Positions 1-64,000 are shown, counted from the stretch's first letter. The stretch: DNA of 64,000 nucleotides from Desulfosoma sp. (GCA_037481835.1 JBBFKW010000003.1:64001-128000); one strand, 5' to 3'. Translations and numbers: made by a program. Notes: generated by a model from the letters alone, not told the origin.

Positions 1-54
1 CATCCAAAGCGGCCGACGCGCCTTTCGAAGTTCGTCTATATTCAGGGTCAGCAT
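1..54 (-). CDS. 5' end of a gene running off the left edge (MLTLNIDELRKARRPLWM...)
   Basis: ATG at 54 on the minus strand, GGAGG RBS at 61-65, open to the window edge; too short to assign a product. Confidence 0.5.
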   Translation of the reverse strand, partial: MLTLNIDELRKARRPLWM

Positions 55-400
55 GGCCAACCTCCTTTGATTTCTTTGAGAATCCTTTCTCGTTCCTTCG
101 TTGCCCATACATTAAGATCGGCTGTGCCGCCGTCAAGGGGGGCGACGCTTCCCAAACCGCGAGGCCCGCGGCGAACCTTATTGACAGAGCCGCGCCGGCG
201 GTGCCATCATACAATCAATCGAGCGGCTTTGCCCTGTCCCCATCCATCGTGACTTATCCCCCTCGCGTTCCCTCTCCCGGACCTGCACCGGAAAGCAGAA
301 GAGCGGTATCGAGCTTGTCCGGCGGGATTTTGGCACCAGGTTACTGAAGGGATCGGCGATTCCCCCAGGAACAGGGCCGTCTACGGACCGGAGGGACTGG

Positions 401-2656
401 ATGACGGAAAAAATCCGTGGGTTTTTCCTCATCGATTCCAAGCTGAACGTCATTCACGTAAGTGACGCCCTGGCGCAGGACTTCGGGCTCGCCCTCGGGT
501 TCCGCGCCACGCGTTGGAGTGTGGAAAAGTTCCTGAAAAGCCTGGGCTGTCATGTCACGATTCGGGAAATCGCCGCCCACCTTCATCGCAATGCCCAAAA
601 AACGCTGCACTGGCGAGGGCGGCCCGATCCCGAGGGCGATTCCTTGTCCGTGGTTCTGGAACCCGTTCCCATTAAGGACAAGGTGGCCTTTGTGGGCATG
701 GTGGTGTCGGGGAATGCCGACACATCGGAAAGAATGTCGGCTTCCGCAGGCCACAGTGTGCTCCAATGGGCCATGGACAGCCTGCGCGAAGGGTTTTTCG
801 TCGTGGAGGCCCGATCCAAGATTATCGTGTATGCCAACAACGCCTTTCACCGAAAGCGCGGCTTGAGGCCCCCCCTCGCCGTGGGCACCCCCTGTTACCA
901 GGCTGTTCGAGGGCTGGAACGGCCCTGCGCCGCCTACGGCCGACCGTGCCCTCTCGAGACCTTGGGCCCGGACGGGCCCATCGCCTATTGCCCCAATGGG
1001 GATGGCCATCAAAACGGATCGGCGTTGGTGCACTTGAGTCCCCTGAGCGACGCAGGGGAGGGAAACTATGTGGCGGGCTTGGAGTGGAGTGGCATGGAAG
1101 GGGTCCCCGTGGATCCGTCCAACCGTGAGGGTCGATTCACAGAAGGCCGAGTCAGCGGTTGCGAACCCACCCTCGGCGGCCGGGCCCCGTCCTACCGAAG
1201 GTTGAGGGAAATCGTCGAAGAAGCGGCCAGGGCGGTGTCCCTGAGCGCCATGGTCCAGGCACTGACGGAGGCTTTACGGCGCGATCTCGGTCCGGTGGAC
1301 GTGATCTTCATTGTGCCGGATGCTGCGGGCAAAGGCCACCTGGTCGTCTCGGAAGCCCACGTGACGGACAGTCGGGTCTTACAAAATCTTCGAAATGTGT
1401 TTTCCGAAGGGGCCAGAGCGCGACCGGTCTTCGAGGCGTTCCACAGGGCGGCGCAGGGCGCAGGCGAAGGGGCGGCGGCCGAACTGAACAAGACCCTTGG
1501 GCCTTGGACCGGTCCCTTAAAAGTTCTCGGGCATGGAACCTTGGGGACTCCGGAAAGGCCTTCCGGCTATTACCTCGTGCTGTCCGCCGAGTCCCAAAGG
1601 CCGGTTCAAGACGTGCGTTGTTTCCTTGAAGCGCTCTTCGCCTTGATCGCCGGCCCCATGAAACGCCTCATCGTGGAAGAAGCCGCCGTTGAAGGCGCCT
1701 CGTTCCAGGAGGCGGACCTGTCCGGAAGGGACGGGATTATCGGCCGAAGCAAGGAAATGCGCGATGTTTACGAACTCATCGATCTCGTGGCCGCCTCCGA
1801 CGCCACCGTCCTCATCACCGGCGAAAACGGGACGGGCAAGGAGCTGGTGGCCCAAGCCATACACAACCGAAGCCACCGCAAGAAGGGTCCTTTCATCGTC
1901 GCCCATTGTTCCGCCTATTCGCCCACGCTGCTGGAAAGCGAACTGTTCGGTCATGAAAAAGGGGCGTTCACAGGGGCCATCCGCCGCAAGATGGGCCGCA
2001 TCGAAAGGGCGCAGGGCGGCACCTTGTTTCTCGACGAAATCGGAGACATCGCCCCGGCCACCCAGGTGCTGCTCCTTCGCTTTCTTCAGGACCACCGCTT
2101 CGAAAGGGTCGGCGGAGAAGCCACCTTGCAGGCCGATGTGCGGGTGCTGGCGGCCACCAACCGTAATCTCTTGGATGAAGTGGAAAACGGCCGGTTCCGG
2201 GACGACCTGTACTACCGGTTGAATGTCATCTCCATTCATCTTCCCCCTCTTCGGGACCGCAAGGAAGACATCCCGCTCCTGTGCCATTATTTCCTCAAGA
2301 AATACAGCGCCAAGGAAGGGAAACCCATCACGAGCTTTTCTTCCGGAGCGTTGCAGGCCCTCATGGACTACGATTGGCCCGGCAATGTGCGGCAGTTGGA
2401 AAACGCCGTGAGCCACGCGGTCATCCTGGCCCAGGAAGAGATCATTCGACGCCAACACCTGCCCCGTTTCCTCTTCCAGGCCCACGATCCTGCTCCGGCC
2501 GCCTCCCTGTCGGAAAACGAAAAAAGACTCATCCTCCAGGTCCTTCGCCAAACCCAGTGGAACAAACACGAAGCGGCCCGAAAGCTCCAAGTGAGCCGAA
2601 GCACCCTCTACAGCAAGATCCAGCGCTACGGTCTTCATCCGGAATCCGGCGTCTAG
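401..2656 (+). CDS. Sigma54-dependent transcriptional activator (PAS/GAF-like input, AAA+, Fis-type HTH)
   Basis: GENGTGKE Walker [32 protein letters not shown]-terminal [26 protein letters not shown]. Confidence 0.95.
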
Positions 2657-2885
2657 AATGTGGATTGTAGGGTCTGAAATAGGACAAATATTCTATCAAG
2701 CGTATTATCCGGCTCTTGTATCCACTAGAGCGAGTCATGGCGTCGGATTCCGGTCGATCCGGCGGGCCTGCGAGCCCCCTTCAACCGGGGGGATGGGGGC
2801 GGCCCGAGCCCGGAGGACTTTTCAAGGTCTTGAAAACATGCGGAGAAAGAATGCGTGAAATGAAGCACAACATAAGAGGCGTGGG

Positions 2886-2902
2886 CTGGCTCGGATTTTG
2901 TA
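2886..2902 (+). promoter_or_regulatory. Candidate sigma54 -24/-12 promoter for the CoA-transferase operon
   Basis: CTGGCTCGGATTTTGTA versus consensus YTGGCACG-N4-TTGCW (-12 is GT rather than GC); IHF-like TTTCAAGGTCTTG near 2820; adjacent to a sigma54 activator gene. Confidence 0.4.
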
Positions 2903-3344
2903 TAAAGTAAACGGACGATGATTCAGCGTGGTGGTCACGGCATGCGGATGGTTCCAGGAGCCGGAGCACTTCGGGCAGAAGCCCACTGTCCCATTCCTTC
3001 TCTTCACGCGATGCGGCGCATCCATTCCTGATTCCCAATCCTACGGCGGATCTTTTTCCACGGCGGTAAGCAAGCGGTCGCGTTGGCGCGCGAAAGCGCA
3101 CGGCGCATCGTGCGCCGTTTGAACGTTCCCTTGTTCGCCGCCCATGGGCGGGCAAGGGGCCGCGGAAGAGGCGTCATTCCCTTGAGAATCCCAAGGTGTC
3201 CAAATTTATAAGGAAGGGGGGTGGGAGTCGGCCAAAGAGCCTCACGAAGCGTGGGGAACCCGGGAAAGCGGCGGAAATCCCGGATCCCGAAAGTTGCAGC
3301 GAGAACGTGGTGGGGATGGTTCCGGAACTCAAGGAGGTTAAAAG

Positions 3345-4832
3345 ATGGCGAAAAAAGTTCGCGAAGTGGAAATTAACAGTCGGGAGGATACCCTGACATT
3401 GATGGGGCCGGATGTTCGGCCGTGGCCGGTCACGCCGCCTCCGTCCCCGGAGGAAGTGGCCGCCGTCTATGCCCGCAGGAAGGCGGAGGAGTTCGGCAAG
3501 TGGTGCGAGGACAATCTGCGCATCGAATATGCCAAGGGAAAACCCGAGGCCCTTCAGGGCGTGCGGGTCCTTTCCTGCGGCCTGTGGCGCATGGGCCATA
3601 AGTTCGCCGCGGGCCTTCTGGGGGAGCTGGGAGCGGAAGTGATTAACGTGGAGCCGCCCGAAGGGGATCCGCTCCGGAAGCTCACGCCCTTCGGCCGCGA
3701 AGAATACATGCTGGAAGACAAAAACGGCGACAAGTGCGGCTTGGATTTCATCCATGAACTGCGAAACGCCTATTCCGTGACCCTCAACCTGGAAACGGAA
3801 AAGGGCCGGGAACTCTACACCAAGCTCGCACAGCACGCCGACATCCTCATCGAGGAATACCCGCCGGGCTACATGGACCAACTGGGCATCGGATACCGGC
3901 AGCTGTCCCAGATCAACCCCAGGCTCATTTACTGCTGGATCGGCGAACACGGCCAGTGGGGGCCCATGAAAGACAAGGTTTCCAAGTACGGCCAGTGGAT
4001 GCTCGATCCCTTCGGCCAAGCGGCCTGCTCCTTCATCCACAACACGGGCTTTCCCGAAGACCTGCTCCCTCGCGGCAAGGGCGGCGATCCCACCCGTTCC
4101 GGGGTGTGGTTTGCCGACTACGTGGCCGGGGAACAGACGGCGGTGAACGCCCTGGCGGCCCTTTTCTGGCGAGACGAGTTCAGCGGGGAAGGCCAGTTCA
4201 TCGAGACCACGGCCGCCGAAGCCCTTATGGACATTCTGGACTTCGACATCACGTGGTACGGGTTCAACAAGAGCATCAAGGCCCGAACGGGCGGTTGGGA
4301 CCCCAACTTAAACCAGTACGCCTGGAACCCGTGTAAAGACGGCTACATGATGATCGGCGGCCAGACGGACCGCCTGTGGTACCGCATCGGCATGTGCATC
4401 GAGCGGGAGCTGCCCATCTTCGGGCGCCTTATCCACGAAGACCCGCTCTTGAAAGAAATGGCCGCCCGCAACGCCCTCCAGGCCCTCACCAAAACCTACA
4501 CCATGACCACCATGTGGCTGAGGAACATCAACCGCGTGGAAGCCGAAGAAAAACTTATGCAGTACGAAATCGCGGCCGGTCCGCTGCTCTACATCGACGA
4601 AGTGGCCGAGTTCCCGCACTTCAAGTATCGGCCGTGGGTGAACGTGCTGGAAGATGAGGAATACGGCACCCTCATGTATGCCGAGTCCACCAACGCCTAC
4701 CAGATGCGGACTCCGGCCCGCGTGAAGTGGCTCGGGCGGCCTCTGGGCAAGGACAACGCCGAGATTTTCATGAAATACATCGGCTTGGGGCAAACCGAAT
4801 TGAGGGAACTCAAGGAACAAGGAGTGGTCTAA
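3345..4832 (+). CDS. Class III (CaiB/BaiF) CoA-transferase-like protein, subunit A
   Basis: LQGVRVL...[37 protein letters not shown]...NPRLIY, catalytic-position Asp in FADYVAG; AGGAGG RBS. Confidence 0.88.
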
Positions 4833-4833
4833 G

Positions 4834-6246
4834 ATGAAAGATCAGCGAGTGACCCGAATCGAAGATCTGCCGGGGCCCAAGAGTCAGGGGGAACTGGAAG
4901 AGATGAAGATGCCCTATGAGGAGTATTGCCGGAAGGTCTTCGCCCCGGGGCAGGAGAAGACCAAGCCGGAATCCCTCAAGGGCATCCGGTGGCTCAGCAC
5001 CACCATGTACATCTTCACGCCCCACTCCGTGGCCAACCTGGCCGAACTGGGGGCGGAATGCATCAAGGTGGAGATGCCGCGCATGGGCGACCCCATGAGG
5101 CACACGTCGCCCTTCAATGAGTGTTATCTCTATCCGCTCCATGACAGCCGTCCCATGACGGGAACCGGCCTGGGGTTCACCAACGCCAACCCCAACGAAT
5201 ACTACATCTCCATGGACTATCACGTGCCGGAGATGAAAGAAGCTTTTTACCGGCTCGTGAAACTGTCCGACGGCCTGACCGAATGTTACCGCCCCGGAAC
5301 TTTCGACCGCTGGAAACAGAGCTACCGGTATCTCCAGGAGCTCAATCCGCGGTTCATCTACGTCTGGGGCGGCGGTTTCGGTTACGGCCCCAAGGTCTTC
5401 GGCGGCTCCTACGACATCCTCGGGCAGGCCCACGCCGGCTTGGCCAGCGTCACGGGCTTCCATGAAGACTTCGGCGGCCACTGCACCAAGCACTCCAACT
5501 GGTGTATCGACTGGTATTCGGGAACCCAGATCACGGTGGCCATCTTGGCGGCCCTGTATTGGCGCCGCAAGACGGGTCTGGGCACCATGATCGAATTTTC
5601 TCAGGTCCAGGCGGCCACCCGTTGCCTCGGCTACACGGTGCCTCTCTACGGCCGGTTCGGCATCGTCCGCCAACGGTGGGGCAACTGGGATACCCAGCTG
5701 TGCGTCCACGGGATCATCCTGTGCGGCAAGAGCGATTATCCCGATGAGCCCAACCCGCAGCTCAAGTACGAAGCCCGCTACGCCGTGGTGAGCGCCTTCA
5801 ACGATCCGGACTTCAAGGAACTGTGCGCCATCATCGGCCGAAATGACCTCTGGGATCAGTACAAGACCCTGCAGCAGCGTGTGCGGCCTCAGGCCCAGAT
5901 CGCCATTTACAAGGCCCTGGAAGAGTGGGCGGCGGACAAGACCCGCTCCCAGGTGGTGAAAACCTTGACCGACGCCGGGCTCCTCGCCATGCCCGTCATG
6001 AACGACAAGGAAGTGTACGAGTGCGAGCACTTCCGTCAGAGGGGCACCATCCGGTGGCTGGATGATCCGGTCTTCGGCGATGTGCTCATCCAGAGCGGCT
6101 ACAGCTGCGGCCTCATGAGCAAGACCCCTCGCCGGGTCAACTGGATCTGGCGGCCGGTGGGGGCCGACAATGTGAAGATCTACCACGAAATGCTCGGGTA
6201 CCCCATGAGCAAGATCGAAGAGTGGTACGAAAAGAACCTCATCTAG
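4834..6246 (+). CDS. Class III (CaiB/BaiF) CoA-transferase-like protein, subunit B
   Basis: [22 protein letters not shown]...[29 protein letters not shown]...[15 protein letters not shown]; 1 nt after subunit A. Confidence 0.88.
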
Positions 6247-6262
6247 AGGGGAGGAGCGGCCG

Positions 6263-6730
6263 ATGTGTGACATCATTTGGTGCAAAGAGTGTGATACGGT
6301 CAATTACCTGGATCCGTATTACTTCTGGAATTGGGAAGGCAAGATCAAGTGTGCCGGCTGTGAAAACGTCTATTACATTTACATGATCCAGGGGCACATG
6401 TACAAAGGGCCGGACAAAAAACCCGGGGAAAAGCCGGACATTCTGCCCGTCTACGCAGACAAACCCAACGACGGCTATGAACAGATCCTTCCCGGAACGC
6501 CGGGGAAGACCCGTCCTTACAACTGCTTGCCGCGCCACATCTACCTGGGCCGGGCCGACATGGTGAAATTCAGCGCCCGAGGCCGCCCCGTGCGCGGGTG
6601 GCGTCCCCAGCCGCCGTCCACGGGTGTGGCGGGATCCTGCGGCTTTACGTGGGATATCCAAAAACTTTCGCCTGAAGTGTGGCAGGAATACCAGGAAAAG
6701 ATCAAAAAGGGCGAAGTGGGTGAGTGGTAA
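6263..6730 (+). CDS. Hypothetical protein with N-terminal zinc ribbon (CxxC-x19-CxxC)
   Basis: CKEC...CAGC; GGAGGAG RBS; same-strand operon spacing. Confidence 0.75.
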   Translation: MCDIIWCKECDTVNYLDPYYFWNWEGKIKCAGCENVYYIYMIQGHMYKGPDKKPGEKPDILPVYADKPNDGYEQILPGTPGKTRPYNCLPRHIYLGRADMVKFSARGRPVRGWRPQPPSTGVAGSCGFTWDIQKLSPEVWQEYQEKIKKGEVGEW

Positions 6731-6750
6731 AAGAAAGGAGTGGTGCGACC

Positions 6751-6978
6751 ATGGCAGAGTTGACTCCCCGGCAATTTCTCGACACCGTCCTGGTGCCCGA
6801 GAAGCAGAGCGACCATATTTGCTGGCAGTGCCTCCATCTGAAACCGGCCCTCAAGGGGTCCAAGTTTCCTCCGGCCGACATCATCGGCTGGTGCAAGAAG
6901 ATTCACTGGCCTCACTATTGGTGTGTGGCGGACTTCAACGTGGTGAAAAAATGCTTCGCCTTTGAAGCCAAACAGTAG
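6751..6978 (+). CDS. Small Cys/His/Trp-rich protein (75 aa), possible metal or Fe-S binder
   Basis: AAGGAG RBS then ATG 6751; CWQCLH...GWCKKIHWPHYWC...KC. Confidence 0.7.
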   Translation: MAELTPRQFLDTVLVPEKQSDHICWQCLHLKPALKGSKFPPADIIGWCKKIHWPHYWCVADFNVVKKCFAFEAKQ

Positions 6979-6985
6979 GACGGCC

Positions 6986-7282
6986 ATGCACGAAGCAATG
7001 TTGGAACAGGCACGGATCTTTGCGGCCCAGGAACTGGAACGGCTCAAGTCCATGGTGCTCACCTGGAAGGCCAGCTACCTGGACATGGCCGACGGCGACG
7101 GCCACGATGATTTCCTCGTGTTGGAATTCGCCCACGAGATCGAGGAATACATGGGCCCATTCGTCCGGCGGATGCACATGACCCAACAGTTGGACGACGA
7201 TCAGGTGAGCGCCTTTTGGGACTTTTGTTACGGGCAGGTCAAGGACCTGCGGTCGTCTCTATCGACGCAAGAGGAGGGTTAG
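6986..7282 (+). CDS. Hypothetical acidic helical protein (98 aa)
   Basis: AGGA RBS, ATG 6986, tight spacing to both neighbours. Confidence 0.65.
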   Translation: MHEAMLEQARIFAAQELERLKSMVLTWKASYLDMADGDGHDDFLVLEFAHEIEEYMGPFVRRMHMTQQLDDDQVSAFWDFCYGQVKDLRSSLSTQEEG

Positions 7283-7283
7283 C

Positions 7284-7703
7284 ATGCCCGAAAAATGCCG
7301 AGTGAGCGTGTGCGGATTCGACCCCATGCTGGTCCGGGGTTATGTGAAGACGGGCTACAGGGCCCTGTGGTGGTACTTGCCGGATGACGTCTACAACGAC
7401 TTCAAGGTCAAACCCGGCGACAAGGTCATCGGACGGCTCCTGGCGGTCTACAACCCCAAGGGGGAAAAGACGGCGGAGCCCAACGAAGATTTTCGTTGGG
7501 AAGCCAGCAAGGAAACGGGCTACGCCGTGCTGCTGCCGCCCGAGGTCATCACCAAGTACGAACTCACCGAGTTTCATTTCATCGAGCTCGTGATCAACAA
7601 GATCAACGAAGCCGATGTCTATCCCGGTGAGGAAAAGAAAACCAAGTGGTGGCCGAAGGAAAAAATGAAACTGAGCTATTTCCTGCCCTACGCGGCGCCG
7701 TAA
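7284..7703 (+). CDS. Hypothetical protein with GD-box (AbrB/RIFT-barrel-like) repeat
   Basis: GAGGAGG RBS; LPDDVYNDFKVKPGDKV and a second LPPEVITKYEL...IEL unit; fold is inference. Confidence 0.7.
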   Translation: MPEKCRVSVCGFDPMLVRGYVKTGYRALWWYLPDDVYNDFKVKPGDKVIGRLLAVYNPKGEKTAEPNEDFRWEASKETGYAVLLPPEVITKYELTEFHFIELVINKINEADVYPGEEKKTKWWPKEKMKLSYFLPYAAP

Positions 7704-7896
7704 GACACGGTGGGGAAAGCCGTCGATGGTGCGGGCGCGCTCCGTGACAAGCGGCCTTCCCCATGCAAACGTCGCCCGGGTCGCCGACTCTGTGAACCCA
7801 GCGGGTCGGCGGCCCGCCGCGCGCTTCCCTCCCTGACGGGAATCCTGCCGCTGCTCCGAGAAACTGGATGATTATCGGTGACGACGTGAGTTCGAA

Positions 7897-9150
7897 ATGC
7901 TGCCTGATGGAAAGGACCTTCGCATGTTAGCGACCCCCCAGGAAAACGACTACGAAAACCTTCAGTGCACTCCCTACGAATTGGAAAAACCCACTCAAGG
8001 CTGGACGCGTTTGGCCCAGATGACCGAAGAATCGGAGCCGCTTTTCGAGAGCACCTGGTTTCTCGAGGGGTACAATTTTTCTTCCAACATCTACATCGTC
8101 CAGGATGACGGTCTCACCGTCATTGACCCGGGAAACGACTACACAGCCTATCTCCAGTTTTTCGACTTGGGACTGGACCCGGCTTCCGTCACACGGGTCG
8201 TCATTACCCACGGGCATTTCGATCATGCCATGGGCGTCCTGGAACTGTGCAATTACCGGGGGATCCGCGAAAAGAAGACGATGGAGATCGTCATGCACGA
8301 AGCCGGCCCGGAAGAGCTCAAGAAGAACCTGGAGCCTTTGGGTTTTCCCGTGCGTTTTGTCCAGGGTGGGGAAACCCTTCACACGGGCCGGTTTGCTCTG
8401 GAGGTGGTCCATACCCCGGGCCATACCTTCGACGGGATCTGCCTTTACCACAAGGATTCGAAAAGCCTCTTCAGCGGGGATGCCGTGCTCCCCCACGGCC
8501 TTTCGGCGCCGGACAAGCACGGCGGCGGACGCCTGGACCACATGCTCCAGGCCTTCAGAACCCTGCGACGCATGGATATCGCCCATGTCCTTCCCGGGCA
8601 TGGGTGGCCGGTTTTCGGTTTGGGCCCGAGGCTCTTGGAGGCCAGCTACGAGGAAATGATCAAGCACCTGCTGGGGGTGAGTCGGGAGGTTTCCTGCGAG
8701 GAGGCCGCCCGGCACCTGATCGGCAAAGGCTGTCTGGAAGAAGCCTTGTACTGCGCCGAAAAGTCCATCCGCTGCAATCCGGGGGACGCTTCGGCCTTGC
8801 GCGTGAAGGTCCTGTGCCTGAACGACATGGGCCGGTTCGACGAGGCCCTGCAAACCCTCGAGGGGCTGCAGGCAATCCTCCCGGGCTCGCACCAAGACGA
8901 CGAGGGGCGCTTCCAAGCCCTCGCCCGCGGTTATGCTCTCATGGGCTTGGGACGCTACGAAGAGGCCGTCACCGCTTTCGATGAAGTGCTCCGTCGCCAT
9001 GGGGACGTGAAGGAAGCCCAGATCTACAAGGGGATGGCCTTGTACCTTTCGGGGCGCCAAGACGATGCCATGGACATTGAGCCTTTCCGAAGCGAATTCG
9101 TGGGGCGGTTCAAAGAGGAGCTGATGCAGAAGGTATCGCAAAAGGATTGA
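7897..9150 (+). CDS. Metallo-beta-lactamase-fold hydrolase with C-terminal TPR repeats
   Basis: THGHFDH, HTPGH, SGD, PGHG motifs; TPR-like helices (LGRYEEAVTAFDEVL); start uncertain. Confidence 0.88.
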   Translation: MLPDGKDLRMLATPQENDYENLQCTPYELEKPTQGWTRLAQMTEESEPLFESTWFLEGYNFSSNIYIVQDDGLTVIDPGNDYTAYLQFFDLGLDPASVTRVVITHGHFDHAMGVLELCNYRGIREKKTMEIVMHEAGPEELKKNLEPLGFPVRFVQGGETLHTGRFALEVVHTPGHTFDGICLYHKDSKSLFSGDAVLPHGLSAPDKHGGGRLDHMLQAFRTLRRMDIAHVLPGHGWPVFGLGPRLLEASYEEMIKHLLGVSREVSCEEAARHLIGKGCLEEALYCAEKSIRCNPGDASALRVKVLCLNDMGRFDEALQTLEGLQAILPGSHQDDEGRFQALARGYALMGLGRYEEAVTAFDEVLRRHGDVKEAQIYKGMALYLSGRQDDAMDIEPFRSEFVGRFKEELMQKVSQKD

Positions 9151-9249
9151 GCCGACTCGAAAGAGAAGGCTCCGGCGCTCGCTTTTCTCAGCAAGCTTCC
9201 GCGGTGCTCGAGGCCCTGGGCGGCCTCGGGGCGGCGGTGTGAAGAAAAG

Positions 9250-9699
9250 ATGGCATCCAAAAAGGAACCCTCAAAGGTCTTCTTGTGGGTTTCCCGCGAA
9301 GAGGTCCGTCTCCACGCGCTCGAAGCCCTGGCTCAAGTGGGGGCGCAGACGGAGAGCGTTGAAAGCTTGTCGGCTCTTCTGGAACGCCTCGGGGGTGTCG
9401 GTCGCGCCATCGTGATCCTTGACAGCGGGTCGATCCACCATCACGGCCCCACGATCTACGGGCGCATTCGTGCGGCGTGCAAGAGTTGCCGCCTCATCGT
9501 CTTGTGCGCCCAGGACTCCCGCGGGCTGATCCGCGAGGCCATGGAAGCCGGGGTGTACGGCTGCGTCGTCGAACCCTACGCCCCTTGGGAAATCCAGACC
9601 ATGGTCCGCCACATCCTCGCCGATTTCGACCATGAAGTCGTGAGCGCCACCAAGCCCCTCCCCAAGAGCAAAGCCGCGGACGAAATGCCCCACCGTTGA
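9250..9699 (+). CDS. Stand-alone atypical receiver-domain protein
   Basis: IVILDSGS and EAMEAGVYGCVVEPY match the receiver fold, but the conserved Lys is Glu and the N-terminal acidic pair is missing. Confidence 0.6.
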   Translation: MASKKEPSKVFLWVSREEVRLHALEALAQVGAQTESVESLSALLERLGGVGRAIVILDSGSIHHHGPTIYGRIRAACKSCRLIVLCAQDSRGLIREAMEAGVYGCVVEPYAPWEIQTMVRHILADFDHEVVSATKPLPKSKAADEMPHR

Positions 9700-9750
9700 G
9701 CCGGATCTTCCGCCCAACCACCCGTCATCAACCGTGTCTAGAAGAGTTTT

Positions 9751-9954
9751 GTTGGGGTTCGCTGCGCTCACCCCAACCTACGGGTTTGTTGTCGGGCGGC
9801 GGGATGAACATGTACGTTGGGACTGGCGGCGCTCACCCCAACCTGCAGCTCAAGCGCGATGCTGCGCAATTTTTGTTGGGGTTCGCTGCGCTCACCCCAA
9901 CCTACGGGTTTGTTGTGGAAGATGTAGGTTGGGGTGAGCGGAGCGAACCCCAAC
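9751..9954. repeat. Cluster of GTAG-type REP palindromes (9751-9781, degenerate 9812-9846, 9875-9905, inverted 9924-9954)
   Basis: 31-nt unit GTAGGTTGGGGTGAGCG(N)AGCGAACCCCAAC present in both orientations. Confidence 0.9.
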
Positions 9955-9999
9955 GCACAACAGGCTCGAGCATGGTTTTTTTCGCAGGAGGGGAGCCTG

Positions 10000-10028
10000 A
10001 AAAAAAGGGGCGGGAAAGATCCCGCCCC
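10000..10028 (-). terminator. Intrinsic terminator downstream of aor
   Basis: Minus strand GGGGCGGGA-TCTT-TCCCGCCCC followed by T7. Confidence 0.85.
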
Positions 10029-10051
10029 ATGTCCCAAGGCCGTGCAAAGGC

Positions 10052-11788
10052 CTACCAGTTGAAGACTTTGTCCAGTTCTTCATCCGGGACGTCAAAGACG
10101 ACGTTGTGGGGCGGCAGGGCTTCTTTCTTGAAATAATCGGGCAGTCGGTCGTCCTTGGACGTGAAGCCCGCCCGCAGATTGAAGTCCCTTTCCATGGACA
10201 GGACCTTCTTGCCCAGGGCGGCCACATCGTCTGCGGTCATGTTGAGCCCGTAGAAGGCGTTGATCATGTCCACCAGGGCCTGGAACGTGTCAGGTTGATC
10301 GAGGAGGGCGAAGGCGATGAACAGGCACATGCCGGTGGAGTCGATGGCGGCCGTGGCGATTTGGAGATTGCGCGACAGCTCCACCTGACCCTGGGGCGAC
10401 AGGGGATCCACATCCCCGCCCACTTTGAGGATGTTGGTGGCCACAGCGTATCCCGCCGTGTGATCCGCCCCCATGGTGCTGGTGGCGTAGGTGACCCCGA
10501 TACCCTTGACGGCCCGCGGGTCGTAGGCGGGCATGGCTTGGCCCTTCACCACGGGGACGCGTTCCACACCGAAGACTTTGCCGGTTACGGCCGCGCCGCT
10601 TCCCAGGATGCGGCCGAGGGGCGTGCCTTTGCCCACTTCCTTGACGAGTTCGATGGCCGCCTGGGCATCGCCGAACTTGGCCAGGCCGGCTTCCATGGCC
10701 ACACCGATGGTGGCTCCCATTTCGATGGTGTCGAGGCCGATGTCATCGTCAAGGAAATCGATTTGAGCGATGGCGTCCAGATCGTCGATGCCGCAGTTTC
10801 CCCCGTGGGCCCACACGGTTTCGTATTCCGGCTGCTTGCTGATGTAGTTGCCGTCTTTGTCCACGTAGATGCCCGAACAGCGAATGACACAGCCCCGATG
10901 ACAGCCGTGGGTGGGATTGCCGCCCCGGGCCTTTTCCGTTTCCGCCTGGGTTTCCCCGCTGATCTTGGCGGCTCCGGCGAACCGGCCCTCCTTGAAATTG
11001 TACGTCGGGTACGCCCCCGCTTCGTTGATGACGTTAGTGAGCACATTGGTCCCGTAGGCAGGGAGCCCCTGGCCTGTCACGGGGTGGCGCCTCAGACCTT
11101 CCACGAAGCGTTTGTTGGCGTCCTTGAATTTTTCCGGATCCTTGGGCGAGCGCATCTTGACGCCGGTGTCGTCGAGCACGATGAGCTTGACGCCTTTGGA
11201 CCCCATGACGGCACCCACGCCGCCCCGGCCCGCATGGCGCGTAGGACGAAGCTCGGGATCCGTGCAGGCCACCGAGGCCCCTGCCAGTTTCATCTCGCCC
11301 GCCTGGCCGATGGAGATGCAGGCGATCTTGTCGCCGTATTCCTCCTTGGCTTTTTCCACGGTCTTGTAGTTGCCGAGCCCTTTGAGGTCGTTGGCCGGAA
11401 GAACCTTCACGCCTTCTTGATTGATGACGATCTTGTAGAGCGTGTCATCCTTGGGCTTGCCTTCCAGGACGATGGCGGCGTAGCCCAGTCGCCCGAGCAC
11501 CTGGGCGGGTTGACCGCCGGCATTGGCTTCCTTGATGCCTCCCGTAAGGGGGCTCTTGCAGCCCACGGATATCCGCCCCGTCATGGCCCCCGTGGTGCCA
11601 CTCAAGAGCCCCGGCGCGATGACCAGCTTGTTTTCGGCACTCAGGGGATGGCACGTGGGCGGCACCTCCTTGGACACGATGGCCGACGTCATGGCCCGGC
11701 CGCCCAAACCCGCGTACTCTCCCAGAGGTTCCACGCGCACCTTGGGCCCGCCGTCCGCTCCCATATCCACGCGCAAGATCTTATCCAT
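10052..11788 (-). CDS. aor: Aldehyde:ferredoxin oxidoreductase (W/Mo-pterin AOR family)
   Basis: MDKILRVD, KSPLTGGIKEANAGG, GRGGVGAVMGSKGVK, CxxGCxxxC, PEYET, DDIGLDTI, YDPR motifs. Confidence 0.95.
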   Translation of the reverse strand: MDKILRVDMGADGGPKVRVEPLGEYAGLGGRAMTSAIVSKEVPPTCHPLSAENKLVIAPGLLSGTTGAMTGRISVGCKSPLTGGIKEANAGGQPAQVLGRLGYAAIVLEGKPKDDTLYKIVINQEGVKVLPANDLKGLGNYKTVEKAKEEYGDKIACISIGQAGEMKLAGASVACTDPELRPTRHAGRGGVGAVMGSKGVKLIVLDDTGVKMRSPKDPEKFKDANKRFVEGLRRHPVTGQGLPAYGTNVLTNVINEAGAYPTYNFKEGRFAGAAKISGETQAETEKARGGNPTHGCHRGCVIRCSGIYVDKDGNYISKQPEYETVWAHGGNCGIDDLDAIAQIDFLDDDIGLDTIEMGATIGVAMEAGLAKFGDAQAAIELVKEVGKGTPLGRILGSGAAVTGKVFGVERVPVVKGQAMPAYDPRAVKGIGVTYATSTMGADHTAGYAVATNILKVGGDVDPLSPQGQVELSRNLQIATAAIDSTGMCLFIAFALLDQPDTFQALVDMINAFYGLNMTADDVAALGKKVLSMERDFNLRAGFTSKDDRLPDYFKKEALPPHNVVFDVPDEELDKVFNW

Positions 11789-12080
11789 AGCTTTCTCTCC
11801 TCCTTGTCAGTTCACGAAGCCCTTCCTCGATTTCTTCGGGCCGATAGCCCACAACCACCCGATCGCCCAAAACCAGCGTGGGAAACGTGCACGCCGGATT
11901 CTTCCGCTTCAGGGCATCCAGGGCCAGGGATCGTTCCTCCCCGGTCAAGAGGTCCACGTGATGGATTTCAAAGGAAACGCCGCGATCGTGCAAATACTCC
12001 TTGAGGCGCCGGCAATGGGGACAGGTGAGCAGCGCATAGAGGACCACTTCCGGACGGCCGTTGCGCATTGCATCCAACAT
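11781..12080 (-). CDS. Glutaredoxin/NrdH-like redoxin
   Basis: TCPHC, TFPTLV, VVGY; GGAGGT RBS before ATG 12080; stop overlaps the aor start. Confidence 0.85.
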   Translation of the reverse strand: MLDAMRNGRPEVVLYALLTCPHCRRLKEYLHDRGVSFEIHHVDLLTGEERSLALDALKRKNPACTFPTLVLGDRVVVGYRPEEIEEGLRELTRRRESYG

Positions 12081-12354
12081 GAGAACACCTCCTTCGGCAG
12101 CGCCCGTGCATCGCTCCACGAGGGTTCCCGCCGTCTTTTTCCCCTCATGCTTGTCTTTCAAATCATATTTTCCTTCGCCTGTAAAGATTTGTGCGAAAGC
12201 TTCCGGTTCGGGACATCGGCCCGTGACAAGACGACATCCCCGGTCCTTGGGGGAAGGGGGACCGGGGATGCGGTCAAGGCGCGCCGGCGGAGGCTTGATC
12301 GGGTGTGATGACAGCGTGAACGGGGAAAGCCGGCGCGCGGGGCGGCTCCACTTC

Positions 12355-13521
12355 TTAAAGAGCGTTCTTGTAGATTTGGATGACGTCCTCAAGCGTCGGG
12401 CATCGAGGATTGGTCAAGCCGCAGGCGTCCTTCTGGGCGTTTTGGGCCATAATGGGAATGTCTTGCTCCTTCACGCCCAGTTCGCTCAAACCGCGAGGGA
12501 TTCCCACGTCCCGGGATAGGGTGACGATGGCTTCCAAAGCCCTTTCTGCAGCGCATCGCGTGGACAGCCCGGCGATGTTTTCCCCCAAGGCCACGGCGAT
12601 ATCGGCAAACCGCTCCATTTTGGCGATCATGTTGAAACGTTCCACGTGGGGGAGCAAGATGGCGTTGCAGACTCCGTGAGGCAGATCGTAAAAGCCGCCC
12701 AGCTGGTGCGCCATGGCGTGGACATGGCCCAGGCTCGCGTTGTTGAAAGCCATGCCGGCCAGATATTCCGCGTAAGCCATTTTGTCCCGCGCTTCCACAT
12801 CGGCCCCGTTGGCCACCGCGGCCCGAAGATTTTCCGCGATGAGTTCGATGGCCTTCAGCGCACAAGCGTCGGTGACAGGGGTGGCGATGGTGGACACGTA
12901 GGCCTCCACGGCGTGAGTGAGGGCATCCATGCCTGTGGCGGCGGTGAGGGCGGGGGGCATGCCCATCATGAGCAAGGGGTCGTTGATAGCCACGTTGGGA
13001 GTGACCCTCCAGTCCACAATGGCCATTTTCACCTTGGTGTCCGTGTTGGTGATGATACAAAAACGGGTCATTTCACTGGCCGTGCCGGCCGTCGTATTCA
13101 CGGCGATGAAGGGCGGCATGGCCTTGGAGGACTTGTCGATGCCTTCGTAATCGCGGATGTGGCCCCCGTTGGTCGCCACGATGCCGATACCCTTGGCGCA
13201 GTCGTGGGCGCTGCCGCCGCCAAGGGAAATGATCAGATCGCAGCGGTTGTCCTGATAGACCTTCAGGCCGTCATGGACATTGACGTCCGTCGGGTTGGGG
13301 ACGGTCTCATCGAAGACCACCACATCCAATCCCGTGTCCTTCTTGATAAGCTTGATGATTTCATCCGCGATGCCCGCAGACACGATCCCCTTGTCCGTGC
13401 ACAAGAAGGGCTTTTTCCCGCCCAAGACCTGGATTTGACGGCCGATTTCCTTGTGCGCTCCAATGCCCATCAAGGTGACCGTGGGAATGAAAAACCCGTA
13501 GACCTGCTCTCTCACCGCCAT
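12355..13521 (-). CDS. adh: Iron-containing (group III) alcohol dehydrogenase
   Basis: GGGSAHDCAK, NTTAGTASE, DALTHAVEAY, HVHAMAHQLG, PHGVCNA. Confidence 0.95.
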   Translation of the reverse strand: MAVREQVYGFFIPTVTLMGIGAHKEIGRQIQVLGGKKPFLCTDKGIVSAGIADEIIKLIKKDTGLDVVVFDETVPNPTDVNVHDGLKVYQDNRCDLIISLGGGSAHDCAKGIGIVATNGGHIRDYEGIDKSSKAMPPFIAVNTTAGTASEMTRFCIITNTDTKVKMAIVDWRVTPNVAINDPLLMMGMPPALTAATGMDALTHAVEAYVSTIATPVTDACALKAIELIAENLRAAVANGADVEARDKMAYAEYLAGMAFNNASLGHVHAMAHQLGGFYDLPHGVCNAILLPHVERFNMIAKMERFADIAVALGENIAGLSTRCAAERALEAIVTLSRDVGIPRGLSELGVKEQDIPIMAQNAQKDACGLTNPRCPTLEDVIQIYKNAL

Positions 13522-13598
13522 GACTGACCTCCTTACCCATATGTCGATCCTGAAAAGTCCCTGCGCCCTTCCCTATGAAGGCGCGCACAAACCCCAGG

Positions 13599-13615
13599 AT
13601 CAATTTCGGTGCCAG
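13599..13615 (-). promoter_or_regulatory. Sigma54 -24/-12 promoter of adh
   Basis: Minus strand CTGGCACCGAAATTGAT (TGGCAC-N5-TTGA), about 80 nt upstream of the adh start. Confidence 0.7.
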
Positions 13616-13773
13616 TCCGAAAAACAAGGAGATAACAATAGATTCGATCGCCGAAGGGTCGAAGCGCCCCCCTGGATTGGGTCTTTTCGCCGCACGCCCG
13701 AACCTCCCCAAGGGGCACGGCGAGTCGGATAAACGCAGGGTAGTAAAGGCATAGAAAAGAGGAAAGCTCTCTA

Positions 13774-13821
13774 TGGGGCGTTTTGTCCCCTGGTCATGCC
13801 CTTGTGGGTCACAACGACACA
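13774..13821. promoter_or_regulatory. Two candidate enhancer (UAS) sites for the adjacent sigma54 regulator
   Basis: Imperfect palindromes TGGGGCGTTTTGTCCCC (13774-13790) and TGGGTCACAACGACACA (13805-13821), 12/17 identical when one is inverted, 160-205 nt upstream of the promoter. Confidence 0.5.
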
Positions 13822-13849
13822 TTGAGAGCCGTGGGCACGATGGGCGGGT

Positions 13850-15193
13850 TTATTCTTCCAGACCGTAGGCTTTAATCTTGCGGTAGAGGGTCTTTCGACT
13901 GATCCCGAGCGCCCGTGCCGCGTCGCTTCGATTCCCGGAAAAGAGGGCCAAGGCCTTTTGAATGTGCAGGCGTTCCACCTCGTGAAGAGGGAGGCATCTG
14001 CGTGGATCGGCCCCGTATGGCCGTAGGTCGCCCGTCAGTTCCCGAGGCAGGCTGTGGGGCAGGATCACGGTGCTTTCCGAAAGGATTATGCACCGTTCCA
14101 GCACGTTTCGCAGTTCTCGAACATTGCCGGGCCAGTCGTAGGCCATGAGATGCACCAAAGTTTCGTCGGCAAGACGGTAAGGATGAGCCGGGGGACTCAA
14201 AAGGCCGAGGAGGTGCTCCACAAGGACCGGGATGTCCTCCCGCCGTTCCCGAAGTGGCGGCAAATGAAGGTGAAAGACGTTGAGTCGATGGTACAGGGCT
14301 TCATGGAATCGGCCCGCCCGCATCTCCGCCGAAAGGTCCCGATGGGTCGCGAAAAGAAAGCGCACATCCACGCTGCGCTCCTGCTGTTCGCCCACGCGCC
14401 GAAACTTCTTGGTTTCCAGCAAGCGCAGCAGCGCGCCCTGGAGTTCCAGGGGCATGTCCCCGATTTCGTCAAGGAAGAGGGTCCCGCCTTCCGCCAAACT
14501 CACGAGACCCTCCCGGGTTTCCAGCGCCCCAGTAAAAGCCCCCTTCACGTATCCGAAAAGTTCGCTGCGCAAAAGATCCTTTTGCAGAGACGCACAGTTC
14601 TTGACGATGAAAGGCCCCTTGGCGCGCCCGCTCAGGGCATGGATGTTCCGGGCCGCCACGTCCTTCCCCGTGCCCGATTCCCCCGTAATGAGTACCGAGG
14701 TGTCATGGGGGGCCACTTTTTCGATGAGCTTGATAATGCGGCGTATCGCCTCGGAACGGCCGACGAGCCGTGGGGCCTCGGCGCCTTTTTGTCCCTCGAG
14801 CAGCCGTCGGTTATGTTTTTTGAGGCACACCCGTTCATAGGCTTTGTCCAAGACCACATCCAGCCGTTCCAGGTTGAAAGGCTTGGTAATGTAGTCGTAG
14901 GCGCCCATTTTCATGGCCTTAAGGGCGCTTTCCACGGTCCCGTAGCCGGTGATCATGATGACTTCGGCGTCGGGGAGTTTTTCCTTCAGGGAATTCAAAA
15001 GATCCAGCCCGTCGCCGTCCGGGAGGCGAATGTCGGCGACGATCACGTCGAAGGTTTCGCGATCTGCCATGGCCAAAGCGGCGACCGCGCTTTCCGCCGT
15101 GGCGATGTGACGGTGTGGAGCGGCCAATTCCCTTTCCGCAAGTTTGCGGATGGATGCTTCGTCGTCGATGACAAGAACGCGCATGGGAGTCAT
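13850..15193 (-). CDS. NtrC-family sigma54-dependent response regulator
   Basis: Receiver (VIDDE, ADIRLPD, ITKPF), GESGTGKD, GAFTGA, HTH GISRKTLYRK. Confidence 0.95.
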   Translation of the reverse strand: MTPMRVLVIDDEASIRKLAERELAAPHRHIATAESAVAALAMADRETFDVIVADIRLPDGDGLDLLNSLKEKLPDAEVIMITGYGTVESALKAMKMGAYDYITKPFNLERLDVVLDKAYERVCLKKHNRRLLEGQKGAEAPRLVGRSEAIRRIIKLIEKVAPHDTSVLITGESGTGKDVAARNIHALSGRAKGPFIVKNCASLQKDLLRSELFGYVKGAFTGALETREGLVSLAEGGTLFLDEIGDMPLELQGALLRLLETKKFRRVGEQQERSVDVRFLFATHRDLSAEMRAGRFHEALYHRLNVFHLHLPPLRERREDIPVLVEHLLGLLSPPAHPYRLADETLVHLMAYDWPGNVRELRNVLERCIILSESTVILPHSLPRELTGDLRPYGADPRRCLPLHEVERLHIQKALALFSGNRSDAARALGISRKTLYRKIKAYGLEE

Positions 15194-16383
15194 GACATCT
15201 TCCCGAAAACGACTCGAAAGACGGATCCTTCCCCCTGTCGGCTTTCCACTTCGATGGAGGCGTCATGGGCTTGGGCGATGGTATAGCACATGGACAGGCC
15301 CATACCCGTGCCGCGACCGACGGGTTTGGTGGTGAAGAACGGATCGAAGATTTTGTCGAGATCCTTGGGGGCGATGCCACAGCCCGTGTCCCGGACTTCA
15401 AGGAACACGTGGTCTTCCCCGCGGATTCCCGTGCGTACGGTGATCGTCCCCTTCGTGTCGGCCACGGCGTCAATGGCGTTGAGCAGCAGGTTGAGCAGGA
15501 GCTGCTTGATTTCGGAAGGCGTCCCGCGAATGGGGGGCAGATTGGGTGCGCATTCCTGGTGTAGGCCGATGTGGGGATATTCTTTGAGTTTGTGCCGAAT
15601 CAAGCGCACCGTGTCCTGGACGCAGCCGTTCAAGTCCACTGCGATCATGGTCCCTGAATGGGGGCGACTAAAGCTGAGGAGGCCCTGGACGATCTCCTGG
15701 CACCGGGCGCATTCGTCCAGGATGATCCCCATGTATTCTTCCAAGTCGGATCCAAAGTCTTCAGGGAGCCGATCCCGGACTTCAGGCAGCCGCTTTTTGA
15801 TGGCCTGAGCAAAGCCCAGGATGGCTGTCAGGGGATTGTTGATTTCGTGGGCCACGCCCGCAGCCAACAACCCGACCGTGGACATCTTTTCCGCGTGGTT
15901 CAACTTCGCCTGGTATTCGCGCTCGAGGGTGACGTCCCTTTTCAAGAGGAGGACATGGCAAGGGCGTCCTTGGGAATCCCTGAGGGGCGACGCCGTGATC
16001 TCAAAATGACGGGTCACGTCCCCCACCTTGTAGATGTGTTCCTGGCGGCACAGCCGGTTGGTGCGGAAGGCGATTTCCGCAGGACAGGGGCGGCACGGTT
16101 CTTCCTGCTTTCGAAATACCCTGTAACACGCCCGTCCCACGGGGGAGCTTTCTCCAAAGACGTCGTAATACACCCGATTGACGGAAGTAATGCGTCCTTT
16201 CGGCGTGATGACCGCCATAATGTCGGTGATGCCGTCCAGAATGGCTTGGATTTGCTGCCGCCGGCGCTCCAGTTCCACCGTGGAAGCGTGCAGCTGGGCG
16301 ATCTTTTCTTGGGCTTCTCGAAAAAAGCCCAGCTTGGAATATTCGATGCCGATGAGGTCTTCCAGCTTGGGAGGGGGTTTCAT
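15190..16383 (-). CDS. Cytoplasmic PAS sensor histidine kinase
   Basis: Start MKPPPKLEDL at 16383; AHEINNPL H-box, NLLLNAIDA, DTGCGI, FDPFFTTK, GTGMGL. Confidence 0.93.
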   Translation of the reverse strand: MKPPPKLEDLIGIEYSKLGFFREAQEKIAQLHASTVELERRRQQIQAILDGITDIMAVITPKGRITSVNRVYYDVFGESSPVGRACYRVFRKQEEPCRPCPAEIAFRTNRLCRQEHIYKVGDVTRHFEITASPLRDSQGRPCHVLLLKRDVTLEREYQAKLNHAEKMSTVGLLAAGVAHEINNPLTAILGFAQAIKKRLPEVRDRLPEDFGSDLEEYMGIILDECARCQEIVQGLLSFSRPHSGTMIAVDLNGCVQDTVRLIRHKLKEYPHIGLHQECAPNLPPIRGTPSEIKQLLLNLLLNAIDAVADTKGTITVRTGIRGEDHVFLEVRDTGCGIAPKDLDKIFDPFFTTKPVGRGTGMGLSMCYTIAQAHDASIEVESRQGEGSVFRVVFGKMS

Positions 16384-17525
16384 CACCAAGCCTCCTCGCA
16401 GATGGACAAGAGATCCTCCCACGTGGCGGGTCTCGGGTTGGTGAGAAGGCACGCATCCTGGGCGGCCATGCGACATACCGTGGGCAGTTGGTCTCTGTCG
16501 GGGACCAGGTCGCGCAGGCGATGTTTCATGCCCAGAGAATGGAACAGGCTTCCCAGGTTTTCGATGCCCGCAAGAGCCGCCGCCCGCTCGTTGCGCCACT
16601 TTTTCCCGGTAAGAATTTTTCCGATTTGAGCCAATTTGGGCAAGGCATGGTCCAAGTTGAATCGCATCACGGCCGGCAGCAGCACCGAATGGACCTCGCC
16701 GTGGAGGATGTCGAACATGCCGCCCAGGGAATGGGCCAGAGCATGGTCCGCCCCCAAACTGGCGTTGCTGAAAGCCATGCCTGCCGCCGTGCTCGCGATG
16801 CTCAAGGGCTCCAAGACGTCCAGGGATGGTTCCTGGGCCGCTTGAGGCAGATGCGCGGCAATGATTTCGATGGCCTTGAGGGATTGCAGTTCGGTGAAAG
16901 GGGAGGCGATGACGGACACGTAAGATTCCACGGCATGGGCCAAGGCGTCGACGGCGGCGGCCAAGACGAGATGCTGGGGCTTGGTGACCAATAGCACCGG
17001 ATCGATGATGGAAATGTTGGGCACCAGGGTGCGGCTGACGATGGTCATTTTGAGACGCCGGCGCGTATCGGTGATGATGGCGAACTGCGATATGTCGGAT
17101 CCGCTTCCCGCCGTGGAAGGCAAAAAGACCATGGGAGGCAAGGGCCGGTGAATCCGGTTGGCTCCTTCGTAGTCGTGAATGGATCCGCCGTTTCCGGCCA
17201 CAATGGCGATCCCTTTGGCGGCGTCCATGGGACTGCCGCCCCCCAGGGCGATGATCACATCGGCCTTCTGTTCGGCATAGAACAAAGCGCCGTGGGCCAC
17301 CTGGGTGTCTCGGGGGTTGGAGACCACATCTTCGAAGTAGCACCATTGCAAGCCTTCCGCCGCAAGGACGTCGAAAAGGCGTGAGACCCACCCGGCTTCG
17401 CGAAGTCCGGGATCGCTCACCACCAAGGGCTTTTCAGCCCCGAGCCTTTTGGCGCAGAGCCCGGCGTATTTCAACGCGCCGCGCCCGAAGATGATTTCGG
17501 GAATGGAAAACTTGACGATGTCCAT
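16383..17525 (-). CDS. Iron-ADH-family protein, probably regulatory (ErcA-like), coupled to the kinase
   Basis: GGGSPMD, DALAHAVESY, HALAHSLG, HGEVH; stop overlaps the kinase start. Confidence 0.85.
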   Translation of the reverse strand: MDIVKFSIPEIIFGRGALKYAGLCAKRLGAEKPLVVSDPGLREAGWVSRLFDVLAAEGLQWCYFEDVVSNPRDTQVAHGALFYAEQKADVIIALGGGSPMDAAKGIAIVAGNGGSIHDYEGANRIHRPLPPMVFLPSTAGSGSDISQFAIITDTRRRLKMTIVSRTLVPNISIIDPVLLVTKPQHLVLAAAVDALAHAVESYVSVIASPFTELQSLKAIEIIAAHLPQAAQEPSLDVLEPLSIASTAAGMAFSNASLGADHALAHSLGGMFDILHGEVHSVLLPAVMRFNLDHALPKLAQIGKILTGKKWRNERAAALAGIENLGSLFHSLGMKHRLRDLVPDRDQLPTVCRMAAQDACLLTNPRPATWEDLLSICEEAW

Positions 17526-17534
17526 GACGTGTCC

Positions 17535-18869
17535 TCATGAGTCCTTGTGGTCGTGCCGGGGCCCTGCCGTTTCATAGTATCGCCGGTAGAGCACGGCATT
17601 GGAAACCCCCAGGAAGTGGGCAAACAGGGTGGCGTGATTGCGGAGCGACGTCTTGAGCAGGCCTCCGGCGAGGTAACGGCGTGGAGAGGTCGGCAACGCA
17701 TCGGGAACGACGAGGAGCCGGCCCAGGGGTCGGCACGAGCGCACAAAGTCCACATCTTCCATGAGATAGGGCCGGCGGAAGCCTCCGACCGCATCAAAGG
17801 TATCCCTGCGGCAGAACATGCCTTGGTCGCCGTAGGGCAAACGAAACAGACGCGTTCTCAAATTGGCCCAGGCCGCGATGGCGTTCAGAGCGCGGTTGGT
17901 AGGGGAGAAAGCCAGGCGGAAACAACCCAAGGCGAAACGTTCGTCCCGGGCGATGGTTCGCACCTGGTAGGCCGCCGCAAAATTGGGAAGACAATCGTCG
18001 TGGAGAAACCAGAGAATCCTCCCGGGGCTCACTCGGACTCCGGCATTCATCTGCAGCCCGCGTCCCAGAGCGCTTTCGACCCACACAAGGCCGTTTGCCC
18101 GTTTGTTTTCCGAAAGGGGCGGCGAGGATGAGCCGTGGACGACGCACAGGGTATCCTGGGGCCAGAGGATCCCCTGGAGGGTCTGCAGCCACGGGCGCAG
18201 CGCCGCCCTGGGTGCCGTCGTGGGAACAATGACGGAGACGGGGTTCGAAAACGCCCAGTGGCGGTCCAGACAAGAAAGATCGTCCGGGCGGTCGATATCG
18301 GTCCGGACGGGCAAAAGGGCGGGAGGGAGGCCGAGGCGTTCCAGGGACGTTCGGGTTCGTTCAAAGACATCGGCCGTTCCCCAGGAAGGGGAGGTGAAAA
18401 TGGGCGGACACGGCCGACGAAGCCCGATGGCGTAAAAACCGCCGTCCCGGGCCGGGCCCAGCACGGCGTCCCGGTAATGCAAGCTTTGGAAGGCGTTTCG
18501 AAGATCCTTCGCGCTGAGATCGCAAAGATCGGATCCCACGAGAACGACCGTGCCGTAGCCTCGATGGAAAAGTTCTTGAAAGGCTTCGGCCATGCGTCGG
18601 CCCAGGTGTTCCCCCTTTTGGGCAACGACCGGCCACGGGACGCCGAAACGCCGGCGGAAGGCTTCGAGGTGTTCCTCCGCGCTTACGGCCACAAAGACGG
18701 CCGTGTCCGGGCAGAGCCGGCAAAAATCATGGACGACGCCCAAGGTGTAGCGAAGGAGCTTTTCGTAAAGGTCGCAGGCCGCTTGCGCGCCCAGGTCCGG
18801 CACCAGCCGTGTCTTGACCTTTCCCGGTTCGGGGTGGCGCGCGAAAACGATGAGGGCTTTTCGATCCAT
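17535..18869 (-). CDS. Fusion of DUF2064/TIGR04282-like and TIGR04283-like (GT2) glycosyltransferases
   Basis: N-terminal FARHPEPGKVKTRL, LVGSD, LGPARDGGFY, DIDRPDD; C-terminal GRGLQMNAG, FLHDD, PYGDQG, LMEDV, TSPRR. Confidence 0.85.
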   Translation of the reverse strand: MDRKALIVFARHPEPGKVKTRLVPDLGAQAACDLYEKLLRYTLGVVHDFCRLCPDTAVFVAVSAEEHLEAFRRRFGVPWPVVAQKGEHLGRRMAEAFQELFHRGYGTVVLVGSDLCDLSAKDLRNAFQSLHYRDAVLGPARDGGFYAIGLRRPCPPIFTSPSWGTADVFERTRTSLERLGLPPALLPVRTDIDRPDDLSCLDRHWAFSNPVSVIVPTTAPRAALRPWLQTLQGILWPQDTLCVVHGSSSPPLSENKRANGLVWVESALGRGLQMNAGVRVSPGRILWFLHDDCLPNFAAAYQVRTIARDERFALGCFRLAFSPTNRALNAIAAWANLRTRLFRLPYGDQGMFCRRDTFDAVGGFRRPYLMEDVDFVRSCRPLGRLLVVPDALPTSPRRYLAGGLLKTSLRNHATLFAHFLGVSNAVLYRRYYETAGPRHDHKDS

Positions 18870-20833
18870 CAGTACGCGAGACTACCCAGGGAACGCATGA
18901 TGAGCGTAAAACCCATGGCGAGCATGCCCATGAGGCCCATGCCGCATGAAAATCCGGCAAGGAGCACCGGGGCGTACTGGCGCCAGGCCAACCCGTACTT
19001 CTTGGAAAAGTAATAGCGGCCGAGGAAGGCCCCGATGATTTCCAGGAAGATGCCGTGAGGCGTGGACTGGCCCAGGCCTCGCACGATCCCGTAAATGAGC
19101 AGGATGGGCCAGTGGAAGAGGCTCAGGACGGCATAGACCACGGTGCCCAGCCCCAGGCCCCAGAGGACGTATTGGCCCTTCAGGGCTTCGAAGAAAGGGG
19201 AATAGCCTTCCAGAGTGGCGCTTTGCAGGAGCAGCGTGTTTAGCGCCTGCAGGTGCCAGAGTTCTTGGGCGTACGGGTACTGGCTCGACGGGATGGGGGC
19301 CAGTCTCCAGATGTATTGGGAGAACAGAAGGCTGGCGATCATGACCACCGGAAAGACCAAGATTTCCGCCTTGATGATGCTTCGAAAGCTCGTGCCCGTC
19401 AATTCGATTTCCCGCCAGCGCACCGTGGCCTTTCCGTAATTGTGAAAGGGGATGGGCGCATACCAAATGCCGATCCCATGGTAGCCGAAAAACTTGGACG
19501 CGGCGATGAAACTGGCTTCCCGCACCATGGGAAGACTCACGAACTGGCCCGTGATGCCCTCCATGCGCGCTGAGACGTAACTGATGAACGGCGTATACAC
19601 GAACCCGTAGGCCACGAGAAAGATCCACGGGAAGCCCGGCACGAGGATGGAACACAGGACCACATAGGCAAGGGTTGAAGCCACATAGATGGCGATGGCG
19701 ATCCACACGCTGAAATCGCCTCGACCCGGCGGCGGTTCGAAGAGCTTTTTCAGCCTCTCGCGAAGCGGTGCCATGGAATCAGAGCGCAGTCCTCGAAAAA
19801 CCTGGACGATGCCGATCACCGCGATGGCCAACCCGATGCCGATGCCGAAGCTCATGTAAAAGTCGAAATTATTGGCGAAAACCGTGTCCACCGTGCCCAT
19901 GCCCTTATGCCAGCGCTGCAGGATCCCGTGGTGGTACAAAACGGGATTGGCCGCCAAGGTGATGAGGAACCCGATGGCGCCACCCATGACGGCCCAGAAG
20001 GGCAACACCATGCCGATGAAGAGCAGGCCCAGGTCCAACTGAATGCCGGTGGCCACCGCCGGCAGAATGTCTTCCGTCACCGGGGTGAGCTCGATCCAGG
20101 GAATGGGAAGGAGCCGCACGGGTTCCGAGAGGATCACCCCGGAGGCGGCCGGAAGGAGGACGTAGATCGACCCGAAACACAACCCGATCATGCCGCCGAT
20201 GGAAAACAGCCGCCATTTCCAGCCCGTCTCCTTCTTTTCCGTGGATTCGGCCAGGGCCATGTTGCCCAAGGCCCCAACGGGCGCCATGGGAAAGGGGAGC
20301 TTTTCCACATCGGAGGTCAGCCGGTACAGGGCATAGCCCAAACCGAAATGATCCACGGCCTGGATGAGCTCAAAGCCCACCATGAGCAGAATGGGCACCA
20401 GCCAATCCCTGTGGAAGAAGGTCCTTTCGATGAGGGATTCGGACCCCGGCTGGGGCGCCACCCAGGAGGGGATGTACTGGGTGAGCCCGAGCATCCTGGC
20501 CGCTTCCGACTGCACCAGGTATTGGTTCCACAGAAGGCCGGAAAACGGCGAGGCCATGGCGGCTCCGGCCATGTAGTAAAGCACGAAAATTTCCTGCTGG
20601 TTCAGCCTCGTGTAGGCCCGTTTGGCCACTTCCGCAAAAAGGATAATCGTCACCCACCGCGCCGCCGGGCCGATCCCGGTGCCGATCACCAGCCCCAGGT
20701 ACATGGACCCGGGCATCATGAGAAAGCCGATGAAGATGGCTCCGATGACGGATTTCCATCCGAAGCCGTCGCGGAATTCTTCCGGGGGCTTCAGAAGATC
20801 CCGATATTCTTTAAGTTCCTTGTCCTCGATCAT
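18869..20833 (-). CDS. Polytopic membrane protein, OPT-like 'peptide transporter' family
   Basis: Start MIEDKEL at 20833; many hydrophobic segments; EKLPFP and APIPSSQYPY motifs; family call from recollection. Confidence 0.7.
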   Translation of the reverse strand: MIEDKELKEYRDLLKPPEEFRDGFGWKSVIGAIFIGFLMMPGSMYLGLVIGTGIGPAARWVTIILFAEVAKRAYTRLNQQEIFVLYYMAGAAMASPFSGLLWNQYLVQSEAARMLGLTQYIPSWVAPQPGSESLIERTFFHRDWLVPILLMVGFELIQAVDHFGLGYALYRLTSDVEKLPFPMAPVGALGNMALAESTEKKETGWKWRLFSIGGMIGLCFGSIYVLLPAASGVILSEPVRLLPIPWIELTPVTEDILPAVATGIQLDLGLLFIGMVLPFWAVMGGAIGFLITLAANPVLYHHGILQRWHKGMGTVDTVFANNFDFYMSFGIGIGLAIAVIGIVQVFRGLRSDSMAPLRERLKKLFEPPPGRGDFSVWIAIAIYVASTLAYVVLCSILVPGFPWIFLVAYGFVYTPFISYVSARMEGITGQFVSLPMVREASFIAASKFFGYHGIGIWYAPIPFHNYGKATVRWREIELTGTSFRSIIKAEILVFPVVMIASLLFSQYIWRLAPIPSSQYPYAQELWHLQALNTLLLQSATLEGYSPFFEALKGQYVLWGLGLGTVVYAVLSLFHWPILLIYGIVRGLGQSTPHGIFLEIIGAFLGRYYFSKKYGLAWRQYAPVLLAGFSCGMGLMGMLAMGFTLIMRSLGSLAY

Positions 20834-20874
20834 GGGACGTCTCCGCGTGCCGTTCCCTGCACCGCCCGAAGGAC

Positions 20875-22857
20875 CTACAAAGGAAGCACATGATAGCTGA
20901 TGGGCATGAACAGACCGACGATGAGCCACGCGACGGCCATGACCATGTCTCCCACGATGAGGCCGATGAAGAGCCGTCGCACTTCCTTGAAGCTCTGGAC
21001 GCCGCCGTAGCGCAGCACCAGGGTGTTGCACACCCATCCCACGAGAAAGCTGAACCACAAGATGCGCAATGCCGAACTGTACGTGGTGAGGTATCCGATG
21101 GGATGCAAGGGCCACCACAGAAAGCGCCGATACCCGAAGACCAAAAGCGCCATGACCGCAGCCCCCACCCCGGCGAAAACCATGCTCCACTTCTTGGGCT
21201 CTTCGGGATAGCGAAGCAGCTGCGCCACACCTTCATGAACCCGCCGGCTCGTTTCCACGGCCCAGTCGTCCGGAAGCATGCTGATGCCGTATTGAAAGCT
21301 CATAACGAGCATGGCCGCACCCGAAACGATGACGCCCAAAACAATGGCGGCAAGAATGCCGAACAAAAAGCGCCGCCGCGTGCGGAGCCCCTCCGCCGCC
21401 TTGGACGCATGAAAAAGGGACGGCATCAAGGATTCCCGCACGTCCACGAACGCCACCTTTTGAATGACGAGCGCCATGGCCAGGGTCAGGGGCGCAAGGG
21501 TCTTCGTTGCCGTCATGGACAAAAAACCGTCGGACGGGGCGGCCGTAAGGGTGAAGTAGGGCAGGCCGCCCTGGCAGATAAGACGGGCGGTCACCACGTG
21601 GAGCATGAAGCAGACGCCGAGGAAAAACGCCGCCGCGACGGGATCCATGCCGAAGGAGATCATCCACACGACGGCTCCCAGTCCTCCGCCGAGAAAAAGG
21701 ACCATGGATGTCCTGGGATGCAGGAGGCTCTTGGGAGGCTCCTCTCCTGACGCATTCCGCCCGGTGAAGCTCACGAGCACTTCCTTCAGGTGGTACCGGG
21801 CGAGCCACACAATGAAGAAGAAAAACACGGCGAAGGCGCCGATCATCTGCATTTCTTCCACCCGGGCGAGCACCGGGCCGAAGGTGGTCCCCAGGGCCGC
21901 CGACGGAAGCTTCCATCCCACGAGCTGCAGAAGTCCCGGCAGGAGGCCCCCCAGCAGGAAGAAAAACCACAGGCTGAAGGAGACCTGTTTGGACGTGAGG
22001 TACGCAAACCCGATGAAGGCGGGATAAAGGTAGATTTTGACCTTGGCGAAGCCCGAAAGGAGCCCTTCCCGCGGGATGTAGGGCTGTGCCAGAAACAAGA
22101 CGGGAATCTGGGGCACCTGGGGGTAATAGGTATGCAGCCCGTTCAACAGATGAAGCAGTACGGGGATGGAAAATCCGATGAGGAAAGTCTTTCGCGCGAA
22201 ATAACGGCCAAGGGCCCCCTTTTCGGATTCTTGGCCGATTTCCATGGGCACCCGAAGGAGCGGGAAATTCATCTTTTCGTTTTCGATCCACTGGTGGCTG
22301 AAAAGCCCGGTGAGGCCCAAAAAGGCCGCGTACACGCAGACGATGAAAACACCCCACAGGCTCAGGGGCGCGACCCAAATGGACCACGGAATCCGCGAGA
22401 GGACTTCGTACCAGGCGAGGTTCCGACCGCCTTCCAAACCACGGTACAGAAGCTGCACCGTTTCGGTGTCCTTGGGAAAGAGCCCGTCGGGCAGGAGCTC
22501 AAGGAGAGCCTTGCCTGCCGGGTGGCCCGTGGCCGTAAGCCAGGCCGGCGTGGAGATGTTGATGAGAAACGTGCGGAAAAGGCCCGTATAAGCGATTCCC
22601 GTGGACACGGTGACCATGGCCCACAGGAGTAGAAGTTCATGGGCGGCCAAGGCGGCTCGAGGACTGATTTTTCGGGCCACGGGGTTGTACAGCACGGCGA
22701 AAAGCAGCAGCACGGCGAAAGAGGTCAGGGGGAAATGTCCGCCCGCAAGGGGGCTGTTTTGAAGCCGCACGTTGTTGTACGGAGTCAGCGCGCAGAAGAG
22801 AACCGACAGGAGAATGCCGACTCCCACAACGCCCCAGCGCAGTTTTCGTCCATGCAT
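20875..22857 (-). CDS. Polytopic membrane protein, DUF6785/DUF6784-like
   Basis: QWIENEKMNFPL, NGLHTYYP, WWPLHPIGY, LRYGG; many TM helices. Confidence 0.7.
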   Translation of the reverse strand: MHGRKLRWGVVGVGILLSVLFCALTPYNNVRLQNSPLAGGHFPLTSFAVLLLFAVLYNPVARKISPRAALAAHELLLLWAMVTVSTGIAYTGLFRTFLINISTPAWLTATGHPAGKALLELLPDGLFPKDTETVQLLYRGLEGGRNLAWYEVLSRIPWSIWVAPLSLWGVFIVCVYAAFLGLTGLFSHQWIENEKMNFPLLRVPMEIGQESEKGALGRYFARKTFLIGFSIPVLLHLLNGLHTYYPQVPQIPVLFLAQPYIPREGLLSGFAKVKIYLYPAFIGFAYLTSKQVSFSLWFFFLLGGLLPGLLQLVGWKLPSAALGTTFGPVLARVEEMQMIGAFAVFFFFIVWLARYHLKEVLVSFTGRNASGEEPPKSLLHPRTSMVLFLGGGLGAVVWMISFGMDPVAAAFFLGVCFMLHVVTARLICQGGLPYFTLTAAPSDGFLSMTATKTLAPLTLAMALVIQKVAFVDVRESLMPSLFHASKAAEGLRTRRRFLFGILAAIVLGVIVSGAAMLVMSFQYGISMLPDDWAVETSRRVHEGVAQLLRYPEEPKKWSMVFAGVGAAVMALLVFGYRRFLWWPLHPIGYLTTYSSALRILWFSFLVGWVCNTLVLRYGGVQSFKEVRRLFIGLIVGDMVMAVAWLIVGLFMPISYHVLPL

Positions 22858-22860
22858 GGC

Positions 22861-25800
22861 CTATCCTTGCCCTGTGAAGGAAGCCGGCACGGGAGCGGGT
22901 GCCGCTTCGGGGCCGAGGGGTGCGGCCCAGCGGGTGTAAAGGGCCTTGGTGTTCGCGTCCAGGAGCCGCCACAAAAGCATCTGCTTGCGCATGACCTTGA
23001 TGAAATTGCGGTTGGCGCGCTGCCATGCCGTGCGTTCCCCGGAAAGGCGGATCATCTGCAGCGCCACTTCCATGTAGCCGGGATCGTCCGCCGACGGGCA
23101 GCAGTGCAGATGGAGCCTCTGCTTGATGCCGAAATCGAAGGGGGCCAGCCACACGTTGGCGTAGAGCCACATGCAGACCGGTTCGGGAAGGTGCGTGCCG
23201 TCGCTTTCCGGGGCGGCCGGGGCGAGGTGCACGTCGTCCACGATGAAGGGCCCTTGAGCCACATCCTGGTGATCCCGGATGAAAGCGCTCAGAAAGGCCA
23301 TGATCCCCGGTTCTTCTTCGGGCTTGAGAAGGAAGGGCAGATGGAGTTCCAGGAGATCCCCTTGGGCCTTGGGCACGGTCCAGGTGCGGGTCACATCGGG
23401 CATGGCCAAGGCGGCGGCCACGCGCGCCGGATACAAGGACGCCAAGAGCACCACGGAAAAGACGAGGACCATGCACGCCACGCTGGCCAGGGAGGAGTAG
23501 TTGAAGGTAAGTTCGGAAAAGAGCTGGGTTTTTCCCAAGAAGTGGGCTGTGAGCTGGGCGAGGATGTAGCCGATGACCGTGGAAAGGACCGCTAGGGAGA
23601 GGGCTTCCACGATGAACAAGAATCCCACGTGGTTGGGGGCGAGGCCTACGGAGGTGTAGACGCCGATTTCCGATTTGCGCTCATGAACATGGCCGATCAT
23701 GGTGTTTAGGCAGATGAAAACCACGATGAGCATGGGCACGAGCAGATTGGCCACTCCTTGGTAGCGCAGGGTCTTGGCCGCCGAATGAAAATACGTGACG
23801 TCGGCTCCGACGTAGAGGGGGTAGGTGAGCCTGCGGGAAAGGTCGTCGGCGATGTCCAAGGCCGTTTCGGACGTGTCGGTAATGAGCGCGACCGCCCGCA
23901 ACGTGCCTCCCAAGGAAAGGCACGTGTGGTGCGGAATCAGAACGACGGCATCGCCCGCCGCCGAGCGGAACCGTTCGACCATGGGCCCGACGGCCTCCCC
24001 GGCTTGCATGGCTTCCGCTTCGGCCTCGGAAAGGTCTTCGTCCGGGGAAATTTCTAAGTAAGCGGGTTTGACGGAGGTGCCGTCCAGGTCGGTAAAAGTT
24101 TCCAGGTGGTTCGGATCGAAAAAACCGATGACGGTCAAGGGGACTTCCCACAAATGGACGACCGCCCCCACGTCCCGGGTGGGCTCCAGACCCAGCTTTC
24201 GTGCCAAACTCGTGGGAAGGAGCACCGCCCGGCCGTCTTCTTCGGTGAACCACCGGCCCGCTGTGACGATCTTTTTCAGGGCCTCTGGCGCATGGGGGCC
24301 GACCCCGAGGACCCCTTCCACGGGGACCACCTCGTTACGGGCGGCGACGGATGCGACGGCCCGAAGGGATGGATGAGAGGGGTCGATCCAGGAACGGGGC
24401 CACAGCACGGCCCGATTCCCGTAGCGTGCCGCAAGACTTTCCAAGGAGACGGACGTCAGAGGCCTCCACAGATGATGGTGCAGAAGCACCCCCACGTAGG
24501 CCGGGGTTTCCCCTACCCGGGTCATGGTCGTCTTCGTTAGGCTCCGGACGTTGGTAAACGACATGATGGTGAAGGTGAGGATGATCAGGGTCACCGAAGT
24601 GAGTGCCGTGCGAAGGCGCCTTCGATTCAGGTTGGAGGCTCCGATGGCGAACCCGGCCCCGAAGGCCTGCCACTTGTTGACACTTTCCTTGGCCGCCGCC
24701 GGAGAGCCGCCGCCCGCCGACGTCCCTCCCATTTCTTGTTCGAATCGCATGAAGAGGATCCAGGATACCAAGACGCTCAGCGCCACGATAAAAAAGGCGA
24801 TGATGACCACCATGGGGTTGTAGGTCAGGCGGAAAGCCGGGTGCAGGGCGCGGATGGTGAGGATGGTGGCGATGAGAAGCAGGAAAAAGGCCGTGATCTG
24901 CTTGTAGATGTTTCGAAAGCAGAAGAGATAGCGTTCCAGGCAGTAAGCGAAAGGCACAAAGAGGGCGATGAAGAACATGACCCCGCCCAAGACGTCCCTT
25001 TGGGTGTTTTCGATTTCGTTGTAGACGGAATTGAGTTTGGCCCAGGCGGACACGGTCCTGTCCCAGGCGAGGCTGTGGCGCAGGGCGGTTTCATCCTCGC
25101 GCGCCCGCTCCCGCTCTTCCAAGGCGTCCCGGTACAGGTTTTCCAAATAGCGGTTACTGATGCCATGGGCGATGAGATTTTTCAGGCGCTCGCCCACCAA
25201 GTGGACCAGATCTTCCACGACCCGCTCAGGGGTTCGCGTGATCACGGAAGGCTCCCCGATAGCGTAGCCCAAGCCCATGGGGTTTTCGGCATCGCCTTTG
25301 ATGAGCAGGAATTCCTTGCGCAGCAGCGTGTCGGAAAGGATGACCTTGAATCGGGCGCCCCTTTCCAAAAACAGGGACACGGCGAAAGTGTCCCGGCCGT
25401 CCACGCGGCTGTACCAATACCGCAATGGACGCGCTCCCGTAACCCCGTCCAACACGGTGATCTTGGTCAGGTAATCCAGGCGCTGGGGGTCCAAGACGCC
25501 CACGATGTCCGTCTGCCGGCAGGGAAACATGACCAGCGTCGTGGAAGCGATGCGCCCCTTGATGTTCAGGCGGTAACTATCCTTGGAGGTCTGCACCTTG
25601 TCGGCGACCCAGCGGATCTTTCCCGTTTCGGGATCGACCCCATAGGGTTCCAGGATGAGCTTTTGGAAGGCGACCCGCTTGTTGGCCACCGCCGGGATGA
25701 AAAAGGAGCCGTCGCGAAAGGTCATGGCCCGAACGAGGGAATTGCCTTGCAAAGCGCAGACAATGGTTCCCGGAGCCGGCTTGTCCGGGAAGAGTTCCCC

Positions 25801-27645
25801 TTGCCGGATGAACATGGCGCGGCCTTCCACCGACGCCAGGCCTTCAAAGCCCATCCGGCAGCTTTCCTTGAGTTTGGGATGGCCGAGGACCTTGGCCAAA
25901 ATGGCGGGGAAGGCGTCTTGGTAGGCTCTGACGCCGTCCCAATCCATCCGGGTCTTGACGTCTTCGGGCGTTTCCCAGAGGGTGCGCCGGTTGTTGGCCC
26001 CGGTGAGGGCGAAAGACGGACAGCCGGTCAAGGCGCCGATATCGCACGCCATGCAGTGGGGCCCTTGGCTTTCCACGGCGCGGGGTGCCGTGTCCGCACC
26101 ATGGCGGGCCGTTTTTTCAAAAAGAGGGGCCCGTCCCGTGTGCCGGGCCACCTCTTCCGCCGCCTGGCGGAAAAAATCGGCCAGAGCCACATTGCGAACG
26201 AGCCGGTACACCTGCTCGCGCAAGGGAAAGGTGCCACCCCATTCGCTGAGGGTGACCCAGCGGGAGTGGGACGACAGGGACAGGCCGATGTGGAGCACCC
26301 TTTCGAAATCGTCCGCCAGGGAGCGCAAATCCCCCCACGATTTGACGGCCTTCAGCCGGGCTTGGGTTTCCGCGCGTTCCTTTTGCAGGTCTCCGAGCCC
26401 CGAGCGGATGAGATCCACGGCCAAAGCGCGTTCCTCCGGCCCCAGTTCCTCGGGCGATTCCTTCCAGCTTAGGCGCCGATACACCAGCGCCTGCGCCGCC
26501 AGGGCCTTTTCATGGGGGGCCTCGCGGCTCAAACGATCCGCTTCGTCCTTGGCCCGTTCCACGACATGGGACCACACTCGGGACAGGGCGCGTGGATCCT
26601 CGGGGTCGGGCTGCATGGGGTCGGGTCGGGAAAGGAGCCCGAGGAGTTCCTGCAGGTCTTTTTGTCTGTCCGAAAGGGTGCGCTGTTCTTGCCGGAGGGT
26701 GCGCCGAGGTGCTTCCAAAGCCCACAGGAAATGGCGCGTGCCCGAAAGGCCCTGGCCGTGGCCGGATACCGCCGCAAGAAGAACGCTTCGCGCCGGCGGA
26801 TCGGCCGCCAGGACCTCGGCCAGATGGACCAGCACGGCCGCCGAAAGAGCCTGGTCGGCGCCCGGAGCCAACCCGACCACGTGGGATGCCGCATCGTATG
26901 GCGCTTCGATAATGACGAGTTCTTTGGCGAGATCCGGCGAGGATCCCGGAATCAGCCCGTAGACGTTGTGCGCCGTTCGGTGTTCCCAGTGGCTGCGAAC
27001 GTATGCGTGCGCCCGCGCGTTTCGGGATGCGGCCCGGCGCAGGGCCGCGCCCACTTCGGGCGGAACGTAAAACCTCGGAAAATCCAAAGGGGTCGGGATG
27101 TCCTTCACGGCGAAGTCGTCCCGGCTGTCTTCCGCCCCGCCGAGGAAGATGACGGCCTTGGCCCCCATCTGGGCGGCGAACCACCAGTTTTCCCCGGAAG
27201 AGACGTCCATGAGCACGAGAGCGTCTTGGATGGTGTGCCCGTCGAATCGGTGCAACGCCCCGTCCCCGACGTCCACCAAGGGACCTTCAAGGCCCGAAGG
27301 CGGCGTTTGAGACAGCATGGCCATGTTGGGAGCCCAGGGAAAGAGGGGGTAGGTTTCCGATCCCACGGTGATCCTCCCCTCGTCCAAAACGGGAACGGGC
27401 ACAAAGAAAGCCTGGCGGCCGACGGGTTTGAGGCCCGCACGTTCAAAGGCTTGGGCGATGTAGTCGGCGGCGGCCTCGCAGCCCGGAGATCCTGTGGAAC
27501 GGTCGGTGGTTTGGGTGAGGGCTTCCAGGTGGCGAAAGAGGGGGTCTTCCGCCCGGGCGACGGCGCATGCGGAAAAAACGCCCATGAGGACGGCGAGAAG
27601 GACGGCGGAAACCCGAAATGTGCGGCGTCGTGCCTTCATGTTCAC
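22861..27645 (-). CDS. Giant FtsX/MacB-type ABC permease fused to an N-terminal degenerate M28 peptidase/PA domain
   Basis: Signal peptide; RSTGSPG, NVYGLIPG, APYD, APGAD; C-terminal NLNRRRLRTALT, ERKSEIGVYTSVGL, LYPARVAA permease motifs. Confidence 0.8.
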   Translation of the reverse strand: MNMKARRRTFRVSAVLLAVLMGVFSACAVARAEDPLFRHLEALTQTTDRSTGSPGCEAAADYIAQAFERAGLKPVGRQAFFVPVPVLDEGRITVGSETYPLFPWAPNMAMLSQTPPSGLEGPLVDVGDGALHRFDGHTIQDALVLMDVSSGENWWFAAQMGAKAVIFLGGAEDSRDDFAVKDIPTPLDFPRFYVPPEVGAALRRAASRNARAHAYVRSHWEHRTAHNVYGLIPGSSPDLAKELVIIEAPYDAASHVVGLAPGADQALSAAVLVHLAEVLAADPPARSVLLAAVSGHGQGLSGTRHFLWALEAPRRTLRQEQRTLSDRQKDLQELLGLLSRPDPMQPDPEDPRALSRVWSHVVERAKDEADRLSREAPHEKALAAQALVYRRLSWKESPEELGPEERALAVDLIRSGLGDLQKERAETQARLKAVKSWGDLRSLADDFERVLHIGLSLSSHSRWVTLSEWGGTFPLREQVYRLVRNVALADFFRQAAEEVARHTGRAPLFEKTARHGADTAPRAVESQGPHCMACDIGALTGCPSFALTGANNRRTLWETPEDVKTRMDWDGVRAYQDAFPAILAKVLGHPKLKESCRMGFEGLASVEGRAMFIRQGELFPDKPAPGTIVCALQGNSLVRAMTFRDGSFFIPAVANKRVAFQKLILEPYGVDPETGKIRWVADKVQTSKDSYRLNIKGRIASTTLVMFPCRQTDIVGVLDPQRLDYLTKITVLDGVTGARPLRYWYSRVDGRDTFAVSLFLERGARFKVILSDTLLRKEFLLIKGDAENPMGLGYAIGEPSVITRTPERVVEDLVHLVGERLKNLIAHGISNRYLENLYRDALEERERAREDETALRHSLAWDRTVSAWAKLNSVYNEIENTQRDVLGGVMFFIALFVPFAYCLERYLFCFRNIYKQITAFFLLLIATILTIRALHPAFRLTYNPMVVIIAFFIVALSVLVSWILFMRFEQEMGGTSAGGGSPAAAKESVNKWQAFGAGFAIGASNLNRRRLRTALTSVTLIILTFTIMSFTNVRSLTKTTMTRVGETPAYVGVLLHHHLWRPLTSVSLESLAARYGNRAVLWPRSWIDPSHPSLRAVASVAARNEVVPVEGVLGVGPHAPEALKKIVTAGRWFTEEDGRAVLLPTSLARKLGLEPTRDVGAVVHLWEVPLTVIGFFDPNHLETFTDLDGTSVKPAYLEISPDEDLSEAEAEAMQAGEAVGPMVERFRSAAGDAVVLIPHHTCLSLGGTLRAVALITDTSETALDIADDLSRRLTYPLYVGADVTYFHSAAKTLRYQGVANLLVPMLIVVFICLNTMIGHVHERKSEIGVYTSVGLAPNHVGFLFIVEALSLAVLSTVIGYILAQLTAHFLGKTQLFSELTFNYSSLASVACMVLVFSVVLLASLYPARVAAALAMPDVTRTWTVPKAQGDLLELHLPFLLKPEEEPGIMAFLSAFIRDHQDVAQGPFIVDDVHLAPAAPESDGTHLPEPVCMWLYANVWLAPFDFGIKQRLHLHCCPSADDPGYMEVALQMIRLSGERTAWQRANRNFIKVMRKQMLLWRLLDANTKALYTRWAAPLGPEAAPAPVPASFTGQG

Positions 27646-27726
27646 CCGGAGAATGTCTTTGTGCCCTCTTCACAAGGGCTTTGATTTACGGGCTGAGGGC
27701 CGAAACCCGCTCTGCGGCGATAAGCC

Positions 27727-28461
27727 CTAAAGGACCTGGCCTATGGAAACCTGGAGCTTTTCCCGATCCTCGATGCGGTCGATGCGGCCGTCCCGAATCC
27801 AGACGACGCGGTCCGACACGTTGATCATCTTGATGTCGTGTGTGGCCGAAATGATCGTAACACCCCGCTCTTGGGACAGTTCCTTGAGAAGCGAAATGAT
27901 TTCTTCCCCGGTGCTCAAATCCAGGTTTCCCGTGGGTTCGTCGGCCAGGATGATGGCCGGATCGTTGGCCAGGGCCCGGGCGACAGCCACCCGCTGCTGC
28001 TGGCCGCCGGAAAGTTCGGCCGGCTTGTGCTGAAAGCGCTCCGCCAGTCCCACGAGCCTGAGCAGTTCCATGCCCTTGTCCATGTACTCGTCGCGGCCCA
28101 TGCCGGCGAAGATCATGGGCAGCGTCACGTTTTCGATGGCGGTCATGACCTGAATGAGGTTGAAGGTCTGGAAGATGTAGCCGATCTTTCGGCACCGAAG
28201 CCATGCCAATTCATAGGCGTCCAGTTGGGCCACGTCCACTTCGTCAATGAAGACGCGGCCGGAGGTGGGCTTGTCCAGAGCGCCGATCATGTTAAACAAA
28301 GTGGATTTTCCCGATCCGGACGGGCCCATGATGGACATGTATTCGCCAGCCTTGATTTCCAAGGTCACCCCGCGGAGGGCATGGACCTCTTCCTGCCCCA
28401 TGCGGAAGACCTTGGTCACGTCCACCAGCCGAACCACATTGTGCGCGCCGTTTCCGCTCAT
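27727..28461 (-). CDS. ABC transporter ATP-binding protein (LolD/MacB-like)
   Basis: GPSGSGKS, LSGGQQQRVA, LADEPTGNLD, ATHD. Confidence 0.95.
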   Translation of the reverse strand: MSGNGAHNVVRLVDVTKVFRMGQEEVHALRGVTLEIKAGEYMSIMGPSGSGKSTLFNMIGALDKPTSGRVFIDEVDVAQLDAYELAWLRCRKIGYIFQTFNLIQVMTAIENVTLPMIFAGMGRDEYMDKGMELLRLVGLAERFQHKPAELSGGQQQRVAVARALANDPAIILADEPTGNLDLSTGEEIISLLKELSQERGVTIISATHDIKMINVSDRVVWIRDGRIDRIEDREKLQVSIGQVL

Positions 28462-28466
28462 AGGGG

Positions 28467-29123
28467 CTAAGGCTCCGATCTCAAGGCGATGGCCGGTTGC
28501 ATCCGAGCCGCAACCCAGGCCGGGTACATGACGCCGATGAGGCTTAGGGCGACCGCCAGGGCCGACGATTTAACCAGCAGGGCGCCGAGGCCGATCGCCG
28601 GAAGGTGGGTGATAATGGGGGCGCCGAAGCGCGCCCACAGGGTCACGACGGCCGTACCCACTCCCAAGACGCTTCCTGCCGCACCGCCCAGGACGCCCTG
28701 ATAGGCGGCCTCCAACACGAAGAGCTTGATGACGAAACTGTCCAAGGCGCCCAAGCATTTCAAAGTGCCGATTTCCCGGAAACGCTCCGTTACGGCCATG
28801 AGCTGGGCGTTGACGATGCCGACGGCGCAGACCAGCAGGGAAAGCACCACGAGCCATCGGTCCTTGGCTGTGCTGCCGAAGTGGCCGTCCTGGGGAGTAA
28901 AGCCGGCCGAAAGGATCTTGTCCTGCAAAGCGGGCTCGGCCGCCGGCCACACCCCTTCCAGGACGGCATAAACGGCGAAGGTGTAGGAAAGAAAGGCGAC
29001 GGCGAGGACGAGCGTGCTCGTTGTGATCATGGAGCGAAAGAAGCGCGCCCGCAGGGCGTTGAAGGAAATGCGGATCACCTGGGACCATGGGAGGACGATC
29101 TGTCGGTCGATGCTCTTGGCCAT
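28467..29123 (-). CDS. Small FtsX-family ABC permease
   Basis: AVTERFREIGTLKCLGA, YPAWVAARMQP. Confidence 0.88.
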   Translation of the reverse strand: MAKSIDRQIVLPWSQVIRISFNALRARFFRSMITTSTLVLAVAFLSYTFAVYAVLEGVWPAAEPALQDKILSAGFTPQDGHFGSTAKDRWLVVLSLLVCAVGIVNAQLMAVTERFREIGTLKCLGALDSFVIKLFVLEAAYQGVLGGAAGSVLGVGTAVVTLWARFGAPIITHLPAIGLGALLVKSSALAVALSLIGVMYPAWVAARMQPAIALRSEP

Positions 29124-29179
29124 TTATCCGTCACTCGCGGGGCTGCGGACCAAGGACGAAGAAACCCGTGGCCTTTTCT

Positions 29180-30304
29180 TTAAGCTCTCGAGGCGAAGTT
29201 TTCAATGGCCCGAACCGTCTCAAGGGCTCCTTCGGTGCGAAGCGGCTGAACCGAAGGCCGCGGGGAAGACAAGGTCTCTTGGATTTGGGCGGCGAGCCTT
29301 TCGGGCTCCAAGGACCGAATGACGCGGAGCACCCCCCGGGATTCCAGCCGGTCGGCCCGAAGGGCCTGTTCCCGGTTTTGGGGAAAGGGGTACACGAGGG
29401 CGGTGACGCCCGAAGCCAGGATGTCCATGCAGGTGTTGTAGCCTGCCATGCTGAGAGACAGCTCGGCCTGGGCCAATTCCTTCAAGAACTCATGGGAAAA
29501 GGGGCGCCACACAATGCGGGGATCGGCTGCGGCACTCTCCTTCAGCGCCTCTCGGTCTTGAGGTTCCATGAACGGGCCTTCGTGGACCTGCAGGCGCATG
29601 TGGGGGTCCCCAAGCCTGGAGAAGGCGTGGAAGACGGCCTCGATAAAATCGATGCCGACCCTGCCGCCTCCCGTGCTGAGAACGATCCGCCCCCGGACTT
29701 TTGGGGGTGAGGGATTCGGCAGGGACCGGGTCACGTAGCCCGTGTAATGCACCGGAGGGCGGATGTCGGCGATGCGCCGGAAGGTTTCGTCGAGTCGCAC
29801 GCAGGCCGGGTCGGCGTGGACCAGGATGAGGTCGAAATATCGGTTGACCAGCGAGAGCACCTTTTCTTCGTAGGCTTCCGGGTCGGCCTTTTCCACCAAG
29901 ATGTCCCGAAGACTGCAGACCACGAGGGCTCGATGAGTGGAAGCTGCGTTTTTCTCGAGCAGGGGGATGAGCTCGAACTGGAAGCGTTTTCGGCCGAACG
30001 GGAAAAGTTCGATGAGGAGCACATCCGGCCTCACGGACTTCCAGAGGTCGACAAGGATCCCCGTGCGCCGTGCCTGGACCTGCCGGATGTCGCCTGCGGC
30101 CGTCTCCAGGTTTCGGAACTCGGGATCCATCCGCAAGGGGGGCAGGGCGATGCGCCGCACGTGGGCCGGGGCACGAAACCCGGGCAGAGGGTCGCCGCCT
30201 TCCACGAAAAAGACCGAGTGCCGGGAAAAAGCCGCGGCGATTTCCATGCTTCGAAGGAAATGCCCGATACCGAGCACATACTGGCAGTAGTGAAGGATCT
30301 TCAT
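29180..30304 (-). CDS. GT-B glycosyltransferase (MurG/GT28-C-like)
   Basis: Start MKILHYCQYVLGIGHFLRS at 30304; IELFPFGR, STGGG, SMAGYNT, REQ. Confidence 0.85.
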   Translation of the reverse strand: MKILHYCQYVLGIGHFLRSMEIAAAFSRHSVFFVEGGDPLPGFRAPAHVRRIALPPLRMDPEFRNLETAAGDIRQVQARRTGILVDLWKSVRPDVLLIELFPFGRKRFQFELIPLLEKNAASTHRALVVCSLRDILVEKADPEAYEEKVLSLVNRYFDLILVHADPACVRLDETFRRIADIRPPVHYTGYVTRSLPNPSPPKVRGRIVLSTGGGRVGIDFIEAVFHAFSRLGDPHMRLQVHEGPFMEPQDREALKESAAADPRIVWRPFSHEFLKELAQAELSLSMAGYNTCMDILASGVTALVYPFPQNREQALRADRLESRGVLRVIRSLEPERLAAQIQETLSSPRPSVQPLRTEGALETVRAIENFASRA

Positions 30305-30942
30305 GGACCATCCGTTCCCGAACCCAGGGGGGACGGCACGCGAAGGGCTTCCCCAGAGAGCACCCGGCGGAGCGTTTCCGTGAATTGGAGAAAAAGGGCC
30401 GTGGGATGGCGCCGCCCAAGGCGATCCAGGCTGGAGAACATTTGGTGCCGAAGCTTCAGGGACAGTTCCACCTGCACGCCCATGCCCGCGCGACCCCGAT
30501 TGCATAGGTTTTCCGGCTGAGTGCCATGGAAGAGGGGATGCGCTGCGACGGTAAAACCCGCAATCGTAAGGGCTTCGGCGCACAGGTCCCGCAGGCGGGT
30601 GTCGAGTCCCCCGAGGAAGACGTCAGCTTGGTCATGAGTGCAGCCGTGGATCGTTATGACTTTCCAGGAAGCGGTCGCAAGGGTCAGGGCCGCGGGCTCG
30701 TCGAAACGAGTGCTGGTGATGTGCAAGACGGCGTTATGCTTTCTTTTCCGTCCATCCAAGTGATAAAAGGAATGGAACCCTCGCGCGATGGCTCGGGCCG
30801 CCTCCGAGGTCCCCGGTTCGATGCCGCCGCCGTGGGGAGCCATAACCGCCAGGCCGGAACGGCCGGCCTGCCATTCGACGACGAAGTCGCGGCCGGGGTT
30901 TTCCTGGAGAAGGAGGGCTGAAAAGGAGCGGTATCCGTTCAT
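30301..30942 (-). CDS. Poly-gamma-glutamate hydrolase family protein (PghP/DUF867-like)
   Basis: APHGGGIEPGTSE, LHITSTRFDEP, TIHG, ENLCN, GVQVEL. Confidence 0.82.
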   Translation of the reverse strand: MNGYRSFSALLLQENPGRDFVVEWQAGRSGLAVMAPHGGGIEPGTSEAARAIARGFHSFYHLDGRKRKHNAVLHITSTRFDEPAALTLATASWKVITIHGCTHDQADVFLGGLDTRLRDLCAEALTIAGFTVAAHPLFHGTQPENLCNRGRAGMGVQVELSLKLRHQMFSSLDRLGRRHPTALFLQFTETLRRVLSGEALRVPSPLGSGTDGP

Positions 30943-31109
30943 GACGCCTCAAGCCTGTGGATGTGTGTCGCATGTTCGGGCATCGCCCATGCCGCCTCGT
31001 GCCCGTGGAAGCAAAGTGGGGTGTTCCGGCATCGCATCGTCTCCATTGTGCCGGGGAAAAGGGCCCGTGTAAAGCGTCCCGCCCACGGCTTCGCCTAGCG
31101 CTGGAAGAC

Positions 31110-31140
31110 GGAGGTTGGGGTGAGCGAAGCGAACCCCAAC
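31110..31140. repeat. Single GTAG-type REP copy (GGAG variant)
   Basis: GGAGGTTGGGGTGAGCGAAGCGAACCCCAAC. Confidence 0.85.
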
Positions 31141-31223
31141 ACAAAAACCCGGGAGCTTGCCGGAGAGTTCCAAACGTCTTTACTGCCGCGCAAGCGGGAG
31201 TCCCTTTAAAACGGAGGCCTCAC

Positions 31224-32066
31224 ATGGAAAGCAAGGTCGCACGCGCTTTGGGCATGTCCCACGAACCCGTAGCCGTCCTGTGGGCGGACGAGAAGCCCGA
31301 AGGGGCCTCGGTCTTTCGCCCCGGCAAATGGGGCTGTGTCATGTGGATGCTTGCGGGAGCTTCCCGCGGAAAGCCCGCCGCCTTCGACCGCGAATCCTAC
31401 GGATGCTGGGGCGGCGGCGTGGGCCTGGGTTTCGGCAACCAGTACAAGGCTTTTCCGGGCGGGGAGACGTGCTTTCACTATTTCCTTTCCGTCGGCAATC
31501 GGCACTGGGATCAAGGGCGCGCCGTAACGGAACACATGGAAGCCTCCGGCTGCGGGGCCTTTGTCGAAGACTTTCGCGACGGGGAAGGCTACCTCAAGGA
31601 CCCGGGGCTTGTGGAGCGGTTCATCCAGGACTTGCCCATCCTGGATGTGCCGACCCGCTACGTCATCTTTCAGCCCCTAAAGGCTGTCGATCCGTCATCG
31701 GCACCGCCGCAGGTCGTCGTTTTTTGGGCCGATCCCCATCAGCTGGCGGCTCTGGTCGTCTTGACCAATTACGGGAGGCCTGGAAACGAAAACGTGATCG
31801 TCCCCTTTGCGGCGGGATGCCAAAGCATCGGCATTTATGCGTATCAGGAAGCCGCGCGCGAAAAACCGCGAGGCGTCATCGGCCAGATGGATCTTTCGGC
31901 GCGTCTCAACGTGGCCAAGACCATGGGCGATCATGCCTTTACATTTGCCGCGCCGTGGCGGCTCTTTTTGGAACTGGAAGAAAACGTCGCGGGAAGTTTC
32001 GTGGACCGCCCCGTCTGGAAGGAGCTCAAGGAGCGATCCGCCGTTGCCAAAAAGGAGAGATCATGA
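31224..32066 (+). CDS. DUF169-family protein
   Basis: GGAGG RBS, ATG 31224; GCWGGGVGLG, PQVVVFW, PFAAGC, DLSAR. Confidence 0.75.
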   Translation: MESKVARALGMSHEPVAVLWADEKPEGASVFRPGKWGCVMWMLAGASRGKPAAFDRESYGCWGGGVGLGFGNQYKAFPGGETCFHYFLSVGNRHWDQGRAVTEHMEASGCGAFVEDFRDGEGYLKDPGLVERFIQDLPILDVPTRYVIFQPLKAVDPSSAPPQVVVFWADPHQLAALVVLTNYGRPGNENVIVPFAAGCQSIGIYAYQEAAREKPRGVIGQMDLSARLNVAKTMGDHAFTFAAPWRLFLELEENVAGSFVDRPVWKELKERSAVAKKERS

Positions 32067-32139
32067 TAGCCAAGGGCTTCCTCGCTCCCAGTTCCCGGTG
32101 TGTCGCGAGGTATTCTTACGGCGTGCAGAGGAAGCTCCC

Positions 32140-32466
32140 ATGGAATGTCCTGCGCTCAGTCGGGTTTACGTCATCTTCAAACGGACCAGGTGCTGCATCC
32201 GCATCTACACCGATCTGGACCGGGACGCCTTTCAAGCAGCTCTGGAAGAGTCCCTGGACAAAAAGAAAAGCCTTTTCCTTCACGTCTATCAGCCCAACGG
32301 CAACGGGTTTGTTCGAAGCCACACGACGGTGACACCTTACGAAGTCCTGGTGGACTGCGTTTTCCATGTCCAGGAGGTATCGAAAAACGGCGACGATCCC
32401 TGCACGGAAAAGGGGAAAGAAGCTCGTTTTCTGGAGCGGCTCTTTCGCGAGCACGGCCTCGCTTAG
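32140..32466 (+). CDS. Hypothetical protein (108 aa)
   Basis: GAGGA RBS, ATG 32140, globular composition. Confidence 0.6.
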   Translation: MECPALSRVYVIFKRTRCCIRIYTDLDRDAFQAALEESLDKKKSLFLHVYQPNGNGFVRSHTTVTPYEVLVDCVFHVQEVSKNGDDPCTEKGKEARFLERLFREHGLA

Positions 32467-32717
32467 GAACGGACCGAAGGACGGTTTGGCATAGCGGGCG
32501 CGCTCACGATCTTTTGCGAGCGTTTTGCAGGGGTTTCGGCCTGGATGTCGGGGAAAACCGCTCCCACGGGTAGCAGATCTCGGGCAAGCTTTTTGCGGCG
32601 GATGCATATCTCGGCCCGACTGCGCCGGCGGGGCGGCTTTTCACGTTCCGAAGGAAATATTGTTCCAGCCCCAGCGCCTTCGGAACCTTCCACGTTCCTT
32701 TCGGCACAGGATGGCTC

Positions 32718-33005
32718 ATGAGCGCTCAAGAAGACGAAGGCGGCTTGAGGGAACGGATTGCGGCCCTGGAAAGGGAACGCGACCTCCTGCAGGAGCGCGT
32801 CAAGGAATTGGAAGAGGCTCTCCAGGGGTGCTTGAGCCGGTCCCGGCACTGACTGGGGTGCGGCTTTGCCGACTGGTGGCTGGACGCCACACGGGTGCTC
32901 ACCGAAAAGACCGGCGCGTTTCCCTTCAAGAAACCATCCTGCCCCGCGGTCGCTGAGATAGAAGAAGAAGGAAGTGAGCCCCGCCCGCCGGAGGAGCCTT
33001 CATGA
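32718..33005 (+). CDS. Candidate 95-aa selenoprotein (coiled coil plus U-x-x-C; in-frame TGA 32850-32852); otherwise a 44-aa ORF or pseudogene
   Basis: MSAQEDEGGLRERIAALERERDLLQERVKELEEALQGCLSRSRH-TGA-LGCGFADWWLDATRVLTEKTGAFPFKKPSCPAVAEIEEEGSEPRPPEEPS; the second stop forms an ATGA overlap with the next gene. Confidence 0.55.
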
Positions 33006-34189
33006 AGGATCCGGAGCCGGCGTTCGGCTTTTTCATCGACGGAAAGCCCGTTGACGACGGCGCCCTGTCCCGTGCGCTCCCCATTGGGCTATCGGACGAT
33101 GCCCCGAAGATCGCCTACGCCCACTACTTCCAGGCATTGGCCGAAGCCCTGAGGGCAAGGAATTTCGAGCCCATTCGCCGAAGTCTCCAGGTGCTGACCG
33201 GAGAATCTTTCTTGCCCGATCGGATTCGCGACGTAAGAATCGACAGCGTGAAACACGGCGCGCTCTACCACGTGGCCAAGGTGACGGTCGACGTCAGCGG
33301 GCGCTCCTTTTCCATGGCCATGAATTCGGCCGTGCATCCCAAGCGCCAAGCGGCTCTCGAGCGCGAATGGACGACGCTGGAAAGCCTTTCAAAAACGGCA
33401 ACGGCGCCGTACGTGCCCAGAGGACTGTATCTGGGCGAAGGCTTGTGGCACGGCGCCTCCCGGGAAGCCAGTCCCTTTCGGTTTTTTCTCGCCCGGTGGT
33501 TCGACGGCTTTCATGAATGGCACCTGGAAAAAGGGCAGGGCGATCGTGTCGAAACCGTGAGGGTCTGGGACGGCTCAGCCGCGGGCCGCGAGCTCACCGA
33601 CGCGGAATCGTCGCAGCTCATGGAACAGGCGGCCTACATCCTCACTCTGGCGCTGGACAGGCAGGATTTCCGCCACATTCACCCATGGCACCACGCGGCG
33701 GGAGATTTTGTCGTCACGGTAGAAGGGCCCGCGGTCGCCGTGCGACTCATCGCCGCCAGAAACCTCAGGGTCCTGGTGCCTCCGGGGTCGGAACCCCATG
33801 AGCGCCTTTCCGCCGTGGCCGCCTTCTTTTTTGCCCTGACCTTTCGCCTCCGCCTGGATCGGGACCGCGGGACGGGCGATCTGGTCTGGGCCCCCGATCG
33901 CTGGCTTCCCGCCGTGGCAAGGGGCTTTCTCCGAGGCTGGACCGACGGGGCGCCGCCCCATGAGGCTTTTTCGACCGAGGACGTTCGGGCGGCCCTTGGG
34001 GCCTTCGGTGCCTCGGATTGGGAAACCGTAGGGGACCTTCTCGCGGACGATCTCATCGTGGACCCTGACGAAGAGCTCCTGGTGACCAGGCTTATCCCGG
34101 ATCATGCCCGCGATCTGCACCGCAGCCTTCGCTGGGATGACCTTTCGAGGTCGGTTGCGAAACAAAGCGTCGACGTCTTGAACTCTTAA
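33002..34189 (+). CDS. Hypothetical protein, possible degenerate kinase-like fold
   Basis: 395-aa ORF with GGAGGAG RBS; KHGALYH, WFDGFHEWH, PWHHAAGDFVV; fold is inference. Confidence 0.65.
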   Translation: MKDPEPAFGFFIDGKPVDDGALSRALPIGLSDDAPKIAYAHYFQALAEALRARNFEPIRRSLQVLTGESFLPDRIRDVRIDSVKHGALYHVAKVTVDVSGRSFSMAMNSAVHPKRQAALEREWTTLESLSKTATAPYVPRGLYLGEGLWHGASREASPFRFFLARWFDGFHEWHLEKGQGDRVETVRVWDGSAAGRELTDAESSQLMEQAAYILTLALDRQDFRHIHPWHHAAGDFVVTVEGPAVAVRLIAARNLRVLVPPGSEPHERLSAVAAFFFALTFRLRLDRDRGTGDLVWAPDRWLPAVARGFLRGWTDGAPPHEAFSTEDVRAALGAFGASDWETVGDLLADDLIVDPDEELLVTRLIPDHARDLHRSLRWDDLSRSVAKQSVDVLNS

Positions 34190-34261
34190 TGTGAAAGTCG
34201 CAGTTGTAATCCGGCAGGGCAGGACTTTCATGGTTCGTTGTCTTGCCGGATATTGATCTGG

Positions 34262-34353
34262 GTTGGGGTTCGCTCCGCTCACCCCAACCTACGAGTTTAT
34301 TGAACATTTTGGGCCGCCGACTGTAGGTTGGGGTGAGCGCAGCGAACCCCAAC
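34262..34353. repeat. Inverted pair of GTAG-type REPs (34262-34292, 34323-34353), REPIN-like
   Basis: Same 31-nt unit as at 9751, in opposite orientations. Confidence 0.9.
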
Positions 34354-34542
34354 AAAAACCGGGCATACGCTCGCACGTCTCGGTCTCACAACGAAGGATG
34401 AAACTCGAACCCCTGGAGCTTGTCCGAGAATCCTTTACATGAAAGTCTCTGTAACATACCGTAACTACGGACTTTCATTCTTCGTTGTCACAGGCGGCCC
34501 GCCATGGGGGTCAATGTGAAAGAATGGCGCTCTCGGCGTCTT

Positions 34543-34592
34543 GTAGGAGCGGCCTTGGCAGCGAACCGCATCGCCGGGGAGCCGGCTCCTAC
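34543..34592. repeat. Second GTAG REP type as an inverted pair
   Basis: GTAGGAGCGGCC...GCCGGCTCCTAC. Confidence 0.6.
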
Positions 34593-34677
34593 AGGGAAAA
34601 CCCTCGCTTGTCGACATCTTTCATCAATGCGGCGTGGCGAGCCTCGCCATGACCGTTAGGGGGCTGATGGTGGGGCA

Positions 34678-35283
34678 ATGGCGGAACTGATCGATTTTAC
34701 GGAAAGAAAGAAGGCCTCCACGTTGATTGCCGCCCGACCCGTGGAATTCCGCTGGGGGGAATGGGCCTCTGGAACGGCGTGGTTGTGTGCGCGAAAGGAA
34801 TCGGAAAAGTTCGAGGCGCACCGCATCGAAGCCCGCCGACTCCCCGGCCATTCCCACATCCAGTGGCTGCCCAACCATGTGAAACTGGACGGCGGCAGCC
34901 ACTATACGGTCAGGGCCCTCTTTCGGTACAGGAACGACGAAGGCGCCATGCGCCGCATCTACCGGCTGGCGGGCATGATGGAATGCGTAACGCGCGGCGT
35001 CTCCCCCGTGCTCCGCTCGGACCTGCTGCGCCGCATCTACGACGCCATCCTGGAAGAACGCAAAGCCCTCCACGTGGTCTGGCGGGGTTCCGTGGACCGG
35101 TTTCTTCTCCCCCTCTACCTCCACCACGGCGTCGTCGAACGCCTGCTCGCCCGCCTCGTGCCGGTGGAGAGCCTGAAGGAGCTTTTCGCCGTGATCGACC
35201 AGGAAACCGCCGTCCAATTCGATCTGCTCGCCTCGGACTACGTCATTTACGTCCCCATAGGGTTCGGCTTTCCGGAAGACTGA
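34678..35283 (+). CDS. Hypothetical protein (201 aa)
   Basis: ATG start, GC3-rich codon pattern; no recognised motif. Confidence 0.7.
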   Translation: MAELIDFTERKKASTLIAARPVEFRWGEWASGTAWLCARKESEKFEAHRIEARRLPGHSHIQWLPNHVKLDGGSHYTVRALFRYRNDEGAMRRIYRLAGMMECVTRGVSPVLRSDLLRRIYDAILEERKALHVVWRGSVDRFLLPLYLHHGVVERLLARLVPVESLKELFAVIDQETAVQFDLLASDYVIYVPIGFGFPED

Positions 35284-35347
35284 AAATTCGGCCCGCCGCG
35301 CCCTCCTTTTTTCCGGAACCCGGCGGGGAAGGGCCCAGGGGGACTAG

Positions 35348-35465
35348 GAGGCTGTCCGAGAATGGCATATTCCTGGGAGCGCGGGCGTCTCGCCCGCTTC
35401 TCGTGCGGGCCGGAGGCCCGCGCTCCCAGGAGAAGAGGCCTTCGGGTTCGTTCTCAGACAGCCTC
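35348..35465. mobile_element. MITE copy 1 (118 bp, 15-bp TIRs, CTAG/CCAG flanks)
   Basis: GAGGCTGTCCGAGAA...TTCTCAGACAGCCTC; near identical to 45919-46036. Confidence 0.85.
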
Positions 35466-35634
35466 CCAGGATGGACTCCGGCGGCTTCAAAACCTCATGA
35501 AACCGCCGCAGGGGGGCTCCGGAGGGTTGAAGCATCGTTTATGCGGCCGAGGAGGGCTTCACCCTGCCTTGCGAAAGAGCTCGGGGCGGCGGATGCCGGG
35601 GCGGGCGCGGAGCCGACGCACAAGGGAGAAGGGG

Positions 35635-36612
35635 ATGGGAGATCGTTACTGCATCGGGATCGATATCGGCGGAACTTACATCAAGATGGGGCTTTTCGAC
35701 GCGGAAGGCGGACGGCATGCCTTTGACCGCACGCCCTCCAACGCCGCCGGGCCCCCCGAGGCCCTGCTCGAAGCCCTCATCCGGGCATGCCGGGGCCTCA
35801 TGGGAAAGGCCCGACTTCAATCCGGCCGCGTTGTCGCCGTGGGCTTGGGTGTGGCGGGCAAGCTGGATACCAGTGCAGGCCGCGTGGTTTTTTCTCCGAA
35901 CCTTCCCAACATGTCCGGGTTTCCCCTGACCCCAAGGCTCCAAGAGGCTCTCCAGATTCCCGTTTTCATGGAAAACGACGCCAACGTGTTCGGCCTTGGA
36001 GAAGCCTGGGTCGGCCAAGGCCGAAAGATGCCCAATTGGATCGGGGTCACTTTGGGCACGGGAGTCGGCGGCTGCCTCATCGCCGACGGGGCGCTCTGGG
36101 TGGGGGACCGTTTGGGTTTTGCCGGCGAAATCGGCCACATGATCGTGGATCCGTCGGGGCCGCCGTGCGCCTGCGGCCAAACCGGCTGCCTGGAAGCCCA
36201 TGCCTCGGGATCGGCCCTCATCCGGGGCATGGCCCATGCCTTGAACGCCGGGGAGCCGATCCCGGAGCGGATTGCGGACGCTCTGCGCACGGGATCCCTC
36301 ACACCCGAAGATGTCTACCGGGCCGCGGATTCCGGAGACCCCATCGCGCGACGCCTGTTCCGGCGCATGGGATGGGCTTTGGGGCTGGCCCTGGCGAACC
36401 TTTTCACGTTTCTCGGCATTGAGTCGGCCGTTATCGGAGGCGGGGTGAGCCAATCCTGGGATCAATTCCATCCCCACATGATGGAAACCCTTCGGACCGT
36501 TCCCAAGATGCTCGACCCCGACGGCATCCACATCTTTCGGACCGGACTCGGGCCCCTGGCGCCCTTGTACGGCGCGGCGCGCTTGGCTTGGACGGCCCTG
36601 GATCAGTCCTAA
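35635..36612 (+). CDS. ROK-family sugar kinase (glucokinase-like)
   Basis: GIDIGGT, ENDAN, GTGVGG, GEIGH, CACGQTGCLE; true start ATG 35635. Confidence 0.92.
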   Translation: MGDRYCIGIDIGGTYIKMGLFDAEGGRHAFDRTPSNAAGPPEALLEALIRACRGLMGKARLQSGRVVAVGLGVAGKLDTSAGRVVFSPNLPNMSGFPLTPRLQEALQIPVFMENDANVFGLGEAWVGQGRKMPNWIGVTLGTGVGGCLIADGALWVGDRLGFAGEIGHMIVDPSGPPCACGQTGCLEAHASGSALIRGMAHALNAGEPIPERIADALRTGSLTPEDVYRAADSGDPIARRLFRRMGWALGLALANLFTFLGIESAVIGGGVSQSWDQFHPHMMETLRTVPKMLDPDGIHIFRTGLGPLAPLYGAARLAWTALDQS

Positions 36613-37604
36613 CCGCCGATGGAGGTCATGGGGCGGGAGACGCACTTGCGGCGCGGAAGAGATCCCTCGTTCAGGCGGTGTTTTTCCGGTTTCGATTGGA
36701 TGGCTTGAAGGATGAGGCGGGCGATGTCCGCATCGGACGCCCCGTTTCGCAAAAGGCGCCGCAAATCCACATCGCGCTCGGCGAAAAGGCAGGTCCTCAA
36801 GGATCCCTCCGCCGTGATCCGCAGCCGATTGCACGTCGGGCAGAAATGATGGCTCATGGGACTTATGAGGCCGATCTTTCCCGGCGCTCCAGGAAACTGA
36901 TAATAGCGCGCGGGGCCGTTGCCGTTGTGCGAACTGCAGGGGATGATCGGTCCGACGGAGGCGATTTTCTCCATGACGAGATCCGAGGGCAGATAGCGTT
37001 CTTTGTAAGAATCCGGCCGGAAGGGCATGAGTTCGATAAAGCGCACATGAAAGGGATAGGCCAGGGTCAGTCGAGCCAGGGCTTCGATTTCGTCCTCGTT
37101 GACTCCCTTCATGGCGACGACGTTGATCTTTACGGGAGAAAATCCCCGATCCAGCGCCGCGCAGAGGCCCCGCCACACCGCATCGAAAGCGTCGACTCCG
37201 GTGATGGCGGCATATTTTCGGGGCTGCAGGGTATCCAGGCTCACATTGATGCGCCGAATCCCCGCATCCCAAAGGTCCTTGGCCATGCATTCCAAGAGCA
37301 GCCCGTTGGTGGTCACACTGACGTCGTCCACCCCTGAAACGGCGCACAGGCGCTTCAAAAAGGACACGATGCCCTTGCGCACGAAGGGCTCCCCGCCGGT
37401 CACCCGCACTTTACGGATGCCGAGCCCCGTCGTGATGCGCACGAGACGCAGGAGTTCCTCGTAACGCAGGATGGCTTCATGGGGCAGAAACTGGAAGCCC
37501 CCGGCCGGCATGCAGTAGGTGCAGCGCAGATTGCACCGGTCGGTGACGGAAAGCCTCAGGTAATCCACTTGCCGCTGATAGCCGTCTACGAGCCCTTGGG
37601 CCAT
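36609..37604 (-). CDS. moaA: GTP 3',8-cyclase (radical SAM, molybdopterin synthesis)
   Basis: [31 protein letters not shown]...C, C-terminal MTSIGG. Confidence 0.96.
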
Positions 37605-37885
37605 GGCACGCCGTCCTTGCGCCTTGGGATTTTCCCGCACGGACACTTTGTGCCTTTTTAAGATCCGCCCCATCGTTATGTCAAGATGAGAATAGCGCAA
37701 ACATCCCTTGGTCGCTTTGGGCCTTCGGTGCTATGATGCGCCGGTCCTTCGGCCTGGAACTCCCATGGCAGTGCTGTTCATCAAAGACGTGGGGGTCCTC
37801 GGCGTGGGGACCGTCGGGTGGGCGCAAAAACCGGGAACAGGAACGGAATCTCTTGGGGGAATGTCCGGAAAGGGAGGCAGCGGCC

Positions 37886-38908
37886 ATGCAAGGGAAAAAA
37901 GTGGGCGTGACGGTGACCGAGCATCTTCTTCGTCAGCAGCGGTTGACGCCGCAGGCGACAGGCGCTTTTACGCTTCTTTTCAATGAACTGGTGGTTGCCG
38001 CAAAACTCATCAACCGGGAACTGAACAAGGCGGGGCTGAACGACATTTACGGGTTTACGGGCGAAACCAACGTCTACGGAGAGCAGGTCCAGAAGCTGGA
38101 CGATTTCGCCCACCGGGTTTTGGTGCGGCGTTTGAGCCAATCGGAGCAGCTGTGCGCCATCGCCTCGGAAGAAGATGCGGACATCATCGAGATTCCGTCC
38201 AACGTTCCCCGAGGCCCCTATATCTTGCTCATGGACCCCTTGGACGGCTCGTCCAACATTGACGTCAATGTGAGCGTCGGGACCATTTTTTCCATCCGGC
38301 GCCGGATTCGGGAGACGGGCCCCGTGACGCTGGATGAGGTGTTGCGCAAAGGTTCCGAGCAGGTGGCCGCCGGCTATTTCATCTATGGGTCGAGCACCAT
38401 GCTCGTCTACACCACCGGGCAGGGCGTCCATGGTTTCACCCTGCATCCGGCTTTGGGCGAGTTTTTCCTCAGCCACGAAAACATTCGTATCCCCAGCCGG
38501 GGGAAAATCCTGAGCGTCAATGAAGGCAACTACAATTATTGGGACGAGGGGGTTCGGCGTTACGTGGATTACCTCAAGACGCCCGACGTGGAAAAAGGCA
38601 GACCCTACACCGCGCGCTACATCGGTTCATTGGTGAGCGACTTCCACCGCAACCTTCTCAAGGGCGGCATCTTCATGTACCCGGCCGATCGCAAAGATCC
38701 CAAAAAACCTTCCGGCAAACTCCGTCTCATGTTCGAAGCGGCTCCCATGGCCATGGTGGTGGAACAGGCCGGCGGCGCGGCAACGGACGGTCAGCGCCGC
38801 ATTTTGGACATCGAACCCGAAAGCCTCCACGACCGGGTGCCTCTCTTCGTGGGCAGCCGGGAAGATGTGGACGAGGCGGGTCGATTCCTCCGGGGGGAAA
38901 CGGCATAG
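37886..38908 (+). CDS. fbp: Fructose-1,6-bisphosphatase class I
   Basis: [45 protein letters not shown]. Confidence 0.96.
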
Positions 38909-38932
38909 GCCGTACTGTCAGAGCGACGACGC

Positions 38933-39967
38933 ATGCTCATTCTCGGCATCGAAACCTCGTGTGACGAAACGGCGGCGGCCGTGGTCCGAAACGGCCGGGA
39001 AATCCTTTCCGACGTGGTCGCAAGCCAGATCGCCGTGCACAGCCCCTACGGGGGCGTGGTGCCGGAGCTCGCTTCGCGAAAGCATGTGGAAAACATCCTG
39101 GCGGTGATGGCCGAGGCCCTGCGCGCCGCGGGGATCGGGCTCCGGGACGTGGACGCCCTGGCCGTGACCCAGGGCCCGGGCCTCATCGGAGCCCTCCTCG
39201 TGGGGCTCAGTGCGGCCAAAGGGCTGGCCTACGCTCTGAAAAAACCCGTCTGCGCGGTCAACCACCTGGAAGGGCACATGGAAGCCGCCTTTGTGGAGGC
39301 GGAGCGGCCGGACGAGCCCTTCGTCTGTCTGGTGGTGTCCGGAGGCCATACGGCGTTGTATTACGTGGCTCCCGACGGAACGTCCCGATGCGTGGGATCG
39401 ACTCGAGACGACGCGGCCGGCGAAGCCTACGACAAGGTGGCCAAGCTGCTGGGACTGGGATACCCCGGCGGGGTCGTCATCGATCGGCTTGCGCAAAACG
39501 GAAATCCCGAGGCTTTTTCCTTTCCGAAGGCTTACTTGGAAAAGGGGTCCTTGGATTTCAGTTTCAGCGGAATCAAGACGGCGGTGGCCTACTTTGTGAA
39601 AAGGTACGGATCGCCGTCAGACACTTCCACGGTTGCGACGTATCGGCTGGAAGATCTGGCGGCCAGCTTCCAGGAAGCCGTGGTGGACGTGCTGGTGGAA
39701 AAGACCATGCAGGCCGTGGAACGCTTCGGCGTGCGCCACGTGGCCGTGGCGGGAGGGGTTGCGGCCAACAGCCGTTTGCGCGCGCGGCTCAACGAGGAGG
39801 CGGCCTATCGCCGCCTCCGCCTCTACATTCCCGGCATCCGCTATTGTACGGACAATGCCGTCATGATCGCCATGGCCGGGTACCGGATCTGGAAGCGGTG
39901 CGGCTTTCATCCCGACCCCTTGCAGTTGGACGCCCGCTCCCGCTGGGTGAACGCGGCCGGTCCATGA
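38933..39967 (+). CDS. tsaD: tRNA N6-adenosine threonylcarbamoyltransferase
   Basis: LGIETSCDET, GGVVPELASRKH, NHLEGH, SGGHT, DDAAGEAYDK, CTDNAVMI. Confidence 0.97.
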   Translation: MLILGIETSCDETAAAVVRNGREILSDVVASQIAVHSPYGGVVPELASRKHVENILAVMAEALRAAGIGLRDVDALAVTQGPGLIGALLVGLSAAKGLAYALKKPVCAVNHLEGHMEAAFVEAERPDEPFVCLVVSGGHTALYYVAPDGTSRCVGSTRDDAAGEAYDKVAKLLGLGYPGGVVIDRLAQNGNPEAFSFPKAYLEKGSLDFSFSGIKTAVAYFVKRYGSPSDTSTVATYRLEDLAASFQEAVVDVLVEKTMQAVERFGVRHVAVAGGVAANSRLRARLNEEAAYRRLRLYIPGIRYCTDNAVMIAMAGYRIWKRCGFHPDPLQLDARSRWVNAAGP

Positions 39968-40836
39968 TAGGCTTTATCTCTCCGCAGGAATACTTTCGAC
40001 TCCACGGCGGGCGCCCTCGAAAACACCTGGGGCAACACTTTCTCACACAACCCAAGACGGCGGAAAAGATCGTCCAAGCGGCGACCCTCGCCCCGGACGA
40101 CGTCGTCGTGGAAGTGGGGCCGGGCCTGGGCATGCTCACGGCCTTTCTCCTGGAGGCGTGTGCTGCGGTGCACCTGGTGGAAATCGATCCCCAATTGGCC
40201 GATTTCCTTCAAGAGGCGGTGAGCGGCCGTGGCGGGACCGTGCGTGTGCACCGGCAGGACATCCTTGAGTTCGACTGGGACGGCGCGGCCCGCGAAGCCG
40301 GTCGCCGACTCGTCGTCGTGGGAAACCTCCCGTACCAGATCAGTTCGCCGCTCCTGTTCCGAATCCTTGAAAACCGACACGCAATCCACCACGGCGTTTT
40401 CATGGTCCAAAGGGAAGTGGGCCGCCGGTTCGCCGCCGAACCGGGGTCGGGCGACTACGGGGTCCTCTCGGTGCTCCTTCGCCTCTATGGGACGGTGCGA
40501 CCCGTTTTGTCCGTGGGCCCGGGCCAGTTCTATCCGCCGCCCAAGGTGGATTCCCTGGTTGTGCGAGTGGATTTCCCTGAAGAGCGCAGCGATGTGGAAG
40601 GCGTGGATTTCCAGTGGATCCGCCAAGTGGTGAATGCGGCGTTTCAAAAGAGGCGAAAGACCGTGGCCAATTCCCTGACCGGGTTCCACGGCCTCGGTGC
40701 CGCCGGGGTGAAGGCCGTTCTTCACGCGGCGGGCATCGATCCCACCCTGAGGCCGGAAGCCTTAGGCCCCGAAGCTTTTGCGTCTTTGGCCCGGACCCTT
40801 AAGACAACAATTTCTTCGTCCCATAAAGCGGTGTGA
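39964..40836 (+). CDS. rsmA: 16S rRNA adenine dimethyltransferase (KsgA)
   Basis: LGQHFL, EVGPGLG, GNLPYQI, MVQREV, FYPPPKVDS; ATGA overlap with tsaD. Confidence 0.95.
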   Translation: MIGFISPQEYFRLHGGRPRKHLGQHFLTQPKTAEKIVQAATLAPDDVVVEVGPGLGMLTAFLLEACAAVHLVEIDPQLADFLQEAVSGRGGTVRVHRQDILEFDWDGAAREAGRRLVVVGNLPYQISSPLLFRILENRHAIHHGVFMVQREVGRRFAAEPGSGDYGVLSVLLRLYGTVRPVLSVGPGQFYPPPKVDSLVVRVDFPEERSDVEGVDFQWIRQVVNAAFQKRRKTVANSLTGFHGLGAAGVKAVLHAAGIDPTLRPEALGPEAFASLARTLKTTISSSHKAV

Positions 40837-40846
40837 GGTTCGTCCA

Positions 40847-41230
40847 GTGGCCGAAAAGAAAAGTGTGGACAAAGTGGACGTGACTCTCCTCGATGACGAT
40901 TGTCCGGCTCCGCCGGTCCCGGACGGTGTCCTCATCAACGAGATTCAATTGCTGCTGGCGGAAAAACGCACCTACTTGGCCTTTCTGCGGACGGGCATCG
41001 CCATTCTCGCCTTGCCCTTGAGCCTTATCAGTTTTCTTATTGCCACGTCGCAGCATTATCGGGTGATCCAGGTCTGGCCTTTGTTGGCGCCCTTGCTGGG
41101 TGCGTGCGTGGCCTTGGCGGTCTTTGGGATCCTGATGATTCGGTCGGCGGTGCAGAAAATTCGACATGCGGAAAACCTCATCCGGAAACTCAAGCAAAAA
41201 AGCTCCGTCATCGCCGAATTCATCCAATAG
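40847..41230 (+). CDS. DUF202-like small membrane protein
   Basis: LAEKRTYLAFLRTGIA followed by two TM helices; GTG start inferred. Confidence 0.8.
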   Translation: MAEKKSVDKVDVTLLDDDCPAPPVPDGVLINEIQLLLAEKRTYLAFLRTGIAILALPLSLISFLIATSQHYRVIQVWPLLAPLLGACVALAVFGILMIRSAVQKIRHAENLIRKLKQKSSVIAEFIQ

Positions 41231-41292
41231 GAACGGAAAACCTCCGCGCGCCACGCTCCCCATTGACATTGACCTCCGAGCTTGATAGGGAA

Positions 41293-41352
41293 GCTGCGCA
41301 TCCTTGGGGGATGCGGGCACACGCCGCTTGGATCCGAGAAGGACCGAGACGG
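41293..41352 (+). ncRNA. pan-motif-like cis-regulatory RNA in the panC leader
   Basis: Hairpin CGCATCC...GGATGCG then CCG-CTTGG-A-TCC[GAGAA]GGA-CCGAG-A-CGG with two bulged As, upstream of panC; TTGACA at 41263. Confidence 0.7.
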
Positions 41353-41400
41353 ACAGGGCTGCCGAAGGGCTGAGTTGTGCGGGAGATGGGTTGTTCGGGG

Positions 41401-41433
41401 GCCTTCTGGACAGCGGTCTTGGAGGCTTTTTTT
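41401..41433 (+). terminator. Intrinsic terminator/attenuator within the panC leader
   Basis: GCCTTC-T-GGAC[AGCG]GTCT-T-GGAGGC followed by T7, 34 nt before the panC ATG. Confidence 0.75.
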
Positions 41434-41467
41434 ATGAACACCCGGCAGGCGCAGGAAAGGAGAAGCC

Positions 41468-42313
41468 ATGCGCGTCATCGACACCGTCGCCGAGATGCAG
41501 CAGCAGGCCAATCAGTGGCGTCGGGAAGGGCTCGTCATTGGGTTCGTCCCGACCATGGGCTACCTCCACGAAGGCCACCTGGAACTCATGCGGTGCGCCA
41601 AAGGCAAGAGCGATCGCGTGGTGGTGAGCATCTTCGTCAACCCCACCCAGTTCGCTCCGGGCGAAGATTTCGAACGATACCCCCGGGACCTGGACCGGGA
41701 CATGGGGCTCATGGGCTCCGTGGGCGTGGATGCCGTCTTCGCCCCGGCGGTGGCGGACATGTACCCCGAAGGGTATCAGACTTACGTGGAGGTCTGTGAG
41801 GTCACGCGACCGCTGTGCGGCGCGAAGAGGCCCGGGCATTTTCGAGGGGTGACCACGGTGGTCGCCAAGCTCTTTCACATCGTCAAACCCCATGTGGCGG
41901 TTTTCGGGGAAAAGGACTATCAGCAGCTTTTGACCATTCGACGCATGGTCCGGGATTTGGCCATGGACGTGGACATCGTCGGGCATCCCATTGTGCGGGA
42001 ACCCGACGGGTTGGCCATGAGCAGTCGCAATGTGTACCTCTCCGAGGAAGAACGTCGCGAGGCGCTTCTTTTGTCCCAGGCCCTGTCGGAGGCGTCCCGG
42101 CTCGTCGATGCCGGCGAGCGCACCGCCGCCGCCCTGGTCTCGGCGGCTCAAAGGGTCTTGGAACGGGGATCTCGAGTGCGCATCGAATATGCGGAACTGA
42201 GAGACGCCGAAACACTTCAGGAAATGGACACATTGGATCGGCCGGGCGTTTTGGCCCTCGCCGCCTATGTGGGCAAAGCGCGACTGATCGACAACGCCGT
42301 GCTTCGGCCTTAG
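41468..42313 (+). CDS. panC: Pantoate-beta-alanine ligase
   Basis: FVPTMGYLHEGH, SIFVNPTQF, RPGHFRGV, FGEKDYQQ, GLAMSSRN, RLIDN. Confidence 0.97.
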   Translation: MRVIDTVAEMQQQANQWRREGLVIGFVPTMGYLHEGHLELMRCAKGKSDRVVVSIFVNPTQFAPGEDFERYPRDLDRDMGLMGSVGVDAVFAPAVADMYPEGYQTYVEVCEVTRPLCGAKRPGHFRGVTTVVAKLFHIVKPHVAVFGEKDYQQLLTIRRMVRDLAMDVDIVGHPIVREPDGLAMSSRNVYLSEEERREALLLSQALSEASRLVDAGERTAAALVSAAQRVLERGSRVRIEYAELRDAETLQEMDTLDRPGVLALAAYVGKARLIDNAVLRP

Positions 42314-42346
42314 GGCGCCGAAGCCGTGTTCCGGGGAGGACGAACC

Positions 42347-42724
42347 ATGCGACGGACCATGATGAAATCCAAACTGCATCGAGCCCGCGTCACCGACGCT
42401 CATTTGGACTACGAAGGGAGCCTCACCATCGACGCCCAGCTCATGGAGCTGGCCGATATTTTGCCCTACGAACAGGTGAGGGTGTATAACGTGAGCACCG
42501 GCGCGCGCTTCGAAACCTACGCCATTGAAGGGCCTGCGGGCCGCGGCGATATCTGCCTCAACGGGGCGGCGGCCCGCATGGGGGCGCCCGGAGATCTGAT
42601 CATTATCGTCACGTATGCCGATTATGAAGAAGAAGAGGCGAGGCGGCACAGCCCTCGGGTGGTGCTCCTGGATGCAGCGAACAAGCCCAAGAAACCGGAG
42701 CTGGTGCAGAATTGTCAGTCCTGA
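42347..42724 (+). CDS. panD: Aspartate 1-decarboxylase
   Basis: [29 protein letters not shown]. Confidence 0.97.
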
Positions 42725-43419
42725 AAAATTTGAGACATCGAATTCGGGGCTATTTCATAACGGGACTGCTCACCGTGGTCCCGCTTTCTTTTACGGTCTA
42801 CGTGATCAGCATCATCCTGAAGAACTCCGACAGGATCTTCAATCTCCTGCCGGAACCGTACAACCCCAAGCGATTGATTCCCTTTCCCATCCCGGGGTTG
42901 GGAATCGTGGTGGTCGTCCTTCTGGTTTTCGTCATCGGGGTGCTCGTCAAAAACTACGTGGGAAGCCGCATTGTCGAGTTTGGAGAGCGGATCGTTTACC
43001 AAATTCCTCTGGTGCGCCCCATCTATTCGGCGGTCAAGCAGCTCCTGGTGGCCATCTTCAGCCAGACGGGCGAAGGGTTCGAACGGGTGGTCTTGATAGA
43101 GTATCCTCGAAAGGGGATCTATGCGTTGGGATTCGTGACGGGGGTTTCTCGAGGTGAGGTCCAGGAGATGACGGAACAAAGGGTGCTGAACGTGTTCCTG
43201 CCCACCACGCCCAACCCCACGTCGGGCTTTTATCTCCTGGTCCCTGACACGGACATCATTCCCTTAAAAATTTCGGTGGAAGACGCTTTCAAACTCATCA
43301 TCTCTGGAGGGCTCGTGAGTTCCCAGGAGGGGCTCGCGTGGAACGGAAACGCGCGGCGCTCGACCCCACCAGGCGAGACGCCCGCACTCATCACCGTCGA
43401 CGAACGGAAGGGAGACTGA
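42712..43419 (+). CDS. DUF502 membrane protein
   Basis: [30 protein letters not shown]. Confidence 0.88.
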
Positions 43420-43421
43420 CC

Positions 43422-45918
<2,497 letters not shown>

Positions 45919-46036
45919 GAGCCTGTCCGAGAATGGCATCTTCCTGGGAGCGCGGGCGTCTCGCCCGCTTCTCGTGCGGGCCGGAGGCCCGCGCTCCCAG
46001 GAGAAGAGGCCTTCGGGTTCGTTCTCAGATAGCCTC
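45919..46036. mobile_element. MITE copy 2 (118 bp) with perfect CTAG target duplication
   Basis: CTAG-GAGCCTGTCCGAGAA...TTCTCAGATAGCCTC-CTAG; left CTAG contains the ahcY stop. Confidence 0.88.
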
Positions 46037-46062
46037 CTAGCCGGAAGAAGGTATTCAAAGCC

Positions 46063-47316
46063 TTGAGCGCGGCACCCGCACAAAACGCGACCCGTCGGTT
46101 GGAAAACGCCTTCGGCAAGGGCCTCATCGGGGTTTTGGCCGCCGTCCTCCTTTTTGGAGGATGCGGCCTTCTAAAGCCTCGGCCCAAGCCGCCGGAGCGG
46201 TTCGTGAAGGTTTCCCCGGGCCAGATCCCTCGGGGGGCGGACGATTTGGGGGGCGAGGGGTTGGAAAAGGCTTTGGAGCAGTCCCTGGTGTACCTGGATC
46301 GCGTGCGCGATTTTCGTCCCGTGGAATTAAACGAGCGCTCGGTCGATAAGGAACTCGTCCGAGCGACCCTGCTCCATTTTCTCCATCGGCTGCGGGCGAA
46401 CCGGCTGGATGCGCGCACCTTGGCCGAAGAATTCGACTGGTACACACCGAAGGTTCAGGCGGGGGAGGGGTCGCCCATGCTGGTGACGGGCTACTATGAG
46501 CCCATCCTTTCGGCGCGCCGCAACCCGGACGATCAGTACCGGTACCCCCTCTACGAGCCGCCCCCGGATCTGGTCCGGGTGGCCTTGGAACGCTTTCCCG
46601 CCGTCAAACTGGATCCCGGCGGGGTGCGCACGATCGTGGGGCGCGTGGAAGGCCGGCTGCTCGTTCCTTACTATTCCCGGCAAGAAATCGACGGCGGCGG
46701 TGCCCTTGCCGGAAAAGCTTCGGCGCTGGCCTGGCTGGACAATGCCTTCGATGCTTTCGTGCTGCACGTTCAAGGTTCCGGGATCTTGGAGTTTGAAGAC
46801 GGGACCCGGCGGCGCGTCGGCTATGCAGCTTCCAACGGCCATCCTTATGTCAGTGTGGGGAAAATCCTCATCGAAGAGGGTGTGATTCCCAGGGAAGAGA
46901 TGTCCTTGCAGAGCCTTCGGCGCTACTTTGCGGACCACCCGGAGAGGACACCCGACCTTTTGGGGCGAAACCCGAGCTACATCTTTTTCCGATGGGTGGA
47001 AGAAGGCCCGGTGGGGAGCTTGAATGTCCCTCTGACGCCGGGTCGTTCCGTGGCCTTGGACGCCGAAGTCTACCCGAAAGGGATCGTGGGGTTTCTCGAA
47101 GCGGCACTTCCGGACCCGGGATCCGCGGCACCCGGGGCGACGAAGCCCATGTCCCGGTGGGTGGTCCATCAGGACAGTGGGGGGGCCATCCGCGGCCCGC
47201 ACCGGTTGGATCTGTTCTGCGGCACGGGGCTGGAGGCCGAGCAGGTGGCGGGACGACTGAAGTCGCCCGGCCGTTTTTACATCGTGCTGAAAAAGGACAC
47301 CCGGCCTTCAAACTAG
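46063..47316 (+). CDS. mltA: Membrane-bound lytic murein transglycosylase A (lipoprotein)
   Basis: Lipobox LLFGGC, TGYYEP, HVQGSG, NPSYIFF, QDSGGAIRG...DLFCG; start uncertain. Confidence 0.9.
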   Translation: MSAAPAQNATRRLENAFGKGLIGVLAAVLLFGGCGLLKPRPKPPERFVKVSPGQIPRGADDLGGEGLEKALEQSLVYLDRVRDFRPVELNERSVDKELVRATLLHFLHRLRANRLDARTLAEEFDWYTPKVQAGEGSPMLVTGYYEPILSARRNPDDQYRYPLYEPPPDLVRVALERFPAVKLDPGGVRTIVGRVEGRLLVPYYSRQEIDGGGALAGKASALAWLDNAFDAFVLHVQGSGILEFEDGTRRRVGYAASNGHPYVSVGKILIEEGVIPREEMSLQSLRRYFADHPERTPDLLGRNPSYIFFRWVEEGPVGSLNVPLTPGRSVALDAEVYPKGIVGFLEAALPDPGSAAPGATKPMSRWVVHQDSGGAIRGPHRLDLFCGTGLEAEQVAGRLKSPGRFYIVLKKDTRPSN

Positions 47317-47415
47317 GAGCTTGTCCGAGAATGCCGATTTTGGTGCTTTATGGCATCCTAACTATCTGAATTTACGTTGCTCAGATCGGCAAGAATCGAG
47401 TTCTCGGACAGCCTC
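47317..47415. mobile_element. MITE copy 3 (99 bp, same TIRs, different interior) with CTAG duplication
   Basis: CTAG-GAGCTTGTCCGAGAA...TTCTCGGACAGCCTC-CTAG. Confidence 0.85.
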
Positions 47416-47727
47416 CTAGGGCGACGGGGCGTTATGGTCCACGAGCTTATGAAACAGGAGCACCATTTCATCGAAGCTCCGGCACATGGCCCTGGCCGCC
47501 TCCACGGCGTCGGTTTCGGGAGGAGCCTGCGCGAAAAGACTTTGGAACAAAACGTGCTGGGCGGCGCGGAATCGGTCCGTCGCCCTTTCGCACAGGGCCA
47601 GAAGATGGCGCAGCAGATCATCGGAGCTCACGTCCCGGGCCAGTGCGTCCAGTTCGCGGCGCTTGGCGTCGTAGTCTTTGGCCAGGGAGACGAGCTCTTC
47701 CAAGGCGGTCGTTTGATTCTCGCTCAT
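47416..47727 (-). CDS. Hypothetical helical protein (103 aa)
   Basis: GGAG RBS, start MSENQTT; stop lies in the MITE CTAG flank. Confidence 0.65.
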   Translation of the reverse strand: MSENQTTALEELVSLAKDYDAKRRELDALARDVSSDDLLRHLLALCERATDRFRAAQHVLFQSLFAQAPPETDAVEAARAMCRSFDEMVLLFHKLVDHNAPSP

Positions 47728-48013
47728 GGGATGAACTCCGCAGGGCCGATCGCCCGAAAAAGAATGGGCGGGTGACAAAAGCGTCGGCCGTGACTAAAGT
47801 GAAGGAAATCCGGGAGAGGGCTCGGGCCCTGCCCAGAGCCCCCCGCTCAGATGGATGCGCCTTGCAAATTCACAGTTTTTTGGTATGTAATTTTTTCAAA
47901 TTCGACGACATCAGGGAGCCTTGGACTGCACAATGAGAAAGAACGATCCTTTGCGCTTTTCCGACCATGGCTATCGTGGTCTCCCGTACCTCTTTGAAAG
48001 CGGTGAACCTCAA

Positions 48014-49483
48014 ATGGCGGCGAAACTCCTAAAGATCCATGTGGCCGAGCACATCCGCATCCCGGCAAGTGATGTGTCGCCTCAGGTCATGCGGAAGATA
48101 CAGGATCGGCTGGTTTTTACCAATCCTGAATATGAACAGCGCCATTTGCGAGGGGAATGGATCGGGGGCATTCCGGCTCAAATCAATTGTATCCGCAAGA
48201 TGGGGTCCACCTACGTGCTGCCCCGGGGGTTCCTGGACCAGCTTTTGGATCTGTGCCGGAAGTTCCAGCAGCCTTACAAGATCATCGACAACCGGCGCGT
48301 GCTGGACCCGGTTCCCATGGAATTTCACGGGCAGCTCAAGGAATATCAGCTCCAGGCGGCGGAAGAAATCCTGGAACGGGATGCCGCGACCCTGCTGGGG
48401 GGCTACAAGAGCGGCAAGACGGTCATCGCCCTCTACGTCATCGCCCAGCGCAAACAGCCGACGCTCGTCCTCATTCCCCGCATGGACCTCCTGGAAGGAT
48501 GGCTCACCAAGATCGTCAATTTCCTCCAAATTCCTCTGGAGGAAATCGGCTTGTTCGTCCAGGGGCTCCACAAGCTGGGTGAAAGGATCACGGTGGCCCA
48601 CACCGCCGAAATGATGAAGGTGTGGAAGAAGGTCAAGGAAAGGGTGGGCTTCGTCGTTCTTGACGAATGCCAGAGAAGCCCCGCCAAGGTTCTCAATCAG
48701 CTCATCCCCAATTTCGACAGCCGGTACCTGCTGGGGCTGTGCAACGCCACGCAGCGCTACGATCAGCTTTCGCGGTTCATCTACCTCAACATGGGGGATG
48801 TGGTCTACAGCATCAACGAACAAGACGCCCGCGAAGGGCGGGGCATTATCCGAGCCCACGTGGTGGCGCGGCACACCGAGTTCGATTATCCCTATCGGGG
48901 CCGAGACGACTACGCCGCCATGCTCCAGGCCTTGATGACCGACGAAAAGCGCACGCGCATGATCGCCGATGACATCGCCGCGGAGCTTCAGGACTCCGAT
49001 CGGCCTTTGCTGGTGGTTTCCGGGGGCGAAATTCAAAACGCCGTGCTAGAGGCCGAATTGAGCCGAAGGGGTGTTCGGGTGCATATTCCGGATTGCCGGT
49101 GGGAGGAAGCCCCCGAGGACAATTCGGAAGATGCCGATGAGCCCATGGAAGGGGCGTGCCGGTGTCTGGACGACTTCCCGGAGGGGCCCGCGGCGGTGCT
49201 GATGAGCGCGGAGGATCTCCTGCGCTGCTACCGGCACGTGAGGACGGAGGTGCTTTTCCTGGCGGTGCCGCTTTTCTTCAAGAAAGCCGTCACCCATGCC
49301 ATCCGCGGGGTTTTGATGTCGGTTCCATCCAACGGCGGAAACGGCTCGGCGGCCTCGCTCAACGGTCGGCGTGTGAAGATCTACGACTACGTGGACCAAA
49401 AGATCGGCCTTTTCGAGAATTATTTCCGCATGCGCAGCTACAATTACGGAGTCCACCCGGACGTCCTTCTCAACAACAACTGA
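48014..49483 (+). CDS. SF2 (XPB/ResIII-like) helicase homolog with degenerate motifs
   Basis: LKEYQ Q-motif, GGYKSGKT, LDECQR, LGLCNAT, IYDYVD; motif VI not recognisable; start uncertain. Confidence 0.75.
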   Translation: MAAKLLKIHVAEHIRIPASDVSPQVMRKIQDRLVFTNPEYEQRHLRGEWIGGIPAQINCIRKMGSTYVLPRGFLDQLLDLCRKFQQPYKIIDNRRVLDPVPMEFHGQLKEYQLQAAEEILERDAATLLGGYKSGKTVIALYVIAQRKQPTLVLIPRMDLLEGWLTKIVNFLQIPLEEIGLFVQGLHKLGERITVAHTAEMMKVWKKVKERVGFVVLDECQRSPAKVLNQLIPNFDSRYLLGLCNATQRYDQLSRFIYLNMGDVVYSINEQDAREGRGIIRAHVVARHTEFDYPYRGRDDYAAMLQALMTDEKRTRMIADDIAAELQDSDRPLLVVSGGEIQNAVLEAELSRRGVRVHIPDCRWEEAPEDNSEDADEPMEGACRCLDDFPEGPAAVLMSAEDLLRCYRHVRTEVLFLAVPLFFKKAVTHAIRGVLMSVPSNGGNGSAASLNGRRVKIYDYVDQKIGLFENYFRMRSYNYGVHPDVLLNNN

Positions 49484-49504
49484 GACACGCCGGAAAAGAA
49501 CGCG

Positions 49505-50431
49505 ATGTGCGTTTCCGCGCGGCGAAAGGGGTGTTCGGCCCTTCGGGCGGCGCCCCCAGCGCGGCGGGGGGCGGCGTGCGAGCGCAATCCGAAGGAACCG
49601 GTGGCGGAGCGTTTATTGAAAGAGCGCCCTTTTGTGGCCTTGGCCCCTTTTCTGAGGGAAGACCCTCGGGTGGTGACTTTGGGGGTGCGGCCCACTGTGG
49701 GGGATTACACAGCGGAAGAGCGAAGGCTCCTGCGGGAGGCGCCTTGGGTTCTTTTTCCGACGATGCGGTTCGTCGACGTCTTGGAAGGGGGCGGCTGCCG
49801 GTGTTTTCCTTCGGCGGCCACCTACCGCTATCAGCGATGGCGCCCGTTGCAGTGGTCCTTGGGGGCTTTCTTGGACCTTCCCATGGCTCGATCCCGAGTG
49901 TGCTACGGAGAAAAGGCCAAACGTGAAATCCCCCGGATGTTTCGGCCGCCTTTCCGAGTCCTGGGACCGCGGGTCGGCAGGGATCCGGTCGTTTGTGTAG
50001 ATTCCTGGGCAGATTGGGACGACGCGGCGCGACGGGCAAACCCCGTGATCGTCACCGAGTGGGTGGATTTTCGGTGGCGCCACGAGGTGTGGGTGGCGTG
50101 CGGCACGGTCATGGCTTGGAGGAGTGTGCCGTGGGACGGCGTGTGCGACGGCGGGGAAATCCCGTGGGTTCGGGGTCTTCCCCATGCCGAGATCCGGCAC
50201 GTGGCTGAGAGAAGCCTTTGGGTGTGCCGCCGCGCCGGCATCGACGACGGGGTGCTGTGTTGGGGAGCCCGGGACGGGTCGGCGGCGTTTTTCTTTGAGG
50301 GCATAAAACGCCCTCCGCCGATGCTGACAAATGGCGGGACTCGAAGCACGAGACCCGCTCTGATCTTTTCCGCCTTGGTGGAGAGGATGGATCTGATGCG
50401 CGATCATGAAGAGAGAGGAAAGCAGCCATGA
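49505..50431 (+). CDS. Hypothetical protein, divergent RimK/ATP-grasp-like
   Basis: VTLGVRP...Y, LFPT, FPSAATY resemble the N-terminus of Desulfobacterota RimK-like proteins (recollection); start uncertain. Confidence 0.5.
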   Translation: MCVSARRKGCSALRAAPPARRGAACERNPKEPVAERLLKERPFVALAPFLREDPRVVTLGVRPTVGDYTAEERRLLREAPWVLFPTMRFVDVLEGGGCRCFPSAATYRYQRWRPLQWSLGAFLDLPMARSRVCYGEKAKREIPRMFRPPFRVLGPRVGRDPVVCVDSWADWDDAARRANPVIVTEWVDFRWRHEVWVACGTVMAWRSVPWDGVCDGGEIPWVRGLPHAEIRHVAERSLWVCRRAGIDDGVLCWGARDGSAAFFFEGIKRPPPMLTNGGTRSTRPALIFSALVERMDLMRDHEERGKQP

Positions 50432-50631
50432 TGGATGAATGGGAAAAGGAATACGAAAAATCGGCGCAGATGGCCCAGCGCCATTTTCGAAAGGATGTTT
50501 CCGGGTTTCGAGAACGAAGGCGGTTGGAACTGGAAGACCTTCTCAAAACCGAACAGGAAAAGCCCGAGGACCTGAGGGACGAAGAAAAGATCCGATGGAT
50601 CCTCGAAGAATTGAGCACCGCCGGTGATTAG
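50428..50631 (+). CDS. Small charged hypothetical protein (67 aa)
   Basis: GAGGA RBS; ATGA overlap with the upstream gene. Confidence 0.65.
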   Translation: MMDEWEKEYEKSAQMAQRHFRKDVSGFRERRRLELEDLLKTEQEKPEDLRDEEKIRWILEELSTAGD

Positions 50632-50639
50632 CTTCCAAA

Positions 50640-50676
50640 GCCGGGTCGACGTCCTCGAGCGGATGTCGACCCGGCC
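50640..50676. terminator. Strong hairpin after the small ORF (possible terminator)
   Basis: GCCGGGTCGACGTCC...GGATGTCGACCCGGC; no clear U-tract. Confidence 0.4.
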
Positions 50677-50756
50677 GCTCTTCACGCCCACGGCCTTTAA
50701 GACTTTCCGGCTCCAACAACATACCGTGCTCCACGTTTCGCCAGAGGTCGAACACT

Positions 50757-53504
50757 ATGCCTGACGTCCAAAGACATTTTCGGCGCGCTCTCATTCTTTT
50801 CGGGGTGCTCTTTTCCATCGGCCTTCCCCTCTGCGGCTCTTTCGCCGAGGCCGCTGATCTTTCCGCGTCGGCCTCGTTCGTCGAACGACACCTCCAATCC
50901 CAAGGAGCGGACACCTTCGTGATTTTACGCAACGGCTTGACCGTCCTCATTCGCCCTCGAGAAGACACCGACGTGGTGGCCGCCAAGGTCTTTGTCCGGG
51001 CTGGATCCATTTACGAACAAGAAAAGATGGGTGCGGGCCTGTCCCATTACCTGGAGCATGTGGTGTCCGGGGGGACCACCAAATCCTTCACGGAGCGAGA
51101 AGCCCGGGACCGACTGGAAAAGCTCGGAGGCGCGACCAACGCCTACACGAGCCACGACCGCACGGTCTATTACATCACGACCAGTGCGCCCTACTGGCGC
51201 GATGCCCTGGATCTGCTCCTATCCTATGTGACGGAAAGCACCCTGGAGGACTCGGAGGTCGCCCGGGAAAAGGCGGTTATCCAGCAGGAATTCAAGCTCG
51301 GCGAAAACGATCCGCACAAAGAGCTTTGGAAACTGTTTATGAAAACGGCCTACCGCGTCCACCCTGCCCAGCACCCGGTGATCGGCTATGAGGAAGTGTT
51401 CGTCCAAACCAGCCGGGAGGACCTCCTTCGCTACTACACGGCCCGCTATCAGCCCCACAACATGGTGCTGGCCGTCGCCGGGCGCGTGAATCCCGAAGAA
51501 GTGATCGCCTTCGTGGGACAGAAGACGGCTTCCACCGCCCGAACGGGACAGGAGGAGCTTTCCCTGCCCCAGGAGCCTCCCCAGACGGGCCGCCGATGGG
51601 CGGAAAAAACGCTTCCCATGGCCCGCATGGTGCAAGCCATGGTGGGCTTCCGATCGGTCCCGCTGAGCCACGACGACCTTTACGCTTTGGACGTCCTGGC
51701 CATCGTGCTGGGCGAAGGGCGCACCAGCCGCCTCTACCAGCGGCTCAAGGACCGGGACCAAAAGGTCCTTCAGGTCAGCGCCTTCAATTGGACGCCTGCC
51801 TATGTGGACGGCCAATTCGTGGTATCCATGACGCTGGCCCCGCAGCACTGGCCCCATGTGCTGGACGCCTTAAAGGACGAAATCCGCCAGATTCAGGAAA
51901 AGGGCGTTTCCGATTCGGAACTGGAAAAGGCCAAGAAAAAAGTCATCGCCGCCCATGTGTTCGGAAAAGAAACCACGGAAGAAATGGCCTCTTCAGTGGC
52001 CTCGTCCTACTTCGACACCGGAGATCCGTATTTCGAGGATCTCTACGCGGAAAAGGTGCGGCGGGTGCGCAAGGCCGACGTGCAAAAGGCGGCCAAGCGT
52101 TACCTGGTGGAAGACGCCATGACCGTTGCAGTGATTCGACCGCAGGAGGTCGCCCGGGACGAAAAAGAGGCTGCGACGAGGCGCGGCGCAACCGGGACGA
52201 AGAGCCCGCAAGGGGCCGTGAAACGGGCGACGCTGCCCAATGGCCTCCGCGTGCTCCTCAAGGAAGATCACCGATTTCCCTTCGTCACCGTGCAGCTCTA
52301 CGGCATCGGTGGCGTGCTCCTCGAGGGTCCCGCCGAGGAAGGCTATGCGGCCATGACCGCCTCGCTGCTCACGGCCGGGACGAAAAAGCGGAGCAAGCTG
52401 GAAATCGCCCAGGCCTTGGAATCCGTCGGCGGGAGTCTTGCCAGCGGATCGCAGCATAACACCTATTACGTTGCGGCGAAGGTCCTGAGCGAAGATCTGC
52501 CGCTGGCTATGGACGTCTTGGCGGATGTGGTGCTGCACCCCGTTTTCCCGCTGCCCGAGGTGGAAAAGAAAAGGCAGGAGACCCTTCTTGCCATTCAAAA
52601 GCAGGATGAAAACTGGCAGACGGAACTCGCGCGTCTGTTCAAGAAGAACTTTTTCCGCGCGCATCCTTACGGCCACGATATTCTCGGGAGCGAAGCCTCC
52701 ATCCGAGCCGTCACCCGGGAAATGCTGCAGCGGTTTTATTCCAAGATGGTCGTGCCGCAGCGGGCTGTTTTGGCCGTCTACGGGGATTTCGATTCAGCCG
52801 CGCTCATGCCGCTCCTTAACAAGGCTTTCCAGACGTGGCGGCCTTCGGGACCTTCGGGCATGCCCGCCGTGCCGCAGGACGACGGCCGAATCCAAGGCCT
52901 TCACGTCGTTGAGAAAAAAAACGACAAGACGTCCCTCGGCCTCTTTGTGGGCACCCGCGGCTTGGATCTTCATGACGAGCGCATGGCCGCGCTGGATGTG
53001 CTGGATGCAGTGCTTTCCGGCATCGGTTATCCCGGAGGACGGCTTCACGCCGCTCTGCGAGGCGGAGACAACAATCTGGTGTACGTGGTGCACGCTTTTC
53101 CCTTCAGCGGCTATCGGGCGGGATACTTTGGCGTGATCACCCAGACGACCCAGAAAAACGGGCAGCGCGTGGAATCGATCATCCATGAACATCTGGACCG
53201 GATCATGAAGGAACCCGTTGGCGACGAGGAAATGCAGCGGGCCAAGGACATGGTGATCACCATGCACCTGCTGGAATTGGAAAGCCTGGAAGCCCAGGCG
53301 CGCAGCGCCGCCGTCAATGAGCTCCTCGGACTGGGCTACGATTACGCCGCCCGCTACCCGGACCTGGTGCGTGCGGTGACGGCCGAGGACGTCCGCAAAC
53401 TGGCGGAAGAACTCTTCGCCGGGCGCCTTGTGGTGCGCACCGTTCCCGAAAATCCGGTGGAAGCCCTTCCTGCGGACATGCCCGCCCCGGCCCATATCCG
53501 CTAG
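50757..53504 (+). CDS. M16 (pitrilysin/insulinase) zinc peptidase, exported, two fused halves
   Basis: Signal peptide, HYLEH inverted zincin, NAYTS, second LPNGLRV half lacking HxxEH. Confidence 0.93.
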   Translation: MPDVQRHFRRALILFGVLFSIGLPLCGSFAEAADLSASASFVERHLQSQGADTFVILRNGLTVLIRPREDTDVVAAKVFVRAGSIYEQEKMGAGLSHYLEHVVSGGTTKSFTEREARDRLEKLGGATNAYTSHDRTVYYITTSAPYWRDALDLLLSYVTESTLEDSEVAREKAVIQQEFKLGENDPHKELWKLFMKTAYRVHPAQHPVIGYEEVFVQTSREDLLRYYTARYQPHNMVLAVAGRVNPEEVIAFVGQKTASTARTGQEELSLPQEPPQTGRRWAEKTLPMARMVQAMVGFRSVPLSHDDLYALDVLAIVLGEGRTSRLYQRLKDRDQKVLQVSAFNWTPAYVDGQFVVSMTLAPQHWPHVLDALKDEIRQIQEKGVSDSELEKAKKKVIAAHVFGKETTEEMASSVASSYFDTGDPYFEDLYAEKVRRVRKADVQKAAKRYLVEDAMTVAVIRPQEVARDEKEAATRRGATGTKSPQGAVKRATLPNGLRVLLKEDHRFPFVTVQLYGIGGVLLEGPAEEGYAAMTASLLTAGTKKRSKLEIAQALESVGGSLASGSQHNTYYVAAKVLSEDLPLAMDVLADVVLHPVFPLPEVEKKRQETLLAIQKQDENWQTELARLFKKNFFRAHPYGHDILGSEASIRAVTREMLQRFYSKMVVPQRAVLAVYGDFDSAALMPLLNKAFQTWRPSGPSGMPAVPQDDGRIQGLHVVEKKNDKTSLGLFVGTRGLDLHDERMAALDVLDAVLSGIGYPGGRLHAALRGGDNNLVYVVHAFPFSGYRAGYFGVITQTTQKNGQRVESIIHEHLDRIMKEPVGDEEMQRAKDMVITMHLLELESLEAQARSAAVNELLGLGYDYAARYPDLVRAVTAEDVRKLAEELFAGRLVVRTVPENPVEALPADMPAPAHIR

Positions 53505-53532
53505 GGTGCGATCCGCGCGGGCCTCCGCCTTC

Positions 53533-55281
53533 TCAGGGGCGCGACACACTCAGGCGCTCTCGGAGCCTCTCCGCGTTGTCCCGCGCAAAATCCAGCGTGG
53601 GATCCAATTCCAAAGCCATTTCGTAGAGGCGCAGCGCTTCGCGCTCATGGCCCAGTTCTCGCAAGTTGGAGCCGATGTTGGCGTAATCGATGGCCGATCC
53701 GGGATCGATTTCAATGGCTTTTTCGAAGGCTTCGATGGCCTTCATGTGCTTTTTGAGTTTGTAGAGGCAAAAGCCCTTCAGGTTGTAGATTTCCTTCAAC
53801 CCCGGGTTGATTTTCTCCGCTTCTTCCAGGGCGTCCAGGGCGTCGTCGTAACGGCCCAAGTCTTTGCGGCATGAGGCGATATGGACGTAAATGCTTGCGA
53901 GTTCCTGGGGGTCTGGGTTTTGCCGAAGGGATTTTTCAAAGAGTGTGAGAGCCTCTTCGGAGCGTTCCATGCGTTCCAGGGCGTGGGCCGTAAAGAAGGT
54001 GAGATCGTAGCGCGGACCGAAGAGGCGTCCCAGACGCGTGAGCTGTTCCAGGGCTTCGGGAGGATCCAGGCTTCTAAGGACCGTGCGGGCCATGTGCTGA
54101 GCAAAGTCCGTGTGACGGGTGTGTTCGAGGAAGTGGGCTCCGGGAACGATGACGTAGACGCTGGGAATGGCGAGCTCCTCGTGGGTGACGTTGACGGCGA
54201 GGACATCCAAGTTGAGATGGGATAGGGCTTCGACGGCGCGCTGGATTTCCACGCGCAGATTGTCGTCACTCACATCGGGCAACGCCTCGATGGAAACGCT
54301 CCGTTCTCCGGCCATGAGATAAGCGGCTTCCTGAAGCGAGCCGTACTTGGGCAAGGTGGGCTTGTAGGTCGTTCGGTTCTCGAAATCCCCCGCCAGTTGG
54401 GCCACTTCGGTCAGGGCCCGACACAGGGATTTTGCCGGATGGGACGTGGTTCCCGCCGTGAAGACGATTTCGCTCTTCAGGGGGAACGTCTGCGGGTCGT
54501 AGGCCAAAACGCCCACGCTGGGAATGCCCGTGTCCAATGAAAAATCGCGGACGAACAGGCGGATTCCACACCGGTGGAACTTTCCGATGAGTTCCCTCGC
54601 CGCCTCGTCTCGGACACTTTCGAGATCGATGGCCGGCGTGAGGCGCCGTTCATAGGAAATGACCGAGCCCACATGCCTTTCGACGACTTCGCATAGGGCC
54701 TGCAACACGGCCTCTTCCAGCGTGTTCCCCGCGGCGGGACCGTTGTATTCGTTGATGAGATAAAACCAATCGATGGGGACCCATTGGTCCCAATCCTTGG
54801 TGAGGTTTCGGCCGGGAACCCAGTGCATGGGGCATTCCTTGAGGAAGTTCCGGACGCGGTCGACCGGCGTTTCGGTGTCGTGGACGGACTTCAAGAGCAC
54901 GTCCGGAGCCGTTGCCGCCCCGTCCAACGCGTCCATGGGGGCTTTGAGGAACCGCTGGGCGTTGATGAAGGAAAAGAAGCTGAACCGTTCCATGAGTTCC
55001 ATCAGAGCGCTGGCTTCCGCCTGGGAAGGAGTGGCGCCTTTGCCCATCTGCTTTTGCGTGCCCGTCAGGGCGGCGGCATCGGGGCCGCACAGGCTGATGT
55101 AGACGGGGATACCCAATCGGCCCGAATCGATGCGAAGCGTCTTGGCGAGAACGCGCATGCGAAGATTTTCAAGACGCCCGCGCACCCACTGTATGGTCTC
55201 TTCGGGGAATCGGGCCTTTTCCTGATCATATCGGAAGGTTTTAAAGCAATCACGCACTGTGATGCGGGAATCCAGGCGCAT
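53533..55281 (-). CDS. YcaO-family protein with C-terminal TPR domain
   Basis: QMGKG, SALMELMER, NGPAAGNTLEEAVLQALCEVVERH, RALTEVAQ; TPR repeats. Confidence 0.9.
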   Translation of the reverse strand: MRLDSRITVRDCFKTFRYDQEKARFPEETIQWVRGRLENLRMRVLAKTLRIDSGRLGIPVYISLCGPDAAALTGTQKQMGKGATPSQAEASALMELMERFSFFSFINAQRFLKAPMDALDGAATAPDVLLKSVHDTETPVDRVRNFLKECPMHWVPGRNLTKDWDQWVPIDWFYLINEYNGPAAGNTLEEAVLQALCEVVERHVGSVISYERRLTPAIDLESVRDEAARELIGKFHRCGIRLFVRDFSLDTGIPSVGVLAYDPQTFPLKSEIVFTAGTTSHPAKSLCRALTEVAQLAGDFENRTTYKPTLPKYGSLQEAAYLMAGERSVSIEALPDVSDDNLRVEIQRAVEALSHLNLDVLAVNVTHEELAIPSVYVIVPGAHFLEHTRHTDFAQHMARTVLRSLDPPEALEQLTRLGRLFGPRYDLTFFTAHALERMERSEEALTLFEKSLRQNPDPQELASIYVHIASCRKDLGRYDDALDALEEAEKINPGLKEIYNLKGFCLYKLKKHMKAIEAFEKAIEIDPGSAIDYANIGSNLRELGHEREALRLYEMALELDPTLDFARDNAERLRERLSVSRP

Positions 55282-55361
55282 GGGGGGCTCTCCTCTGTGA
55301 CAGCCGGGGTCCAGGTTCAGGTTCGCAGGCATAGCGGCGGGGACCCTGCGATTCGGCGCGG

Positions 55362-56261
55362 TCATGATGAAAGGCTGTGGGCGGTTTTGGCGTTGTGGGC
55401 GTCCACGGAGGCACGGATGGTTTCCAAGAGCTGCCGGGCTTGAATCCCGGATTGAAAGGATCGGGGCAGGCCCTTGACGGATCGGAGCTCTTCCAAGGTT
55501 TCGGGCATTTTTTGCGCAAGCCGGATCAAGGCCTCGTTGGGGAGGACGCGGAACGGCGCCCGGTCCAGCCTTCGGGCCGTTGCATCGCGAAAGGTGTAGA
55601 GGTCTTTCAGCACGGAGCGGGCCTTGCGGGACAAGCCCCGCACTCCCTGGAGCCGCCGATAGCCGTCGGCAGGAAAGCGTTCTCGGGGCGGGGCTTGATC
55701 ACACACGCGGGCGAACGCCTCCCGCGCCTGGTCCCACAGGCCCCTGTGCACCAGTTCCCCGTAGAGCTGGTCGCGCAGGGAAATGAGGTAATGCGTGTCC
55801 AGGCGGGCGTAGTGGAGCTGGCAATCCTTCAAGGGGCGCACGCCCCAGTCACAGCGCTGCCATTTCTTGTCGAGCTGGACCTGAAACCGAGCCGCCAGCA
55901 CGTGGGACAAACCCAGGTGTTTTTCGCCCAAGATCTTGCAGGCAACGGCCGTATCGAACACGTTTCGGAACGAAAAGCCGAAATCCCTCTTGAGGGACCC
56001 GATGTCGTTGGCCGCGGCATGAAAGATTTTTTCCACGGCGGGGTCTTGAAAAAGGTTTGACAAACATTCCGGGTGGGCGATGCTTAGGGGGTCGATGATG
56101 TAATCATCCTGATCCGTGGAAATCTGGATCAGGCACACGCGTTCGAAGTAGGCATAATAGCCGTTGGATTCCGTGTCCACGGCGATGCGGGGGCAGGAAA
56201 GCAGCGTGTTCAGGCTCTTCTCCAAGGCATGATCCGACTCGATGAGGATATAGGGCCGCAT
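55362..56261 (-). CDS. rnd: Ribonuclease D (DEDDy 3'-5' exonuclease plus HRDC)
   Basis: AVDTE, LIQIS, KIFHAAAND, FDT, DWGVRPL, YARLDTHYL, HRDC domain. Confidence 0.88.
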   Translation of the reverse strand: MRPYILIESDHALEKSLNTLLSCPRIAVDTESNGYYAYFERVCLIQISTDQDDYIIDPLSIAHPECLSNLFQDPAVEKIFHAAANDIGSLKRDFGFSFRNVFDTAVACKILGEKHLGLSHVLAARFQVQLDKKWQRCDWGVRPLKDCQLHYARLDTHYLISLRDQLYGELVHRGLWDQAREAFARVCDQAPPRERFPADGYRRLQGVRGLSRKARSVLKDLYTFRDATARRLDRAPFRVLPNEALIRLAQKMPETLEELRSVKGLPRSFQSGIQARQLLETIRASVDAHNAKTAHSLSS

Positions 56262-56321
56262 GAGAAGGGGTCTCGATTCCTGTCCTCGTTTTGCCCGCTG
56301 GAAGCCTACCGGAGTGGGGCC

Positions 56322-57092
56322 ATGAGTCGCAAAAGGAAAAAATCCACCCCCCCGCCTCCGTCGATCCGTACCAAGGCGTCGCCCGCCGATGAGCAGGGCT
56401 TCTATACCCCTTTCTCCTGCTTGGATCAATACGGGAAACGCAAGACTCGCCGGTCTTCAGCGCGAAACCTTGTGCCCGAAACCGGAACGGCTCCTGGGGC
56501 GGCGGGGGATGAGTCTTTCGGGGAAGAGCGGCTTTTTCTTGAAGCCATGGCCGATGTGGTCCCACTGCCGCAGGATGCCAGGCAACGCGTCCCTCCGGGC
56601 GGGCCTACGGGAGGGTTTCCGCGCTTTGCCGTGCGCGAAGACTGGGAAGTCCTGGCCCATCTTGCGGATCTTGTGAGCGGCGAAAGCCGGTTTTCCGTCC
56701 ACTATTCCGACGAATACATGGACGGGGCGGTGGTCGGTCTAGCGCCCACGGTGCTCAAGCGGCTCCGAAACGGCGACTTCAGCTACCAGGACCATGTGGA
56801 CCTGCACGGGTTGACCCGACAGGAAGCCCAGGACCGGGTGACGGACTTCCTCCTGCGCAGCCATGCCCGAGGGGTCCGCTGCGTGTTGGTGATCTGCGGC
56901 CGAGGACTCAATTCCCAGGGCAAAGAGCCGGTCCTGAAGCGTGAGCTCGTCAACTGGATGACCCGGGCTCCGCTCAAACGGCTCGTGCTGGCCTTCGCCA
57001 GTGCAAGGACGTGGGACGGAGGGGCGGGAGCCGTCTACGTGTTGCTGCGCCGCCGCAAAGGAAAAGCCCCCGTGCGCACGCCGGCTCTGTAG
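56322..57092 (+). CDS. Smr/MutS-related domain protein
   Basis: VDLHGLT, VICGRGLNS, PVLK, GGAGAVYVLL. Confidence 0.9.
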   Translation: MSRKRKKSTPPPPSIRTKASPADEQGFYTPFSCLDQYGKRKTRRSSARNLVPETGTAPGAAGDESFGEERLFLEAMADVVPLPQDARQRVPPGGPTGGFPRFAVREDWEVLAHLADLVSGESRFSVHYSDEYMDGAVVGLAPTVLKRLRNGDFSYQDHVDLHGLTRQEAQDRVTDFLLRSHARGVRCVLVICGRGLNSQGKEPVLKRELVNWMTRAPLKRLVLAFASARTWDGGAGAVYVLLRRRKGKAPVRTPAL

Positions 57093-57237
57093 CCGCCAGG
57101 CCGCCGCGGCCCGCCCAGGGCCCCGGATTCGCGCCGACCCGGGAGCTCGTCTGAAAAGGGCTCGCTTGCCTCATGCCACGTTGAGTTCCCGTCCCCGCCA
57201 AAGCGGCAGTCCAGATTTCATGGATTCCCGGTAACGC

Positions 57238-57392
57238 GTTGGGGTTCGCTTTGCTCACCCCAACCTACGGCTTTGTTGGGATGCCGGCTGGGGAATGGAG
57301 GTTGGGGTTCGCTTCGCTCACCCCAACCTACGGGTTTGTTTAAGGATGTTGGCCGGGGAATGTAGGTTGGGGTGAGCGAAGCGAACCCCAAC
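57238..57392. repeat. Cluster of three GTAG-type REPs (57238-57268, 57301-57331, inverted 57362-57392)
   Basis: Same 31-nt unit as at 9751, between convergent genes. Confidence 0.9.
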
Positions 57393-57597
57393 ACGAATTC
57401 CCACATTTCCAGCAACCGATGGACTCCCGCTTGGGCGGGAGCGCGGTTTGCAGAGTTCTCGGAGAACTTAGTCCCATTCAACAAGATGCGACGCCCAAAG
57501 CCGGCATTGCCGCCTGCCGCAAGAAAACCGGCTGGGAGAGGATCTTCCCGCCCCACTTTTGGGGTTCCTGGAAGTTGCGTGCAATGGCCTTGAGGGT

Positions 57598-58533
57598 TCA
57601 GCGGACGAGGACCTGCACGCCCTTGAGCAGACGGCTCGGAAGCCGTATGTCCCCCATAAGGGTGCTCACCCGGACTCCCAAAAGGATGAACACGGCCCCG
57701 ACCAATTGGGCCCAGGACAGGGTCTCGTCCAAGACAATGCGGGCCGTCAGGACGGTGACCAGGGGAATGAGATTGATCCACACGGCCACCTGAGATGCGG
57801 GGAGAATTTGCAGCGAGGTGTTATAGAGCCAAAAGGCTGCAAGGGTTGCGAAAAAGGCGAGAAACAACAGGCTGATGACCGCCTGAGCCGTGGGAATCGC
57901 CCTCACGGCGCTTTCTCCGTCGGCGAAGGCGAACAGCGCGAAAAAAACCGTGGCGAAGGCGGCTTGGATCGTCGTCAAGGTCATGGGCCGATAGCGGGCG
58001 CTCAGGGATCGGCTGACGATGGTATAGACCGAGGCGCACAGGGCTGCGCCCATGATGAGCAGATTTCCCAGGAAGGGGGAGGTGGCCTGGGAAGAACCGT
58101 CCATGTCTTTATGGACGAGAAAGGCGATGCCGACCAGGGTCAAGGCCACGCCGAGCCCCGTTTTGAGGCGGACGGGTTCTTTGAGGAAAGCGGCGCCGAG
58201 GATCATGACGAAGACAGGGATGGACCCGATGATCAAGGACGCCACGGAGGCGCTCGTATACATCAGGCCCCGGGTTTCGCACAGAAAATACAAGCCCGGT
58301 TCCATCACCCCCAAGAGGCAAAAAAGCCCGAGATCCCGGCCGTGCAGCTTTTCCCTTTTGAAGAAGAAAAAGGCCGGCAGGAGAAAGCCGGAAGCGACGG
58401 CGAATCGCAAAGCAAGAAGCCCATAGGGCGTAAAGATCTGCAGCGCCACCTTGGTGGCCACAAAAGAAGCACCCCAGATGAGGCACGCCGCGGCGGCCGC
58501 CGCGTATCCTTTCACATTGCCGTTCAGCATCAC
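57598..58533 (-). CDS. DMT/EamA-family transporter
   Basis: IWGASFVATK, LRFAVA, two EamA repeats, about 10 TM helices. Confidence 0.92.
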   Translation of the reverse strand: MMLNGNVKGYAAAAAACLIWGASFVATKVALQIFTPYGLLALRFAVASGFLLPAFFFFKREKLHGRDLGLFCLLGVMEPGLYFLCETRGLMYTSASVASLIIGSIPVFVMILGAAFLKEPVRLKTGLGVALTLVGIAFLVHKDMDGSSQATSPFLGNLLIMGAALCASVYTIVSRSLSARYRPMTLTTIQAAFATVFFALFAFADGESAVRAIPTAQAVISLLFLAFFATLAAFWLYNTSLQILPASQVAVWINLIPLVTVLTARIVLDETLSWAQLVGAVFILLGVRVSTLMGDIRLPSRLLKGVQVLVR

Positions 58534-58550
58534 TCGGGCCCCGAGACGAC

Positions 58551-58597
58551 AAAAAAAGAGAGAACCCGCATGGAAGCACCCTGCGGGCTCTCTTTTT
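58551..58597 (-). terminator. Intrinsic (possibly bidirectional) terminator after the ferritin-like gene
   Basis: A7-GAGAGAACCCGCA...TGCGGGCTCTC-T5. Confidence 0.75.
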
Positions 58598-58618
58598 CGG
58601 CGACGGTCACAAAAAGGT

Positions 58619-59080
58619 TTAATCCCAGCTCAGGATCTGATCGTCGTAGAGTTCCTCGATTTTGCGCTTATGCTTAATTTCTTCCTGGGCGAGCATTTCG
58701 AAAACCTTGGCCGTTTTCTCGTGCATGCACTTTTCTTTCCATGCGCTGTAGAAGGCATGGGCCTTTTCTTCTTTCTTCATGGCCAAAGTCAGGGCTTCCT
58801 GATACGTCATGTCGTCTCGGAAGGGCACATCCATCAGATAGTCGCTGATCTTGAGATCTTCGACCTTATCCAGTTTGAAATCTTCCAGTCCCGCGGGGTC
58901 CAGACCTTTCAGGAGTTCGCGATGCTTCTTTTCTTCCTCGACCATTTCGAGGAAAAATTCCTTGATGCCGGGGTTCTTGGCCTTGTCGGCGCATTTTTGG
59001 TAGAAGTCCATGGCCAGTTCTTCTTTCTTGATGGCGAAGTTCACCACGTCATCAAAGGATCGACAGGTCAAGACGGACAT
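58619..59080 (-). CDS. Rubrerythrin-like ferritin-family protein
   Basis: AIKKEELAMDFY...EEKKH and AMKKEEKAHAFY...EEIKH diiron motifs; GGAGG RBS. Confidence 0.9.
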   Translation of the reverse strand: MSVLTCRSFDDVVNFAIKKEELAMDFYQKCADKAKNPGIKEFFLEMVEEEKKHRELLKGLDPAGLEDFKLDKVEDLKISDYLMDVPFRDDMTYQEALTLAMKKEEKAHAFYSAWKEKCMHEKTAKVFEMLAQEEIKHKRKIEELYDDQILSWD

Positions 59081-59212
59081 GACGGCCTCCTCTTTGGGTC
59101 CAATGGCGAAAAGTTGCCCTTGCGCGTTTTTCCGCGAACTTGGATTCTCATAGCAGAATCCTAAGGCTGGAAGCAACCGGTTTCAAGATTCCCGGAAGGT
59201 CCTCCCCTGCGC

Positions 59213-60958
59213 TCACGCAAAAAGGGGCACGGCTTCGAACCGCTCCACGTCCACCAGGCCGCGGGAGGTCATCTTGAGGGCGGGGATGACCGGCAAAGCC
59301 AAAAAGGAAAGCGCCATGAAGGGATGCTTCAAGGAAGAGCCGAGGGCGCGGGCGGCTTCGTTCACGTCTTCCAGGGCGCGACACACCTCTTTTAGCGGCT
59401 TCAGGCTCATGAGGCCGGCGACGGGCAGGGGCATGTGGGCCATCAGCCCCTGCGAGGAAGCGACGCTCATCCCGCCGCGGCTTTCTATGACCGCCCGGAC
59501 GGCGGATGTTATGGCGTCATCGTCCGCCCCGACGGCGATCAGATGGTGGGAGTCGTGAGCCACCGTGCTTGCCAAAGCCCCTTCCCGAAGGCCGAATCCC
59601 CGGACGAAGCCCACCGCCGGCCGACCGGCGTCCTTCCCTGAATCGTAGCGGTTGAAGACGACGATTTTCAAAAGATCCCGATCGACGTCGCAGACGGCGG
59701 CGTCATCGCGGATCGTCGCCGGAAGGACCAGATGGTCGGTTATGACGCTGCCTTCGCGCACCCCGATCACCCGCAGCAGACGTCCCCGGGCGGGAACCCG
59801 AAGGTCTTCGGGATCCACGCGGGAGACGGCCATGGGACTCGGCAGGCTTTCCATGATCGTGTCCCGCGGCCAGTCTTCGGGCCGGCACAGGGCCCCGTCC
59901 TGCACGACGCACCGGCCGTCTTTGAAAACGAGGCTCGGTTTCCACGGCGTCAAGGTAGGACTTACGGAAAAATCCGCCGCATATCCCGGGGCGACGGCGC
60001 CTCGACCCCGAAGGCCGAAAGCCTGGGCGGCGGTCCACGACGCCAGGGCGACGGCGCGCACGGGATCCATGCCCAGAGCGGTCGCCCGATTGACCACGCT
60101 GTCCATGTGGCCTTCGCGGAGCAGATCGGTGGGATGCCGATCATCGGAAACGAAAAGGCAGCGCGGCCAAGTGGCGTCCGTCACGGCGCCGAGGAGGGTG
60201 GCCATGTCCTTGGATTGGCTTCCTTCCCGGATCATGAGGGTCATGCCTTTGGCGAGTTTTTCCAGGGCTTCGTCCAGCGTGGTCGTTTCATGGTCGGAGG
60301 AGATCCCGCAGGCGAGGTAGGCGTTGAGATCTTCGCCCGTGACCTTCGGGCAGTGCCCGTCGCGAATCGTGTCCTGAAAGAGGACGATCTTTTCCAGCAC
60401 GGCGGGGTCTGCGTCGAGCACGCCGGGAAAATTCATCATTTCCGCCAGCCCGAGCACCCTGGGATGGCTGCGGAGCGTATGGAGATCGGCGCCCCGCAGG
60501 ACCGCTCCGGCGGGATCCATGGGGGAGGCCGGAACACAGCTGGGAAGCATGAAGAAAAAATCCAAGGGCAAGCCTTCCGACGCCTGGATCAGCGCGAGAA
60601 TCCCCGGAAGGCCCAAAACGTTGGCGATTTCATGAGGGTCCAGGACCACGGCCGTGGTGCCGTGCGGCAGGACCGCTTTGGCGAATTCCGTGGGGCTGAG
60701 CAGTGTGCTTTCCAGGTGAAGGTGCCCGTCGATGAAGCCCGGAGCCACAAAGGCGCCGTGAAGATCCATTTCGCATCGGCCCCTGTAGTCTCCCCAGCCC
60801 GCAATGCGACCCCCATGCACCGCAAGATGCCCCGGCTGGAGGGCCCCGGTACAGACATTGACGATCCGGACGTTTCGAAGGCACAGTTGTGCAACCTTGC
60901 GCCCGCGGGCGACCTCGATGAGCTCGCCCAGGGCGGCCATGTCCATCAGCGGCGACAT
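59213..60958 (-). CDS. ade: Adenine deaminase
   Basis: PGFIDGHLHLES, DPHEIANV, LAEMMNFPG, DGHCP, SDHE, IREGS, SDD, STVAHDSH. Confidence 0.95.
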   Translation of the reverse strand: MSPLMDMAALGELIEVARGRKVAQLCLRNVRIVNVCTGALQPGHLAVHGGRIAGWGDYRGRCEMDLHGAFVAPGFIDGHLHLESTLLSPTEFAKAVLPHGTTAVVLDPHEIANVLGLPGILALIQASEGLPLDFFFMLPSCVPASPMDPAGAVLRGADLHTLRSHPRVLGLAEMMNFPGVLDADPAVLEKIVLFQDTIRDGHCPKVTGEDLNAYLACGISSDHETTTLDEALEKLAKGMTLMIREGSQSKDMATLLGAVTDATWPRCLFVSDDRHPTDLLREGHMDSVVNRATALGMDPVRAVALASWTAAQAFGLRGRGAVAPGYAADFSVSPTLTPWKPSLVFKDGRCVVQDGALCRPEDWPRDTIMESLPSPMAVSRVDPEDLRVPARGRLLRVIGVREGSVITDHLVLPATIRDDAAVCDVDRDLLKIVVFNRYDSGKDAGRPAVGFVRGFGLREGALASTVAHDSHHLIAVGADDDAITSAVRAVIESRGGMSVASSQGLMAHMPLPVAGLMSLKPLKEVCRALEDVNEAARALGSSLKHPFMALSFLALPVIPALKMTSRGLVDVERFEAVPLFA

Positions 60959-60965
60959 AAGGCGC

Positions 60966-61466
60966 TCACATCTTGTACTTGCCGAAATCTTCGGGGTCGA
61001 GTTTTTCCAGCAGTTCTTCCAGGTTTTCCTTGTCTTCCTGGCGGAAGACGGGGTGTGTGTCCTTTTCGCCGACCTTTTGGGAGCGCTTGAGCACGTCTTC
61101 CTTCACGTAGATGGGCGCGTTGGTGCGAAGGGCAATGGCGATGGCGTCGCTCGGCCGGGAATCGATGGGGGTTACGCCGAGCTCCGTCCTGAGGTAGATC
61201 AAGGCGTAGTAAGTGTTTTCCTTGAGGTCGCAGACTTCGATCTTTTCCACCTGCACATGGAGGTGATCCAGCAGATTTTTCACCAGGTCGTGGGTCATAG
61301 GGCGCGGGAACTTGATCTTTTCCAATTCCGTGGCGATGGAGGTGGCTTCCAGCAATCCGATCCAAATGGGCAGGTGGTCGTCCCCATCGGGGTCGTTCAA
61401 AATGACGATGGGAGTGTTGGTCTGCGGGTCCATGACCAAACCGGCGACCTTCATCAATCGATACAT
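60966..61466 (-). CDS. Bifunctional nuclease family protein (DUF151)
   Basis: LPIWIGLLEA, RPMTHDL, DSRPSDAIAIALR. Confidence 0.93.
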   Translation of the reverse strand: MYRLMKVAGLVMDPQTNTPIVILNDPDGDDHLPIWIGLLEATSIATELEKIKFPRPMTHDLVKNLLDHLHVQVEKIEVCDLKENTYYALIYLRTELGVTPIDSRPSDAIAIALRTNAPIYVKEDVLKRSQKVGEKDTHPVFRQEDKENLEELLEKLDPEDFGKYKM

Positions 61467-61530
61467 GAGATCTCCTTGCGTGGGCGAAAGAGCGCGGGCC
61501 GGACCAGGGATCTTCGGCCCGTGCCGAGGT

Positions 61531-62964
61531 TCACGGCCCCTGAGCGTCTGGGTCGCCGTCCGTGGGACGCCGATTGGGCGACGGCCCAGCCTCTGCCTGC
61601 GAACATTCCCCGACCGCCAGCCGCCCTTTGAGCGAGTGCGCGTAGGCTTCCGTGATTTTCACCGATACGATGCGCCCTTTCAATGCCGCGGAGCCGGAAA
61701 AATTGACGATGCGATTTTGGGGGGTGCGCCCGCTCATCTGGCCTTCTCCGGCCTTGCTTTCCGATTCCACCAAAACGGGGCGGATGCGGCCGACTTCTTC
61801 CCGGTTCTTTTCCAAAGTGATGGACGCCTGCAGCCCCTGCAGCTCGGTCAGGCGCCGCGCCTTCACATCATCGCTCACTTTATCGGGAAAGAGGCGTGCG
61901 GCGGCAAAGGGGCGGTCCGAGTAACGGAAGGAAAAGAGCGTATCGAAGCGCACGGCTCGCATGAGGTCCAAGGTCGCCTGAAAATCCTCTCCGGTTTCTC
62001 CGGGAAAGCCCACCATGACGTCGGCGGAAAGGGCGATTTCCGGGCAGGCGGACCGCAGCAGGTCCACTTTGCGCCGATAGTCTTTCGCCGTGTATCGCCG
62101 ATTCATCCTTTCCAGAACCCGATCGGAACCCGCTTGGAACGGCAGATGGATGTGGGGGCAGAGCTGAGGAATGTCCGCAAAGCATTGGACCAGATCTTCG
62201 GTGAGATCCTTGGGGTGGGACGTGGTGAACCGGATACGGGCCACGTCGGTTTCCCGCGCGATGAGGCGCAGAAGATCCGAAAAGCGCGGTTCGCCTTCCA
62301 GCCCTCTGCCGTAGCTGTTGACGTTCTGTCCCAGAAGAAGGACTTCCTTCGCCCCCTTTTCCACAAGGAGCTGCACTTCCCGGAGAATATCCCATACAGG
62401 GCGGCTCCTTTCACGGCCCCGCACATAGGGCACGATGCAGTAGGTGCAAAAATTGTCACAGCCTTGCATAACCGTGACCGGTGCGACGACGTCCGTGTGC
62501 CACGCGTCGGTTTGGCCGAACAGTTCCCGCCATCCTTCTTCGTCGTGGTCCGGCAGGTGAGCGATCCTCGAGGTTCCATGGCGCGCGGAGTCCACAAGGC
62601 GGGGCAGGGATCCCAGGGCGCGCGTGCCCACCACGAGGTCCACGTAGGGGAACCGCTCCAGCAGGGCGGAACCCAGCTGCTGGGCCACGCAGCCGCCGAC
62701 GACGATGATGAGGGACGGTTTCCTCTGTTTGAGGCGGCGAAGGCGCCCCAGGAGGGAAAAGACCTTCTGTTCGGCCTTTTCCCGGACGGAACACGTGTTG
62801 ATGAAGATGACGTCTGCTTCGGACGGATCCGGGCAGAGGGTGTAGCCGTCCTGGGCGAGCAGGCGCTGCACGCGCAGGGAGTCGTATTCGTTCATCTGGC
62901 AGCCGAAGGTATGCACGAAGAGCCCCAAGGGGCGGGCTGCCTGGGCTAGACCAAGTCCTTCCAT
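61531..62964 (-). CDS. miaB: tRNA-2-methylthio-N6-dimethylallyladenosine synthase
   Basis: TFGCQMNEYDS, NTCSVREKA, GCDNFCTYC, GQNVNSY, VGFPGET, TRAM domain; start approximate. Confidence 0.95.
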   Translation of the reverse strand: MEGLGLAQAARPLGLFVHTFGCQMNEYDSLRVQRLLAQDGYTLCPDPSEADVIFINTCSVREKAEQKVFSLLGRLRRLKQRKPSLIIVVGGCVAQQLGSALLERFPYVDLVVGTRALGSLPRLVDSARHGTSRIAHLPDHDEEGWRELFGQTDAWHTDVVAPVTVMQGCDNFCTYCIVPYVRGRERSRPVWDILREVQLLVEKGAKEVLLLGQNVNSYGRGLEGEPRFSDLLRLIARETDVARIRFTTSHPKDLTEDLVQCFADIPQLCPHIHLPFQAGSDRVLERMNRRYTAKDYRRKVDLLRSACPEIALSADVMVGFPGETGEDFQATLDLMRAVRFDTLFSFRYSDRPFAAARLFPDKVSDDVKARRLTELQGLQASITLEKNREEVGRIRPVLVESESKAGEGQMSGRTPQNRIVNFSGSAALKGRIVSVKITEAYAHSLKGRLAVGECSQAEAGPSPNRRPTDGDPDAQGP

Positions 62965-63749
62965 TCTTTCGACCTGATGTCCTTTTCGCTCAGTCGGATG
63001 TTGGCCAAGGAAAGACGCCGGGCGAGAGTGCCGATGAGTTTCATGGCCAGTTGGGGGTTTTCGGAAACGATGTGTTCGAGGCGCTGAGGGCGAAAGACCT
63101 GGACCAGGCTTTCGCCCAGGCTGGTCACCGTGGCTTGACGGGGCGCCTTGAGGAGGCATGCCATTTCGCCGAAAAAATCCCCCGGCCGGTCGATGCGCCC
63201 GATTTCCACGCCTCTGAGGGTCACGCGAAGGCCGGCATCGCTGGAGACGAGCCGATAGAATTCCTGGCTGTCTTCGCCTTCCCTGATGATGACTTCACCG
63301 TCCCGGTAATGGCGCACTTCCACGTCGCTGGACAGGACAAAGGCTTCTTCCCCGTTGGCGGCGAGGGCCGCATCGGTCAGTTGCCGGAGCAGGGACAGGA
63401 CCAATTCCCGAAAGGCTCTAGGCCGCGTGTACAGGAAGTCGTCAAAGGCTTCGGCATCGTAGACCATGACGCGGCACGGCGTGGACGCTCTGGCGGAAAA
63501 GGGCGATCTTTTCTTGAAAACCATGGCTTCCAGCCCAAAGACATCCTTTTCGCCGAGCACCCGGATCTTGCGGTCTCCCCGAAGGAGGCGCACCCGTCCC
63601 GAGAGAATGACGTAGAAGGCATTCACCGGATCGTTTTCGGCAAGGATGAGCTCCCCTTCCTGATAGGTTCGGGCTTGTCCAGGGTAGGGCTGCGGCCGGC
63701 CGGGGTCGTCCGAGCCGGCGCCCGCGGGTGGAAAGGATTCGTCGGTCAT
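62946..63749 (-). CDS. Tandem cyclic-nucleotide-binding domain protein
   Basis: Two cNMP folds (FYVILSGRV...VFGLEA; IIREGE...FFGEMA...PRQATV). Confidence 0.88.
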   Translation of the reverse strand: MTDESFPPAGAGSDDPGRPQPYPGQARTYQEGELILAENDPVNAFYVILSGRVRLLRGDRKIRVLGEKDVFGLEAMVFKKRSPFSARASTPCRVMVYDAEAFDDFLYTRPRAFRELVLSLLRQLTDAALAANGEEAFVLSSDVEVRHYRDGEVIIREGEDSQEFYRLVSSDAGLRVTLRGVEIGRIDRPGDFFGEMACLLKAPRQATVTSLGESLVQVFRPQRLEHIVSENPQLAMKLIGTLARRLSLANIRLSEKDIRSKEWKDLV

Positions 63750-63847
63750 GGGCTGTCGCCTCGCGTCGTTATGCCTTCTTTGAGCGTGGTTTGTCCGGGA
63801 ATCTTGGGGACGCTTCGGCCCCTTTTCCTCTTAGACGAACGGCCGCC

Positions 63848-64000
63848 TTATTGCAAGGGGCTGCCCTCTTTAAAGAATCGGATCCCCAAGCGCTCCCGTT
63901 CGCCGTGAAGGATATCCATCAGGTCCACTTCGCATCCCGGGGCGACGGCGATGCGCACCTGAGCCAGCTCAGGGTCTTCGGTACTCACAACGCCCAGTCC
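63848..64000 (-). CDS. 3' end of a DUF4911-like small protein (partial)
   Basis: Own translation GLGVVSTEDPELAQVRIAVAPGCEVDLMDIL...EGSPLQ*, stop at 63848. Confidence 0.6.
   Translation of the reverse strand, partial: GLGVVSTEDPELAQVRIAVAPGCEVDLMDILHGERERLGIRFFKEGSPLQ

Follow-up and report, generated by a model that had tools for sequence, protein, structure and literature searches.

The window analysed here, a 64,000-nucleotide (64-kb) stretch of a Desulfosoma sp. contig (GCA_037481835.1, JBBFKW010000003.1:64001-128000), carries three consecutive genes on the same strand: a gene for a 108-residue Cys-rich protein, a small ORF interrupted by an in-frame TGA, and a gene for a 395-residue protein with a predicted protein-kinase-like fold (Table 1). 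The earlier note had proposed the small ORF as a hidden selenoprotein gene, and direct reading bears out the parts from which it argued: an ATG behind an AGGA ribosome-binding site, a TGA as codon 45 followed by 50 open codons, an H-U-L-G-C (UxxC) context at that TGA (more fully, ...C-L-S-R-S-R-H-U-L-G-C-G-F-A-D-W-W...), and the hairpin GTGGC[TGGAC]GCCAC, whose loop lies 28 nt beyond the TGA. The 95-codon frame closes at a second TGA (33003-33005) and the next ATG begins at 33002, which gives the ATGA overlap that the note described. The translational coupling that it drew from this overlap stands for part of the family: it is found in Desulfosoma (4/4), whereas in Desulfacinum the small ORF stops at a TAG 8 nt before the next ATG, and one lineage lacks a kinase-like gene downstream. 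Across eight orthologs, purine-rich Shine-Dalgarno-like motifs stand 6-10 nt 5' of the ATG. The 251-nt spacer 5' of the small gene is single copy in the genome, and a promoter and terminator scan gave counts no different from those of shuffled sequences.

Table 1. Features of the small gene and its neighbours, in positions of the window
Feature	Position	Strand	Basis or remark
Upstream gene, 108-aa Cys-rich protein	32140..32466	+	Co-inherited partner of the small gene
AGGA, Shine-Dalgarno-like	32708..32711	+	6-nt spacer to ATG 32718; read directly
Predicted selenoprotein ORF, 95 codons and terminal TGA	32718..33005	+	Translation, orthologs, two-sided coding signature, AlphaFold2
Cys38 codon TGC	32829..32831	+	Invariant column; fifth zipper d position
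In-frame TGA, codon 45, predicted Sec45	32850..32852	+	Same column TGA in orthologs
Cys48 codon, completing U-x-x-C	32859..32861	+	Invariant column; TGC/TGT synonymous variation among orthologs
SECIS-like apical hairpin GUGGC-UGGAC-GCCAC	32876..32890	+	Loop 32881-32885; 28 nt after UGA
Downstream gene, 395-aa protein of predicted protein-kinase-like fold	33002..34189	+	Start overlaps the stop of the small ORF as ATGA

We searched the read-through product against six-frame translations of 60 related genomes and of the window's own genome, 61 in all. Real homologs appeared in eight of the 61, namely the window's own genome, the three others of its genus (3/3), all members of a second genus (3/3) and the single member of a third (1/1), and each homolog holds exactly one in-frame TGA. 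Only noise came from G006, a further genome of the same family, and from all 52 members of the two other families sampled in this search. In a scan of named genomes, the carriers belonged to Desulfosoma and Desulfacinum and included D. infernum DSM 9756 and D. hydrothermale DSM 13146. Metagenomes supplied 10 additional loci, one of which (L102) represents a further lineage; some of these loci duplicate genomes, and the 17 sequences compared include 16 distinct ones. Across 400 Desulfobacterota genomes plus G000, real matches were confined to one family (f1). The 12 remaining matches had E-values of 0.002-0.009 per genome; six of them were inspected and none was convincing, two (L065 and L075) having faint C...C-P-G-C-G-like strings. 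Judged from these searches, the family is very probably restricted to Desulfosoma, Desulfacinum and two or three related lineages, heat-loving sulfate-reducing bacteria.

Within this group the TGA column is kept. It reads TGA in 8/8 genomes and 10/10 metagenome loci and Cys in one protein, and never the Trp or Arg that the earlier note had named as speaking against a selenoprotein. Nor do the homologs end at the TGA as sequences: the strongest conservation, LGCGFADWWLDA, lies just 3' of it. The near-invariant core across orthologs is LEEALQGCLSRSRH-U-LGCGFADWWLDA, and even in its most divergent form, LEDALQSCLSRARY-U-SGCGFAEWWQDATDVL, the replacements after the TGA are conservative; those seen on the 3' side are D to E, R to K and L to Q. 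Over the 19 codons that follow the TGA, 4, 7 and 14 variable columns fall at codon positions 1, 2 and 3, respectively, and pooled pN/pS is 0.29 in frame. Values for the two other forward frames are 1.99-2.36 and those for the reverse strand 0.42-2.21, the 0.42 belonging to the antisense frame and a range of 1.1-2.4 to the remaining four. In frame, the stretch of 22 codons 5' of the TGA has a ratio of 0.21. With both sides of the TGA considered, four of the other five frames range over 0.95-5.08 and the antisense codon-aligned frame gives 0.34-0.42. Synonymous exchange is seen at single residues as well: all four Gly codons are used for Gly47 among the orthologs, and the codons of Cys38 and Cys48 alternate between TGC and TGT. 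Translation could not restart in this frame before the conserved block is reached, as no start codon intervenes after the TGA (the orthologs have CTG, CTT or TCG at codon 46), so the block is translatable only by reading the TGA. Among strain variants in hot-spring metagenome contigs, indels in the tail total 3 nt and preserve the frame, and none of the 40 listed strain differences (86 further differences exist) falls within 32761-32941.

An open frame around a TGA is in itself weak evidence, because 10.6% of the TGAs in this genome have one: when all TGA trinucleotides of the genome (60.4% GC) were tallied for open flanks, that share of 94,337 had 44 or more open codons on the 5' side and 50 or more on the 3' side. 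Hairpins with a stem of at least 5 bp, a UGGNN loop and a spacing of 16-37 nt follow 393 of 94,572 TGAs (0.42%), a figure that serves only as a rough guide because this criterion was chosen after the candidate had been seen. It is conservation in other genomes, as read from the aligned sequences, that raises the finding above chance.

The hairpin can be set against a published bacterial SECIS (bSECIS) model, which, as outlined in PMC13188914, has a loop of 3-9 nt on a stem of 4 bp or more, set 16-37 nt behind the UGA, a G at one of the first two loop positions with a second G directly after it, and a minimum free energy at or below -7.5 kcal/mol. Compared with that outline, the candidate fits in its loop (5 nt, UGGAC), its stem (5 bp), its spacing (28 nt) and its G-G pattern; the bare 5-bp hairpin, at -6.7 kcal/mol, is weaker than the energy limit, and the 65-nt segment folds at -22.1 kcal/mol. 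By the same energy measure, the known hairpins of its own genome span -4.0 to -10.8, with selD at -6.6 and the two mvhD hairpins at -6.9 and -4.0. The reference hairpins were taken from five known selenoprotein genes of the same genome, in each case from behind the in-frame TGA (Table 2). One mvhD SECIS has exactly the candidate's loop and closing pair, C-UGGAC-G, and those of fdhA and the other mvhD copy are close to it. The candidate's spacing exceeds that of the five known genes (18-23 nt), which we count against it.

Table 2. The candidate hairpin and the hairpins of five known selenoprotein genes in the same genome
Hairpin	Loop	Spacing from UGA
fdhA SECIS	C-UGGCA-G	22 nt
mvhD first copy SECIS	C-UGGCA-G	19 nt
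mvhD second copy SECIS	C-UGGAC-G	22 nt
Second fdh SECIS	GGUCU	18 nt
selD SECIS	GGGAC or GGA	19-20 nt
Candidate hairpin	C-UGGAC-G on 5-bp stem	28 nt

Among the 16 distinct sequences, the 4-bp core UGGC/GCCA is present in all (16/16) and the fifth pair in 11; the loops are UGGAC in seven, UGGAU in seven and AGGAU in two. The stem shows no compensatory substitutions in this set because it is locked by the Trp-Trp and Ala codons that it overlies, and selection at the RNA level is therefore inseparable from selection on the protein. An alternative SECIS fold with a GACU loop at a spacing of 18, obtained as the RNAalifold consensus, was set aside: its pairs are broken in 3/8 sequences, and it is without the G-G/U pattern.

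One natural homolog passes through the TGA column: P0002 (84 aa, metagenomic) has Cys at the Sec position, within SRSRH-C-PGCGFAEWW. Querying 1.84 billion representative proteins with the family profile gave the four entries of 41-59 residues named below, one distant relative, 178 residues long, and otherwise coiled-coil noise; the distant relative P0024 (hhalign probability 96.7%) has a C-x-C one residue off. Most accepted selenoprotein families have many Cys homologs; here one was found, a scarcity that we count against the selenoprotein reading. Further database entries are shortened: P0006, P0007, P0008 and P0010 (41-59 aa) stop at ...CLSRSRH, one residue before the TGA column, and P0003 (69 aa) likewise stops exactly one residue before it. 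From where they end, the 41-59-residue proteins are gene calls cut at the TGA.

The upstream neighbour has a vicinal CC at residues 18-19 and two further invariant Cys. It has no relative in Pfam, NCBIfam or the PDB, and the protein atlas gave no usable match. Its gene occurs in exactly the same 8/61 genomes as the small gene and in no others, and in 13 of 14 further loci it immediately precedes the small gene in the same orientation, the remaining locus being cut short before that point. By this distribution, the small selenoprotein gene is co-inherited with the gene for the 108-residue protein. The downstream protein is modelled by AlphaFold2 with high confidence (pLDDT 91.8) in a protein-kinase-like fold; Foldseek places the model near PknG, PknB, RIPK2, GAK, WaaP and NahK (N-acetylhexosamine kinase), with probability 1.0 and TM scores of 0.3-0.49, and no Pfam or NCBIfam model matched the sequence. 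This kinase-like family is widespread in the order (49/61 genomes). Its gene lies directly downstream of the small ORF in 11 of the 14 further loci and is absent there in the G004-type lineage. Kinase-like homologs from beyond Desulfosoma and Desulfacinum (13 in number, 12 from family f3 and one from G006) had no similar small ORF upstream in any of three frames. Between Desulfosoma and Desulfacinum, the 108-residue protein is 55-63% and the kinase-like protein 44-45% identical, and between L102 and the window the corresponding values are 55% and 32%, with about 88% for the core of the small protein over residues 30-61. This core is far more conserved than both neighbour proteins.

The genome also has the means to decode a selenocysteine codon, the lack of which the earlier note had named as a refutation: it encodes selA (627 bits), selB (411 bits), selD (377 bits; with an in-frame TGA of its own) and a tRNA-Sec with anticodon UCA (74.5 bits), and a tRNA-Sec match of 74-75 bits was found in 7/7 other carrier genomes. 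We consider it highly likely that UGA45 belongs to a real 95-residue gene and is read as selenocysteine through the standard bacterial pathway, in which SelB and Sec-tRNA(Sec), guided by the stem-loop 28 nt downstream, would decode it. The same hairpin could instead serve a second SelB that delivers a tRNAReC-type tRNA-Cys, and the UGA would then be recoded mainly as cysteine. tRNAReC, in UCA and GCA forms, recodes UGA with a SECIS according to PMC13582414 (citing Vargas-Rodriguez et al. 2018), and a passage of the same article warns that UGA in tRNAReC genomes may be read as Cys. Contig C21 carries a second selB-like gene above the family cut-off (277 bits) and, about 1.1 kb away with mvhD between them, a tRNA of 92 nt, which matches the tRNA-Sec model at 53 bits and is called tRNA-Cys with anticodon GCA by ARAGORN; its 8-bp acceptor stem and discriminator U fit the tRNAReC criteria as outlined in PMC13582414. 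Moreover, a second match to the tRNA-Sec model (88-90 nt, 52-61 bits) is present in 8/8 carrier genomes and absent from the non-carrier G006. If Cys were the selected residue, however, TGA and TGC/TGT should swap freely, yet 18/18 loci keep TGA and a single protein has Cys, and codon 45 stays TGA while the codons of Cys38 and Cys48 drift between TGC and TGT. The complete canonical Sec pathway and a hairpin loop like those of classical selenoprotein genes in the same genome also argue against a cysteine reading. Selenocysteine at residue 45 is thus favoured over cysteine on comparative grounds, and recoding mainly as cysteine appears quite unlikely, although part of the product may carry Cys because a tRNAReC-like tRNA lies beside the second selB.

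Two further readings do without a selenoprotein, or give the residue another role. The TGA could be a true stop that ends a 44-residue zipper peptide, with a noncoding RNA element behind it that might, for example, control translation of the kinase-like gene. Gene callers do end the protein there, as the 41-59-residue entries illustrate; the region behind the TGA has conserved secondary structure, and the end of the small ORF abuts the start of the next gene. We nevertheless judge a true stop very improbable. The substitutions behind the TGA cluster at third codon positions, low pN/pS is confined to the reading frame, the replacements are conservative and the tail indels total a whole codon, while P0002, with its Cys codon, runs through the column. 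The G004-type lineage keeps the block 3' of the TGA even though no kinase-like gene follows, and an Rfam scan of 32500-33200 returned chance-level matches only (best E 0.45), which counts against an RNA element. The kinase-like fold encoded directly downstream, translationally coupled in Desulfosoma, would also suit a precursor peptide: the enzyme would phosphorylate Ser40 or Ser42, and (seleno)lanthionine-like crosslinks would arise when Cys or Sec adds to the dehydrated residues. Consistent with this, Ser alternates with Cys and Sec in the core C-L-S-R-S-R-H-U-L-G-C, and Ser42 is replaced by Ala in the one lineage without the kinase-like gene (G004-type). Against it, no gene for a lyase, cyclase, protease or exporter was identified next to the small ORF, and the kinase-like family commonly occurs without the peptide (49/61 versus 8/61 relatives). 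Conservation also peaks centrally, rather than leaving a variable core behind a conserved leader, and the long zipper is unlike a typical leader. A precursor peptide therefore strikes us as extremely improbable.

Returning to the selenoprotein reading, the heptad coiled coil that the earlier note saw upstream of the TGA comes out clean, with L10, L17, L24 and L31 at d positions and I14, V28 and L35 at a positions. L17, L24, L31, C38 and U45 are invariant and spaced exactly seven residues apart, and together with L10 they form one d series. Because they stand in d-position register, Cys38 and Sec45 extend the hydrophobic seam. AlphaFold2, given a nine-sequence alignment, predicts a helix over residues 3-43, a turn at 44-48, a second helix at 49-64 and a disordered, variable tail at 65-95, with no strands; mean pLDDT is 69, rising to 86-96 over residues 11-40. 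A fold search with this model (pLDDT 69) gave no match, and a complex prediction of the 108-residue protein with residues 1-66 of P0002 scored 0.00, which is uninformative either way.

The register of Cys38 and Sec45, together with Cys48, leads us to infer a parallel dimer with stacked Cys and Sec residues. Two chains would lie side by side in parallel, joined by a leucine zipper of their N-terminal 43 residues; Cys38 and Sec45 would prolong its d series, and Cys48 would sit in the following turn. Such a dimer would gather two Cys38, two Sec45 and two Cys48 along its axis, and might thereby create a selenylsulfide or diselenide centre that switches with redox state, or else a site for soft metals; it would act with or on the neighbouring Cys-rich and kinase-like proteins. 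We offer a zipper-borne redox or metal centre as a tentative mechanism, drawn from the sequence pattern and gene order. Doubtful too is the specific proposal that Sec is a structural residue of the zipper's d series, with no enzyme active site, and works either as a diselenide/disulfide switch between chains or as a site for soft metal(loid)s. If true, the small protein would be a sensor in a conserved three-gene module with the 108-residue vicinal-Cys protein and the kinase-like protein, and would act as a selenium-dependent device for redox or metal signalling, one for which nature has essentially no counterpart built on cysteine alone.

The supposition that the small protein belongs to no recognised family has held up in Pfam and NCBIfam, where no model matched. 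Pfam gave no family at E ≤0.01 and only generic coiled-coil matches at E ≤5; NCBIfam release 20.0 gave two chance-level matches to unrelated families at E ≤0.1; and a profile search of PDB sequences found only designed or generic coiled coils. Among the 119 families and subfamilies in Table 1 of a 2026 inventory (PMC13188914), none has a C-x6-U-x2-C in a coiled coil; the model scan, which covered the entries with Pfam, TIGRFAM or NCBIfam identifiers, gave no match. A full-text literature search found no paper on a selenoprotein or selenocysteine in Desulfacinum or Desulfosoma. Because Pfam, NCBIfam, PDB, Rfam, the inventory and the literature gave no match, we regard the family as undescribed, and it is very probably new within the bacterial SECIS-dependent selenoproteins. 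Desulfacinum and Desulfosoma genomes are among those analysed in BSepDB, which by its description screens only known families, and the deep-Sep article (PMC12013277) states in its text that selenoproteins without Cys homologs may be missed. In line with that statement, this family would have escaped current predictors because they rely on many Cys homologs and it is almost purely Sec. Bacterial selenoproteins are also systematically mis-annotated because UGA is read as a stop, and the family appears in public protein sets at 41-59 residues. Its fixed association with two uncharacterised proteins offers an entry to the function of a widespread, unannotated kinase-like family of Desulfobacterota, and the prediction is directly testable because cultured carriers exist (the D. 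infernum and D. hydrothermale strains named above).

Several known systems invite comparison. The C-terminal half of MerR-family proteins consists of a dimerisation coiled coil followed by a metal-binding Cys loop. Like that half, and like designed Cys coiled coils, the small protein appears to combine a long dimerisation helix, a soft-ligand loop and a short helix, a likeness of architecture only. A weak NCBIfam match to NmlR (E 0.025) fell on the coiled-coil helix, but we rejected a MerR-like assignment: the small protein is without a DNA-binding domain, and no MerR Pfam model matched even at E 5. Zinc-binding anti-sigma (ZAS) factors carry the motif H-x3-C-x2-C, and the small protein resembles them in being small and, as predicted, all-helical, with one upstream Cys and a His/Cys cluster at a helix-turn junction. 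This assignment was likewise rejected, since the motif here is H-U-x2-C, without the x3, the G004 lineage has Tyr in place of His44, the small gene has no sigma factor gene next to it and no Pfam model matched.

The hypothetical families DG, DW and DF of deep-Sep (PMC12013277) and OS_HP3, OS_HP4, GOS_B and GOS_C of the inventory (PMC13188914), as presented there, are similarly small and without known domains, and were recognised by the same kinds of evidence: a conserved TGA with conserved flanks, Cys homologs and a SECIS-like structure. Unlike these computed families, the protein described here gave no match to NF049953, NF041197, NF049942, NF041374, NF045500 or the other such models at E ≤0.1. 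With the bacterial UxxC/bSECIS selenoproteins, such as the thioredoxin-like and glutaredoxin-like proteins and GrdB as listed in PMC13188914, it shares an in-frame UGA with x-x-Cys directly behind it, a stem-loop at 16-37 nt whose loop has the G-G pattern, a homolog with Cys in the Sec position, and a host from the selenoprotein-rich Desulfobacterota with full Sec machinery. A thioredoxin-fold UxxC oxidoreductase was considered and set aside, as the AlphaFold2 model has no strands and no thioredoxin-like Pfam model matched. Unlike the UxxC/bSECIS selenoproteins, this family is predicted to form a long helix, turn and second helix in place of a thioredoxin fold, is almost entirely Sec (18 loci versus one Cys), and has a third invariant Cys seven residues before the Sec, in zipper register. 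A small coiled-coil selenoprotein that is not of the thioredoxin type and carries Cys and Sec in the register of a zipper would be unusual among known selenoproteins.

The DUF169, 108-aa, selenoprotein and kinase-like genes form a block that is flanked on both sides by copies of a REP-like palindrome (GTTGGGGTGAGCG.AGCGAACCCCAAC). In spurious ORFs, these copies are translated as WGERSEPQ. The 395-aa kinase-like protein belongs to no Pfam or NCBIfam family; K84, E172, H231 and D235 are invariant in it, and E122 nearly so. Its own family is common across the Desulfobacterota (49 of 61 relatives). For the 108-aa protein, no relatives are known beyond those lineages in which the selenoprotein gene occurs. 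The spacer that separates the 108-aa and selenoprotein genes measures 251 nt in the window, against about 38 nt in relatives (genomes G002 and G003, plus one contig from run X5); the extra sequence occurs once in the genome and contains a 10-bp inverted repeat, GTTCCGAAGG...CCTTCGGAAC.

Features of the block and of the wider genome (C, own-genome contig)
Feature	Location
108-aa protein, (almost) invariant vicinal Cys pair	window 32140-32466
Spacer, 108-aa gene to selenoprotein gene, 251 nt	window 32467-32717
395-aa protein, protein-kinase-like fold confidently predicted	window 33002-34189
REP-like palindromic element, three copies	window 31109-31145, 34259-34293, 34323-34358
Second fdh-like gene with in-frame TGA	C16:12787-13536
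mvhD/FlpD paralogs with in-frame TGA	C13:142901-143269, C5:148759-149127
Second selB-like gene, mvhD, tRNA-Sec-shaped tRNA	C21:4209-7326 (outside window)

Further in-frame TGAs, in the fdh-like gene and in two of the genome's 14 mvhD/FlpD paralogs, point to a sizeable selenoproteome, in which Sec and Cys paralogs are mixed.

C21 carries a second selB-like gene (277 bits) together with an mvhD gene that lacks a TGA and a 92-nt, tRNA-Sec-shaped tRNA, whose anticodon is GCA, whose acceptor stem has 8 bp and whose discriminator is U. A second tRNA match, similar to the C21 tRNA, is present in all eight selenoprotein-carrying genomes and absent from G006, a same-family non-carrier. Together, the C21 selB-like gene and tRNA look like a tRNAReC/SelB* Cys-recoding system.
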